A stretch of DNA of 44,231 nucleotides from Candidatus Vogelbacteria bacterium (lineage in GTDB: Bacteria; Patescibacteriota; Minisyncoccia; Phycocordibacterales; UBA12445), in assembly GCA_016201465.1 (NCBI GenBank), contig JACQCV010000032.1, forward strand, positions 1 to 44,231, in the 5' to 3' direction. Below are positions 1 through 44,231 of this stretch, in pieces. Numbering within the stretch: the stretch's first letter is position 1; each line of letters opens with the position of its first letter. Below the pieces are notes generated by a model, which was given only the letters and a program-made list of their open reading frames with translations, was not told the origin of the DNA and made no database searches. Made by a program: the position numbers and the translations under genes.

Positions 1-65
1 CTCTCCTCGCACTCACTCCGGACTACCAGAGGCTATGACGACCAGTTAGTGCTGGGTTGCCTGGT

Positions 66-94
66 AAAATAAAACCCCCAACTAAAAGTTGGGG
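66..94 (-). terminator. Rho-independent terminator after ABC exporter gene
   Basis: 8-bp stem CCCCAACT/AGTTGGGG (76-83/87-94). On the minus strand it is followed by a T-rich run (plus-strand aaaataaaa 66-74), 10 nt past the stop at 104. Confidence 0.6.
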
Positions 95-103
95 TATAAT
101 AAA

Positions 104-1906
104 TTACATGAACATTTGCGTTTCAACGAGTGTACGATATATCTCACAATTTTTCATCAGATCTTCGTGCTTACCCACTCCAACAACTCGCCCTTTGTCC
201 ATCACAATAATCTTATCCGCATCACGAACCGTTGAAAGTCTGTGAGCAATAATTATTGTAGTCCTTCCAAGTGATACTTCGTCTGTGGCTAATTTTATAA
301 TTTTCTCATTTATCGAATCTATGTTTGACGTAGCCTCGTCTAGAATAAGAATCGCGGGGTTTTTAATAATTGCCCGAGCGATACCAACCCTCTGTCTCTC
401 TCCACCAGAAAGCTCTATGCCATTCTCTCCTATTTCAGTTTCAAAACCTTCCGTCAAACGATCATAGAACTTGTCTATGCACGCAAGCTTAGCAACCCTC
501 TTTAAATCTTCATTGGTTATTGCCGCTCTTTGAGCAGCCGATAGACCGAACAAAATGTTGAATCTTAGGCTATCGTCAAATAATCCAACGTTCTGCTCAA
601 CTAAACCTATGCGACTTCTATAGTCTTCTATCTTGAGGTTTTTTAAATCCTCTTGATCTATTAGTATACGCCCAGCGTTAGGATCGTAAGCCCTCAAAAG
701 CAAATTTATGATGGTGGATTTACCGGCACCAGAAGATCCAACAATCGCGACCTTACTCCCAGCCTCTACCTTAAAACTAATATTCTTTAGTGTGTCCAGA
801 TCAACATTATCGTCTTTACCAATCTTAGAATTAGTCTCCTCCGTCTCAATATATCTCACCTTCGGATAACTGAAAGAGACGTTTTGAAATTCAACCGTAC
901 CAACCTTAGGATATCCTGGCAAAGCGCTTGAAACGTTTTTAATCTCCGGCTCTATATCCAAAATTTGAAAATAGATTTTAACGGCTGCCATCATATCCAA
1001 ACAACGACGGTGGAGATTACCAAGATTTGTGATATTTCCAAAAATCATTTGGGACCAGCCACTCACAATAATAAGATCACCCGGGGTTAAAACCTTCAAA
1101 GTTTCCACATAGTAAAAGCCGAAGTAAAGCACAAGGACGTGTGTTAGAATCATGGAAAGATTGCGAAGAAAATTATAGAAGTGATACTTAATGAAAAGCG
1201 TGATACTGCGTTCGTCATAATGTTTTTTGGTATCCTGAAAGAGATCAACTAAACTTATACCCTGCACATTGAGTATCACTAAAGAAATGTTTCTAAGTAG
1301 CTCGCTTCTTATCTTTTCTGATTTTTGAGAAATTTTTTCCAATTCCTTCATCTCTGGCCAAAATCGTTTGTTCATAAACCAGGAAATGACCAAGAATACA
1401 AAAGAGCCAGTAAATGTAATCAGAGCAATCTGCCAATTAATAAAAATTACAAATAAGCTAGCCAAAAATATCAGACAAAAAATTGGGCAGATTTCGTACA
1501 CAAAGGTAAAGGCTAAAGACGAAAGTGAGTGCTCGCCCTTATTTACCACACTCGCGGTAACGCCTGAATGTTGAGACCTATGTTGGCCAATAGAAAGATC
1601 TAGTACTTTCTCTAGAGTCTTAACTGCCATATGGCGTCTAACCGAGAAATCTACCGCCGACAATTCGTAGTTGTCTTTGAAGGTTCTGACACACAGAGCT
1701 ACAACTGACACGATACCGAAGAGAACAATCAATCCTCTTTCGGCACCAAAACCAGCACGGCTGTACAAAAGATTAAAAGTCTTACCAACAATATATGGTC
1801 CCAGCAAAGACAGAGCCTGCATGAATATCAACAGGAAAGCAATTACCAACATGCCAAATCTAAACGGCTGATAAATCTCGTAAACCCGGGACAGAAACTG
1901 TCTCAT
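104..1906 (-). CDS. ABC transporter, fused permease/ATP-binding protein (type I exporter, MsbA/ABCB-like)
   Basis: 600-aa ORF with a multi-TM N-terminal half. The C-terminal NBD has Walker A GSSGAGKST, signature LSGGERQR, Walker B ILILDEATS and H-loop IIAHRLS. An AAGGAG SD lies upstream of the ATG. Confidence 0.9.
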   Translation of the reverse strand: MRQFLSRVYEIYQPFRFGMLVIAFLLIFMQALSLLGPYIVGKTFNLLYSRAGFGAERGLIVLFGIVSVVALCVRTFKDNYELSAVDFSVRRHMAVKTLEKVLDLSIGQHRSQHSGVTASVVNKGEHSLSSLAFTFVYEICPIFCLIFLASLFVIFINWQIALITFTGSFVFLVISWFMNKRFWPEMKELEKISQKSEKIRSELLRNISLVILNVQGISLVDLFQDTKKHYDERSITLFIKYHFYNFLRNLSMILTHVLVLYFGFYYVETLKVLTPGDLIIVSGWSQMIFGNITNLGNLHRRCLDMMAAVKIYFQILDIEPEIKNVSSALPGYPKVGTVEFQNVSFSYPKVRYIETEETNSKIGKDDNVDLDTLKNISFKVEAGSKVAIVGSSGAGKSTIINLLLRAYDPNAGRILIDQEDLKNLKIEDYRSRIGLVEQNVGLFDDSLRFNILFGLSAAQRAAITNEDLKRVAKLACIDKFYDRLTEGFETEIGENGIELSGGERQRVGIARAIIKNPAILILDEATSNIDSINEKIIKLATDEVSLGRTTIIIAHRLSTVRDADKIIVMDKGRVVGVGKHEDLMKNCEIYRTLVETQMFM

Positions 1907-1932
1907 TCTTTTCTCCTTTCAAAGAACTATGA

Positions 1933-2004
1933 TGCCCTCGGCGTGAATTGAACACACATCTACCCCTTAGGACGGGGCTGTTCTATCCGTTGAACTACGA
2001 GGGC
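1933..2004 (-). tRNA. tRNA-Arg (anticodon CCT), no encoded CCA
   Basis: Hand-folded cloverleaf on the minus strand: acceptor GCCCTCG/CGAGGGC, D stem GTTC/GAAC, anticodon stem GCCCC/GGGGT with loop GTCCTAA, T stem GTGTG/CACGC with loop TTCAATT, discriminator A. Total 72 nt. Confidence 0.8.
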
Positions 2005-2078
2005 GCATGAACTCAAACGCCTTTTAAACTAATGCAATTACTTTATAGTAATTTATAGCTTTTGACAACCAATTAAAC

Positions 2079-2106
2079 TTGACACTCTCTAGATCTTATA
2101 TATAAT
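2079..2106 (+). promoter_or_regulatory. Near-consensus sigma70-type promoter (TTGACA-16 nt-TATAAT)
   Basis: TTGACA at 2079-2084 and TATAAT at 2101-2106 with a 16-nt spacer. It faces the orphan unit 2130-2381. A second TTGACA lies at 2062-2067. Confidence 0.6.
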
Positions 2107-2129
2107 AATACACAGAGAGGAGGTACGGA

Positions 2130-2381
2130 GTGAAAACAAATCACCGTAGGCAATATGTAGACCCCGGATCATTTCGGGATAGATCCTGCCAGACCGTCGC
2201 CGTTTCGAAAATCACTGGTAAGTCGACTTCGATTCCTAACGATTTCAGCAATGGTCATCGTGGCCATGCGAAAAATATCCGCGGAGCGAAAAAGTTCATC
2301 CGCACTAGAGATCGAATCGCCAATAAGCATATCGCAATGAGAGAACTTCAAATAGTAATCGCGGAATCGGAAAGTGATTGA
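2130..2381 (+). CDS. Orphan 83-aa basic protein (GTG start); could instead be a structured ncRNA
   Basis: GAGGAGG SD 6 nt before the GTG. The unit lies between a consensus promoter and a strong terminator. No family recognised, and its codon usage and GC are atypical for the window. Confidence 0.4.
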   Translation: MKTNHRRQYVDPGSFRDRSCQTVAVSKITGKSTSIPNDFSNGHRGHAKNIRGAKKFIRTRDRIANKHIAMRELQIVIAESESD

Positions 2382-2400
2382 TGTCGATCGATCGTCACCA

Positions 2401-2438
2401 AGGCCGTTGTGTTGAAAACATAACGGCCTTTTTCTTTT
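2401..2438 (+). terminator. Rho-independent terminator of the orphan plus-strand unit
   Basis: Stem AGGCCGTT/AACGGCCT (2401-2408/2422-2429) followed by TTTTCTTTT. Confidence 0.75.
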
Positions 2439-2447
2439 AGGTGAAAC

Positions 2448-2750
2448 TTAACCTATTCTGCTCTTAACCAAAGAAATTACCTTATCGTAGTTGTCATTTT
2501 GTGATAACTTATTTCGCTTCTCATGACCACAAGCCATACATCTATGAACGAGGGCTTCCTCACCACCGTCTTTTTCGAATCTACTCGGCTCCATCAATCC
2601 ACAACATAAATCCAATCTGTCTCCAGGAATTACATCTACGTGCTTACTCCACAAACACTCCGGGCAATGATTTGTATACCCATTTCCAACGACAAAAAAA
2701 CTACATTTTTCGCATGTAAAATCTTCTTTATTTTTTTTAAAATTCTTCAT
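2448..2750 (-). CDS. RNHCP domain-containing zinc-binding protein
   Basis: 100 aa with CEKC ... TNHCPECLWSKHVD ... PGDR ... CCG ... HRCMACGH, the Cys/His pattern and NHCP motif of the RNHCP domain family. Confidence 0.75.
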   Translation of the reverse strand: MKNFKKNKEDFTCEKCSFFVVGNGYTNHCPECLWSKHVDVIPGDRLDLCCGLMEPSRFEKDGGEEALVHRCMACGHEKRNKLSQNDNYDKVISLVKSRIG

Positions 2751-2790
2751 ATTAAAATGATACCCCGACTTGCGCCGGGGCGAAACTTAT

Positions 2791-3135
2791 TCAATCTTCT
2801 ATCAGATCTGGATCAAGAATCTCCGCGTCATCTTCGTCATCATCAGTAAGAGACTCACAGACGTCGCCGTCAATCGAAAGAGAATCATAATCAATTCTCA
2901 AAACTAACTCATTCTTACCAGACTTCTCGTCTGGCTCAACGATATAGTCGAAGTGTCTAATGCGCGGGGTAGAATTAGCACTTGTCCCGCCTTCATCAAA
3001 GGTCCCTAGCCATTTTTGGAGTCTACGGTTGACGCGCAAGTACATCTCATTATCTTTCTCCTTGCGCGAGTCACCACCCCATCCATCCGTAACAAACGTC
3101 TGTCCCCTAATGACCTTAAATGTTTTATCAGCCAC
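2791..3135 (-). CDS. Hypothetical protein with strongly acidic C-terminus
   Basis: 114-aa ORF starting 4 nt after the stop of the upstream gene (3139). No recognisable family. C-terminal DDDEDDAEILDPDLIED tail. Confidence 0.55.
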   Translation of the reverse strand: MADKTFKVIRGQTFVTDGWGGDSRKEKDNEMYLRVNRRLQKWLGTFDEGGTSANSTPRIRHFDYIVEPDEKSGKNELVLRIDYDSLSIDGDVCESLTDDDEDDAEILDPDLIED

Positions 3136-3138
3136 TAC

Positions 3139-3642
3139 TCATTCTCCTTTCGCCAACTCCGCAGCAAGAATCTCTTGCCATGAATCTACCTTCTTGACCC
3201 GACCAAAATAGTGAGCAAATCGCCGCATTTCATCTGGTCGTGGCTGAAATAGGTAAAGAGTATCAACCTTGATCAAACTGCCCAAAACCTCCAATCTGTC
3301 GTCGACGAAATTGGTAATACCCAACTTCTCACAAATACCCGCCTTTTGCCATCTTTCACGACAAAAATACAAATGATCTCGACGAATACCAGTTAGCTCA
3401 TAGAATCGATGGTGATCCAACCATCTCAAGGTTTTTTCCTGAACCTTACGGCCACACTTAGAGACAAGAAAAACGTTACTGCCAAAACGCTTTTCGACGA
3501 GCTGTCGTAAAGCATCAAAAGCCCCTGTCACCGCAGTAGTCTTCAGATAATTATCAGAAAAAAATGAGGTGTCGGTTCCATCATTGACCCGATCAATAAT
3601 AACCCCACCAATATCGACACCCAGAATTCTTCGATCTCGCAC
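3139..3642 (-). CDS. HAD-superfamily-like small hydrolase (nucleotidase-like fold), atypical motif I
   Basis: 167 aa. N-terminal ILGVDIGGVIID sits where HAD motif I (DxDGT/V) is expected. It has an LVSK Ser/Lys pair and a late FVDDR acidic motif. Overall length and order match NT5C-like HAD proteins. Confidence 0.5.
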   Translation of the reverse strand: MRDRRILGVDIGGVIIDRVNDGTDTSFFSDNYLKTTAVTGAFDALRQLVEKRFGSNVFLVSKCGRKVQEKTLRWLDHHRFYELTGIRRDHLYFCRERWQKAGICEKLGITNFVDDRLEVLGSLIKVDTLYLFQPRPDEMRRFAHYFGRVKKVDSWQEILAAELAKGE

Positions 3643-3736
3643 CGATATCTCCTTTCAATGTACCGTTTCCGATTCAAACACTGTATCTAAATTTTTTAAG
3701 ATCATAGCATATATAGCTTATAACGTCAAAGTACCC

Positions 3737-4756
3737 CTACTTTTTCCTGACTTCAACACTTTTTAGATACTCCTGAATTACCGGGATTTTACTTAAATAA
3801 TTTTCAAACATGTCTACATACCCATTATCTAAATATTCCCCGGCATAGTCACCAGCCTCTTGAGGGTACTCCATGATCGGAGTTGTTAAATAGCCACCAA
3901 ATGCCCAGTCAGCCTTAAGTCCTGTAGATGTTACCTTCGACTTAGCAACCTCAATTCCCCCAATCCAAGCCTGCCCCTTATTATTCCTACAAAACATGAA
4001 ATTAAACTTGCCGTCCTTAGATGGGAACACGTCGACATGATAAGACCCCTGTTTTTCTGTCTCTTCGCTCCACTCCATAATTTTTTTCGAAAAATCTGGC
4101 GACTCATATTTTAAACCCAAATCCTTGGGTGGCGTTTTTTTATAGCGCGACCCATAAAATTTGCCAATTAACCTTTCCGGGTCCGGTTTAACATCATAGT
4201 AATAATCATTCTGGCTCTCGGCTGTTCCATAGTGAGTTGTTCTAATCAAACCGATAGTACCAAAAAGTATAGAATCTGGCTTAGACACTTCTACCACCCC
4301 ATTCAGGCGCAAATCATCCGACAGAGCTTTCTGTAAAGTTATAGGAAGATTTAAACTTTCCGCGTTACGTCCCTTACCATAACTTCCGTCCATTCCATAA
4401 TCGGGAATATACCGCCATACGCCATGTGAATTTGATCTGTAATATGATCGCGCCACGTAAAATTCTTTAGATGGAATATTGCTTGTCTTTGATTTAACAA
4501 ATGCCAAAATGCCCACCCTACCACCTCCAAGGTTGTACGGTACGGACAATGCAATCTCTCTATCATCTACAATGGTCACGTACTTAGGTAATAAACCTTC
4601 AATTTTTATATCTTCCTCTGAAAGTACTACTGATCCCTCTGCTGTGATACATAAATTTGACATTACCCCATTTACATAATTCTCATCAACAGACTCAAAA
4701 ACCAGGCTATTAACCTTATCATATTTTACACCTGGTGATTCTACTTTGTTTTTCAT
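3737..4756 (-). CDS. Hypothetical protein (339 aa)
   Basis: Long ORF. The start was moved to ATG 4756 (MKNKVESPG..) because the longer reading runs through tRNA-Gly. No SD and no recognised domain. Confidence 0.6.
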   Translation of the reverse strand: MKNKVESPGVKYDKVNSLVFESVDENYVNGVMSNLCITAEGSVVLSEEDIKIEGLLPKYVTIVDDREIALSVPYNLGGGRVGILAFVKSKTSNIPSKEFYVARSYYRSNSHGVWRYIPDYGMDGSYGKGRNAESLNLPITLQKALSDDLRLNGVVEVSKPDSILFGTIGLIRTTHYGTAESQNDYYYDVKPDPERLIGKFYGSRYKKTPPKDLGLKYESPDFSKKIMEWSEETEKQGSYHVDVFPSKDGKFNFMFCRNNKGQAWIGGIEVAKSKVTSTGLKADWAFGGYLTTPIMEYPQEAGDYAGEYLDNGYVDMFENYLSKIPVIQEYLKSVEVRKK

Positions 4757-4765
4757 AAAATTTTT

Positions 4766-4839
4766 TGGTGCGAGTGAGGGGAATCGAACCCCTGTCCGAT
4801 GCTTGGGAAGCACCAGTTTTACCACTAAACCACACTCGC
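4766..4839 (-). tRNA. tRNA-Gly (anticodon CCC), CCA encoded
   Basis: Minus strand: acceptor GCGAGTG/CACTCGC, D stem GTTT/AAAC, anticodon stem GGTGC/GCATC with loop TTCCCAA, T arm AGGGG-TTCGATT-CCCCT, then ACCA. Total 74 nt. Confidence 0.85.
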
Positions 4840-4842
4840 TAA

Positions 4843-5229
4843 TTAAAATCCAATTAACTTTAAAAACTTACCCCAAATACCGTCACCATCTCGTGGTGTC
4901 TGACTTGCATCGGTAGCTGACACTGGATCATCTACCACAACCAACACTTCCTCCCCATTTTTCGTTACTTGAAACTTACTCCGAAGCTCCTCCTCGATAC
5001 CTCGGCTTGTCTTCAATTTAGCAATTTCAGTCTGCAACCTCTCTTCCTTATCCTTTAAGATGTTAAGTTTTCGCTCGGATTCGATTCTATTTATATTAGC
5101 GACCTGATCCTTTTTGTAAATACCATAAACACTATTTGCTATCACACTGGCCACTGTTAGCAACAAAATAGAAAAGATTGGGGATTGAAAGAAGTGCCTA
5201 CGATTTCTTCTTTCTTGTAAGTTAAGCAT
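4843..5229 (-). CDS. Septum formation initiator (FtsB/DivIC-like) cell-division protein
   Basis: 128 aa with an N-terminal TM helix, then a coiled coil (ERKLNILKDKEERLQTEIAKLKTSRGIEEELR) and the FQVTKNGEEVLVV motif typical of the FtsB/DivIC family. Confidence 0.7.
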   Translation of the reverse strand: MLNLQERRNRRHFFQSPIFSILLLTVASVIANSVYGIYKKDQVANINRIESERKLNILKDKEERLQTEIAKLKTSRGIEEELRSKFQVTKNGEEVLVVVDDPVSATDASQTPRDGDGIWGKFLKLIGF

Positions 5230-5252
5230 TAGTATATTATATTATACTGACG

Positions 5253-5369
5253 ATGTTATTCAAAAAAAGAAATAAAAAAAGGATAAATATAGCTTGGGGA
5301 GTGCTCTGTCTATTTATCATTGTTAGTATGATCATTCTCTATATCCCGGGACTATTTGGTAGATTTTAA
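5253..5369 (+). CDS. Possible 38-aa single-TM miniprotein
   Basis: ATG..TAA ORF below the track cutoff: MLFKKRNKKRINIAWGVLCLFIIVSMIILYIPGLFGRF. Basic N-terminus plus one hydrophobic helix. No SD; overlaps the lepA stop by 4 nt. Confidence 0.2.
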   Translation: MLFKKRNKKRINIAWGVLCLFIIVSMIILYIPGLFGRF

Positions 5370-7159
5370 TCTGACGATCTCATTACCTTAAGGAAAACAT
5401 CTTGAGGAATGTTAACCTTGCCAAGTTTCTTCATTTTGAGTTTACCTTTTTTTTGTTTTTCTCTAAGTTTCATTTTTCGTGTTATATCTCCACCATATAG
5501 ATAACCGGCAACGTCTTTTTTCATCCCAGAAACCGACCGAGATGCCAGTATTCTGCCCAAGGCCTGTGCCTGAATCTTAAAATCAAACATCTGTCTGGGT
5601 AGGGAGTTTTTTAATTTCTCTACAATTTTTTCCGCATCCTCTTGAACTATTCTCCTGGCGACCACTCTACTAAATGACGGATATAGCTCATCAGCAATGA
5701 TTACATCAAGCCTAACAACATCAGCCTCTCTAAGTCCAGCAACCTTATACGATAATGATGCGAATCCCGAAGAGACACTCTTAAGCTTGTCAAAAAAATT
5801 ACGCATTAGCTCCCTTAAAGGCATCTCAATTTCTATTGAATTCCTATTGTCACTAAAAACCTCAGTGGAACCGACAACCACCTCATGCTCATGGAACATT
5901 TGCATTATTTCTCCTAGGTACTGTGGTGGTGTAATGATTATAGCCGAAACCCATGGCTCACAAACCCTCTTTTTCACACTTTCATCCGGGAACAATGATG
6001 CGGCATGCACAATCTCCTTTTTTCCGGCATCAAGATACTCAATTTCATAACTGACAGTCGGAGACGTAATAACTAAAGATAAACCAAATTCTCTCTTCAA
6101 TCTTTCTGTAATAATCTCCAAATGTAACATCCCCAGGAAGCCACACTTGAATCCTCTTCCTAAAGAAGTTGACGATTCTTCTTCATATGCCAAAGAAGAA
6201 TCGGACAATTTCAACCGTTCCAATGCCTGTCTCAGTAAAGTGAAATCGTCTTGGCTTTCGGGATAAATAGATGCCCAAACAACTGGCCGAGGTTCCATGT
6301 AGCCAACCATTGCCGGTAACCTCTTATTTGCAAGCGTAATTGTGTCACCAACTTTAGTCTGACCAATTTTCTTAATTCCAGTCACAATATAACCAATGGA
6401 ACCAGCACTAAGTTCTGCACACGCTACCTTTCCTGGTATGAATATTCCAACCTCACCAACTTCGAACCTTTCATTTGATGCGAGAAAAACCATACTGTCC
6501 TTGGCTTTTATTGATCCATCAAATACTCTAACGTAAATAATTATTCCACGGTGAGCCGAATACTCAAAATCAAATACTAGTGCCCTAGATCCCGATCCAA
6601 CCGAGAGAGTTTCTCTGGGTGGAGGAATTCTTTCAATAATTGCCCTAAGCAAATTTTCAACTCCAAAACCGGTTTTACCAGACGTTTCCACAATTGATAT
6701 CGGGTCACAACCAAGAAGTGACATGATTTCATCCTTAACAATATCTAACTGAGCACTTGGTAAATCAACCTTATTGAGCACCGGAATAATAGCGACGCCC
6801 AGTTCTCTGGCCATAGCCAACACGGTAAGTGTCTGGGCCTGCACACCCTGAGTAGCATCAACGAGAAGTATCGCTCCCTCCACAGCCTTAAGGGACCTTG
6901 AAACTTCATATGAAAAATCGATATGGCCCGGCGTATCAATAAGATTTAAAATATATGGTACAGAATTTAGCGTATATTCCATTCGCACGGGCTGCATTTT
7001 AATCGTGATACCTCGTTCTCTTTCAAGTTCCATCGTGTCTAGTACCTGGTCACGCATCTTCCTACTTTCAATTGTTTTTGTAAACTCAAGCATCCTATCA
7101 GACAAGGTACTCTTACCGTGATCAATATGCGCGATAATAGAAAAATTGCGAATATTCAT
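5366..7159 (-). CDS. lepA: Elongation factor 4 (LepA)
   Basis: 597 aa with the GTPase motifs AHIDHGKST, DTPGH and NKVD, and the LepA-specific C-terminal domain (..GYLYGGDITRKMKLREKQKKGK). Confidence 0.95.
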   Translation of the reverse strand: MNIRNFSIIAHIDHGKSTLSDRMLEFTKTIESRKMRDQVLDTMELERERGITIKMQPVRMEYTLNSVPYILNLIDTPGHIDFSYEVSRSLKAVEGAILLVDATQGVQAQTLTVLAMARELGVAIIPVLNKVDLPSAQLDIVKDEIMSLLGCDPISIVETSGKTGFGVENLLRAIIERIPPPRETLSVGSGSRALVFDFEYSAHRGIIIYVRVFDGSIKAKDSMVFLASNERFEVGEVGIFIPGKVACAELSAGSIGYIVTGIKKIGQTKVGDTITLANKRLPAMVGYMEPRPVVWASIYPESQDDFTLLRQALERLKLSDSSLAYEEESSTSLGRGFKCGFLGMLHLEIITERLKREFGLSLVITSPTVSYEIEYLDAGKKEIVHAASLFPDESVKKRVCEPWVSAIIITPPQYLGEIMQMFHEHEVVVGSTEVFSDNRNSIEIEMPLRELMRNFFDKLKSVSSGFASLSYKVAGLREADVVRLDVIIADELYPSFSRVVARRIVQEDAEKIVEKLKNSLPRQMFDFKIQAQALGRILASRSVSGMKKDVAGYLYGGDITRKMKLREKQKKGKLKMKKLGKVNIPQDVFLKVMRSSD

Positions 7160-7202
7160 TAGTCGCTAAATCATAATGGAAAAGTGTCAAAAATACTAGC
7201 AC

Positions 7203-8885
7203 TTAAAGCTGATCCTGGTTTGGAATTGTAATCGATATAAAACCAAGCTTTTTTTTAAATGTTGATGCTAACTCGTGAACCTCCTGGTTGCCCAATATGA
7301 CCAAAACTGCTACCCCAGAAAGTATTGCGATACAAGCGGCAAAAGTTCCTTGAATCAACACCCCGACAAATGTATTAAGATTTAGGTATTGTGCAAGAAC
7401 AAATAGTGTCGCATGCCCCGTAATATCCATTACCAATGATGCAAGCAAGATATGTGAAAAAGTTCTCGCCAGATCACCAGAAAAATAAAACTTGAGATCC
7501 CTCCTAAGATAAAACCACTCAAGAGCAAAGTTAGCGAATGCTCCAATACTATATGCTAGGGGTAAAATCAAAACCTCCTGGCCAGTCACATCACTTATCT
7601 TAAGAAAACTTATAATACCAGAAAAAAGAGTTGGGAAAATAGAAAAAAAACTTGGCAACACTAAAGCAAGTACCACGATTGTCAAAGATCCAAACAAGTT
7701 GGTGACCACCGGAACTTTTGTTTTGTGGCGTGCGTAATAAGAACGATCTAGCATTAAAACAACACTTTGGAAAACAACACCGAGGGCAAAGACTGCAAGA
7801 CATGCCGCTGTCAATCTAGTGTCATTCCAGCCAAAGTGACCGCTCCCTAATATAACGCGGACAATCTGAGCACGTAAAACAATAAGGAGGGATACGAACG
7901 GCAAGACCCAAAATAATATATGCCTAATACCCACCAATACGCACTGCGCAAACTCCTCCAGTTTATTTTCCGCGCTAAGTCTCGAAAGTAACGGGAACGC
8001 GGCAACTGAATAGCTAATACCAATTAGAGATATCGGCACAGATTGCAAGTTATATGCGAAATTAAAAACGGCAATCGATCCGGAAGTCATATAAGAAGCC
8101 TTCATGATTAAAAAAGTGACCGCTAACTGAAGTGCTCCTAAACCAAGAGTTCTTGGAAGCGAACGTAAGATAACGACCTTAATATCTTCAAAATTAAAGT
8201 CTAGGATAAATCTTGGAAACAAACCACTTGAGATAATTGTCGGAACTTGTATAGCCACGTGTAAGAACGCCCCAAGTACAACTCCATACACAAGACCAGG
8301 AAAACCCCAAATCGGATAAAAAACTACAATTCCCATAATAATTCCCAAATTATATAAAATTGGACATAAAGCGAAAATCATAAATTTACGCTTCGCCTGA
8401 GTCACTGAGCCGAGTAAATTTGAAAGCCCAAGCAGTAGTGGAGAAAAAAGTAAAACCCGCACCGCAACCAATAACTGTGCCTGCTCAGAGGTTGAAAATC
8501 CGGGGACAAATAGTCGATTAAGCTGTGGTGTAAAAAGAAACACAACAACCATTGTTGGCACCATAATTAAAGTAAAGAGGGTGAACAAATTATCCATAAA
8601 CCGCTTATCCGCGATAATATCGTTACGACTACTTCTTTCGATTATAATAGGAATCAAAACAGTAACAGCAAGAAAAGATCCGACCGAAACGAAGATCAGA
8701 TCTGGTATCCTGAAGGCAGCGTAATAAACATCAAGAACGGTACTTGCACCAAAAGTATGGGCAAGCAATCTATCGCGTAATAAGCCTAAAAGCTGGGATG
8801 CCAACGATGCCAAACTTAGAAGAAAAGCGGCCTGATGCAGACCGCTAAACTCTCTATTGAAGAAATTAAGAATCCCTTTAACCAT
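7203..8885 (-). CDS. murJ: Lipid II flippase MurJ (MviN family)
   Basis: 560-aa polytopic protein. The N-terminus LLGLLRDRLLAHTFGASTVLDVYYAAFRIPDLIF matches the MurJ signature region. Confidence 0.85.
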   Translation of the reverse strand: MVKGILNFFNREFSGLHQAAFLLSLASLASQLLGLLRDRLLAHTFGASTVLDVYYAAFRIPDLIFVSVGSFLAVTVLIPIIIERSSRNDIIADKRFMDNLFTLFTLIMVPTMVVVFLFTPQLNRLFVPGFSTSEQAQLLVAVRVLLFSPLLLGLSNLLGSVTQAKRKFMIFALCPILYNLGIIMGIVVFYPIWGFPGLVYGVVLGAFLHVAIQVPTIISSGLFPRFILDFNFEDIKVVILRSLPRTLGLGALQLAVTFLIMKASYMTSGSIAVFNFAYNLQSVPISLIGISYSVAAFPLLSRLSAENKLEEFAQCVLVGIRHILFWVLPFVSLLIVLRAQIVRVILGSGHFGWNDTRLTAACLAVFALGVVFQSVVLMLDRSYYARHKTKVPVVTNLFGSLTIVVLALVLPSFFSIFPTLFSGIISFLKISDVTGQEVLILPLAYSIGAFANFALEWFYLRRDLKFYFSGDLARTFSHILLASLVMDITGHATLFVLAQYLNLNTFVGVLIQGTFAACIAILSGVAVLVILGNQEVHELASTFKKKLGFISITIPNQDQL

Positions 8886-11347
8886 TACTGAACAATTTCT
8901 CTAACTGGCGGCTTACTCCGTTTGGCTGGATCACTAGGCTCACTCTTAGGAGCGACTATATTTTCAAGGGCCCCTCTACCGGCGCTTAAATTACCCAAAA
9001 TAGTTTTAACCTCGGTATTTGTAGGATTAAGATTTGCAATATCCTTAAACTGGCTAATCGCCTCATTTATTTTACCTAGCTTACTGTAACTTAATCCAAG
9101 GAAATATTTGGCATTTGAATAGTTTGGCTGTAAGATAACCGCCTGCGAAAGCGCTCCAACAGCCCCTGAGTAATCTTTGTTAAGATACCTCAAAAATCCC
9201 AACTGAAACAGAATACCCATATCTTGTGGTGAGAAAACAAGGGCTTGTTCCACACTCTTTATGGCACCCGTAATGCTACCTTGATTAGCTTCAATTTGAG
9301 ATAACAGGAACAACGCATCTGTAAAATTACCCTTCTTCTGAAGCGCTAGATCAATATCAACCTTTGCCTTTCCAATATCTCCTTTTGCAACTTCAAGCTG
9401 GGCCAAACCCAAATAAATATTCGGATTTTCCGGCGTTATAGACAGGGCTTTGTTGTATGAATTTAGTGCAAGATCGTAAGAACCAGCGACTACACCCTTA
9501 AGGGGAACAACAGTCTGACCGACCCTGGCAAGAGTTATCCAATTAAGATAATTATTCGGATCAATTTCTGTGGCTCTTCTCGCATTACCCGCAGACGCAC
9601 TGAGAACAGCTTGCAATTTGGACAAGAGGGTCTCCTTTGTGAGCGTCGACTGGCCAGAAAGCAAATTTTTAAGTTCTAAAACATACAAGTCGGCTAAAGA
9701 TCTGTAATAAAGATCCTGTTCATCGAGACTAATCGCCGCCTTAATTCTCCGTTCAGCTGAAATAGCATCACCCAAAATATTTGCACTATAAAGACCCTTC
9801 TGGAAATTATAAACTGCCAAAAACTTTCGACCAAGCAAGTACCCGCAAGAAACAGTTGAAATAATCAAAATCACAAGAACTAATACTGAGATAAATCCCA
9901 ATCTTGGATTATTAAAGAATTGAAACTCGTAATTTCTTATATATTCAACCCTAGACAAGGAAGCAATAAATATACCTGTGAAAATAAAAGTCAACACCAA
10001 AATCACAGTATCAGTTACGTAAAAGACCGAGAAGGACCAAAGATAAAGAGCTGCCACAAAGGATGAAAAGACAAGTAATTGATCAAATATATTTTCCGCG
10101 GGTCTTAAAATCGATTTAAGACCAAGATAAATCAAAGACAGTAGGAATATACTAAAACTCAAAACACCAAACAAACCGAGAGTCACCGCCAGTGAAGGTA
10201 TCCTCCCAAATCCAACATTAAAATCAGTGTTCCAAAAAGCCGTACCATTAACCGCCTGTGGCTTCAATGCTGCCCATTGTTCAGAAAAGGTGTTTGGACC
10301 GCTACCAAAAAACAAGTCTTTTTTCATAGATCTTCTAGCGACGTCTATGGTTGACTGCCACGATGGTCGTACCTCTAATTGGAAAATGCCATAACTACCC
10401 AAGAACGACCCAACTCCATTTGTTGAAAAAAATAAAATTAGGCACAGCACAAAAACAACGAATGATGGCCTATAGACAATTTTTTTAATCCATCCCACTC
10501 GAGACTGTTCATTGTCATCGTCATCCGCCAATTCAATAGGCTGTAAGAGGCCGCCATATGCAAGTGAGTAAATAAAAATAATTAGTGTAAAGATACCAAT
10601 AATGGCCCAGATTAAATCGTAATTCACAAGAGCCACGATTATTAGAGATACAATCAGAAATAGGTGCATTAATCGCTTCTTGCCACTAGCTAAGTTTGGA
10701 ATAAATTCTAAAATAAGCAGTGACAATATTGTGGAAAGACCAAAAAGAACCCCGAGATCATTCAATTTTCCAATAAAATTAGTCAGGGTACCTCCAAGAA
10801 AAACAATGCCTGGATGTATAACTTGGACTAGTTGCAATGCACCAATGACGGCAAGCGATAATAAAAGACCAAAAATGTAACCCGCCAACCTCTTTTTCGA
10901 TTCAAAAAACGTCGAGGCTAAAAATAAACTCAAAAACAACAAGGTAATTGAAATGAAAGTGTCGTTCTCAAAACCTAAACCAAATAATGATTGCCCAACA
11001 GAAGAGGATAGCAGGGAAGAAATCAAAAAAGAAGCTAGGACAGATAGACTAGTCCAAAAAACTAAACCACCAGGAAATTCTAAACGTCCATCCTCAAGTC
11101 TTGTGATAAGCCATAAAAAGAAAGATAACAATATTCCGCCAGAAAACAAAAGTTTTTTGGCAAATTCGATTTGAATTCCGGAAACCAATGGAGGTACAAT
11201 TAACGGAATTAGAATTATGGTTAAGAAAAAAACAAAATATGACAGCTTGCCAACAAAAGGCAACTTTCTAAAAAAACCAGTGCGTGGAGCACCCTCAACC
11301 TCAACATTTTCATCATCGACAATAATATCGACTTCAAGTTCTTGCAT
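8885..11347 (-). CDS. Polytopic membrane protein (O-antigen ligase/Wzy-like, tentative) with C-terminal TPR domain
   Basis: 820 aa. The first ~530 aa form many hydrophobic helices. The C-terminal ~280 aa contain repeated 34-aa TPR-like units (..YNKALSITPENPNIYLGLAQL.., ..AVILQPNYSNAKYFLGLSY..). The stop overlaps the murJ start. Confidence 0.65.
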   Translation of the reverse strand: MQELEVDIIVDDENVEVEGAPRTGFFRKLPFVGKLSYFVFFLTIILIPLIVPPLVSGIQIEFAKKLLFSGGILLSFFLWLITRLEDGRLEFPGGLVFWTSLSVLASFLISSLLSSSVGQSLFGLGFENDTFISITLLFLSLFLASTFFESKKRLAGYIFGLLLSLAVIGALQLVQVIHPGIVFLGGTLTNFIGKLNDLGVLFGLSTILSLLILEFIPNLASGKKRLMHLFLIVSLIIVALVNYDLIWAIIGIFTLIIFIYSLAYGGLLQPIELADDDDNEQSRVGWIKKIVYRPSFVVFVLCLILFFSTNGVGSFLGSYGIFQLEVRPSWQSTIDVARRSMKKDLFFGSGPNTFSEQWAALKPQAVNGTAFWNTDFNVGFGRIPSLAVTLGLFGVLSFSIFLLSLIYLGLKSILRPAENIFDQLLVFSSFVAALYLWSFSVFYVTDTVILVLTFIFTGIFIASLSRVEYIRNYEFQFFNNPRLGFISVLVLVILIISTVSCGYLLGRKFLAVYNFQKGLYSANILGDAISAERRIKAAISLDEQDLYYRSLADLYVLELKNLLSGQSTLTKETLLSKLQAVLSASAGNARRATEIDPNNYLNWITLARVGQTVVPLKGVVAGSYDLALNSYNKALSITPENPNIYLGLAQLEVAKGDIGKAKVDIDLALQKKGNFTDALFLLSQIEANQGSITGAIKSVEQALVFSPQDMGILFQLGFLRYLNKDYSGAVGALSQAVILQPNYSNAKYFLGLSYSKLGKINEAISQFKDIANLNPTNTEVKTILGNLSAGRGALENIVAPKSEPSDPAKRSKPPVREIVQ

Positions 11348-11469
11348 TTTTTTTTGGTTAAAATTGTTAAGAATTGCTTATAAAAATTCATTATTATTAC
11401 ATTCAATTTTACATCCAGCACATAATTTAATCAACAATAACTAATCCACTTATGTGTTAATATATATGC

Positions 11470-12195
11470 ATGCATGAGAAATTCGTTCATTCGGAAAAAA
11501 TACATAAGACCAAACATGGGTTATTTATCGGTGATTTTGTCTATGGCGCCAACGATGGAATTGTCACAACATTTGCTGTAATCTCTGGCGCGATCGGAGC
11601 ATCTTTGACTCGCGAACCAATTATAATTCTAGGCCTTGCGTCCTTAATTGCAGATGGAATCTCGATGGGACTTTCAAACTACTTGGCCATAAACTCTAGA
11701 TTAGATTACCAAAAACAAGAAAGACTACGGGAAGTTTTCGAAGTTGAAAGATTTCCAGACAAAGAACGTCAAGAGGTTCGAGAGATTTTGCAAAATTGGG
11801 GTGTACCAGAAAATAAACTTGAGGAATTCGTAAACATACTAACCAAAGATAAAGACCAATGGGTAAACTTAATGATGCGTGAGGAGCTAGGAATATTTGA
11901 GGACAAGATTGAATCCCCCACGAAACACGGTATCACGACTTCATTATCTTTCTTCCTGTCTGGCTCACTCCCCCTGCTTCCATATCTTCTCGGACTTAGA
12001 ACGTGGTCTCCATTTCTAATCTCAGTCACCGCCACTGCCGTCTCGCTCTTTGTTGTGGGTGCACTAAGAACATTTATAACAGGAACAAATTGGATCAAAT
12101 CGGGACTTCAAATGCTCACAATTGGTGGCTTAGCGGCCTTTGCCGCATATTTTGTAGGTGGAATAGTTAAAAATTTATTTGGTCTAAGTATATGA
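11470..12195 (+). CDS. VIT1/CCC1-family iron/manganese transporter
   Basis: 241 aa with GDFVYGANDGIVTTFAVISGAIGA, a central acidic helical cytoplasmic domain and C-terminal TM helices, as in the VIT family. Confidence 0.8.
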   Translation: MHEKFVHSEKIHKTKHGLFIGDFVYGANDGIVTTFAVISGAIGASLTREPIIILGLASLIADGISMGLSNYLAINSRLDYQKQERLREVFEVERFPDKERQEVREILQNWGVPENKLEEFVNILTKDKDQWVNLMMREELGIFEDKIESPTKHGITTSLSFFLSGSLPLLPYLLGLRTWSPFLISVTATAVSLFVVGALRTFITGTNWIKSGLQMLTIGGLAAFAAYFVGGIVKNLFGLSI

Positions 12196-13988
12196 AAAAA
12201 CGAAGCAGTAATCCAATCCTCCATATGTTCCAGGTTGTCTGGTATTACGCGAACGACCGCCGCGGCAAGATGATACAGTTCTGCTCCATGACAGTAATCG
12301 CAAACGGCATTGGTCTTTTTAACACGGTTGTGACAGGTTGGATTTTTAACGACGTTCAATCTTCTGTTAAAGCTTCTGTTAAAGATCCTGCCCTTTTTCC
12401 TAAGATTGCTGAACTCATGCTTTTGGTAATTTTCCTAGATTTTCTTTTTTGGGCATTTCACGGCCCCTCAAGATTAATTGAACGAAAAAATGCCTTTTTG
12501 GTTAGACACAATTTCCGAAGAGATCTACTGAGTAAGGTTATCGATCTTCCGATTGAATGGCATAAAAATCACCACTCTGGACACACAATTGATAAGGTCA
12601 ATCAGGCCGCTGATGATCTACACGATTTTGCTGGATCAATTTTCCAAATAGTTGAAAACAGCGTAAGACTCTTTGGGGCAACAATAATTTTACTTTTCTT
12701 CGACTATCGAGCAAGTATAATCGCACTCTCAGTAACAATTCTAGCGATTATAATGATGACTGAATTCGATGTTAAATTAAGACGCATGATGTTAGAAAGA
12801 AATAAGTTTAAAAATCATATGGCCGCGGCAATACAGGATTATATTACAAACATCTATACAATTATAACGCTGAAGCTAAAGTCTCGGGTAATGCGTGAAG
12901 TTGAAGATCGTTCCTGGGCATTTAACGACATAAATACCAAAATCAACCGGGTAAGCGAAATAAAATGGTTCTCAGTTAGTATGATGATTTCTGTAATGGT
13001 TGCCGGCATAATTATTTTAAACACCCAAGAGTCTATAGCGGCGACCGGAACAGTGGCACTTGGTACTTTATTCATCCTTTACCGCTACCTAAATGGCGTG
13101 GGAGAAACTTTTTATAACTTTGCATGGAGATATGGAGAAATCTTAAGGGAACATGCGTCTATTTTATCAACACAAGCGATCATCGATGAACACAACAAAC
13201 TTTCCCCGGCAAAAAAAGCAAGCTTACCAATTCGTTGGAAATATTTAGAAATCAAAAATGTAAACTTTACATACAGCAGAGAGGAGGATGGCGAAACAAT
13301 AACGACCCACATTAACGACGTTAACCTCAGACTATCGAGGTACGGCCGTATTGCCTTCATTGGCGAAAGCGGGTCCGGCAAAAGTACAATGATGTCTCTA
13401 ATTCGCGGATTACACTTTACTGAAAGTGTTGAGTTGTTTGCAGACGGAAAACAGCTTCCAAAGGGTTTATCACACCTATACAATCACGTTACCCTTATTC
13501 CTCAAGATCCTGAGGTATTCAATAGTTCAGTCCACGACAATATCACAATGGATACACAAGTGGGCGGTCACAACCTAAAAAAAGTAATCAAGATGTCCCA
13601 ATTCGAAACTGTTTTAAAACGTTTACCTTTTGGTCTTGATACAAACGTGATGGAGAAGGGTGTCTCATTATCTGGCGGCGAAAAGCAGAGACTTGCGCTT
13701 GCAAGAGGACTCTTGGCCGCACACGACAGCGACTTCCTGCTATTAGATGAACCAACTTCTAGTGTAGATTCGACAAATGAGATGAAAATTTATGAAAATA
13801 TAATTTCAAATTTCAAAAAGAAAACAATTATAGCAACCATCCATCGACTTCACCTTCTACAATATTTTGATTACATCTATATGTTCGACAAAGGCAGGGT
13901 GATAGCTGAGGGCACACTGGATCAAATGATTAATAATCCACAATTTAAAGATATTTGGGATAGATATAATACCACTACAGTAAGATAA
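12192..13988 (+). CDS. ABC transporter, fused permease/ATP-binding protein
   Basis: 598 aa with Walker A GESGSGKST, signature LSGGEKQR and Walker B FLLLDEPTS. The start overlaps the VIT1 stop (ATGA). Confidence 0.9.
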   Translation: MKKRSSNPILHMFQVVWYYANDRRGKMIQFCSMTVIANGIGLFNTVVTGWIFNDVQSSVKASVKDPALFPKIAELMLLVIFLDFLFWAFHGPSRLIERKNAFLVRHNFRRDLLSKVIDLPIEWHKNHHSGHTIDKVNQAADDLHDFAGSIFQIVENSVRLFGATIILLFFDYRASIIALSVTILAIIMMTEFDVKLRRMMLERNKFKNHMAAAIQDYITNIYTIITLKLKSRVMREVEDRSWAFNDINTKINRVSEIKWFSVSMMISVMVAGIIILNTQESIAATGTVALGTLFILYRYLNGVGETFYNFAWRYGEILREHASILSTQAIIDEHNKLSPAKKASLPIRWKYLEIKNVNFTYSREEDGETITTHINDVNLRLSRYGRIAFIGESGSGKSTMMSLIRGLHFTESVELFADGKQLPKGLSHLYNHVTLIPQDPEVFNSSVHDNITMDTQVGGHNLKKVIKMSQFETVLKRLPFGLDTNVMEKGVSLSGGEKQRLALARGLLAAHDSDFLLLDEPTSSVDSTNEMKIYENIISNFKKKTIIATIHRLHLLQYFDYIYMFDKGRVIAEGTLDQMINNPQFKDIWDRYNTTTVR

Positions 13989-13991
13989 AAA

Positions 13992-14012
13992 ACCCAGAGC
14001 CAACCTCTGGGG
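13992..14012. terminator. Bidirectional hairpin terminator between convergent genes
   Basis: CCCAGAG-ccaacc-TCTGGGG flanked by A-runs on both sides, between the stops at 13988 (+) and 14022 (-). Confidence 0.65.
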
Positions 14013-14021
14013 ACAAAAAAC

Positions 14022-14237
14022 CTAAACAATTATTATATTGTGTTTTTTTAAGACCTCCTCTCTGGTTTTAGCGGTATATTCATGAATATTATAATACTGC
14101 TTATGACCACGCCCGGTGTAAAGCTCGGCCATTGCTTCTGCTAACTCTTTTGTTATTCCGTCTTTCATCAAAAAAGTATTACCTGCCGCATCTGTGCGCG
14201 TTACCATCCACAACTTTCCGAATTCACCTTTATTCAC
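14022..14237 (-). CDS. Hypothetical small protein (71 aa)
   Basis: ORF with a GGAGGTG SD (revcomp of cacctcc 14243-14249) upstream of the ATG. No recognised family. Confidence 0.55.
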   Translation of the reverse strand: MNKGEFGKLWMVTRTDAAGNTFLMKDGITKELAEAMAELYTGRGHKQYYNIHEYTAKTREEVLKKHNIIIV

Positions 14238-14277
14238 TTAATCACCTCCACACAATTGATAGCATAAAAAATAAATT

Positions 14278-14310
14278 AAAAAAACCGCCTTAGCCAATCG
14301 GTAAGACGGT
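14278..14310 (-). terminator. Rho-independent terminator
   Basis: Stem ACCGCCTTA/TAAGACGGT (one mismatch) followed on the minus strand by a T-run, just after the stop at 14321. Confidence 0.6.
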
Positions 14311-14320
14311 AGAAATCCAT

Positions 14321-14728
14321 TTATAGTCCCTTAGATACTCTTCTATTTGTCACAACGCGCATCCCCGATGCACCAGCAATCTTCATTAGGAATTCAAGCA
14401 TATCCAAAAATCCATCTGGCACAACGCTATCTAGTAAAATATTGCCACTCAAGTACCCAACTCTAGTACCATTGTAGATTTTGTCAGTACCAATATCTAG
14501 CGTTTGAATACGATCACACTCAACAAGCTCTCCATTCATAACGTCATCCACAAAATTAGCTGGCGGCAACCAATGGTGATCACCAACATAATGCAAAATC
14601 ATATCTGGCATCACCCATTTGTGGGCATTCTCAAAGGTCAAGTTAACATCACCGGAGGAAATTTTGGAGTACTTATTTCTACCCATATCAAATCCAGTGG
14701 CACAGAATGAACATAAATGAAAGCCCAT
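14321..14728 (-). CDS. Cys/His 'HYV-module' protein (uncharacterised family), paralogous module to 29668-30024
   Basis: Start reset to ATG 14728 (GGAGG SD 6 nt upstream). HLCSFC ... WVMPDMILHYVGDHHWLPPANFVDDV matches HHDCPYC ... YIWPEMLTHYVRVHKYQPPQEFVDFV in the other ORF. Confidence 0.6.
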   Translation of the reverse strand: MGFHLCSFCATGFDMGRNKYSKISSGDVNLTFENAHKWVMPDMILHYVGDHHWLPPANFVDDVMNGELVECDRIQTLDIGTDKIYNGTRVGYLSGNILLDSVVPDGFLDMLEFLMKIAGASGMRVVTNRRVSKGL

Positions 14729-14902
14729 TTCTAACCTCCAAAGTCGTAAACTTCGGCATTTCGGCATTGATAAACCACCGTAACAATACCACATATCACT
14801 CCATACTGTCCACTAATAGTATTTATTGTCTGCGAACAGAAGCCTGGGCCAATGCCTTCAGTTTCGGTCTTTTTTAAATTACTACCTCTATTAGGTAATT
14901 AA

Positions 14903-15343
14903 CTACTCCGTTATTTTCACAGTACCGACCATTGTAGGATGTATGCTGCATTTATATTTGAAGGTGCCAATTGTATTAAATTTATGAGAGTATACATCAC
15001 CTGGAATAAGCGTTCCGCTCGAGAGCTCAGTTCCACCAACAGATGTCACAGAATGACTTTGACTGTCTTCATTTCTCCAAATAATCATTGTTCCTTTTTT
15101 TGCTGAGATATTATTCGGACTGAAGTTAGATCCCCTGATCGAAACCACTATCGGTGACAACTTTGATCCAGACTGAACTGTCGTTGGCTCAGGATTAGGG
15201 GTAATAGCAGTAGATTGAGACTCAGGCGTAGCGACCGGGTTGGTTAAAATACCAAGTTGATTACTGCCAGATCTAACCAAAAAGAAGACAACTAAGACCA
15301 CTACCAAAATAGCGACCACCATTAAAACTTTTTTATCTTTCAT
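14903..15343 (-). CDS. Membrane-anchored cupredoxin (type-1 copper, plastocyanin/amicyanin-like)
   Basis: 146 aa with an N-terminal TM anchor and a Thr/Pro/Ser linker. Copper ligand pattern H (SQSHSVT) ... YKCSIHPTM. Confidence 0.8.
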   Translation of the reverse strand: MKDKKVLMVVAILVVVLVVFFLVRSGSNQLGILTNPVATPESQSTAITPNPEPTTVQSGSKLSPIVVSIRGSNFSPNNISAKKGTMIIWRNEDSQSHSVTSVGGTELSSGTLIPGDVYSHKFNTIGTFKYKCSIHPTMVGTVKITE

Positions 15344-15416
15344 AAATTTTATTATAAAACTACTAATGGGCTAATTATATCACACAGCCAAACAAGACAA
15401 GACAAATATTGTGTAT

Positions 15417-15450
15417 AAAAAAGCCGCTTAGTGTTCCCACATAAACGGCT
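15417..15450 (-). terminator. Rho-independent terminator
   Basis: Imperfect hairpin AGCCG...CGGCT followed on the minus strand by a T-run, after the stop at 15468. Confidence 0.55.
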
Positions 15451-15467
15451 ATCGGATCAAATTTCTT

Positions 15468-15854
15468 TCAGGGGATCCATCCTGATTTGAGCTTGGCGCG
15501 GAGCTTCATCAATCTGGAGCAGAGCTCCTGTTCAGTAAGGACAGTGTCCTGCTTCTTTTTCTTACCGATTGAATGAGTCAATACCGCGTTGCTAGTGGCG
15601 AAAAGTGCAGCCCTGAAGTTGGGGTTGGTCGCGCGAGCATCGTAAAGTCTATCAAGAAGATCCTGATACTCCTTAATGTCTCGCTTGTATGCGATACCCT
15701 TCCACCAAAGAGTCTGACGCGTTTTCCATGCTCGATTACGCGATTGACCACGGCGCTTGGCCTGAAGTCCAACCAACTTGCAGACCTCGATCTGCATGTG
15801 GAGTTTGTCGAACTTGAAGGCCTGAAGCAGTCCCTCAGCCGACGCACACCACAC
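15468..15854 (-). CDS. NADAR (YbiA/DUF1768)-like protein; N-terminal motif lies upstream of this GTG in the same frame without a start codon (possible frameshift or pseudogene)
   Basis: WCASAEGLLQAFKF and RAALFATSNAVLTH resemble YbiA WPTSEHYFQAQKF and RALLLATAPAKLVEH. In-frame upstream codons read PSGQGFPGDKVGNFSPQPFWFDG, like the NADAR N-terminal FSNF..PF..DG motif. Confidence 0.6.
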   Translation of the reverse strand: MWCASAEGLLQAFKFDKLHMQIEVCKLVGLQAKRRGQSRNRAWKTRQTLWWKGIAYKRDIKEYQDLLDRLYDARATNPNFRAALFATSNAVLTHSIGKKKKQDTVLTEQELCSRLMKLRAKLKSGWIP

Positions 15855-15942
15855 GCCGTCGAACCAAAATGGCTGTGGTGAGAAATTCCCAACCTTATCA
15901 CCCGGAAAACCTTGTCCAGATGGCCCCCACCTCCTTTATCCT

Positions 15943-16869
15943 TTACTGTACGTTGCAAACAATCGCAACTGGTAGATGATCACTTACTGTTCTCGCTTGC
16001 TTGAGACCACCACACTGCGGAACGAAGTCCACGATAAGTGATCTGTCCACGCGAATCCGACCCTTGGTATAGATATTGTCGTAGGCTTTCGAAAGATAAC
16101 TTCTTGCTGCGCTGCCCCTGTCTTTGGCTCGAAGCGATGTATCGCCTTCAATATTATGAATTGCGCCTAGACCCTGTTCAAACGCCCCATCGAGTTTGTC
16201 GTGACTCAAATTGAAGTCACCAACAAAAACTATGTTACCATCCGAAAAATCTTGTCGATGCTGAGGCAATTCCGAAACTTCCTTTTCCGGATGTTTCGCT
16301 GTCGGTGCCAAGTGAAAACTGACAAGCATCAACCAGATCTTTTTATCGATCTCGAATTTCACACTTGCTGGTTCTCGAACCATCGAGTTCACAAGGCCGG
16401 AACAAAGAGTCGCTTTGTGTGGAATTGCAGCGACACGCGCAGTCTTCCAAAGGAAAGCAAACCGCTCCTTGCACGGACTCTCATGCGTTGCATCGCTCAC
16501 AAGATAATCCCACTTGGCACCGGTTCGGTTAAGTTCATCCGAGAGCTTCGCGACCGCCTGGGCGCCAAAGTCTGACGTGCTGACCTCCTCGATAGCCACT
16601 ATATCGGCAGCCCGCAAGATCTGCGCCATGTGCACAATCACTTCGGGTGATTTCTTTCGTCCGAAGTTGCAAGCATTCCACGACACCACCACGATGTCGC
16701 TCGCTGGTAGATTATTCTTGGATATCTCCGACACGTACTCAGTCCCTGTATATGCCTGCAGGGTTTGAATAACTTCTATCTTGCTATTGCTCGTCTCCTC
16801 CACAGATCCACACCCAGCAACAAGCAAAAGAAGTGAACAAATCGCAACAAAAAACCTATGATTACTCAC
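15943..16869 (-). CDS. Secreted lipoprotein, endonuclease/exonuclease/phosphatase (DNase I-like EEP) family
   Basis: 308 aa with a lipobox LLVAGC after a signal peptide. EEP motifs are SWNACNFG, IVAIEEV, FVGDFNL and SDHLPV. Confidence 0.85.
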   Translation of the reverse strand: MSNHRFFVAICSLLLLVAGCGSVEETSNSKIEVIQTLQAYTGTEYVSEISKNNLPASDIVVVSWNACNFGRKKSPEVIVHMAQILRAADIVAIEEVSTSDFGAQAVAKLSDELNRTGAKWDYLVSDATHESPCKERFAFLWKTARVAAIPHKATLCSGLVNSMVREPASVKFEIDKKIWLMLVSFHLAPTAKHPEKEVSELPQHRQDFSDGNIVFVGDFNLSHDKLDGAFEQGLGAIHNIEGDTSLRAKDRGSAARSYLSKAYDNIYTKGRIRVDRSLIVDFVPQCGGLKQARTVSDHLPVAIVCNVQ

Positions 16870-16953
16870 TTTTTTCTACCTCCTCAGTTGTCAAAAAACA
16901 CTCTAGATTTTGCTGGCAGTATAATATACCTACACGCTTTTGTCAATATCTGC

Positions 16954-17838
16954 TCAATCGAATATGACCGGTAAATAATTATCTATTTCTCTTTGTGTAA
17001 GATCATAAAAGTGTTCCTGATTATCATGTAATCTTGCGGCCAATCTGACGCCCACAAAACGCCAGTGCCACGGTTCAAATTTGTAATATGAGTTTCCTTT
17101 CGGGTATGAAAGAGCAAATCCGAATTTATATGCGTTATCATTAAGCCACTTGTACGAGGGCGATTTGTCGAAGTTTACAAATGCTACTTTCAGGTCGGTC
17201 GCCATAAAGTCTACAGCCGTTCCAAGCTGATGTTCGGAATACCCTTGATCCGCAGAGAAAGAATTTGCTGTTCCCACACCGTAAGTAAATTTATATCCTG
17301 CTTTTACCGACTGCTGATCATAAAACGATCTATAAGCAGATACTACCTTCAATATTGGGCCGTCTTGTTTAGCCGCCTCAATCATATTGTGAAGAAATGG
17401 CCGCACATGAGTCTGAACGAACTCAGGTTTGCTTCTTTGAAACAAATAACTTGGGTCGATAAGAGAAAGTTCAATAGGTACATAATTTTCATTCAAAAAA
17501 TAAACTTTCGAATATTTTTTTAGTAACTCAGGATCAAGTTGTCTTAATTTATTCAACTCATCTACGGTAGATGATATCTGATTTATCTGACCTTCGAACA
17601 CCATGTTTTTTGACTGTTCAGTCTGCAAAGATTGTCCCAACACCTTCTTTTCGTTAACCAAGCTCGCCGTTGTTGAAGATGTGATACTCTGTATCCTTAC
17701 CAACTGGTCAATGAGATACATATTAAACTTCTCCAGATCCCAAAAATTATAAATGGAATAACCCACAGAGAGAACGATCGCAATCAAAAGGCCAAAGATG
17801 ATAAGGATGTTTTTCGTGTTAAATTCAGGAAAAGTCAC
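16954..17838 (-). CDS. M15B (VanY-type) D-alanyl-D-alanine carboxypeptidase, membrane anchored
   Basis: 294 aa with an N-terminal TM helix and coiled coil. Motifs are SAYRSFYDQ, SEHQLGTAVDF and EPWHWRFVG. Confidence 0.85.
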   Translation of the reverse strand: MTFPEFNTKNILIIFGLLIAIVLSVGYSIYNFWDLEKFNMYLIDQLVRIQSITSSTTASLVNEKKVLGQSLQTEQSKNMVFEGQINQISSTVDELNKLRQLDPELLKKYSKVYFLNENYVPIELSLIDPSYLFQRSKPEFVQTHVRPFLHNMIEAAKQDGPILKVVSAYRSFYDQQSVKAGYKFTYGVGTANSFSADQGYSEHQLGTAVDFMATDLKVAFVNFDKSPSYKWLNDNAYKFGFALSYPKGNSYYKFEPWHWRFVGVRLAARLHDNQEHFYDLTQREIDNYLPVIFD

Positions 17839-17864
17839 GAACTTATTTTACCACACCCAGCGTT

Positions 17865-17893
17865 AAAAAATCCCACAGGCCGAAACCTGTGGG
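17865..17893 (-). terminator. Rho-independent terminator
   Basis: CCCACAGG/CCTGTGGG stem followed on the minus strand by T6, after the stop at 17911. Confidence 0.7.
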
Positions 17894-17910
17894 TGTTGAA
17901 CTGTCTTGTA

Positions 17911-18192
17911 CTAATCCTGCCGAACCCTGTCACAATCGGGACAATGATATGTCGACTGCGTATATCTGCTGTCACACATATCAAATGTATCCTCTCTTGC
18001 AATACGCTTCTCATTGCTGTGCCTACAGAACCTCCTTACATCATTCTGTAGCGCCTTATACCTCTTGAGGAGTGCAGGAAACTTCGCATCTGCAATCTCT
18101 CGCGCCTTGCATTCGTCGGCTTTTACCGGAGTAGTATATTCCTTGCCACACTCATCGCAAACAAAAACGTCAACTTTTTTCCGAGTTGCCAT
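17911..18192 (-). CDS. Small zinc-ribbon protein (93 aa)
   Basis: Start reset to ATG 18192 (AAGGAGG 8 nt upstream). CDECGKEY near the N-terminus and CPDCDRV at the C-terminus. Confidence 0.6.
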   Translation of the reverse strand: MATRKKVDVFVCDECGKEYTTPVKADECKAREIADAKFPALLKRYKALQNDVRRFCRHSNEKRIAREDTFDMCDSRYTQSTYHCPDCDRVRQD

Positions 18193-18276
18193 AATCGCAG
18201 CCTCCTTTGTTAAAGTCCCAAACATATGGCTTCTAAGCCCAAACTAGCATTACTTTTCAAAATGTCAATGGGAAGT

Positions 18277-18305
18277 AAAAAGCCCGCGGTTTTTAGCCCA
18301 CGGGC
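18277..18305 (-). terminator. Rho-independent terminator
   Basis: GCCCGCGG...CCCACGGGC imperfect stem followed on the minus strand by a T-run, after the stop at 18315. Confidence 0.55.
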
Positions 18306-18314
18306 AGACACAAC

Positions 18315-18593
18315 TCACTTCTTAGACTTCACCTTCAGACTCTTAATGAACTCATCCCTCTCTCGCTCGAGCCTTCGATCGCCTTCGGCGTACTTAGCAT
18401 CCTCCAGTTCATCCAAAACTTCTCTGTGTACCTGAAGCTTCACACCCTTAGATGCAAGCACCTTACAGTGTTCTGCGCAGAAACACATGATCTCGCCATC
18501 TTTGACGATTGCCACACGCTTACCATCCCTCTTGTCATACTCCTTACCACAACCAGGAAAATCACACGAAATGTCATCCCACAGAAAACTCAT
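18315..18593 (-). CDS. Small Cys/His protein with basic coiled-coil tail (92 aa), tandem paralog A
   Basis: Start reset to ATG 18593 (AAGGAGG 6 nt upstream). CDFPGCGKEY ... FCAEHC, then a charged helical tail. Confidence 0.6.
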   Translation of the reverse strand: MSFLWDDISCDFPGCGKEYDKRDGKRVAIVKDGEIMCFCAEHCKVLASKGVKLQVHREVLDELEDAKYAEGDRRLERERDEFIKSLKVKSKK

Positions 18594-18650
18594 TACAAAC
18601 CTCCTTGCACTCAATACAAATGCTTCTGAAATATATTATATCAATAAGCC

Positions 18651-18956
18651 TTACTTCTTCAAATCCTCGATAAACTTCTTCTCGCGCGCAATTCGCTCCA
18701 CTTCTCGCCTACGTCTCTCCGGACCTTCTTTGGCCTCTGTCATCTCATTATGGATCTCTTTAAGAGTCCAGAGAACCACACCCTCAGCCGTAAGGCGCGC
18801 GCAATGCTCTGAGCAGAAGGCAACAACCTCGTCTCTTCCACACCATCCGTCTTTCCTAGTCCTTGCAACTTTTTTACTTAGCCTATCATCGAAATCCTTA
18901 TCACAACCCGGGAAATCACAACAAACAGCATCTCGTGCCATACTCTCGTAAGACAT
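18651..18956 (-). CDS. Small Cys/His protein with basic coiled-coil tail (101 aa), tandem paralog B
   Basis: Start reset to ATG 18956 (AAGGAGG 5 nt upstream). CDFPGCDKDF ... FCSEHC, then a charged helical tail. Clearly alignable to 18315-18593. Confidence 0.6.
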   Translation of the reverse strand: MSYESMARDAVCCDFPGCDKDFDDRLSKKVARTRKDGWCGRDEVVAFCSEHCARLTAEGVVLWTLKEIHNEMTEAKEGPERRRREVERIAREKKFIEDLKK

Positions 18957-19051
18957 TTCATCCTCCTTTTTTATCAACGACCAACCTTCTAATCTAAGTG
19001 TAGCCGGGGCAGAAAGTCATCACAATAGATTTTGTCTAAAACTTGGACAAC

Positions 19052-19073
19052 AAAAAACCACCCGGCATGGGTG
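19052..19073 (-). terminator. Rho-independent terminator
   Basis: CACCC-ggcat-GGGTG followed on the minus strand by T6, after the stop at 19079. Confidence 0.6.
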
Positions 19074-19078
19074 ATAAA

Positions 19079-19456
19079 CTACTCCTTGACAGCATATACA
19101 ATTATCTTCCTTGTTAGCAACAACAGTCCGACGCTCCCAAAAGTGAGAGATCGTCCCTGAGCAAAGATGGCTGGCACAAAAGTGAAATCTGGTTCAACAA
19201 TAATGCCATCCTGATCGGTGGCAATAATAGTTTCATGACACGGCAAAACAGCATTCAACAAATAGTAACACTCTCTATACAAACTCTTAAGATCTGCCCT
19301 GTCTGCCGATTTATATCCGAGCTCGGACAATTCACGTTGTACAGCACGTAGGTCGGTCTTATGTAGGACGTCAAAAAACTTAGCACGTTTTGCGACCTTT
19401 CTAACACGATCAAAATTTTTGTTTTCTTCAAGAAGCCACGACTTTTGAGAAGTCAT
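19079..19456 (-). CDS. Hypothetical protein (125 aa)
   Basis: ORF with a GAGGGAAAG SD-like stretch before the ATG and its own terminator. No recognised family. Confidence 0.5.
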   Translation of the reverse strand: MTSQKSWLLEENKNFDRVRKVAKRAKFFDVLHKTDLRAVQRELSELGYKSADRADLKSLYRECYYLLNAVLPCHETIIATDQDGIIVEPDFTFVPAIFAQGRSLTFGSVGLLLLTRKIIVYAVKE

Positions 19457-19558
19457 CTTTCCCTCACTTTCAAATCATGAAATTTTCAAACAACAAAAAA
19501 ATCTACACCAATATTACATATTAGTGGAGATTTTTCAATATCTGAGCACTAAACCTAA

Positions 19559-20119
19559 CTATTTCTTAGCCTTTTTAACAGTAGACCTCTTAATTTCTTT
19601 AGCCTTTTTTATTTGCTTTAGAGAGACTTCCGCCTTAACAACTGGCATGCCCACAACCTTAACAGGAGCAGCTACTGGTTTTGGCACTACAACTACTGCA
19701 GGTTTCGTAGCCGTCAACACATCCTTTGCAGGATTAAATTTCATATGCGCGAGATTCTCAACTGAATTAATAAGTCTCTCGATTTTTGTGTTCATGTTTT
19801 CCAGAAGTCTCTTTATATCATCACCGCCACCCACTGGCCTCTGCTGATCTGGCCTTCTGTTATTGTCAAAATGTGGTCGAGAACTCCTATCTCCAAAATC
19901 CTTTCTTGGGAATCGGTCATCCTGAAATCGCTTTTCACCACCACCCTTTTGAGCAAAACAATCCTTGCAATAAACTGGTTTATCGCCAGTTGGCCTAAAG
20001 GGCACCTCACAACTCTTATTACACTCACTACATGTTGCCTGAAACATGGGCTTCCTACCATCTGACCTAAAGCTGCCTCCACCTCCTTGTCCACCTCTAT
20101 CTCGATTAAAATTTCCCAT
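19559..20119 (-). CDS. CxxC-x17-CxxC domain-containing protein
   Basis: CSEC-NKSCEVPFRPTGDKPVY-CKDC has exactly 17 residues between the two CxxC pairs. It is flanked by Gly/Arg-rich low-complexity sequence and followed by a helical and then Lys-rich tail. Confidence 0.75.
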   Translation of the reverse strand: MGNFNRDRGGQGGGGSFRSDGRKPMFQATCSECNKSCEVPFRPTGDKPVYCKDCFAQKGGGEKRFQDDRFPRKDFGDRSSRPHFDNNRRPDQQRPVGGGDDIKRLLENMNTKIERLINSVENLAHMKFNPAKDVLTATKPAVVVVPKPVAAPVKVVGMPVVKAEVSLKQIKKAKEIKRSTVKKAKK

Positions 20120-20205
20120 ATATATAAGTTATTTATTAAGCCCTTATTAATTATTCAACGCCAATAGTATAACATGCGTCTGATAAAAAATCAAGTATTT
20201 GTATT

Positions 20206-20235
20206 AAAAAACCGCCAGTCCAAAGATCTGACGGT
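20206..20235 (-). terminator. Rho-independent terminator
   Basis: ACCGCCAG/CTGACGGT stem (one mismatch) followed on the minus strand by a T-run, after the stop at 20241. Confidence 0.55.
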
Positions 20236-20240
20236 CACTC

Positions 20241-20762
20241 TCAGAAAAACATGGACATCTGCCTTACAACAGGCTCAACTCCCATCATCGAGTCATTATT
20301 CGAAAGGAAGATGTACGGAATATCCGACGTAAGCGCGATTTTATCCCACTCTTTGCAATCGGAAACACGTCTTTCAATCGACAACGCGTCATCCCCTCTT
20401 GCCACAAGTCTCCTTCGCAATTCCTCCTCATTTGGGGCAAGAACATAAAACGATAGTATTTGACTCTCATCTACACCCATAAACTCGAGATATTGGCGCA
20501 ACAAAGCAACCGATTCAGGAACTATAATCATTAACAGAGGAGAATTCAGAGATGCCTCCGATACAAAAACATCCTCAACAGACCTCTTAGTTGTCCCATA
20601 ATAGTTCCCATGCGCCACGACCACCCAGAGATAGTCCTCCTTATTTTTCACAAAGTCCTCTTGCGAGATGTTACAATTATATTCACCAGGAATATCTGAG
20701 TCCCTCGCTGACCTAGATGTATGACTGGTGATTAAACGCAAATCGGGACGGAGAACCTGCAA
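20241..20762 (-). CDS. Guanylate kinase-like P-loop protein; the P-loop is encoded upstream of this TTG (in frame up to 20831, no canonical start)
   Basis: ITSHTSRSARDSDIPGEY ... GNYYGTT resembles Gmk S.TTR.pR.gE..G.dY ... YGT. In-frame upstream codons give ICTITGSSGVGKTTIVKRL (Walker A). Confidence 0.6.
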   Translation of the reverse strand: MQVLRPDLRLITSHTSRSARDSDIPGEYNCNISQEDFVKNKEDYLWVVVAHGNYYGTTKRSVEDVFVSEASLNSPLLMIIVPESVALLRQYLEFMGVDESQILSFYVLAPNEEELRRRLVARGDDALSIERRVSDCKEWDKIALTSDIPYIFLSNNDSMMGVEPVVRQMSMFF

Positions 20763-20972
20763 TCTCTTAACAATAGTAGTCTTACCGACACCAGACGATC
20801 CGGTAATTGTGCAAATTTTTACCTGTGCCGTATATACCTCCTGTTTTCAAGGTTCTAGGACAACGTTACCATAACACCCAAAAACTTTCCACAGGTACGG
20901 GTTTCATCCTAAATTAAAAGGTGTATACTGTTAAACGTCAATAAAAATTATTATCAATAATTAATTGTTTTT

Positions 20973-21473
20973 ATGATACAAAAACAAAGAGGTTCGGCGA
21001 CAGTTTGGGTGGTCGTCATTATAGTTCTCGCAATTTTAGCAATATGGTGGATGAAGAGTAACTCTACACCCACTCCTTCAACTCAGCCAGTGGCTACACC
21101 AACACCAGCCACCCCAATCCCTGAAGCTGCAGCCCCAGCTTCACCATCCTATTTAAGTACCCTAACAATGACCAACGGAAGTTCCTACTTAGCTGATGTA
21201 AATGGCCGAACCCTTTACACAAAAGTCTCTGATAAAAAAAACACCAGTACCTGCACGGGTGCGTGCTTGTCGGTCTGGCCTGCTTATGTGGCCCAATCTG
21301 CCCTAGAATATGCTCCAGCGAATTACAATGACCTCAGCACGATGAAGCGTGATGATAGCACTTACCAATATACGTGGAAAGGTATGCCACTATACTACTA
21401 TGCCAAAGACCAAAAAACTGGCGATACCACAGGAGATGGATTCAACAAGGCCTGGAATGTTGCGAAACCATAA
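20973..21473 (+). CDS. Secreted/anchored COG4315-type protein (Yx(FWY)xxD-motif repeat family)
   Basis: 166 aa with an N-terminal TM/signal and Pro/Thr linker, then GRTLYTKVSD....CTGACLSVWPAY and YTWKGMPLYYYAKDQKTGDTTGDG. Confidence 0.7.
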   Translation: MIQKQRGSATVWVVVIIVLAILAIWWMKSNSTPTPSTQPVATPTPATPIPEAAAPASPSYLSTLTMTNGSSYLADVNGRTLYTKVSDKKNTSTCTGACLSVWPAYVAQSALEYAPANYNDLSTMKRDDSTYQYTWKGMPLYYYAKDQKTGDTTGDGFNKAWNVAKP

Positions 21474-21544
21474 ATAATTAACACAGACCAATAAAAAGGG
21501 GCTCGAAGAGAGAGTCTCTTTTTTATTCATAAACAAATTTATTA

Positions 21545-21724
21545 CTACGCCTTTCTGGAAAGCCATCCAGCCACAAGAAGAACACCGGCTACAAGGTTCA
21601 AACCGGCGTGTCCCGTCATCTGATCAGGAGTTAAACCATATGAGAGCATATAGATATGAGTTGCAAAGACAACTAATAACCCGACCATATACAACCACCA
21701 ACTCATTTTATTATTCGCGTACAT
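21545..21724 (-). CDS. Possible 59-aa two-TM miniprotein
   Basis: ATG..TAG ORF just below the track cutoff: MYANNKMSWWLYMVGLLVVFATHIYMLSYGLTPDQMTGHAGLNLVAGVLLVAGWLSRKA. No clear SD. Confidence 0.35.
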   Translation of the reverse strand: MYANNKMSWWLYMVGLLVVFATHIYMLSYGLTPDQMTGHAGLNLVAGVLLVAGWLSRKA

Positions 21725-21791
21725 TTTTTATTAAGTTAACTAATATTTATTGATTATAGCACGAAATTTGAATTAAACTTGTACGCAAATA

Positions 21792-22388
21792 TTATAGAGT
21801 GTTAGTTTGCTCGCGACCACTTTTTGTACCATGCACACTACAAGCCTTCCATAAACCAAACCTTGACTTGCGTGCTTGCTCTTCAGACTCCTTAAACTCT
21901 TTTGCCTTAGAAGTATCCGGCTGGTATGGATAATTAAATGCGAATCCCTCTCTAACTAGTTGCGAATTTACAAAGGTTCCGTTACTCAAATAAACAAAAC
22001 CAAGTAATCGCCCGTATTTATCGCGAGTCGAAACATCTTTGTAAACTGTTACTGTCTTGCCTTCTACCAAATCTCTATTTCTATCTGTCGCCTCTTTCGC
22101 AAAACATTGAATAGGCTTCCGTGGGTCAAACTCTTCGGGAGTATCAATTCCTATGTACCTCAACCGCTCACCACTTTCAAGTTGAACTGTGTCACCATCA
22201 ACAACTCTTTCAACTTTTATTGGCTGACCATACTCAAACTCGACTGAGTTACTACGTACAATAGAAACATTTGTGCGGGCAGTAGTAATAACTCGCTCGT
22301 AGGAAACGTGATTTTCAAAATAAAATTTGCCGAATACAGAAACAGCAAGGACAAGAAATAGACTGAAGCTGATTTTTTTGTAATTCAT
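21792..22388 (-). CDS. Thermonuclease (staphylococcal nuclease, SNase-like), secreted/anchored
   Basis: N-terminal hydrophobic signal/anchor. Motifs are VVDGDTV, RLRYIGIDTPE, DKYGRLLGFVY and LVREGFA. Start set to ATG 22388. Confidence 0.85.
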   Translation of the reverse strand: MNYKKISFSLFLVLAVSVFGKFYFENHVSYERVITTARTNVSIVRSNSVEFEYGQPIKVERVVDGDTVQLESGERLRYIGIDTPEEFDPRKPIQCFAKEATDRNRDLVEGKTVTVYKDVSTRDKYGRLLGFVYLSNGTFVNSQLVREGFAFNYPYQPDTSKAKEFKESEEQARKSRFGLWKACSVHGTKSGREQTNTL

Positions 22389-22451
22389 GTTGCACAAATG
22401 CTACCAAACAAAAAGCCACGCGGCAAACCACGTGGCCCCAATTTCTAAAAC

Positions 22452-22988
22452 CTAATGAATTGTGTGAACCTCATCATCCTCACTGCATTCATCATCTGCT
22501 AGTGAGCTAGCATTATGTTGGATAGTACCCATCTGCTGATACTCGTGAATTGCCCTTGCCAAAAGGATGCCTTCTGCCTCCTTAATCCATTCCCCTTTCC
22601 CACGCTTGCGCCACTCGTAACCGGACTCATCATTTTTCATCCGCTTTACCTGTTCTTCCTTCTCGAATTCATCTGTCGACACAACGCGAAGACCGCAAAA
22701 TTTTGGAATCCATGCAAGCAAATCACTCAAACCAAACATGAAGCGCCTAATCGGTGATGATCTTTCAACTAAAACGTGAAATAAGTCAACCCCCACCTTG
22801 TCACAGATAAACATTAAGCCAGTAACGAGACCAGCCCATATTCCAGCAATAGGCACTAGAGGCGCAAAAATAAAGTATATACCAAGTGCATCCTTGGTAA
22901 TCGTAGAGTTACTACCACCATATTTGTGAACTAGGACGGATATCAAAAACATGAGTACCCAGTAGATCCCAAACATCAGCATGTGCAT
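22452..22988 (-). CDS. Hypothetical membrane protein (178 aa)
   Basis: Three N-terminal hydrophobic helices and a charged C-terminal half. The start lies 1 nt after the stop of the upstream ORF (TGAgATG). Confidence 0.55.
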   Translation of the reverse strand: MHMLMFGIYWVLMFLISVLVHKYGGSNSTITKDALGIYFIFAPLVPIAGIWAGLVTGLMFICDKVGVDLFHVLVERSSPIRRFMFGLSDLLAWIPKFCGLRVVSTDEFEKEEQVKRMKNDESGYEWRKRGKGEWIKEAEGILLARAIHEYQQMGTIQHNASSLADDECSEDDEVHTIH

Positions 22989-22989
22989 C

Positions 22990-23373
22990 TCACTTACTCC
23001 TTAGAAAATCGCAAAACCTGTGAAAGAGTCCCTTTTCCTCAACACTCACCTTAACCTCACTTATTTTCTTTTGCGCTGTGAGTGCTCTTATGATTCTCTC
23101 AAAATCAGGATGAGTGGGTGCAGAAATGCTATGAATAAACGAGAGTTCATTTATTCTATAAACCATGTCCATTTGCAGCATGGCCACAATAACCCTCGGC
23201 CCATTGGACCTACTACTGACAAGGTCCTTTATTTCAGCCCTCTCTGTGTCAGAAACATTCTCGTCGAGAACAATGAACACCTCAAAATAATCATCTTTCT
23301 TGGTACTGTTCGCAGCGACATACTTGATAATTGCATCACACCTTTCCAGGACATTACCACTATTAGTCTCCAC
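22990..23373 (-). CDS. Hypothetical protein (127 aa)
   Basis: ORF with a GAGGAGAAAGAAG purine-rich leader, translationally coupled to 22452-22988. Confidence 0.5.
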   Translation of the reverse strand: METNSGNVLERCDAIIKYVAANSTKKDDYFEVFIVLDENVSDTERAEIKDLVSSRSNGPRVIVAMLQMDMVYRINELSFIHSISAPTHPDFERIIRALTAQKKISEVKVSVEEKGLFHRFCDFLRSK

Positions 23374-23523
23374 TTCTTTCTCCTCTAGTTAATTGTCAAA
23401 AAAATAATCAAAATTCATACACAATCTAACAGTAAGTCCCGCGTCTGTCAAGTTTTTTTATCATCATTTTTTAAGATAAAAGTAGGTCCGGCTTAAAGCT
23501 AGACCTACTTACTGTTTATTTTC

Positions 23524-23997
23524 TCAATTAATATACCAAGGTGAGCTGTTAATATGCCGATCTAATTCCCTAAGCGAACCCTGTATTAGACTAAACATCT
23601 GTTCAACAAATCGATAAGCCTCATCCTTGGCCTGAAATCTGCCCGCCGTTACGCCAGCCTTACACCAAATCAAACCTCCAGAACAGCCGCCGATCTGATA
23701 TTGAACTTGCCGATAATGCCCATAACGAAGATCAACTCCCTCCGCCTTAACCATATCCACCATGATCATCTCCTGCGGCTGCACGAGTGGCTGCACATAA
23801 AGTGGGACGAGTGGATATTGATACGGCTGGCTCCAATAAAGTCCAGGCTTAGGCACACAAGACGTATCATGCCGCGTAACATTAATCATTGGAATGGAAA
23901 AATTATTCATTGGCGGTTTCGCAAAGTTGCCGTGGGCACCTACTCTAGTAAAATTAGACAAAAGTAATACAACAACCAAAAAAATAAATCCTCTCAT
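23524..23997 (-). CDS. Hypothetical secreted protein (157 aa)
   Basis: Start reset to ATG 23997 (GGAGG 6 nt upstream). Signal peptide MRGFIFLVVVLLLSNFTRVGAHG. No recognised family. Confidence 0.55.
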   Translation of the reverse strand: MRGFIFLVVVLLLSNFTRVGAHGNFAKPPMNNFSIPMINVTRHDTSCVPKPGLYWSQPYQYPLVPLYVQPLVQPQEMIMVDMVKAEGVDLRYGHYRQVQYQIGGCSGGLIWCKAGVTAGRFQAKDEAYRFVEQMFSLIQGSLRELDRHINSSPWYIN

Positions 23998-24042
23998 CTC
24001 CAACCTCCTCGCCCCAATTTTCGTCGAGGCCTTTGTCAAAAC

Positions 24043-24074
24043 AAAATGCTAGTCTGCTTAAAGACTAGCATTTT
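24043..24074 (-). terminator. Hairpin terminator after secF
   Basis: 12-bp stem AAAATGCTAGTC/GACTAGCATTTT, with GTTTTG downstream on the minus strand. Confidence 0.6.
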
Positions 24075-24097
24075 GCAAATTAATGTAAATCCAAATT

Positions 24098-24994
24098 CTA
24101 TTTTGCTGTTTTCTTACGACTTTGTATCACAACAAGTAGCGGGCTTGCTAATAGAATTGATGAATACGTGCCAGCAATAATACCTACAATCAGCGCCAAA
24201 CAAAAATATTTCACAGATGCACTACCGAACATAATAAGAGCAACTAGAGTTAGCACAACGGCAAGCGATGTGTTAATTGACCTTGAAAGCGTCTGACGAA
24301 TACTCATACCTACAGTCTCAGTAAAACTCTTAAATTTTTTCAACTTAATATTCTCTCGGATTCTATCGAATACGACAATAGTGTCGTGCACCGAGAAACC
24401 AAGAATGGTCAGAATTGCTGTTACGAATAATGAGTCTATCTCGATTCCATATTTGTGACCGAGGTATGCAAAGATACCAAGCGGTACTATAACATCATGA
24501 CCCAAAGTGATCACGGTGACTAAACCATACTCCCACGACTTAACCACACCAGACACCTGCCTAAAGGCGAATGCGATGAATAAAGTAATCGCAATTACAA
24601 CAAGAATAATCGAATAAACAGACTTCGTCTTAAGCTCATTACCAATCGTAGGACCAATAGAAGTAAACCTCTTATCTATAATCTGCCCGCCGTCAACAGC
24701 AAGAGCCTTAATCAAACCAGCCCTGTCTGACTCCTTAAGATCACGGGCCTTAACAATTAAACCCTTATCACCATACGGCTGAATTGTTTCACCCAAACTA
24801 AGCGGAGCAACTGCAGCCTTAATCTTAACTAAATCAGGCATACCGTTAGGATACTCAACTTCAAGTAGCGATCCTCCCTTGAAATCCATTCCCAAATTGA
24901 GACCGTAATGCCAAATTGAAAACAATGAAACAAGCACCAAGACAAGGAGCAGGCTCACGAACCATTTACTATTTTTTGCAACAAACATATTCAA
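24098..24994 (-). CDS. secF: Protein translocase subunit SecF
   Basis: 298 aa with LGMDFKGGSLLEV, six TM helices and HDTIVVFDRIREN, directly downstream of secD. Confidence 0.9.
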   Translation of the reverse strand: MNMFVAKNSKWFVSLLLVLVLVSLFSIWHYGLNLGMDFKGGSLLEVEYPNGMPDLVKIKAAVAPLSLGETIQPYGDKGLIVKARDLKESDRAGLIKALAVDGGQIIDKRFTSIGPTIGNELKTKSVYSIILVVIAITLFIAFAFRQVSGVVKSWEYGLVTVITLGHDVIVPLGIFAYLGHKYGIEIDSLFVTAILTILGFSVHDTIVVFDRIRENIKLKKFKSFTETVGMSIRQTLSRSINTSLAVVLTLVALIMFGSASVKYFCLALIVGIIAGTYSSILLASPLLVVIQSRKKTAK

Positions 24995-25000
24995 TATTTA

Positions 25001-26404
25001 TTAAACTTTGAGTCCGTGACCAAAAAGGAATTTTAATAATTTGCTCTGACCGCGGAGGCCGAAAGCTGTTAAAATAGTTCTTGTGACTGTAATGGCCGTA
25101 AACATACTGGCCGCAACGCCAATCGCAAGAGTCAACGCAAATCCTCTTATCAAGCTAGTACCAAACCAGAATAATATGATCGAGGTGATAATGGTCGACA
25201 AATTACTATCTCTGATTGATTCCCATGCGCGCCAGAATCCCTCTCTTATTGCGTCTTCCAAAACACGGCCGTTAGATAACTCCTCCTTAATTCTCTCGAA
25301 AATCAAGATGTTCGCATCAACAGCCATACCGATAGTCAAAATGAATCCGGCAATACCGGCAGCTGTCAATGTGACACCAACCAATTTAAAAATGGAAAGC
25401 ATAATTACAACATAAATAGAGAGAGAGATCGTTGCAAGCAAGCCAGGCAGTCGATACCAAACTATCAAGAATAAAGCAACAAGCAAGAAACCTATTATAC
25501 CGGCCTTAACATTTTGATTAAGCGCCTCTTCGCCAAGAGTTGCTCCAACCTTATTTGTGGAAATAAGTTCTATCGGTACCGGAAGCGCTCCGGCATTCAA
25601 CCGACCAACCAAAACCTTGGCCTCATCGGCCGAGAAATTGCCAGTGATCTGCGCCTTGCCAGTTTTAATCTCTTCTCTAACAACTGGTGTGGTAATTGGA
25701 GCACCATCCAAGTAAATGGCAACAGTTTTTCCTACATTTGCCTTCGTCATATCGGCAAACAACTGAGTTCCCTGATCGTTGAACGTCAGCGACACAGATG
25801 GCGTGAAAGAATTCGAACTAAACTCGAGCGTCGCCTTCTGTAAGTAACTACCAGTTAATGCCGTAGAAATATAGTACGGATCTTGCTGCAAAAGCGCTGG
25901 ATCTATCCCCGTCGGTATAGGCAACTTCTTCGAAAATGCATCCTTCGCTTTGTTTTGCACCTCCAAAATTTTTGTCTTCTCAGTCTCTGGTCTCTCTGTT
26001 TTAAACTCAAGAACTGGTGTTTGACCAATGACAGCAACCGCCTGCGAAATATCTGTGACACCAGGAAGGTCTACAGTTAATCTATGTTCCACCTGACCTG
26101 CCACAATTGATCCATCTTCCAACTGGACCATCGGCTCCGAAACACCAAAGAGATTTACTCTTCTTTCAATAACATCTCTTAAAGACGACATCGAATCACC
26201 CAAAGCTCCTGGTGCAATCTTAGAAACATCGGCCTTATAAATTAAATTTGTTCCACCCTTTAAATCTAGACCGAGCTTGAACGGCAAACCACTCCAAGAC
26301 GAACCCGGATTATTTTTATTAAGTTCTGTTTGATAAATAAAAACCCCAAAAAAAACTCCAAGTAAAACGAAGACGATGGCCAAAAGCCTGCTTTTAGTTA
26401 ACAT
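25001..26404 (-). CDS. secD: Protein translocase subunit SecD
   Basis: 467 aa with LGLDLKGGTNLIY, a periplasmic domain, then the TM bundle with AGIAGFILTIGMAVDANILIFERIKEE. Confidence 0.9.
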   Translation of the reverse strand: MLTKSRLLAIVFVLLGVFFGVFIYQTELNKNNPGSSWSGLPFKLGLDLKGGTNLIYKADVSKIAPGALGDSMSSLRDVIERRVNLFGVSEPMVQLEDGSIVAGQVEHRLTVDLPGVTDISQAVAVIGQTPVLEFKTERPETEKTKILEVQNKAKDAFSKKLPIPTGIDPALLQQDPYYISTALTGSYLQKATLEFSSNSFTPSVSLTFNDQGTQLFADMTKANVGKTVAIYLDGAPITTPVVREEIKTGKAQITGNFSADEAKVLVGRLNAGALPVPIELISTNKVGATLGEEALNQNVKAGIIGFLLVALFLIVWYRLPGLLATISLSIYVVIMLSIFKLVGVTLTAAGIAGFILTIGMAVDANILIFERIKEELSNGRVLEDAIREGFWRAWESIRDSNLSTIITSIILFWFGTSLIRGFALTLAIGVAASMFTAITVTRTILTAFGLRGQSKLLKFLFGHGLKV

Positions 26405-26477
26405 ATTGCACTATTATAGTCATTCAAAATAAAAAAACAACCTAGACAGACTTGCGTATTTTAGACCAAAAAATACA

Positions 26478-28289
26478 CTAATTTACTGAAGGATAATATT
26501 TTTCGCGAATTGCCCTAACTAAGACATCCTTATCTTTAGTAAATTTAAGTCCAAACTTTAAAGTACAGTAAGCATCCAGTGCTTGTTTTAAAGACTTAAT
26601 CTGAGCCACATCCAATTGACCGCCACTTTGATACCTGAACCTAACAAGGCTTTGAATGTCCCGCGGAAAATCCGCTAGATTACTCAAAAACTCTCGCCTA
26701 TAAAAATCGTGCGCGGTAAGAAATTTTGCGGATGATGGCCACTCGGGACTAGTGGTTCCGAAACCAGAATCAAAGTCAACAATTTTAATTCGGTCTTTCA
26801 CAAAGACAAGAAGGTCGTTTGATGGCAGCCCACTCAGTTGATTAAACTCTTCGTGCGGAATATTCAGTAGAAAACCGTTTAACTTTCTACCAGAACTATT
26901 TTCCAATTGATTAAGTTTAGTCTTCATTTTAACAATCTTATCGAATAGTTTGGCGGAAACAACCTGACCACTTGGCATTTTAACTTGAGCATCGCGATAT
27001 TTTTTGGCTCTGGGATCGTACTCCTTTGCTCTAGTTTTTTGAAGAGAAATAAAATCATCGGACACTGTATTTAAATCGACAAACGCTGGCCCGTTGAAAA
27101 CCGTATAGTCACCTAAAATCTGAAAAGCGTTATTATCTCCCTCTAGTAGATCAACCCCCTCAAATGCGTCCTGTCGTGGAGACGCAAGTTTAGGCCTCAG
27201 CCCAATTTTCTTGAGAGTATCATAGGCAGCGAGCTCAGACAAAACACTCGATCGCAATGAATCAATATAGCGCGGATAAGAATTTGATCGAGGATTCACA
27301 TCTGTCCCCATGAATTTCATCTCTTGTGCAATCAAATCTAATGTAAGCCAAAAACTATTCAAAAGATCTTTATCCTGGGAATTATTCAAGACAAAATTAG
27401 ATATTATAAACCTATCTTCCGTTAAATCTTCATACCCCGCTCTATTCAATAATCCACTCTCTGCAAGTTCCTGTTTTCTTAAAAATTGCGGAATTGCAAA
27501 AATTATCTCTACTCCATGAAGTTGATCCGGAAAAATTTCTAGGTAAAATTCCTTAACTTTCTCCACTGTCACTTCGTCTTTTTCAACAAGTGCATCGACC
27601 AAAAGCTGTTCTAATTTTGACGTGGCAGAGTTGTCTTCTGGATACTTGTCGTTTAACAGTTTATCAACTTCATCCTCCACCTCAAAAGAAAATCCGTATT
27701 TTTTCTCCCATACTGCAGATATTATTTCGGAAAATCTGTTGGCCTCCCAAGATCTAAGCCATTCGTTCCCCTCAAATCTGTCGACTATTTTTTTATCCTC
27801 CATCGATAATTTACCCAACTCATCAGTTAGAACTTTTACAACTTTCTGCGCTCGACTCACCTTGCTAACTAGAAATGTCTTGGGCTTCTCCTGCCTTACT
27901 TCTTTAAATATCTTATTCAAATCCATTTTTTCTGTAGAGTGAGACTTCTCGAGTGGTTCTTTTTCCCCAAAATTACCAGCCCGAAGCACTTTCTCCTCTG
28001 ACTTCTTTTGTGAATCTAAAAATCTTTTTTTTAAAATACTTTCCCGCTCTCCAAATGGGACACTAAATTTATTTTTCCACCAATCCTCAACCGCTTTTTG
28101 AACCGGAGTAAACATTGCCGGGTTAATTACTCCTCTCTCAAACCTATCTTTAATGTCGTCGCACAAATCTTCAGGAAACGCACTGATATCATTTCTGATT
28201 TCACGCTTAAGTAGCTCTTCCACGGTCGGGATCTTAGTGTTCGATAATCTCTCAGTAAATTTACCCATCTTTTTCATATTGTCAGCCAT
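26478..28289 (-). CDS. Large hypothetical protein (603 aa) with an internally repeated ~65-aa helical module
   Basis: Start reset to ATG 28289 because the longer ORF crosses a terminator. The N- and C-terminal modules align: REIRNDISAFPEDL..VQKAVEDWWKNKFSVPF versus REFLSNLADFPRDI..LKQALDAYCTLKFGLKF. Confidence 0.6.
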   Translation of the reverse strand: MADNMKKMGKFTERLSNTKIPTVEELLKREIRNDISAFPEDLCDDIKDRFERGVINPAMFTPVQKAVEDWWKNKFSVPFGERESILKKRFLDSQKKSEEKVLRAGNFGEKEPLEKSHSTEKMDLNKIFKEVRQEKPKTFLVSKVSRAQKVVKVLTDELGKLSMEDKKIVDRFEGNEWLRSWEANRFSEIISAVWEKKYGFSFEVEDEVDKLLNDKYPEDNSATSKLEQLLVDALVEKDEVTVEKVKEFYLEIFPDQLHGVEIIFAIPQFLRKQELAESGLLNRAGYEDLTEDRFIISNFVLNNSQDKDLLNSFWLTLDLIAQEMKFMGTDVNPRSNSYPRYIDSLRSSVLSELAAYDTLKKIGLRPKLASPRQDAFEGVDLLEGDNNAFQILGDYTVFNGPAFVDLNTVSDDFISLQKTRAKEYDPRAKKYRDAQVKMPSGQVVSAKLFDKIVKMKTKLNQLENSSGRKLNGFLLNIPHEEFNQLSGLPSNDLLVFVKDRIKIVDFDSGFGTTSPEWPSSAKFLTAHDFYRREFLSNLADFPRDIQSLVRFRYQSGGQLDVAQIKSLKQALDAYCTLKFGLKFTKDKDVLVRAIREKYYPSVN

Positions 28290-28360
28290 AATAATTATTT
28301 CTTGTTCGTTAATATTAACAAACTTTCTATCAGTTCCAAAATAAACAATCTTGCCAGTTT

Positions 28361-28387
28361 CAAAAAACTCGCCCCCGAGGGGCGAGT
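28361..28387 (-). terminator. Rho-independent terminator closing the 30024-28390 operon
   Basis: 9-bp GC-rich stem ACTCGCCCC/GGGGCGAGT with a 3-nt loop, followed on the minus strand by TTTTTT. It starts 3 nt after the stop at 28390. Confidence 0.8.
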
Positions 28388-28389
28388 TG

Positions 28390-28839
28390 TTATGCGATAT
28401 AAAACTTAAGTGCAACGGAATCGTCGTTCACCAACAGAATCTCTTCGACGGTCGGATGTTTAGTATAGCTTCCACCTAAACTCTTGAGCCACTCCACAAA
28501 TTCATTAGCCAACTCTTCCATGAGCGATTCACCCACCTGATCACGCTTGATATTAAAGCGATAATGCAGGGCCTCAGCAAAATCCGCAGTAAACTTAGAT
28601 TTACTAATCATCAAGGTACTTACCGGAACTGAGGCCTCGGCGCGTCTCCCCAAAGTGCCAAGGTATCTCCAGATGCGCAGATTAACTGATTCCTGCACGT
28701 GGGAAATAGAAATCGGACTGCCCCAAATAGGCATATGCGTCGGCGTGAGATCTAATCTCGCGGGCGAATCTAGACCACAATAATTTCCAAGTGCCTGAGC
28801 AAGTTCAATCGATGGTCCAAAAAAATTTCCCATGCTCAT
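28390..28839 (-). CDS. Hypothetical protein (149 aa)
   Basis: ORF overlapping the upstream stop by 4 nt (ATGA-type coupling). The FAEALHYRFNIKRD segment resembles the module of the 603-aa protein. Confidence 0.55.
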   Translation of the reverse strand: MSMGNFFGPSIELAQALGNYCGLDSPARLDLTPTHMPIWGSPISISHVQESVNLRIWRYLGTLGRRAEASVPVSTLMISKSKFTADFAEALHYRFNIKRDQVGESLMEELANEFVEWLKSLGGSYTKHPTVEEILLVNDDSVALKFYIA

Positions 28840-29105
28840 TTTCCATCCTCCAAATCTGTAACAACGGCACGCAAATCAAACAAATTTTTTATAGAACTTT
28901 TTTCAAAGTCTACAGAAACTTCAAGGTCAACAGTACAATTATCGTTATCGTGAGAGACAATCAGTACTTGAGACCCAAGATCAGATAAAAGCTCTGTCAT
29001 TCTGTTCGCCAAACCTAAAAGCGCATACCGATCACCATGGTCCCAATCATACCCGCGATCACCAGCACGCAACCTACTAAAATCAACCCGAATTCGCTTT
29101 CTCAT
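28836..29105 (-). CDS. Hypothetical protein (89 aa)
   Basis: Start reset to ATG 29105 (AAGGAGG 6 nt upstream). It overlaps the end of the M23-like gene by 23 nt. Confidence 0.5.
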   Translation of the reverse strand: MRKRIRVDFSRLRAGDRGYDWDHGDRYALLGLANRMTELLSDLGSQVLIVSHDNDNCTVDLEVSVDFEKSSIKNLFDLRAVVTDLEDGK

Positions 29106-29622
29106 TTCCAACCTCCTTCGAAGTAATAACCTTACCCACTTCAAAACTATAATCCACAAAACCTGGCTTCACTGTTTCGCCCTCGCTTTCATCTAGAACC
29201 GGTCTCACAAAAACCTCAAAGTCTAAGTGGGGTCCAACGCTATATCCAGTGTTACCACTATAGCCAATCAGTTGACCACATTCCACAGTCTGCCCAACAA
29301 CAACCAACGACCCACCACACTTCAAGTGTTCATAAGCGCTGTATTCCCTATTCGCATGTCGAATCACAATCCTATTGCCGTCATTCCAATATTTCCCGTC
29401 CGGTCCACCGACATCAGAATCCTGCTTAACATAAACTACCGTGCCACCCAAAGCCGCGACGACTTGGGATAGTTCTGGCACAAGAAAGTCGACCGCATAT
29501 TTCAGGTTTCCCTCATGTGAATTGAATGGAAGTTCACCATAATTATGACTCAACTGAAGGTCCTCAGCCAAAATCGGCAGTGCGTATATATTTGTGCTTT
29601 TGGCACTAGTCTCTTGATTCAT
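29083..29622 (-). CDS. Cytoplasmic M23 (LytM)-like peptidase-fold protein with variant metal motifs
   Basis: Start reset to ATG 29622 (AGGAGG 6 nt upstream). VAALGGTVVYV, IVIRHANREYSAYEHL, VGQTVECGQLIGYSGNTGYSVGPHLDFEV. No signal peptide. Confidence 0.7.
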   Translation of the reverse strand: MNQETSAKSTNIYALPILAEDLQLSHNYGELPFNSHEGNLKYAVDFLVPELSQVVAALGGTVVYVKQDSDVGGPDGKYWNDGNRIVIRHANREYSAYEHLKCGGSLVVVGQTVECGQLIGYSGNTGYSVGPHLDFEVFVRPVLDESEGETVKPGFVDYSFEVGKVITSKEVGNEKANSG

Positions 29623-29667
29623 CTTTTTCCTCCTGAGCATAAAAACATAAAACTCTTCAACCAAATT

Positions 29668-30024
29668 TTAGAAATCAAAATCTGGGAGCTTTATCATCCT
29701 GTCTTTTTTCTTCTTCTGTTTGGCGGAAGTCTGACTTGTTACGAAGTCAACAAATTCCTGTGGGGGCTGATATTTATGAACCCTTACATAGTGAGTCAAC
29801 ATCTCTGGCCAAATATATCCGCCGGCCATAATTTCAGAACTAGATTTTGCCCCGCCACAATAAGGACAGTCATGATGTCCAAAACTTGGCATTGTTTCAA
29901 TGTTCAGTTTCTTCAACTTATCCAAGAAATCTGCAGGTACGTTCCCAACCACAAAGTCACCGTCCAGATATCCTATAGCCTTTAATCTAACAACGGGATG
30001 TAAAGCCAAATCTTCTATAAACAC
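29668..30024 (-). CDS. Cys/His 'HYV-module' protein (uncharacterised family), first gene of operon
   Basis: GTG start with an AAAGGAGA SD. AIGYLDGDFVVGNVPADFLDKL ... HHDCPYC ... YIWPEMLTHYVRVHKYQPPQEFVDFV. Confidence 0.6.
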   Translation of the reverse strand: MFIEDLALHPVVRLKAIGYLDGDFVVGNVPADFLDKLKKLNIETMPSFGHHDCPYCGGAKSSSEIMAGGYIWPEMLTHYVRVHKYQPPQEFVDFVTSQTSAKQKKKKDRMIKLPDFDF

Positions 30025-30134
30025 CAGAAGTCTCCTTTCGATTAAAAATCAAAAAACGATCTTTCGTAAGACTAATAAAAAATATTGGTAATGTCCACCC
30101 TTTTTACTACTAAAAAGGTGGCACCTAACTCTGT

Positions 30135-30467
30135 TTATTTAGAGCTCTTCCAAGAATCTAGGGATTGCTGAGTAAAAAATTTCTTCTTAAGTTCATCTAT
30201 CTGATCCGGTAAAAGTCTTGCATCTTGGCATAGCTTACTAAACTCCTCTTGTAGTATTTTATTTTCAAATGAAAGAAGATCCCCGTTTTCAACTGCCTCC
30301 ATACCTCCCTTATATAAGTAGTTAATTTCCTGAGGTCCTATATTCCTCTCCAAAAGTCTTTCGGCAAAAACTAATCTAAACTTCTTACAAAATTCTTCCC
30401 ATTTCTTATCATCCATTCCCAACTTAAACAACTCAACCACTTCTGGATCAACCTTTGGGGGCAACAA
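30135..30467 (-). CDS. Hypothetical helical protein (110 aa)
   Basis: ORF followed by a hairpin (CCACCTTTTT..AAAAAGGGTGG, 30097-30123). No recognised family. Confidence 0.5.
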   Translation of the reverse strand: MLPPKVDPEVVELFKLGMDDKKWEEFCKKFRLVFAERLLERNIGPQEINYLYKGGMEAVENGDLLSFENKILQEEFSKLCQDARLLPDQIDELKKKFFTQQSLDSWKSSK

Positions 30468-30529
30468 ACTTTTTATCTGGAGAAGCCATACTTATTCATT
30501 ATATATTTAATAATAGCATATTTATTATA

Positions 30530-31366
30530 CTACTTGCCTGCCAGCGTCACCAAATTCTTAAAAAGCATGGCGACGGTTATAGGCCCAACGCCTCCAGGGA
30601 CTGGAGAGAAGACAAGAGCCTTGTCGACACAGGCAGGATCAACATCACCGACAATCTTACCTGAGACATCTGATGTGGCAGCGTCGATAATTATCACTCC
30701 CCCGAGTTTAGTGGCAAACTTTTCGGGTAACATATCAGGTTTAATTAAATTCGGCACACCAGCTCCAGCGATTATTATATCTGCCGTTTTTGTGAACTGA
30801 GAAAGATCTATAGTATCACGTCCCAATAAACTGACCCGAGCGCCCATAGTTTCAAGCCAGAGAGCTGCCGGTTTTCCCACCAGCTTACCACGACCTATAA
30901 TAACAGCCTTAAGCCCCATAAATCCGAGAATTTTATTTCTATCCAGAATTTCTTTAATGGCACCTGTGACTGGTGGCAAAATTGGCGAGATGCCATCAGT
31001 GAAAGATTTATAAGCGACTTCGGAAAGCAGATCAACATCTTTATTAATAGAAATAATATTCAAAACTCTCTGAGAATCAATATGTTTTGGAAGTGGCAAC
31101 TGCACAATGATACCGGTGGGATTTTTTTTTATAATATTTTTTATCTCACTGATCAACTCATCAGTGAGAATCCCCTCTCCATATTTGTACACATCCACCT
31201 TGATTCCAACATCTTCTCCAAACTTCTTTTTCTTCTCAACATATTTTGCTGACACTGTATCATTCCCCACCCAAACAATTGCCAGGCTCGGATACTTCAA
31301 AAGCTTAACTCTTTCTTTAAGTTCTTCTTTTATTTCATCTCTTATTTTATTTCCGTCGATTATCAT
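30530..31366 (-). CDS. folD: Bifunctional methylenetetrahydrofolate dehydrogenase/methenyl-THF cyclohydrolase FolD
   Basis: Start set to ATG 31366 (MIIDGNKIRDEIKEEL). Motifs are VGNDTVSAKYV, VIIGRGKLVGKP and PVPGGVGPITVAML. Confidence 0.9.
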   Translation of the reverse strand: MIIDGNKIRDEIKEELKERVKLLKYPSLAIVWVGNDTVSAKYVEKKKKFGEDVGIKVDVYKYGEGILTDELISEIKNIIKKNPTGIIVQLPLPKHIDSQRVLNIISINKDVDLLSEVAYKSFTDGISPILPPVTGAIKEILDRNKILGFMGLKAVIIGRGKLVGKPAALWLETMGARVSLLGRDTIDLSQFTKTADIIIAGAGVPNLIKPDMLPEKFATKLGGVIIIDAATSDVSGKIVGDVDPACVDKALVFSPVPGGVGPITVAMLFKNLVTLAGK

Positions 31367-31433
31367 TGTTATGTACTGCGGATCGTTCCGAGAATTAAAT
31401 TTTAGAAATTGCTTAACCCCACTCTCACGCCTA

Positions 31434-31478
31434 GCCAAAATGATTGCTAGTCCCTAGCACAAAAATAATCATTTTGGC
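31434..31478 (-). promoter_or_regulatory. Nested perfect hairpin in the glyA-folD spacer (candidate leader RNA element, attenuator or small palindromic repeat)
   Basis: 12-bp stem GCCAAAATGATT/AATCATTTTGGC (31434-31445/31467-31478) encloses a second hairpin GCTAG-tcc-CTAGC (31446-31458). No T-run follows on either strand. Confidence 0.4.
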
Positions 31479-31519
31479 TGAGGGTTCGAGCGGCCGCCCC
31501 CGCCTACAATTTTTAAAAT

Positions 31520-32710
31520 TTATTCTCTGCGCGATCCCCTTGCCCGCAACACCGCATCAATCTTCCTGGCAATCTTTACCATATCTCCCTCCTTCTTGCC
31601 TCTCGTGGTTTCAGCAGCTGTGCCTAGCCTAATACCAGATGGATCCATCGGGCTCCTCGTATCAAAGGGTATTGTGTTCATGTTTACTATAATACCAGCC
31701 TTTTCTAATTTTAGACTAGCTTCTTTGCCACTGACACCAATTCCATTCTTCCACGTATCCATCAAAATTAAATGCGAATCTGTACCACCAGAAATTATTC
31801 TCCAGCCTAACTTTGCGAGCTCGTTCGATAAAACTTTGGCATTCTTAATCACCTGCTTCGCATATTTTTTGAACGCCGGACTGTCTGCCTCCCTGAGCGC
31901 CACCGCAACTGCTGCGATCTGATTTAAATGCGGGCCACCCTGCATTCCCGGGAAAACAGCTTTATCAATTTTCTGCGGTAAACCCCTCGCATCTTTTTTT
32001 GAAAAAATCATGGCCGACCTCGGACCACGCAAAGTTTTGTGAACTGTCGTCGTAACAATATCTGCATATTCAAAAGGCGATGGGTATGTTTGACCAGCGA
32101 CTAGACCAGCAAAATGCGACATATCCACCATGAGCAGTGTGCCACATGCATCAGCAATATCCCTAAACTTTTTAAAATCAATAACTCGAGGATATGCCGT
32201 GAACCCGGCAACAATTAATTTAGGCTGTTCTGTTTTTGCTAACTCCTTGAGTGCTTCGTAATTCAAAACCTCAGAATCTTTGTCTACCCCATACGGAATT
32301 TGTTTCCAGATCTTGCCCGTTATAGAAACCTTGTGACCGTGCGTCAGATGACCACCATGTACTAGATGCATACCCATTATCTTCTGACCTGGTTCCACAA
32401 GTGCCAAGTAGACGGCAACGTTCGCCGGAGATCCCGACAGAGGTTGTACGTTTACTGCCCACTCATTTTCATCCAAAGCAAAAAGTCCCAATGCCCTCAC
32501 CTTGCATAAATTTTCAACCTTATCAGAAATTTCATTTCCCCCATAGTACCGTGCCCCAGGATATCCCTCAGCATACTTATTGGTCAACACAGAACCGAGC
32601 GCCTTGAGAACGTCATCTGACACATAATTTTCAGAAGCAATAAGATTTATCACCTTTTTCTGTCGAGTGCTCTCCTCTATGATTAACTTTTCTATCTGTT
32701 TATCTTTCAT
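31520..32710 (-). CDS. glyA: Serine hydroxymethyltransferase GlyA
   Basis: 396 aa with NLIASENYVS, AEGYPGARYYGG and the PLP-lysine region TTTVHKTLRGPR. Confidence 0.95.
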   Translation of the reverse strand: MKDKQIEKLIIEESTRQKKVINLIASENYVSDDVLKALGSVLTNKYAEGYPGARYYGGNEISDKVENLCKVRALGLFALDENEWAVNVQPLSGSPANVAVYLALVEPGQKIMGMHLVHGGHLTHGHKVSITGKIWKQIPYGVDKDSEVLNYEALKELAKTEQPKLIVAGFTAYPRVIDFKKFRDIADACGTLLMVDMSHFAGLVAGQTYPSPFEYADIVTTTVHKTLRGPRSAMIFSKKDARGLPQKIDKAVFPGMQGGPHLNQIAAVAVALREADSPAFKKYAKQVIKNAKVLSNELAKLGWRIISGGTDSHLILMDTWKNGIGVSGKEASLKLEKAGIIVNMNTIPFDTRSPMDPSGIRLGTAAETTRGKKEGDMVKIARKIDAVLRARGSRRE

Positions 32711-32722
32711 AATTACTAACCA

Positions 32723-33724
32723 CTATATCACATCTCTACCATAGCGCCCATCCTCACTGGCGACTGACTCACGAGATGTATAAAGGTAATCGAATCCAAA
32801 CTTTTTAGTTATTTTTGATCCGTCTATAAGGATGGGATAACAAAATAACCTCCAACTACCCCTGGAAGTTGGTATCTTACCCCTAGACAAATGCCACAAC
32901 AGAAAAAAAATAAAATTGATCACGAGCGGCGGAAGCGTGATTAAGCTCTTGTGTAAAATCTTGGCCACTTCACTGGCTAAGATAAGGTCTGTAGCCGCAA
33001 GGTTAAGAATCTCAAAAGTGTTCTGCTTGACAAAATCTGCAAATGTAAACATAGCGATAACATCTGTTACATCATCTTCGTGTACATATTGCTTACACCA
33101 TTTATCATTCGCCACAGGAAAAAAGGGTAGATCATCGTGTTTATCAATTGATCTTCCTCTTGGCCCGTAAGTTGATGCCAACCTAAGAACAAAAACCTGC
33201 TTCGCCTCATTACACATATTATATAAATCCAAAAGTAATCTCTCTGCCTCTTTTTTTTGCTGGCAACTAAGCGTATCTAATTCTTTTAATTTATCTGTCT
33301 CAGAGAAAAAGTGTTCAAGATTATTATCTGGAAACGCACCATATACAGACGCATCACTGAGAAAAATCAATTTTTTAACAAATTGATTTTTAAACGCAAA
33401 TTCAAAAACCTCTCGGGAACTGGTAAGATTTAACTCGTTTTGCAGCTCCACCCGTCCATACGGTTCTCTAGTCTGCCAGGCTGCATGGATGACGACCTCT
33501 GGCTTATTGATTAACGCTGGAATCTTCCAAACATTTTGATACAAATTGGATGTGATCCAGACAATCTTTTTATTCTCCCTCAACAATTCCGGCATAGGTG
33601 CCATATCTACAGCGACAATCATCTCGAGATCCGGGCTCTTTGAAAATTGATCGCACAACATCGTACCAATATACCCAGCCGCACCAGTAATCATTATTAC
33701 TCTGGGGGACTTAAATTTTGACAT
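32723..33724 (-). CDS. NAD-dependent epimerase/dehydratase (extended SDR)
   Basis: Start set to ATG 33724, overlapping the upstream TGA (TGATG). Rossmann motif ITGAAGYIG. Located in the envelope glycan cluster. Confidence 0.75.
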   Translation of the reverse strand: MSKFKSPRVIMITGAAGYIGTMLCDQFSKSPDLEMIVAVDMAPMPELLRENKKIVWITSNLYQNVWKIPALINKPEVVIHAAWQTREPYGRVELQNELNLTSSREVFEFAFKNQFVKKLIFLSDASVYGAFPDNNLEHFFSETDKLKELDTLSCQQKKEAERLLLDLYNMCNEAKQVFVLRLASTYGPRGRSIDKHDDLPFFPVANDKWCKQYVHEDDVTDVIAMFTFADFVKQNTFEILNLAATDLILASEVAKILHKSLITLPPLVINFIFFLLWHLSRGKIPTSRGSWRLFCYPILIDGSKITKKFGFDYLYTSRESVASEDGRYGRDVI

Positions 33725-35067
33725 CACATTCCTACACAAGATAAAACAATTTGAAGAGTCCGAAATGCGATCTTTATGTCGAGCCAGAAAGATCTGTGTT
33801 TTAAATAAAATAAATCGAATGAAAGTTTTTCACGAGTTGCTTCTATGGCTGTCCCATGGTGTGGATGTCCTTCCTGATAGATCTGAGCCCAACCCGAAAG
33901 TCCAGGCTTAATCAAATGACGAATACCATAAAATGGAATCTGTGCTTCATATTCTTTAACAAGCGGCAAAAACTCTGGACGTGGCCCAACCAAAGAAAGA
34001 TCTCCTCGAATAACATTCCAAAGCTGTGGCAACTCATCTATACGGGTTTTTCGAAGAAACGATCCTACCTTAGTTGTACGAAGTGTGGTTTTACCGCCGA
34101 TATAATTACCACCATCATTGCCCGTCATGGTCCGAAATTTATATATAGAAAAGATGTGTCCATACTGACCGACACGCTCTTGCCTTATAAAAAAACGCCC
34201 GCGATCCTCCAACCAAATTAAAAGTGCAGCGATAGGATAAAGTGATAAAGTAATTATTCCAAGAACAAGAGCAAGTAAAATATCCATTATTCGCTTCAAT
34301 ATGTCATAGACCCGAGAATTTTCGGCGATGACGCTTTCAATAAACCACCAATCATTAACCTTAGATAACGGTATTCGGTCAAAAAGTTCTTCAAAATAGG
34401 AGTCGACATCAACAAATTTAATTTTTGAATAGTTATCTACGCCGAGAGACGCAGCCAAGTTTTTTTCGAGCTCATTTCTAAAGTGGATCATAACAACAGA
34501 AATATGCTCACTCCTTATGAGGTTAATTAGACTTTCACGCACAAGGTTACTTGGCCGACGAATAACCCTGTATCCATGGAATGGATTTATTGCCAACTCC
34601 TCAGCTATTAAGTCCGCTTCAACACTATTTCCGATTAGCAGGAGGATTTCTGGGCGACTGCTGTACAGTAACGGTGAAATAAAAAGTCTCCAGATGATCA
34701 TTAAAAAACTAGATAAGACGAAATATATAAAAAGATTTGTTTTAGGAGTCAGTCCGAAATAAGGAATGAAATAAAATAGAACCACAGCCAGCAGACTGTT
34801 AACAATCTGAGCGTTGATTATGGTAGAAAGAATTTTTCGCCGAAAAACAATAGTCTGTTTACCGTATAGGTTGAAAATAAAAAAAACTAACAACCAAAGT
34901 AGAATCGCCGGCGTAAATGCAAGAATATGACCAAAGAATAGCTGATTATACTGACCAGTGGTTTGACCTGAATAACGTACAAAAAGAGTAAGCCATATGG
35001 CCGAAACAAAACACAAAATATCTCCCAAAGCTAAGATAAATTGTTCTTTCTTTCTACCTATAATCAT
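33724..35067 (-). CDS. Polyprenyl-phosphate sugar phosphotransferase (WbaP/Bac_transf family initiating transferase)
   Basis: 447 aa with N-terminal TM helices. C-terminal catalytic domain has FIRQERVGQYGHIFSIYKFRTM and DELPQLWNVIRGDLSLVGPRPE. Confidence 0.9.
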   Translation of the reverse strand: MIIGRKKEQFILALGDILCFVSAIWLTLFVRYSGQTTGQYNQLFFGHILAFTPAILLWLLVFFIFNLYGKQTIVFRRKILSTIINAQIVNSLLAVVLFYFIPYFGLTPKTNLFIYFVLSSFLMIIWRLFISPLLYSSRPEILLLIGNSVEADLIAEELAINPFHGYRVIRRPSNLVRESLINLIRSEHISVVMIHFRNELEKNLAASLGVDNYSKIKFVDVDSYFEELFDRIPLSKVNDWWFIESVIAENSRVYDILKRIMDILLALVLGIITLSLYPIAALLIWLEDRGRFFIRQERVGQYGHIFSIYKFRTMTGNDGGNYIGGKTTLRTTKVGSFLRKTRIDELPQLWNVIRGDLSLVGPRPEFLPLVKEYEAQIPFYGIRHLIKPGLSGWAQIYQEGHPHHGTAIEATREKLSFDLFYLKHRSFWLDIKIAFRTLQIVLSCVGM

Positions 35068-35127
35068 AGTTTAACATTCTACAACGGATTGTAACTATAA
35101 TAAAGCCCTTATGGTAATATAATAAAT

Positions 35128-36252
35128 ATGCACGAAAAGACCAAGATTTTATACGTCATCACTAAATCCAACTGGGGCGGGGCGCAAAAATACATTTTTG
35201 AGCTTGCGATAAATCTGCCCAAAGATAAATTCGACGTCGCGGTTGTACTAGGGGGTAACGGGGTCTTAGCAGGTAAGCTTCAAAAAGAACATATAAAAAC
35301 AATCAACTTACCTAGTTTAGAACGGGATATAAACTTTTTTAGGGAGTTTATTGTCTTATTCGATTTAATTAAAATTTTTAGACATGAGAAGCCAAATATT
35401 ATTCACCTCAACAGCTCCAAAATAGGCGGCCTGGGATCCCTCGCCGGCCGCATTTACCCTCTACTAAAAAACAGACGCTCAACCCCAAACCCTAAGATAG
35501 TTTTCACTGCCCACGGATTCGCCTTTAATGAGGATAGACCAAAAATTGTAAAAATGATCCTGTTCATACTGAACTACATTACGATACTCTGGAGTCATAA
35601 AGTTATTATCATCAACGAACATGAATTGAACCAAGTTAAGAGTTTACCGTTTATTCAGAGAAAACTCGAACTTATACATCTAGGTGTTCGGCCAATCACT
35701 GGATTAAGAGTCAATAAAGATATTGGCAGCCCAGTTGCAATTGGCACAATATCAGAACTTACAAAAAATAAGGGGCTTCAATATGTAATAGAGGCTATCG
35801 CTAGATTAAAAAATAAAAATATTACGTTTACTATCATTGGCGAAGGCGAAGAAAGAAATCATTTAACATCGTTAATTTATCAAAATAATATTGCCGACAA
35901 GGTGCAATTACTTGGATTCAAAGAAAGCGCAACCTCATATTTAAATCTTTTCGACATCTTTACTCTCACATCGGTAAAAGAGGGACTTCCCTACTCTATC
36001 CTCGAGGCTGGACTCGCCGGACTCCCGGTTGTCGCATCAAATGTCGGGGGTATTGGAGAAATAATTAAAAAAGACAAATCCGGAATTTTTGTTGAGCCTA
36101 AATATGTCGAGCTAATTGTTGTGGCCTTATCACAGCTCATCGATAGTCCAACACTTAGAAAAACTTTCGGCCAAAATCTCAAAAAAACAGTTGAGCAAAA
36201 ATTCTCTATCGAGCAAATGATCGAGAAGACAAAGGCATTGTACGAAAAGTAA
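35128..36252 (+). CDS. Glycosyltransferase family 4 (GT-B, GT1/GT4)
   Basis: 374 aa with a C-terminal EX7E region SVKEGLPYSILEAGLAGLPVVASNVGGIGEII. Confidence 0.85.
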   Translation: MHEKTKILYVITKSNWGGAQKYIFELAINLPKDKFDVAVVLGGNGVLAGKLQKEHIKTINLPSLERDINFFREFIVLFDLIKIFRHEKPNIIHLNSSKIGGLGSLAGRIYPLLKNRRSTPNPKIVFTAHGFAFNEDRPKIVKMILFILNYITILWSHKVIIINEHELNQVKSLPFIQRKLELIHLGVRPITGLRVNKDIGSPVAIGTISELTKNKGLQYVIEAIARLKNKNITFTIIGEGEERNHLTSLIYQNNIADKVQLLGFKESATSYLNLFDIFTLTSVKEGLPYSILEAGLAGLPVVASNVGGIGEIIKKDKSGIFVEPKYVELIVVALSQLIDSPTLRKTFGQNLKKTVEQKFSIEQMIEKTKALYEK

Positions 36253-36413
36253 AATACTCTGTGCAATACAAAAACTCACTTCAATAACTCCGCGGCCGCG
36301 GAAAAAGTGAAACGAACATTGACATAACTATCAACTGTGTGCTAGTATTATCCCAGAAAATCTTGCATAATTGAAAACCAAAAAACCGTAATACGCACTG
36401 AAGGGAGCTTTAA

Positions 36414-37379
36414 ATGAACTTCGATATTGAGAAACATACAATTCTACGGCTTGTGCACGGGTCACACGCGTACAGAACCAACACCCCAGACAGCGATATG
36501 GATCTCCGAGGAGTAGCAATTCCCCCAGAGCCGTACTTCCTAGGGTTCCACAGTATCTTCGAGCAGAATATTGTCGGTCAAAATGGATCTGATGAAGATA
36601 CCGTCATATACGATATCCGCAAGTTTTTCAAACTTGCTGTCGATTGCAATCCGAACGTCATCGAACTTCTGTATGTCCCGGATCGATGCATCCAGTTCGC
36701 AACTACAATCGGTGAGAAGATACTGGCCAACCGTGACCTATTTTTGTCGCAGAAAGCCAAGTTCAAGTTCTCTGGATTCGCCATGGCGCAAATGAAGAGG
36801 ATGAAGACTCACCGTGGATGGCTTCTATCGCCACCAAACCACGAGCCTACTCGCGCCGAGTACGGACTCGGGCCAAATCCCGAACTCTCACCTGTTGTTC
36901 GTGAGGCAATTAAATTGTTAATCAAAAGTAATATTGATCTCTCTCGAATTCTCAAGGAAGAGGCAGTTGAAGCCTACAAAAAGGAGAGGGCTTACCACAA
37001 CTCAGTCGAAACATGGAGCCACTTCCTCAAGTGGAGAAGCGAAAGAAACCCCGCTAGAGCTAAACTCGAGGCTAAGTTCGGCTATGACACAAAAGATGCA
37101 ATGCATCTAGTTCGCGTCATGCGGATGGCTAAAGAGATCATCCTAACCGGCAAAGTTCTCGTAGAGAGACCTGACAGAGAGGAACTTCTCGCAATCAAGC
37201 ACGGCGCCTGGAAGTACGAAGAGATCCTTGGGTGGGCTGATAAACACGACACTGAAATCAATGAGATCTACGACGACCCGGCGCGTAACTGTGTTCTACC
37301 CCACACTGCGAACATGAACAAGCTTGAGAATCTCTGCGTCGAGCTCAACAAGGAATTCTTGGATTTCAAGAAGGTGTAA
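36414..37379 (+). CDS. Pol-beta-superfamily nucleotidyltransferase (COG3541 / PF10127-like)
   Basis: 321 aa. HGSHAYRTNTPDSDMDLRGV gives the GS..(n)..DxD NTase motif. C-terminal helical domain KDAMHLVRVMRMAKEIILTGKV as in this family. AAGGGAG SD. Confidence 0.75.
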   Translation: MNFDIEKHTILRLVHGSHAYRTNTPDSDMDLRGVAIPPEPYFLGFHSIFEQNIVGQNGSDEDTVIYDIRKFFKLAVDCNPNVIELLYVPDRCIQFATTIGEKILANRDLFLSQKAKFKFSGFAMAQMKRMKTHRGWLLSPPNHEPTRAEYGLGPNPELSPVVREAIKLLIKSNIDLSRILKEEAVEAYKKERAYHNSVETWSHFLKWRSERNPARAKLEAKFGYDTKDAMHLVRVMRMAKEIILTGKVLVERPDREELLAIKHGAWKYEEILGWADKHDTEINEIYDDPARNCVLPHTANMNKLENLCVELNKEFLDFKKV

Positions 37380-37416
37380 TAATTACGATCCAGATCTAAA
37401 GGAAGGTGTGTCTAAA

Positions 37417-37998
37417 ATGAAAAAATGGCTAAGATCCATAAGCCCAACTCAAATGTCGGAAACAGTATGGTTCGCCCTTATGGGGCTTGCGACGGTGGGA
37501 TCAATAACGTGGCTTTATCTTCTGCTTTTCGTAAACCCAACAGTAGCTTTGATCGTCTACCTCACAGCCGTCTTATTCAACTTCGGCCTACTGTACATTG
37601 ACTCCCACAGGCCGGCAGAAATTACGATCACTTTCGGAAGCGGCCCGGATCCTGTTGCATACCTTTTCTGTTTCGCCATGTGTATAGTGGCTCCGATCGG
37701 CCTCGTGGTAATAGGTACCAGTGCTGCCTACGCTATTCATTACAGATTCTTCGGGATGCGCCTTGACGAACGAATGACGGTGACCAAGAAAGTTCAATCA
37801 AATCCTACCATTGCGCTAAGCTGCAAATCAGGATACCCAGAGAATAGTCGCTGCCAAAGTGATAAAATCCTGAGCGAACTCAGTATCGGACGTTCTGTTG
37901 GTGGGCCGGATATTGTCGCTGAATGTCACGAATGTAGATGCGGCTGGTTCATCGCATTTGATCACGAAGATCTCATGTACAAACACCGAGACGATTAG
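37417..37998 (+). CDS. Membrane protein (3-4 TM) with C-terminal Cys/His cluster
   Basis: Start reset to ATG 37417 (AAGGAAGG upstream). Hydrophobic helices in the first ~115 aa. C-terminal CKSG..C..ECHECRCGWFIAFDHED. Confidence 0.6.
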   Translation: MKKWLRSISPTQMSETVWFALMGLATVGSITWLYLLLFVNPTVALIVYLTAVLFNFGLLYIDSHRPAEITITFGSGPDPVAYLFCFAMCIVAPIGLVVIGTSAAYAIHYRFFGMRLDERMTVTKKVQSNPTIALSCKSGYPENSRCQSDKILSELSIGRSVGGPDIVAECHECRCGWFIAFDHEDLMYKHRDD

Positions 37999-38015
37999 CT
38001 CGTAACAAATACTAA

Positions 38016-38052
38016 CCCCCCCCTGGCAATTTGCCAGGGGGGCTCTTTTTTT
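38016..38052 (+). terminator. Strong Rho-independent terminator
   Basis: 12-bp stem CCCCCCTGGCAA/TTGCCAGGGGGG followed by CTCTTTTTTT. Confidence 0.85.
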
Positions 38053-38126
38053 ATTGTGTACTCTTGACTCAAAGACACCAATATGATTATATTGTCACAG
38101 AAAAAGGGATCTGAAAGGAGATCTAA

Positions 38127-38912
38127 ATGAAACTTAAAATTGGAACATATAACATTGCTCACGGTAGAGGCACAGCCAAAAGTAATTGGAGCGGCGGGAC
38201 ACTCAATGAGAGAGGACTGCGGCTCGAAGAGATCGCGAAAGTGATCATGCCATTGGATATCGTAATCCTAAACGAAGTAGACTTTGCCGCCCCGTGGTCA
38301 TGGTGGATACAGAATCAGGCAGATATCTTAAAGAATTTTGCCAGATTCAACTATATGGCCACGGCCATGAACAACCGAATTATCTGGCACTCCGGACTGG
38401 CGATCCTAAGCAAGTATCCAATCATTAACAGTGAAGTTATCAGGCTTCCTCAATACTTTAAGTGGTGGACTTCAGTTGGATACCGCAAGGACGCACTCTC
38501 AGCAACTGTCCAATTACCGAGCGGTCAGCAGATCAAAATTATTGCTGTGCATCTAGATTATCACAGCGACTCAACAGTCAGGCGACCCTCGGCAGAAATC
38601 CTAATTGATTACGCAAAAAAACAAACGATCCCCGTTATCATGGCCGGAGACTTCAACAACGTTCCGACAGGATTCCCTGGACTGCGCGACGAGCCACCAA
38701 CAGCACTAGACGTAATTCGTGAAAGCAGGCTCTTCAATTACCGGCCGATCGTAAATCCCACGGCCGAACAGATGACATTTCACTCACTCAACCCCTGGCT
38801 GGTGATCGACTGGATTTTTACTCCAAAGAACTGGCAGGTTGTCGAATACAAAGCTATCGACACTAGTCTATCAGACCATAAGCCTGTCATCGCAGAAGTT
38901 GAAATAGTATAA
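38127..38912 (+). CDS. Endonuclease/exonuclease/phosphatase (EEP) family protein, no signal peptide, paralog 1
   Basis: 261 aa with IGTYNIAHGRG, IVILNEVDF, AVHLD, MAGDFNN and LSDHKPV. AAAGGAG SD. Confidence 0.8.
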   Translation: MKLKIGTYNIAHGRGTAKSNWSGGTLNERGLRLEEIAKVIMPLDIVILNEVDFAAPWSWWIQNQADILKNFARFNYMATAMNNRIIWHSGLAILSKYPIINSEVIRLPQYFKWWTSVGYRKDALSATVQLPSGQQIKIIAVHLDYHSDSTVRRPSAEILIDYAKKQTIPVIMAGDFNNVPTGFPGLRDEPPTALDVIRESRLFNYRPIVNPTAEQMTFHSLNPWLVIDWIFTPKNWQVVEYKAIDTSLSDHKPVIAEVEIV

Positions 38913-38918
38913 ACACTA

Positions 38919-38954
38919 ATCCCCATAACGACAATATCGGCATGGGGATCTTTC
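38919..38954 (+). terminator. Hairpin terminator (weak T-run)
   Basis: ATCCCCAT/ATGGGGAT stem with a 15-nt loop, then CTTTC. Confidence 0.45.
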
Positions 38955-39062
38955 ATGACATCTAGCTACTATTGACTTTAGCCTATACATCTGCTTCTAT
39001 TAGATTGTAGGGGGTAGTTCTTTAAAAAAATCAACAAATATTGAAAAAACGGAGGTTATTCG

Positions 39063-39839
39063 GTGAGAGTCAAAATTGGTACCTACAACATTGCGCATGG
39101 GTGCGGAGTAGCTTCAAATAGGTGGCAAGGTGGTAGTATGAGTCATCGATCATATCGGTTGATGGCAATTGCTGCTCTGATCAAAGACATGGATGTAGTG
39201 GTTCTGAACGAAGCTGACTTCAGTGCGCCCTGGTCATTCTGGATACACAATCACGAAACGATAATGAAAGGGCTCGCGGATTTCAAATACAGTATGTCTG
39301 TGGAAAATAGCACAGTTGGCTGGCAATCGGGCAATGTGATTCTCAGCCGGTATCCACTCAGTAACAGAGAAATTATTGCCCTTCCACAGCATTCACCAGT
39401 GGCAGGTTTCCGAAGAGACGCCCTCGCTGCGACGGTAACACCACCGAACGGTAAGGCCTTCAAAATTGTCGCGGTTCACCTGGACTGGCACTCGTTTTCT
39501 CGAGTACGACGTCTGTCAATTCTTGCACTGTTTAGCTACATGCAAAAACAGACACTACCAGTTGTGATCGCCGGAGACTTCAACTCGACACCTTTCAGTT
39601 TTCCACACTGTCAGGATCTAAATCCAACAGCATTGGATATCATGATTCAAAGTAAAGCATTCATAACTCATCCGATGGTACACCCACTGCCCGAGACACT
39701 AACCTTCCCATCGTATGATCCGAAGCTTGTGCTAGACTGGATCTTTGTTCCTACATTCTGGAAAATCTTAGACTATCGAACTCGAGATGTTCTTTTCTCC
39801 GACCATCGGCCAATCCTTGCCGAATTTGAAACAGGATAG
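39063..39839 (+). CDS. Endonuclease/exonuclease/phosphatase (EEP) family protein, paralog 2 (GTG start)
   Basis: 258 aa, alignable along its full length to 38127-38912 (IGTYNIAHGCG, VVVLNEADF, AVHLD, IAGDFNS, FSDHRPI). GGAGG SD 7 nt before the GTG. Confidence 0.8.
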   Translation: MRVKIGTYNIAHGCGVASNRWQGGSMSHRSYRLMAIAALIKDMDVVVLNEADFSAPWSFWIHNHETIMKGLADFKYSMSVENSTVGWQSGNVILSRYPLSNREIIALPQHSPVAGFRRDALAATVTPPNGKAFKIVAVHLDWHSFSRVRRLSILALFSYMQKQTLPVVIAGDFNSTPFSFPHCQDLNPTALDIMIQSKAFITHPMVHPLPETLTFPSYDPKLVLDWIFVPTFWKILDYRTRDVLFSDHRPILAEFETG

Positions 39840-39857
39840 AGAACGCAGGAAAACCAA

Positions 39858-39891
39858 TCCCCGTGCCAACAAAATTGGCCGGGAATTTTTT
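39858..39891 (+). terminator. Rho-independent terminator
   Basis: CCCGTGCCAA/TTGGCCGGG stem (one bulge) followed by AATTTTTT. Confidence 0.65.
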
Positions 39892-39919
39892 AATCAAAAT
39901 TAATCAGTTTATCAAAAAA

Positions 39920-40300
39920 TTATGAAAAATCTCCAGCTCTTTCTTTTCTAATTTTTCTAACCGCTGAGTACGCCTCCTTCTTAAGTTTCTCAACGCCTTC
40001 TTTATACGAATCAGCAATCTTCCTAATTTCAGGGTTTGCAAAATCCTCGGAGCCAATACCAATGTTCAACACCGCCTCTTCCAAGGATTTTCCACCATCA
40101 CCGTCGGTGATTTTTTTAAGATTCAAATATTCTTCAGATGAAGATAGATTCCTCAATGCTGATTCCTCTAAGGCTCTTTTTACCATACCAGCCACCCACG
40201 CCTTACGAGAATGGCGATCTATTCTATCTGCAGCGACCTGATTTTCTTCATGTATCTGTTCATCTGTCTTTACAGATGCACCAAATAATTTTTCTAACAT
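39920..40300 (-). CDS. Hypothetical helical protein (126 aa)
   Basis: ORF with no recognised family, downstream of the duplicated SEDS 3' end. Confidence 0.5.
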   Translation of the reverse strand: MLEKLFGASVKTDEQIHEENQVAADRIDRHSRKAWVAGMVKRALEESALRNLSSSEEYLNLKKITDGDGGKSLEEAVLNIGIGSEDFANPEIRKIADSYKEGVEKLKKEAYSAVRKIRKERAGDFS

Positions 40301-40352
40301 ATATCTATTTACATTTATTTATAATACCAAAATTATACCCCCCCAACAAATA

Positions 40353-40404
40353 ATCAAACTGGGCCGAAGAATTCGTTTTTCATGTTATCGCGGTGAGTGG
40401 CGCG
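40353..40404. repeat. Left 52-bp direct repeat: orphan copy of the SEDS gene 3' end
   Basis: 49/52 identical to 41638-41689. On the minus strand it encodes RATHRDNMKNEFFGPV* like the real gene end, and the three mismatches are all synonymous. Confidence 0.85.
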
Positions 40405-40406
40405 TA

Positions 40407-40433
40407 ACTGTGCGAGGCTAAGCCTCGCACAGT
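40407..40433. repeat. REP-like hairpin, copy 1
   Basis: ACTGTGCGAGGC-taa-GCCTCGCACAGT, a perfect 12-bp stem abutting the transposase stop codon. Identical to 41163-41189. Confidence 0.85.
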
Positions 40434-41135
40434 TTATACAATAACATCATTTTCAAATGTTAAATCTGCAACTACATCAAAGCTCATATTCTTAAGCCAT
40501 TCTTTCATCTCCCCCTTCTGTCTTAACGGGTTACCTAATATTTCTAACAATAAATCCCTATAAATAATTGACGGATAATTTTTTACACCAATATAATCTA
40601 AATAACTTGACCATCTATATTCATTCAAAAATTTAAAGGCATTATTATAATCTTTAAGTTTTTGTTCACGCCAAGATGGATACGATAGGTCTAAGGGATT
40701 CAGGTGTATATAATATGGCAAATAGTTAAAATAAGCTTCATTTTTTACTGAGATTGCCTTAAACGGTCCCTGAAAAAGTGAGCCGACACGCCTATGTTTC
40801 TTATTAAAATACATTGTATACGCCGTACCAAGTTTATGCATAAAAACAGTGATAGCAGAATCGTTTAGGGGTTCAATTAAAAAATGAAAATGATTTGGCA
40901 TAAGAACAAAAGAATGAATACGAACTAACGACTTGTGTTCAATATCCAGATTCATTGTTTCGTCAAATTCATTTTTGTCCCTGAAACTATTTACCGCTGG
41001 AGCAATATCATTACAAAAATACATACTTCTCAAGAAACGAAATCTATCACCATCGTTCATAAATATATCCCGCTTTTCCACTCCTCGGTTATATATATGG
41101 TAAATCTCACCTTCTACAAAATTTAATTTTCTCAT
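40434..41135 (-). CDS. REP-associated tyrosine transposase (RAYT; IS200/IS605-type Y1 HUH transposase family)
   Basis: Start reset to ATG 41135 (MRKLNFVEGEIYHIYNRG). HUH motif LMPNHFHFLI, catalytic Tyr region LPYYIHLNPL, and RRVGSLFQGPFKA. Confidence 0.85.
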   Translation of the reverse strand: MRKLNFVEGEIYHIYNRGVEKRDIFMNDGDRFRFLRSMYFCNDIAPAVNSFRDKNEFDETMNLDIEHKSLVRIHSFVLMPNHFHFLIEPLNDSAITVFMHKLGTAYTMYFNKKHRRVGSLFQGPFKAISVKNEAYFNYLPYYIHLNPLDLSYPSWREQKLKDYNNAFKFLNEYRWSSYLDYIGVKNYPSIIYRDLLLEILGNPLRQKGEMKEWLKNMSFDVVADLTFENDVIV

Positions 41136-41162
41136 ATCACCTAGTATAACCCATAATACAAA

Positions 41163-41189
41163 ACTGTGCGAGGCTAAGCCTCGCACAGT
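41163..41189. repeat. REP-like hairpin, copy 2
   Basis: Identical 27-nt hairpin 27 nt upstream of the transposase ATG, followed by a partial re-duplication TTGCACAGTT. Confidence 0.85.
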
Positions 41190-41213
41190 TTGCACAGTTG
41201 GCCTTGTCCAAGT

Positions 41214-41432
41214 CTACGAAAAAAGATTTCTGTCTTTATACAACAAAAAGGCGAGGATTGAGTTTACTAATCCAAGAAATACGAAGTTACCAACTAAATC
41301 TATGAGATGTTTTAATGGTGGCAAGGCTATCCATGGAAAGGAAATAAGTAGTGACGGAATTGGGATAAATATTAAAAAGAAAATAATGTGAGCAATCTCA
41401 ACCATATATGCCCATTTTTTAAGACTTCGCAA
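41214..41432 (-). CDS. Small hydrophobic ORF (72 aa, TTG start), possibly a fragment of a decayed membrane-protein gene
   Basis: Two hydrophobic helices. Two further short hydrophobic ORFs in other frames lie just upstream on the minus strand (41433-41612). Confidence 0.35.
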   Translation of the reverse strand: MRSLKKWAYMVEIAHIIFFLIFIPIPSLLISFPWIALPPLKHLIDLVGNFVFLGLVNSILAFLLYKDRNLFS

Positions 41433-41637
41433 CGCAAAAAAACTTTAATATAAAAAATACCGAGTATAATAAATAAAACTTGGTACCATTCATGTAAAGG
41501 TGCGTCAATAATCACGTAATCATCCCACTTAGAAATGCCATGAACATGCAGTCTAAACCCACTAAAAAGGCAAAACCTGACGCAAATTTGATTTTTCCAA
41601 TTGATTGCATGTGATTAAGTAATCATATCTAGCACAA

Positions 41638-41689
41638 ATCAAACTGGGCCGAAGAATTCGTTTTTCATGTTATCGCGATGGGTAGCGCG
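41638..41689. repeat. Right 52-bp direct repeat (functional 3' end of the SEDS gene)
   Basis: See 40353-40404. Confidence 0.85.
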
Positions 41690-42742
41690 GGAGTAGCGAC
41701 GCATGCCCATCAGAATTCCCAGTCCAGCAAATTCTGTAAGTAAGTGTGAGCCGCCATAACTGACAAATGGCAAAGTTATACCTGTTACGGGCAGAAGTCC
41801 AAGATTCATGCCAACATTTATCGTGATATGACTGGTAATAAAAATAGCCAGACCAATACCAAACAAAACTTCAAAATTTGATGAACCGATAAAACTATTG
41901 TATAGAATACGCCAGATAACAATCCCAAAGAAAAAGAGCATAAGGAAGACTCCTGCAAAACCCCACTCTTCGGCAAAGGCGGCAAAGATAAAGTCTGTTT
42001 GATATTCTGGCAAAAATTTAAGATGAGACTGAGTACCATAACCAATCCCTTTCCCAAATATTTGTCCCGAACCAACAGCAATCTGCGATTGAAGAGCATT
42101 ATACCCACCACCTCGCACATCCGCTGATGGATTCATAAAGTTCTCTATTCTTTGCTTCTGGTAGGGTTTAAAAACATATTCCCATAAAACAGTAAATGAT
42201 AAAAGCCCTATCAAAAAAACTAAAAACAAGTGTCTCTTGGAAACACCCGAAACCATCACCATGCCTAGCCAAATACAAAAAATGATAATCGCGGAACCAA
42301 GTGCCGGCTGCAGTAGTATGAGAACGAATGGAATTAATGTATAAATACCCGAGACCAAAATATGTCGAAAATGTGCAATCTCAATATGCCTTCTAGAAAA
42401 ATATTTTGACAAAATCAGAATCAGGACCAGCTTAAAAAAGTCAGCCGGCTGAAGCGAAACCGTGCCCAGGTCAATCCAACTCCGTGCACCCTTAATGCTT
42501 TTCATCATAAATAGTAACGTAAGAAGCGCGGTTGAAAATAAAAAGAGGCCAACCAAAATATCGGTTCTTTTTATAAACCTCCAGTCTATGTAACTAAAAA
42601 TAAGAAAGACAGAGATAGAGACCAGGATCCAGATCAACTGTTTAATCGCAAGAAGGTTATCACCCGTAAATGAGACCATAGTGATAAATCCAAAAAAAAG
42701 CAGGGGCAATAGAGCCAATGCAAGTATCCAGTCAATTTTCAT
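41639..42742 (-). CDS. SEDS-family peptidoglycan glycosyltransferase (FtsW/RodA/SpoVE)
   Basis: 367 aa with 10 TM helices. Motifs are SLQPADFFKLVLILILSKYF, PEYQTDFIFAAFAEEWGFAG and LPFVSYGGSHLL. Confidence 0.9.
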   Translation of the reverse strand: MKIDWILALALLPLLFFGFITMVSFTGDNLLAIKQLIWILVSISVFLIFSYIDWRFIKRTDILVGLFLFSTALLTLLFMMKSIKGARSWIDLGTVSLQPADFFKLVLILILSKYFSRRHIEIAHFRHILVSGIYTLIPFVLILLQPALGSAIIIFCIWLGMVMVSGVSKRHLFLVFLIGLLSFTVLWEYVFKPYQKQRIENFMNPSADVRGGGYNALQSQIAVGSGQIFGKGIGYGTQSHLKFLPEYQTDFIFAAFAEEWGFAGVFLMLFFFGIVIWRILYNSFIGSSNFEVLFGIGLAIFITSHITINVGMNLGLLPVTGITLPFVSYGGSHLLTEFAGLGILMGMRRYSRATHRDNMKNEFFGPV

Positions 42743-43510
42743 CTATCTTACGAGATTAACCCTAGGATAAATTTCAAACGTCTGGTGGTCACCGAGAAAT
42801 GGATTTGGCCAAGTAAAGAAGATATCACTACTCCTGCCCTTCTGTATACCATTCACAAATGTTTGGCTGACAGCAACAGCATTATTATCACTATCATAGA
42901 TCACGGCCGTGATAATTATGTCAGACAAATCAAAAACAGAATCGTTTATAAGTTCAGCAACCAGCCTAGGCATTTGTCCATTAGTTAAAACCTGGTTCTG
43001 CACAATAATTGGCGGCTTATTGGCCTTAGGATCTACTCGAGTCCAAGTAAGGTCCTGGCTAAATTCGACAATCGCTTTTAGAGGTATCCTCTTCCCTGTG
43101 TCTAGGCCCGTCTCAAAAATAACAAATTTGTCTCTGGCATTAACAAACACAGAGCCAGATTTATCAGTTATTGGAACATTTTCACTATCAAATAAAGTAA
43201 ACTTGTAGTCTAATTTTTTTAAGCCAAGATTAAAATTCGGATTTTCAATTAGCGCAGCGACATCATATTTACCACCTTCAACCTTGAATGTTCTCGCCCA
43301 GTCCTTAATAAGTGGACTAACCTCAACGGCACAAACCCGGCTACATGGCCCACCACAATCAACACCCAGTTCACCCTGGTTCTGTATATTATCGCTACAA
43401 CTTGCCGGATGCCAAAGAAATATCCAATAAATAGAATAAAATATAACGGCAAAAAAAAGGAAGACTATAAGCAAATATATTAAACGCCTTCGAACACTCC
43501 AAGATGACAT
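42743..43510 (-). CDS. Membrane-anchored hypothetical protein with N-proximal Cys-rich motif
   Basis: 255 aa with a TM anchor, then CSDNIQNQGELGVDCGGPCSRVC and a beta-rich domain. The stop abuts the SEDS start with no gap. Confidence 0.6.
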   Translation of the reverse strand: MSSWSVRRRLIYLLIVFLFFAVIFYSIYWIFLWHPASCSDNIQNQGELGVDCGGPCSRVCAVEVSPLIKDWARTFKVEGGKYDVAALIENPNFNLGLKKLDYKFTLFDSENVPITDKSGSVFVNARDKFVIFETGLDTGKRIPLKAIVEFSQDLTWTRVDPKANKPPIIVQNQVLTNGQMPRLVAELINDSVFDLSDIIITAVIYDSDNNAVAVSQTFVNGIQKGRSSDIFFTWPNPFLGDHQTFEIYPRVNLVR

Positions 43511-43544
43511 ATGGTTCTAATTATAATCTGTATTTGTATTAAAT

Positions 43545-43575
43545 CAAAACAGAAAGCCACTTACTAAAAGTGGCT
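43545..43575 (-). terminator. Rho-independent terminator
   Basis: AGCCACTT/AAGTGGCT stem followed on the minus strand by TTCTGTTTTG, after the stop at 43590. Confidence 0.6.
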
Positions 43576-43589
43576 CCAAACAAGAATGC

Positions 43590-43769
43590 TTACTTCCATT
43601 CCGACCAGAGATATAGACAAAACGATGTCGCACCAAGAAACAGTAGATCCGAAATCGGATCATCTAGAAGTAGTGGTGCCTTATCATAGGCATGCCTGAT
43701 AGCCATCGATAAGGTATTTACAGCCCCCACCACAAACAACATCCATGCAGCATACTTTTGCACGTACAT
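43590..43769 (-). CDS. 59-aa two-TM miniprotein
   Basis: GGAGGTG SD 4 nt before the ATG, with its own terminator. MYVQKYAAWMLFVVGAVNTLSMAIRHAYDKAPLLLDDPISDLLFLGATSFCLYLWSEWK. Confidence 0.55.
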   Translation of the reverse strand: MYVQKYAAWMLFVVGAVNTLSMAIRHAYDKAPLLLDDPISDLLFLGATSFCLYLWSEWK

Positions 43770-43859
43770 TTTTCACCTCCTCATTTCTCGCAAATTCAAA
43801 GTACTGTATTGTTTTCCTTACAGAAATTCCGTACGGCCGTTTAAAAGATCAAACGCTCT

Positions 43860-43971
43860 GTGTTGGCGACTAGCTACTTTCCCCTTCCATAGAGTATCAT
43901 CGCTACTATGGTGCTTAACTTCTGAGTTCGGAATGTTATCAGGTGTACCCACCACGTTAAATCACCAACAC
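43860..43971 (-). rRNA. rrf: 5S ribosomal RNA
   Basis: The minus strand contains CCGAACTCAGAAGTTAAGC. Terminal helix GTTGGTGA/TCGCCAAC. About 108-112 nt, downstream of the 23S. Confidence 0.9.
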
Positions 43972-44027
43972 ACAACGCTCGATCGAGCGCTATAATTTTT
44001 TAAAAAACATATTTCGTGACGTTCAAA

Positions 44028-44231
44028 TTTCCTAATAGGAATCGATCCATTAGTACTCCTCGGCTGAACGCATTACTGCGCTTACACCTAGAGCCTATCC
44101 CCGAACATATTACTATGCCCGAGCCCTTACAGGACCCAATCATCTCTTGGGGATCTCAAACGATTACTAATCGTAAAGTCGGCTTCCCTCTTAGATGCTT
44201 TCAGAGGTTATCCAATCCAGACTTAGCTACA
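44028..44231 (-). rRNA. rrl: 23S ribosomal RNA, 3' end (partial, continues beyond the window)
   Basis: The minus strand reads ..CTGAAAGCATCTAAG..GGTGTAAGCGCAGTAATGCGTTCAGCCGAGGAGTACTAATG.., matching the conserved 3' domain of bacterial 23S. The exact 3' end is approximate. Confidence 0.9.

Follow-up and report, generated by a model that had tools for sequence, protein, structure and literature searches.

The four genes studied here, A to D, lie on the minus strand of a Patescibacteria contig in the accessory region between folD and secD. The window, i.e., the whole stretch of Candidatus Vogelbacteria DNA that was analysed, spans 44,231 nt and contains the following features around these genes.

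26405-30529: variable slot between folD and secD, 4.1 kb, containing genes F, A, B, C, D and E
30135-30467: gene F, unknown protein of 110 aa, upstream of A
~30090-30125, minus strand: hairpin after gene F that separates F from A, located by folding (dG -14.9 kcal/mol)
29668-30024, minus strand: gene A, ORF of 118 aa with a GTG start
29083-29622, minus strand: gene B, ORF of 179 aa
28836-29105, minus strand: gene C, ORF of 89 aa
28390-28839, minus strand: gene D, ORF of 149 aa
28360-28388, minus strand: intrinsic-terminator-like hairpin (stem ~28366-28388) with T-run closing A to D, located by folding
26478-28289: gene E, protein of 603 aa, downstream of D

The ORF positions bear out the four minus-strand frames of the original prediction, and its two overlaps follow from the coordinates, with spacings of +45 nt from A to B, -23 nt from B to C and -4 nt from C to D. 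The C/D overlap reads ATGA and translationally couples D to C. Shine-Dalgarno motifs had also been described, and a purine-rich one is found at each of the four starts (AAAGGAGA, AGGAGGA, AAGGAGG and GGAGGA). The closing hairpin 3' of D is present as well, with a G+C-rich stem of 10 bp instead of the 9 bp given before (dG -18 kcal/mol) and a following TTTTTT, and so is the isolating hairpin upstream of A. A consensus terminator scan listed neither flanking hairpin; both were confirmed by folding. Their interpretation as REP elements was rejected, as other copies are absent from the genome. For all four ORFs the codon-usage score peaks in the annotated frame, at 0.17-0.22 bits per codon compared with 0.28-0.31 for secD and folD. 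On the basis of this anatomy, namely a shared strand, strong Shine-Dalgarno motifs, overlaps of 23 and 4 nt and a single terminator, A to D are probably co-transcribed.

The surrounding slot is an accessory-gene hot spot and recombination-prone. Synteny of glyA-folD and secD-secF is kept in five relatives, in which the two gene pairs flank 0.1 to 3.6 kb of unrelated content. Two genomes (G001 and G003) have an empty slot, with ~110-160 bp from folD to secD. In G002, the slot contains 1.5 kb of inserted DNA encoding HicA (48 bits) and a homologue of C; in G004, the insert is 0.5 kb and holds a C homologue alone; and in G005, which belongs to a related genus, it is 3.6 kb and encodes a Y1/IS200-like transposase and a deaminase-like protein. 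Like other accessory hot spots between core genes, the folD-secD interval ranges from empty to 4.1 kb within the genus and carries toxin-antitoxin and transposase cargo across relatives. Unlike them, it showed no integrase, att-like repeats or flanking direct repeats, and its hairpins are unique and not REP-like. The slot G+C of 0.34-0.47 is not distinct from that of the flanks, and we hence rejected a compositional island. Being reproducible at genus level, the slot offers a handle on cargo gain and loss in tiny genomes.

Profile searches placed A in DUF7919 and B in the M23 peptidases and left C and D without known family. None of genes A to F had a match in PADLOC-DB at E <= 1, and a paralogue search of the genome returned nothing for C, D, E and F. 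The PF25535 (DUF7919) match of gene A scores 60.5 bits (cut-off 27) and extends over positions 16-125 of the 126 in the profile. In an alignment with canonical members, the DUF7919 blocks GWL...VP..F, CxxC and HY[VI]..H.Y.PP.EF are all present in A. The window contains a second gene of this family, A2.

29857-29868 (CPYC) and 29776-29793 (HYVRVH), minus strand: Cys/His module of A, plus a KLPDFDF tail
14321-14794, minus strand: A2, second DUF7919 gene of the window (PF25535, 53.3 bits, residues 21-86)

A2 is circularly permuted with respect to A, the GYL...VP..F segment being C-terminal in A2 and N-terminal in A. The sole close homologue of A, with 55% identity, occurs in the same genus; remote relatives number 631 among 1.84 billion representatives, and within our set of relative genomes DUF7919 is found in 2 of 61. 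We compared 22 DUF7919 loci, three of which show a direct pairing with Stv. In Nocardioides (L036), an Rhs-Stv gene ends 4 bp before the DUF7919 gene, and in Streptomyces (L035), the gene for a 1613-aa Rhs protein ends 17 bp before it; in Pseudomonas fluorescens (L041), the DUF7919 gene and the end of a DUF637/FHA CdiA-like gene overlap. The C-termini of these three toxins are homologous (E 6e-13 and 3e-27) and have the common ending ...LQPNMG.CHWAAC, and the DUF7919 proteins linked to them score 127-145 bits. Rhs arrays make up two more of the loci, L042 and L025 (the latter with Tox-HNH), which brings the polymorphic-toxin setting to 5 of the 22. As is typical for polymorphic-toxin immunity genes, canonical DUF7919 genes hence take the immunity position after three unrelated delivery scaffolds with homologous Stv-type C-termini. 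We infer that DUF7919 proteins confer immunity to the Stv-type toxin domains at the C-termini of Rhs/CdiA-like polymorphic toxins. In a preprint, Stv was argued to be a toxin domain; its immunity protein is not named there (10.1101/2022.08.23.504947), and our literature search found DUF7919 or PF25535 mentioned in no paper. If DUF7919 indeed provides the immunity to Stv, a toxin domain described only recently, its occurrence without a toxin would be explained in epibionts, whose hosts have by now been shown to retaliate (PMC13622651).

Since canonical DUF7919 genes directly follow Rhs/CdiA-like toxins with Stv-type C-termini, we read A as a putative orphan immunity-type gene. No cognate toxin gene directly precedes A, whose upstream neighbours are the hairpin and the 110-aa gene F. 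Searches with PF21527, the Stv domain, were negative both for this genome and for 60 relatives, and positive for the Nocardioides and Streptomyces genomes used as control; BLAST with the Stv C-termini likewise found no match in this genome. Genome completeness is 74%, and the missing part could harbour a toxin gene. In having no toxin, A and A2 resemble the orphan immunity genes of the Bacteroidales acquired interbacterial defence clusters. In contrast to those clusters, toxin, recombinase and immunity-gene array are absent here, and A is remote from the toxin-linked DUF7919 proteins (26-33% identity) and shorter, and lacks their internal segment of 15-25 residues. Moreover, no toxin neighbours the CPR proteins that are most closely related to A, and the family may thus serve a different purpose in CPR. 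Of the proposed conflict or toxin-immunity function, the part that stands is hence the membership of A in a family found in immunity position after Rhs/CdiA-like toxins, whereas its extension to a coupled system of four genes does not.

Gene B matches PF01551 (Peptidase M23) with 65.2 bits over residues 42-139 (cut-off 28.7). Its best solved relative is zoocin A (PDB 5kvp, profile E 2e-19), and the profile also matches the ShyA and LytM structures. NCBIfam matches comprise MepM (3e-14) and, weakly, NlpD, EnvC and ActS (E 1e-4 to 3e-3), those to murein endopeptidases all being sub-threshold. We found 211 homologues of the B family, with a median length of 154 aa, in CPR and DPANN. The short M23 protein occurs in 2 of the 61 genomes of the relative set and ordinary M23 genes of 370-450 aa in all 61; within its own genome, B matches only two such ordinary large genes. 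A hydrophobic N-terminal segment was found neither in B nor in the ~150-aa family. A signal peptide would not fit into B, as position 6 of the family profile is already aligned with residue 14 of the catalytic domain of mature zoocin A; in B, the catalytic domain begins around residue 9. The original prediction of an M23 fold without export signal thus holds. As judged from its sequence, B is a stand-alone, signal-less M23 domain of a ~150-aa CPR/DPANN family that is patchily spread. A prophage origin was rejected, since PHROGs yielded only generic M23 matches, within tape-measure and endolysin families and for B only, and no other phage gene lies nearby. The predicted ligand and catalytic residues of B are encoded as follows.

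29515-29517, minus strand: H36
29488-29490, minus strand: D45
29326-29328, minus strand: H99
29227-29229, minus strand: H132
29221-29223, minus strand: D134, replacing the usual His

These residues lie in the motifs SHEGNLKYAVDF (H36...D45), YEH (H99) and PHLDFE (H132 and D134). H36 and D45 do not vary within the short M23 family and align with the H and D of HVGVD in zoocin A. The H-x8-D spacing described earlier is present; it amounts to an insertion of about five residues compared with HxxxD, in a loop of variable length that is common to the short family and not peculiar to B. The variant reading of the last ligand motif did prove to be special to B. Here, PHLDFE takes the place of HxH in 1 of 120 family members, and the other 119 include 113 with PHLHFE and two with PHLHLE or PHVHFE. 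Two Logan assemblies from separate runs, which represent the same population, carry the identical arrangement and reproduce the B DNA including the GAC codon of D134 with 100% identity; an assembly slip is therefore unlikely. As the last ligand His is an Asp, B may be either a working H/D/D enzyme or a weakened one. Zoocin A, LytM and lysostaphin-type domains (5kvp, 2b44 and 4qp5) are thus like B in fold family (profile E 2e-19 to 4e-14), and B keeps the first His-Asp pair, the middle His and the leading His of HxH. In contrast to them, B lacks a signal peptide and any domain for target recognition or wall binding; further differences are the family-wide insertion and the final Asp found in B only. 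The claim that the locus is not a classical cell-wall hydrolase operon is supported.

Homologues of C are confined to G002 and G004, where they occupy the same slot immediately before secD, so that C occurs in 3 of the 61 genomes. C is a genus-restricted small protein resident in the folD-secD slot. An AlphaFold2 model from a three-sequence alignment (pLDDT 74.5, pTM 0.67) makes a ferredoxin-like beta-alpha-beta-beta-alpha-beta fold plausible. Foldseek searches with this model returned generic matches only (best E 0.027) and no specific fold match, so no function follows from them. For D, a word-indexed search of 5.8 billion proteins gave no homologue, nor did the 60 related genomes (the 1 of 61 in the set being D itself), and D belongs to no Pfam, NCBIfam, PADLOC or PHROG family. 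Its single-sequence AlphaFold2 model was unusable (pLDDT 36.8). We regard D as a young ORFan. Homology of D to the 603-aa downstream protein E was also considered, and a BLASTP patch of 9/12 (TK.PTVEE.L, E 0.04, single comparison) was too little to accept it.

None of the 22 DUF7919 loci contains an M23 gene, C or D within 6 kb, and DUF7919, C and D are all absent from five B-family neighbourhoods. The same-genus DUF7919 gene sits elsewhere, with no M23 beside it, and C recurs in G002 and G004 without A, B or D. Adjacency of the four families in unrelated genomes was thus not found in the loci compared, which is the outcome that the original prediction had named as its refutation. With anatomy, family memberships, missing co-occurrence and hot-spot synteny directly observed, we consider it likely, at a probability of about two in three, that A to D are a lineage-specific mosaic collected in the folD-secD accessory slot and not a conserved functional system.

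According to the mosaic reading, A to D would have gathered in the recombination-prone slot between folD and secD of this Patescibacteria genome and would be expressed as one transcript here. The genome being without Stv toxin, A and its permuted paralogue A2 would be orphan immunity genes, which might bind and neutralise incoming Stv-type toxin from neighbours or actinobacterial hosts. B would be a signal-less M23 zinc endopeptidase in which the inserted loop parts the first zinc ligands, His and Asp, while C would be the resident protein of the slot in the genus and D a young ORFan. We may further speculate that DUF7919 is the Stv immunity protein, that Saccharibacteria and the CPR/DPANN lineages with the permuted form keep orphan copies against Stv-type toxins of actinobacterial hosts or neighbours, and that the signal-less H/D/D M23 protein belongs to the same epibiont kit for attack and protection; taken as a whole, this wider scenario seems unlikely.

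M23 enzymes of CPR and DPANN have been read as wall-lytic weapons (PMC9530719, PMC8561730 and PMC12352652). In analogy, B could be a peptidoglycan-cleaving effector against walls of hosts or competitors, with C and/or D as its immunity protein or chaperone and A as an unrelated orphan immunity gene. The bacteriocin-like zoocin A as closest solved relative would fit such a role, as would the order of an effector followed by small coupled genes, which is in agreement with toxin-immunity layouts, and the HicA toxin in the slot of a relative. However, a small downstream partner is not conserved at other loci of the B family, and C is found in G002 and G004 without an adjoining M23 gene. Furthermore, C and D carry no export signal, yet the M23 target lies outside the membrane, and B has no secretion or trafficking domain. 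The known self-protection against zoocin A and lysostaphin is by FemABX-type cross-bridge modification and not by binding proteins, which also counts against B as a weapon with such partners. We thus consider this explanation quite improbable.

Still less probable is the original prediction of one dedicated conflict, toxin-immunity or regulatory system in which all four proteins work together. The gene arrangement as such speaks for it, with one strand, strong Shine-Dalgarno motifs, both overlaps, one terminator and the isolating upstream hairpin, and it is identical in the two run assemblies, although these stem from the same population. Against this, no pairwise linkage recurs in the 22 DUF7919 loci, the five short-M23 contexts, the same-genus DUF7919 locus or around the C homologues; D is without homologue anywhere searched, and none of the genes belongs to a PADLOC family. 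A new four-component system hence does not survive comparison, which saves follow-up effort. A young, lineage-specific partnership of A to D could still be compatible with the overlaps and the single terminator despite the missing conservation.

Least probable of all, B would be a catalytically dead pseudo-enzyme by virtue of H134D and would serve in binding or regulation, in the manner of the degenerate LytM factors EnvC, NlpD and SpoIIQ, which share an M23 fold with altered metal-ligand set; the replaced His in B alone and the weak NlpD, EnvC and ActS matches point this way, but H36, D45, H99 and H132 are retained, Asp itself is a competent zinc ligand, matches to active enzymes such as MepM and zoocin A are far stronger, and these factors have lost several ligands and are exported, EnvC and NlpD acting on amidases outside the membrane, whereas in B a single ligand is changed, conservatively, and an export signal is absent. 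In B, as a member of a signal-less CPR/DPANN family, the third zinc ligand shows a natural exchange of His for Asp, and the M23 domain is otherwise intact.

The four packed minus-strand ORFs of the original prediction (A, B, C and D) were borne out, together with their coordinates, tight spacing, Shine-Dalgarno sequences and two hairpins. With F upstream and E downstream they fill the interval between folD and secD (26405-30529):

30135-30467, minus, F, 110 aa
about 30090-30125, second hairpin, 3' of F, ΔG −14.9 kcal/mol
29668-30024, minus, A, 118 aa, GTG start
29083-29622, minus, B, 179 aa
28836-29105, minus, C, 89 aa
28390-28839, minus, D, 149 aa
about 28360-28388, closing hairpin and T-run, 10-bp G+C-rich stem, ΔG −18 kcal/mol
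26478-28289, minus, E, 603 aa

Intergenic distances are +45 (A to B), −23 (B to C) and −4 nt (C to D), and a purine-rich Shine-Dalgarno sequence precedes the starts of A, B, C and D. Neither hairpin has a further copy in the genome (756 kb assembly, 44 contigs, 74% complete). With codon usage modelled on 229 long ORFs from the same genome, the annotated frame scored best for A to D and also for E and F, with values slightly under those of secD and folD. PADLOC models matched no protein of the block.

Synteny of the gene pairs glyA-folD and secD-secF extends to four genomes of the same genus (G001-G004) and one of the same family (G005), which allows the contents of the slot to be compared:

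G001 and G003: about 110-160 bp, empty
G002: 1.5 kb, HicA toxin (48 bits) with an antitoxin-like ORF upstream (L016:5363-5816), C homologue (44% identity), small Lys-tailed ORF
G004: 0.5 kb, 51-aa ORF and C homologue
G005: 3.6 kb, Y1/IS200-like transposase and 271-aa cytidine-deaminase-like protein (L020:6901-9381)
Window genome: 4.1 kb, F, A, B, C, D and E

From these contents, C is the sole recurrent resident, always adjacent or almost adjacent to secD. In the window genome it is flanked by genome-specific additions, with A and B to one side and D and E to the other. The slot showed neither an integrase nor flanking repeats, and no break in composition. The locus is a hot spot for accessory genes, ordinary in kind, with an unusual mix of cargo. 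C matched no family; three sequences gave an AlphaFold2 model with a predicted ferredoxin-like fold (pLDDT 74.5), for which Foldseek returned generic matches only. D had no homologue among 5.8 billion proteins nor in 60 relatives, and AlphaFold2 gave no usable fold. For E and F, neither a family match nor a paralogue in the genome was found, and the slot of the five relatives contains no counterpart; the resemblance of E to D is limited to a 9-of-12 patch, TK.PTVEE.L.

B matches Pfam Peptidase_M23 (65.2 bits) and belongs to a distinct short family of 211 homologues (median length 154 aa among 120 listed), with source names including Parcubacteria, Pacearchaeota, Aenigmatarchaeota and Nanoarchaeota. 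The best structural match of the family profile is the zoocin A catalytic domain (E 2e-19); in this alignment the family carries five residues inserted between the His and Asp equivalent to HVGVD. The H-x8-D spacing, previously taken as an oddity of B, is thus a family trait, and its length differs among other members. H36, D45, H99 and H132 are invariant in the family. The replacement of HxH by HLD, in contrast, proved real and particular to B: PHLDFE is unique to the window protein, whereas 113 of the 119 other homologues listed have PHLHFE, the remaining six being two near variants and four fragments or sequences outside the search pattern. The Asp codon is GAC (29221-29223), and the same DNA occurs at 100% identity in the Logan assemblies of two runs. 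Asp can bind zinc. Judged by its sequence, B is probably a lysostaphin/zoocin-type zinc endopeptidase in which one ligand is conservatively replaced; the alternative of a dead LytM-type regulator loses weight, as B retains every other catalytic residue.

As predicted, B lacks a signal peptide, since its N-terminus is part of the M23 fold, and no export signal was found in the short family. A subset of 211-216 aa (P0028, P0040, P0052, P0064, P0073, P0080, P0090) has a C-terminal extension of two hydrophobic helices, by which the M23 domain would be tail-anchored in the membrane. Lys residues precede the first helix, and this charge distribution is a faint hint at a cytoplasmic location of the domain. 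On a Pacearchaeota contig (L063:2632-6016), the short M23 gene lies in a run of SRP54, M23, alpha/beta-hydrolase, VKOR and RIO-type kinase genes with 1-4-nt junctions. Such a context is surprising for a murein peptidase, since the organism, a DPANN archaeon, has no murein. In published work, the M23 genes of CPR and DPANN are interpreted as wall-lytic weapons, and the short family is not covered (PMC9530719, PMC8561730, PMC12352652).

The four families had been proposed to form one coupled system. The contexts of both closest B homologues among the matches listed (63% identity) are different: one, from another genus of the same taxonomic family, is flanked by a LAGLIDADG-like gene and a short-chain dehydrogenase, and the other adjoins gatC. 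Three further contexts (JGI contig L060, a Parcubacteria and a Pacearchaeota contig) also differ. Short M23 genes occur in 2 of 61 relatives, the window genome and G006, and ordinary 370-450-aa M23 genes in all 61. The only close A homologue (same genus, 55% identity) is flanked by unrelated genes and lacks an M23 neighbour. A genome-wide pattern scan yielded 22 loci of DUF7919, the family of A, and tblastn gave no match to B, C, D, E or F up to 6 kb from any of them. Co-occurrence is hence absent from five B contexts, 22 DUF7919 loci and the same-genus A locus, the outcome that the original prediction itself had named as speaking against it. That B is an effector and C or D its immunity protein is weakened, because C is found without M23 and B-family genes without C- or D-like partners. 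A lineage-specific four-part system, for which tight packing speaks but nothing beyond it, is unlikely.

Three by-products are of interest: the natural H-to-D ligand variant, a DUF7919-Stv pairing, and permuted DUF7919 in CPR and DPANN. A matches DUF7919 (PF25535) at 60.5 bits (cut-off 27); its CxxC...HxxxxH motif is present as described but, rather than an unknown module, is the conserved core of this family. Canonical members (127-145 bits) directly follow large toxins:

L036:49-6327, Nocardioides, Rhs protein ending in Stv (PF21527); DUF7919 gene starts 4 bp after
L035:830-6108, Streptomyces, 1613-aa Rhs protein, 17 bp ahead of DUF7919 gene
L041:62-6507, Pseudomonas fluorescens, DUF637/haemagglutinin-repeat CdiA-like protein, overlapping DUF7919 gene

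The three C-termini are mutually homologous (E 6e-13 and 3e-27) and end in ...LQPNMG.CHWAAC; two more DUF7919 loci are Rhs arrays (L025, with Tox-HNH, and L042). One C-terminal domain on varied delivery scaffolds, with the same small gene after each, is the cognate toxin-immunity signature of polymorphic toxins. This arrangement suggests a role for DUF7919 as the cognate immunity partner of Stv. In the preprint where Stv was defined (10.1101/2022.08.23.504947), the domain is argued to be a toxin that has a His-Cys dyad, and no immunity protein is mentioned; the literature searched does not mention DUF7919.

PF21527 was absent from the incomplete window genome and 60 relatives, and the same search found it in Nocardioides and Streptomyces genomes; A may hence be read as an orphan immunity-type gene. 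A is only distantly related to the toxin-linked DUF7919 proteins (26-33% identity), which carry an internal segment missing from A; the nearest relatives of A are CPR proteins with no toxin neighbours. A protective role would be plausible, since Actinomycetota, on which Saccharibacteria live, were recently shown to fight back with Esx-secreted effectors (PMC13622651).

A second DUF7919 gene, A2 (14321-14794, minus), is circularly permuted, with the CxxC...HYV..H..PP block first and the GYL...VP..F block last. Permuted forms also occur at L027:5950-6387, L034:1484-2321, L037:2476-2850, L038:5872-6625 and L040:3800-4162, and are conserved in Buchananbacteria, Collierbacteria (tandem pairs), Parcubacteria and a Nanoarchaeota archaeon. 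Like its same-genus homologue, A ends in a Lys-rich stretch and then KLPDFDF (29668-29691, minus). The alignment of remote representatives (P0125-P0127) reaches the last residues of A, and the KLPDFDF tail, identical in A and the same-genus homologue, may be a short linear motif.

What the first reader, a model, noticed from the sequence alone, without database searches (positions are those of the whole stretch)
40353..41689. RAYT-type transposase between identical REP-like hairpins, in a 1.2-kb insertion flanked by a synonymous-only 52-bp duplication of the SEDS (FtsW/RodA) gene end
Seen directly: (i) The 27-nt perfect hairpin ACTGTGCGAGGC-taa-GCCTCGCACAGT occurs twice and identically. One copy abuts the stop (40407-40433) and the other lies 27 nt upstream of the ATG (41163-41189) of a 233-aa ORF carrying HUH (NHFHF) and YYIHLNP motifs. 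(ii) Positions 40353-40404 repeat 41638-41689 at 49/52 identity. The right copy is the true 3' end of the SEDS gene. The left copy still encodes the same 16 residues plus stop (RATHRDNMKNEFFGPV*), and all three mismatches are third-position synonymous changes. Established knowledge: IS200/IS605 and RAYT enzymes act on hairpin DNA and do not create target duplications. Integrative elements that target gene 3' ends do carry a replacement copy of the target end. Inference: a cassette of hairpin, RAYT, hairpin and decayed cargo was imported, by recombination or site-specific integration, together with a homologous gene end from a related lineage. That would explain coding-constrained divergence in a now non-coding copy. 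A single-copy RAYT with its own cognate hairpins in a reduced genome, plus an att-like structure on an essential cell-wall gene, is unusual.
Basis: partly seen in the sequence, partly recalled or inferred. Interest (0 to 1): 0.72.

Follow-up and report, generated by a model that had tools for sequence, protein, structure and literature searches.

The report
RAYT cassette with orphaned rodA end
A hairpin-flanked RAYT-type (HUH/Y1) gene sits just after the cell-wall gene rodA in a Patescibacteria genome, and next to it lies a displaced 53-base copy of the rodA end, a scar that recurs in related genomes and suggests the block arrived by recombination anchored in rodA.

Summary
A 53-nt direct repeat (40352-40404 / 41637-41689, 50/53 identical) copies the last 16 codons and stop of rodA. 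All three mismatches are synonymous. A 29-nt perfect palindrome occurs exactly twice in the window, bracketing an intact 233-aa Y1/HUH ORF whose predicted fold best matches the E. coli RAYT-REP complex.

- The palindrome is a dispersed REP-like repeat in related Patescibacteria MAGs.
- All six complete RAYT homologue loci examined have flanking hairpins.
- The 440-nt "cargo" is a frameshifted pseudogene of a 125-aa membrane protein. That gene is intact in a collinear block (rodA end-hairpin-gene-hairpin-RAYT-hairpin) in relative L036.
- The relatives closest by RodA have empty sites.
- Orphan rodA ends recur in L035, L026 and L021. In L035 the 72-nt orphan abuts the 3' hairpin and all 11 differences are synonymous.

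Best reading: a REPtron-like cassette, imported with a foreign rodA end into a variable region between rodA and a glycosyltransferase gene, displaced the resident end. Orphan start points vary and no integrase is present, so this is not att-type integration.

The RAYT family itself is common in these bacteria, not unusual. A direct role for RAYT or the hairpin in forming the junction is unproven.

The parts
41639..42742 (-). rodA (SEDS peptidoglycan polymerase), full length, 367 aa
   Evidence: It passes TIGR02210 rodA_shape (346.3 bits, cut-off 336.7) and Pfam FTSW_RODA_SPOVE (290 bits). The closest homologues are 75-79% identical and share the conserved tail RRYSRATHRDNMKNEF[FL]GP[VI].
41637..41689 (-). 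Resident copy (R) of the 53-nt repeat: the last 16 codons, the stop and 2 nt of the functional rodA
   Evidence: It is contiguous with the rodA reading frame.
41196..41636 (-). Pseudogene of a small (125-aa) membrane protein. An ATG lies at about 41610, the frame is broken at least twice, and the longest surviving frame is 41214-41432.
   Evidence: It is collinear with the intact 125-aa ORF of L036 (110-487). Window 41217-41438(-) is 59% identical to residues 51-124 of that ORF (tblastn E 1e-26). The N-terminal part reads in other frames and ends in stops. No Pfam family matched, and a search with the window's reconstructed peptide found no homologues.
41161..41191 (.). Upstream REP-like perfect palindrome (AAACTGTGCGAGGCT-A-AGCCTCGCACAGTTT), 27 nt before the RAYT ATG. 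On the minus strand it also looks like a terminator.
   Evidence: The same core is found at the same position in L009, L035 and L036.
40434..41135 (-). Intact RAYT-like Y1/HUH gene, 233 aa (HUH at H82/H84; Y142 and N146 in YYIHLNP)
   Evidence: It passes Pfam Y1_Tnp (33.2 bits, cut-off 23). It falls below the NCBIfam REP_Tyr_transpos cut-off (39.3 bits against 80). H82, H84, Y142 and N146 are invariant in 32 homologues. The best PDB fold match of the AlphaFold model is 4ER8, the E. coli RAYT-REP complex (E 3.6e-5, TM 0.64 on the target), followed by IS608 and ISDra2 TnpA.
40406..40434 (.). Downstream REP-like perfect palindrome. It overlaps the last base of the RAYT stop codon and is followed after 1 nt by the orphan rodA end.
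40352..40404 (-). Orphan copy (L) of the rodA 3' end (RATHRDNMKNEFFGPV* plus 2 nt), in no ORF and with no usable start codon
   Evidence: nhmmer score 47.9, E 1.8e-13. The three differences from R are all synonymous. Its codon variant GCC ACT CAC is used by functional rodA genes of other lineages, L031 and L033.
39920..40300 (-). 126-aa lineage-specific ORF directly downstream of the orphan end (context)
   Evidence: No Pfam or NCBIfam family matched. In 1.84 billion representative proteins, only three repeat proteins matched, each over a motif of about 36 aa.
38127..39839 (+). Two Exo_endo_phos paralogues, convergent with rodA (context). The distal one (38127-38912) is the orthologue of the gene that directly follows rodA in L020.
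   Evidence: It is 63% identical to L020 6167-6955.
35128..36252 (+). GT4 glycosyltransferase: the conserved far border of the variable region, followed by Bac_transf at 33724-35067(-)
   Evidence: In L022, L030 and the P0123 contig, this GT4/Bac_transf pair follows rodA directly.

Best explanation
The 233-aa ORF is an intact member of a very large Patescibacteria branch of the RAYT-like Y1/HUH family. It lies between two copies of its cognate perfect palindrome, a REPtron-like arrangement. In related genomes that palindrome is a dispersed REP-like repeat.

The block [rodA end - small membrane-protein gene - hairpin - RAYT - hairpin] exists as a unit downstream of rodA in related organisms. 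In this lineage it entered a variable region between rodA and a glycosyltransferase gene by recombination. One side was anchored in the highly conserved 3' part of rodA. The other side was joined, right at the outer edge of the 3' hairpin, to a point 16 codons before the resident stop codon. rodA therefore kept a complete (incoming) end, and the previous end was pushed downstream as a non-coding 53-nt orphan.

**Shown:** the anatomy, the homologies, the empty sites, the recurrence, and the coding-type divergence of the orphans.

**Inferred:** the direction (which copy is foreign), the recombination pathway (homology-facilitated illegitimate recombination, or Campbell-type insertion of a circle), and the reason the junction sits at the hairpin (a stable hairpin blocking exonucleases on single-stranded DNA, or nicking by RAYT).
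For: **RAYT identity**
- Pfam Y1_Tnp is passed.
- The HUH histidines and the tyrosine are invariant in 32 homologues.
- The best fold match is 4ER8.

**Cognate REP**
- The 21-nt hairpin core occurs in 7 Patescibacteria MAGs. There are at least 10 copies in one MAG and at least 7 in another, most of them away from any RAYT.
- All six complete RAYT loci have hairpins on both sides. Three different hairpin types are involved.

**Unit structure**
- L036 is collinear with window 41670->40406 and carries the membrane-protein gene intact.

**Gain rather than inheritance**
- By RodA the window is closest to L020 (82% over the shared C-terminal region). L035 is closest to L022 and L030 (85-86%). All three of those have no cassette.
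- The conserved frame is rodA ... GT4-Bac_transf.
- The insert has 33.2% GC, which places it at the low extreme of 1.2-kb stretches in the window (fraction of stretches at or below it 0.0012; median 40.3%).

**Orphans are displaced functional ends**
- Window: 3 of 3 differences synonymous (P about 0.007).
- L035: 11 nt differences in 10 codons, all synonymous (0 of 300,000 random sets did as well).
- L026: 7 of 7 synonymous (0 of 200,000). Its codon choices match the functional allele of L024.
- In L021 two orphans lie in a row, and the one farther from rodA is the more decayed. This is what successive displacement predicts.

**Junction position**
- The orphan starts 0 nt after the 3' hairpin in L035 and 1 nt after it in the window.

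**Precedent**
Against: - No close relative (over 90% identity) was available. No true pre-insertion allele was seen, and a sliding-window comparison of rodA found no mosaic boundary.
- The 40 identical nt in the 3' part of the repeat, against 3 differences in the first 12 nt, need an extra assumption. Either a crossover or conversion tract lies inside the repeat, or this stretch is simply very conserved (29/30 identical to L036).
- L009 has the cassette but no orphan. The L036 contig ends at the hairpin, so its state is unknown.
- Relative to L020, the 126-aa ORF and a second Exo_endo_phos gene are also extra. The orphan's 'native context' is therefore not demonstrated.
- Homology-facilitated illegitimate recombination is reported to be rare in tested bacteria (PMC5361080).
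- Natural transformation in this organism is assumed, not shown.
Confidence: 0.68

Rival explanations
1. Site-specific integration. The cassette is an integrative element whose attachment site mimics the rodA 3' end, as phage 21 and e14 do with icd. The recombinase would be the RAYT itself or an enzyme acting in trans. The two 53-nt copies would be attL and attR.
For: A replacement gene end with synonymous differences is the classic signature of such elements (own knowledge of the icd/phage 21 case). The scar recurs at the same gene in four lineages. Two junctions lie exactly at the RAYT's own hairpin.
Against: The orphans begin at different codons: R352 in the window, M345 in L035, around K359 in L026, and two further positions in L021. 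There is therefore no fixed crossover point. No tyrosine or serine recombinase lies in or near the insert. L026 has an orphan without any RAYT. Known Y1 transposases insert next to 4-5-nt targets and make no duplications (own knowledge; PMC6006769 background).
Confidence: 0.12
2. Old, vertically inherited REPtron downstream of rodA. The orphan would date from an ancient event and look intact only because the resident gene repeatedly converts it, or because rodA itself was later replaced by a foreign allele.
For: RAYTs are generally single-copy and vertically inherited (PMC5581495). rodA-RAYT adjacency is seen in five other loci (L009, L021, L028, L035, L036) as well as the window. The 40-nt identical tract in the window repeat could be a conversion tract.
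Against: A neutral orphan should collect mostly non-synonymous-type changes. Across the window, L035 and L026, none of 21 differing nucleotides is of that type. The window and L035 orphans differ from each other at 9 of 51 nt, and 8 of the 9 affected codons are synonymous. The distribution is patchy, with cassette-free genomes as nearest RodA relatives.
Confidence: 0.1
3. In-situ duplication: a target-site duplication, or a tandem duplication with later deletion, made when the cassette inserted, followed by drift.
For: Direct repeats flanking an insert are the usual mark of insertion.
Against: 53-79 nt is far longer than transposase-made duplications, and Y1 enzymes make none (own knowledge). 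The differences between the copies are of coding type only. Four of the six RAYT cassettes examined have no flanking duplication.
Confidence: 0.04
4. Assembly artefact: two strain alleles of the rodA end were joined into one contig.
For: Synonymous-only differences are what two co-assembled strains would show. The window is a metagenomic contig (one search lists it as a 44,231-nt contig).
Against: The hairpin and the rodA end share no sequence that could create a k-mer join at 40404/40406. The same architecture appears in independent assemblies from NCBI, JGI and ENA samples.
Confidence: 0.04

Closest known systems
REPtron: RAYT (TnpA_REP) gene flanked by its cognate REP hairpins (E. coli YafM/4ER8; Pseudomonas REPIN-RAYT systems)
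   Same: It has a Y1/HUH core with HUH and a single catalytic Tyr, and its best fold match is 4ER8. The gene is bracketed by copies of one palindrome, and that palindrome is dispersed in intergenic positions of related genomes. Different RAYT lineages carry different hairpins.
   Different: It scores below the NCBIfam RAYT equivalog cut-off (39 against 80 bits). It has an extension of about 80 aa C-terminal to the catalytic Tyr motif. The hairpin is a perfect 14+1+14 palindrome with no GT[AG]G or CGTC tag. Copy number is low (tens at most). The host is Patescibacteria. The cassette appears to have been gained horizontally, whereas REPtrons are described as not moving as a unit (PMC6006769; PMC5581495).
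IS200/IS605 insertion sequences (IS608, ISDra2)
   Same: Same enzyme superfamily and fold. Subterminal hairpins flank the gene. Single-stranded DNA chemistry is expected.
   Different: The hairpins at the two ends are identical rather than distinct left-end and right-end structures. There is no tnpB. No sign of multiple identical gene copies was found (one copy in the window). REP copies outnumber the gene.
C-terminal displacement with orphan 3' ends (Rhs, CDI and T6SS effector-immunity arrays), proposed to arise by homology-facilitated illegitimate recombination
   Same: A conserved 5' part of a gene acts as anchor. The incoming DNA supplies a new 3' end plus cargo. The old ends persist downstream as orphans, with older ones farther away and more decayed, as in L021 (PMC5361080).
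   Different: Here the displaced and incoming ends encode the same peptide, so there is no functional diversification. The gene is a housekeeping cell-wall polymerase. The cargo is a RAYT cassette. Two junctions coincide with a REP hairpin.
Prophage or element integration into the 3' end of a protein gene with a replacement end (phage 21 and e14 in E. coli icd)
   Same: A duplicated gene end, differing mainly at synonymous sites, flanks an insert, and the target gene stays intact (own knowledge; compare).
   Different: There is no integrase, no fixed crossover site and no phage genes. No RAYT relative was found in viral contigs.

Membership tests
Y1/HUH transposase superfamily (Pfam PF01797) | Profile match above the curated threshold | tested here: met
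   33.2 bits against a gathering score of 23, over residues 64-144.
Y1/HUH transposase superfamily (Pfam PF01797) | HUH metal-binding motif and a single catalytic tyrosine on the C-terminal helix | tested here: met
   NHFHF (H82, H84) and YYIHLNP (Y142, N146) are invariant in 32 family members. A profile built from these homologues aligns the HUH region to ISDra2 TnpA, although weakly (E 0.04).
Y1/HUH transposase superfamily (Pfam PF01797) | Fold of solved family members | tested here: met
   Foldseek top hits are 4ER8 (E 3.6e-5), IS608, ISDra2 and IS200 TnpA. The model is only moderate overall (mean pLDDT 64; the core is 70-90).
RAYT / REPtron | Gene immediately flanked by copies of one palindromic repeat | tested here: met
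   Window hairpins at 40406-40434 and 41161-41191. The same holds in L008, L009, L018, L021 and L028, and in L035 and L036.
RAYT / REPtron | The flanking palindrome is over-represented and dispersed in the same genome | tested here: inconclusive
   Only 44 kb of this genome is available, and it holds just the two flanking copies. In related MAGs the same core is dispersed: at least 10 copies in JBBUBG01 and at least 7 in CAYUDR01, most not next to a RAYT.
RAYT / REPtron | NCBIfam equivalog NF047646 (REP_Tyr_transpos) cut-off | tested here: not met
   39.3 bits against a cut-off of 80. It is therefore a distant branch and not an equivalog of the characterised RAYTs.
RAYT / REPtron | REP carries the 5' GT[AG]G (or CGTC) guide tetranucleotide and an imperfect stem | tested here: not met
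   The hairpin is a perfect palindrome, AACTGTGCGAGGCT-A-AGCCTCGCACAGTT, with no such tag. Atypical untagged structures are, however, described for some subclasses (PMC6006769).
RAYT / REPtron | Enzyme binds and cleaves its REP as single-stranded DNA | not testable with these tools
   This needs biochemistry.
IS200/IS605 insertion sequence | Several near-identical copies of the whole element, distinct left and right subterminal hairpins, often tnpB | tested here: not met
   There is one gene copy in the window. The hairpins at both ends are identical. No tnpB-like ORF is adjacent. In the MAGs, hairpins outnumber RAYT genes.
Integrase-driven integrative element with att duplication | Element-encoded tyrosine or serine recombinase and a fixed crossover site in the target | tested here: not met
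   No recombinase domain was found among the ORFs scanned with Pfam between 33.7 and 43.8 kb. Orphan start points differ between lineages.
3'-end displacement by anchored (homologous plus illegitimate) recombination | An orphan end in the same orientation downstream of an intact gene, diverged as a functional allele, with older orphans more distal and more decayed | tested here: met
   Window, L035 and L026 show synonymous-only divergence. L021 has two orphans with graded decay. The recombination pathway itself is not testable here.

The most novel reading that the evidence does not exclude
The RAYT cassette is a horizontally mobile unit that 'homes' to the 3' end of rodA. RAYT, or its hairpin, would define the right end of a single-stranded transfer intermediate by nicking just 3' of the outer REP. 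The carried rodA end would serve as the homology arm, so each new insertion restores rodA and orphans the resident end. That would be a mode of whole-REPtron mobility not described for RAYTs, which are regarded as immobile, vertically inherited genes.
Probability: 0.2. Interest if true: 0.8.

Novelty: new variant of a known kind. Interest (0 to 1): 0.56.

Why it matters
RAYT-REP systems are described mainly from Proteobacteria and are treated as vertically inherited genes that do not move as a unit. Here a distant but very abundant Patescibacteria branch shows the REPtron anatomy. It also carries molecular scars (orphaned, coding-type-diverged rodA ends) indicating that the cassette, or at least the DNA carrying it, has been exchanged between lineages several times at the same essential gene.

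If the hairpin or the enzyme sets the junction, this would be a testable case of a HUH enzyme promoting gene-end-anchored integration. If not, the locus is still a clear natural example of anchored illegitimate recombination in an uncultivated, reduced-genome phylum. It would also serve as a marker of recent gene flow.

Tried and rejected
- **Exact-sequence look-ups** of the window's RodA and RAYT products found nothing on record.
- **Single-sequence phmmer against the PDB** gave only spurious Mediator hits. A profile gave a weak ISDra2 hit. The fold search was needed to settle the family.
- **The 440-nt spacer** had no similarity to the loci held at that point (tblastx/blastn). It matched no Pfam family and had no hit in the 5.8-billion-protein search. 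It was identified only when L036 was fetched.
- **The 126-aa ORF** has no real homologues, so it could not be used to show that the orphan sits in its native context. The ORF downstream of the L035 orphan also matched nothing.
- **A sliding-window comparison of rodA** with nine relatives showed no change of nearest relative. The relatives are too distant to detect a mosaic.
- **A general test for gene-end duplications around other RAYT cassettes** (L008, L009, L018, L028, and L015/L010) found none. The duplication is therefore not a property of RAYT insertion as such.
- **Viral contigs** held no RAYT relative. The single hairpin match lies in a 61%-GC contig inside a GIY-YIG ORF and is judged unrelated.
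- **Hairpins as plain terminators.** This fits the upstream copy. It does not explain identical copies on both sides of RAYT in every lineage, or dispersal of the hairpin across genomes.
- **Remnant of a deleted tandem rodA paralogue.** Rejected because none of 12 rodA loci has two full copies and the orphans are too similar to the resident alleles.
Full report
**1. Observation**

The window is a Patescibacteria-type chromosomal contig. It has 40.6% GC, two tRNA genes, and a 5S gene and the 3' end of a 23S gene at 43861-44231. The named hits in the protein searches point to Patescibacteria.

- Positions 40352-40404 and 41637-41689 form a 53-nt direct repeat, 50/53 identical.
- Both copies read RATHRDNMKNEFFGPV* on the minus strand.
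- The right copy is the true end of a full-length RodA (TIGR02210, 346 bits, above the cut-off).
- The three mismatches are third-position C/T transitions. Random triples of substitutions leave the peptide unchanged in only 0.7% of simulations. All three lie in the first 12 nt.
- The palindrome AACTGTGCGAGGCT-A-AGCCTCGCACAGTT occurs at 40406-40434 and 41162-41190 and nowhere else in the window, even with three mismatches allowed.
- The palindrome folds as single-stranded DNA at -16 to -17 kcal/mol.
- Apart from two diverged Exo_endo_phos paralogues and a few weak low-identity matches, these are the only substantial repeats in the 44 kb.

**2. The ORF**

The ORF at 40434-41135(-) encodes 233 aa.
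- It passes Pfam Y1_Tnp (33.2 bits against 23). It stays far below the NCBIfam RAYT equivalog cut-off (39.3 against 80).
- It belongs to a very large family. More than 4,300 homologues were found, about 230 aa long, and every named hit is from Patescibacteria.
- In an alignment of 32 members, H82 and H84 (the HUH motif), Y142 and N146 are invariant.
- An AlphaFold model (mean pLDDT 64; core 70-90) matches the E. coli RAYT-REP complex 4ER8 best (E 3.6e-5). IS608, ISDra2 and IS200 transposases follow.

It is therefore a genuine Y1/HUH protein and is closest in fold to RAYTs. It forms a distant branch and is not an equivalog of the characterised enzymes.

**3. The hairpin is a REP-like family tied to the gene**

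- An exact scan for the 21-nt core across one genome per species found it in seven Patescibacteria MAGs.
- One MAG has at least 10 copies on eight contigs. Another has at least 7, with clusters of variants.
- Most copies are not next to a RAYT.
- Where RAYT homologues were found (L008, L009, L010/L015, L018), the hairpin is adjacent to them.
- All six complete RAYT loci examined have hairpins on both sides. The same is true of L035 and L036.
- More distant RAYTs carry different palindromes. L021 has CTTGGGGTCCCGGACCCCAAG. L028 has CGGAGATCCGATCTCCG.

This is the REPtron pattern described for RAYTs (PMC6006769; PMC5581495). It differs in that the palindrome is perfect, lacks the GT[AG]G tag, and has a low copy number.

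**4. The 440 nt between rodA and the hairpin**

This stretch reads in three frames, each with stops. At first it matched nothing.

Locus L036, which holds a RAYT 70% identical to the window's, resolved it. L036 carries rodA end - hairpin - intact 125-aa membrane ORF - hairpin - RAYT - hairpin. It is collinear with window 41670->40406. Window 41217-41438(-) is 59% identical to residues 51-124 of that ORF (E 1e-26). The start codon region is recognisable near 41610, but the frame is broken.

**5. The surroundings are a variable region**

| Locus | What follows rodA |
|---|---|
| L022, L030, P0123 contig | convergent GT4 glycosyltransferase and Bac_transf, directly |
| L020 (closest RodA, 79%) | Exo_endo_phos and Lactamase_B between rodA and GT4 |
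| L009 | only hairpin-RAYT-hairpin between rodA and GT4 |
| L031, L033 | unrelated ORFs |
| Window | pseudogene, RAYT cassette, orphan end, a 126-aa ORF without homologues, two Exo_endo_phos genes, two further ORFs, then GT4 and Bac_transf |

No recombinase domain was found among the ORFs scanned in this region.

**6. Gain, not inheritance**

- Over the shared RodA region, the window is closest to L020 (82%). L035 is closest to L022 and L030 (85-86%). All three of those lack the cassette. The window and L035 are only 80% identical to each other.
- The segment between the two repeat copies has 33.2% GC. This places it at the low extreme of 1.2-kb stretches in the window, where the median is 40.3%.

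**7. The orphan rodA end recurs**

An nhmmer profile of 81-nt rodA ends found extra copies in three of the 12 rodA loci used for the profile (the window, L021 and L026). All are just downstream of rodA and in the same orientation. L035, fetched later, adds a fourth lineage.

| Locus | Orphan | Distance to 3' hairpin | Differences from resident end |
|---|---|---|---|
| Window | 53 nt | 1 nt | 3 nt, all synonymous |
| L035 | 72 nt, 1494-1565 (MSMRRYSRATHRDNMKNEFFGPI*) | 0 nt | 11 nt in 10 codons, all synonymous; 0 of 300,000 random sets do as well |
| L026 | 27 nt, about 155 nt after rodA | no RAYT present | 7 nt, all synonymous; codon choices match the functional allele of L024 |
| L021 | two orphans, 79 nt and about 57 nt | a different hairpin type and a reversed RAYT lie between the two orphans | both decayed, the distal one more so |

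Other RAYT cassettes that are not next to rodA show no flanking gene-end duplication.

**8. What this means**

Copies that differ only at synonymous sites must have diverged while both were parts of functional genes. That implies divergence in different genomes, followed by recent juxtaposition. A neutral orphan would collect mainly non-synonymous-type changes, and none is seen in three lineages.

The 3' border of every repeat lies 2 nt after the stop codon. That is where homology between lineages ends. The 5' borders differ between lineages: R352 in the window, M345 in L035, about K359 in L026, and two other positions in L021. This combination fits recombination anchored in the conserved rodA 3' region with a non-homologous join at the other end. 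The same outcome arises if a circle carrying a rodA end inserts by a single crossover. A fixed att site would not produce it.

The process resembles the C-terminal displacement proposed for Rhs and T6SS effector loci through homology-facilitated illegitimate recombination (PMC5361080). It also resembles the replacement gene ends carried by elements that integrate into icd (own knowledge), but without an integrase.

Assembly error is unlikely. The hairpin and the rodA end share no sequence that could create the join, and the architecture recurs in independent assemblies. Read-level confirmation is still lacking.

**9. Open point**

In both the window and L035, the non-homologous join lies within 0-1 nt of the outer edge of the 3' hairpin. 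Two cases are few. If the events are independent, as the different orphan lengths and the RodA relationships suggest, the coincidence hints that the hairpin sets the end of the transferred DNA. There are two candidate mechanisms:
- the hairpin passively blocks exonucleases on single-stranded DNA;
- RAYT nicks beside its REP.

Neither can be tested here. Which copy (L or R) is foreign is also undecided, because the nearest relatives are too distant.

**10. Verdict**

- The 'att-like' reading does not fit the variable orphan start points or the absence of an integrase.
- The claim that such a RAYT is unusual in a reduced genome is wrong, because the family is abundant in Patescibacteria.

The locus is a new variant of known kinds: a REPtron-like cassette in Patescibacteria combined with a gene-end displacement scar. 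It is of moderate interest. The interest would be considerably higher if the enzyme or hairpin proves to direct the insertion.

Noticed in passing
window 40406-40434 and 41161-41191; L009 47-73 and 815-841; L035 hairpin cores at 736 and 1470; L036 three hairpins: In RAYT sense, the loop of the upstream hairpin is TAA and that of the downstream one is TTA in L009, L035 and L036, so the two are in inverted orientation. In the window both are TTA, so they are in direct orientation. The upstream window hairpin is also preceded by a partial copy of its left arm (AACTGTGC-A-AACTGTGCGAGG).
   Followed up: partly
L036 1-60 compared with window 41600-41640: L036 has a third hairpin directly after the rodA stop codon. 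The window has none there, so the resident rodA in the window lacks the hairpin or terminator that follows rodA in L009, L025, L028, L035 and L036.
   Followed up: no
L018 1-8000 (CAYUDR010000058.1): A dense cluster of hairpin variants (at 1, 45, 780, 5081/5097, 6499, 6529, 6663, 7424 and 7467), including closely spaced pairs reminiscent of REP doublets. The MAG is labelled Planctomycetia, but its RAYT and repeats are Patescibacteria-like.
   Followed up: partly
L014 3619-3671 and 4566-4626; L012 43-112 and 1608-1690: Pairs of the same hairpin, each accompanied by a second palindrome family (AGCACACAGGGTAGTCCTGTGTGCT in L014; TAGGGTTCCCCTAGCC in L012), bracket 0.9-1.6 kb segments with non-RAYT ORFs. 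Hairpin pairs may therefore flank other cargo as well.
   Followed up: no
L028 about 905-925 (minus strand): A near copy of that locus's own flanking hairpin (CGGAGATCCGATCTTCGGATC) lies inside the RAYT coding sequence.
   Followed up: no
L035 1380-1470: The called RAYT product of L035 is 207 aa. The region homologous to the C-terminus (KGMSFNLIEDKSFESASDL*) continues in another frame, so the gene is frameshifted or the contig has an error.
   Followed up: no
window 38127-38912 and 39063-39839: Two tandem Exo_endo_phos paralogues, 49% identical. Only the distal one is orthologous to the single gene of L020 (63%).
   Followed up: partly
L037 9963-9983 (IMGVR_UViG_3300020577_004181): The only viral-contig match to the hairpin core lies inside a GIY-YIG-type ORF (9355-10314) on a 61%-GC contig, with different flanks. 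It is probably unrelated.
   Followed up: partly
L020 1-2377 and L033 294-1558: GIY-YIG and LAGLIDADG endonuclease genes lie a few kb upstream of rodA in relatives, at the position where the window has its 5S/23S rRNA genes (43861-44231). They may be rRNA-intron homing endonucleases.
   Followed up: no
window 36414-37379: An RlaP-type nucleotidyltransferase (RNA repair pathway DNA polymerase beta family) lies inside the variable region between rodA and GT4.
   Followed up: no
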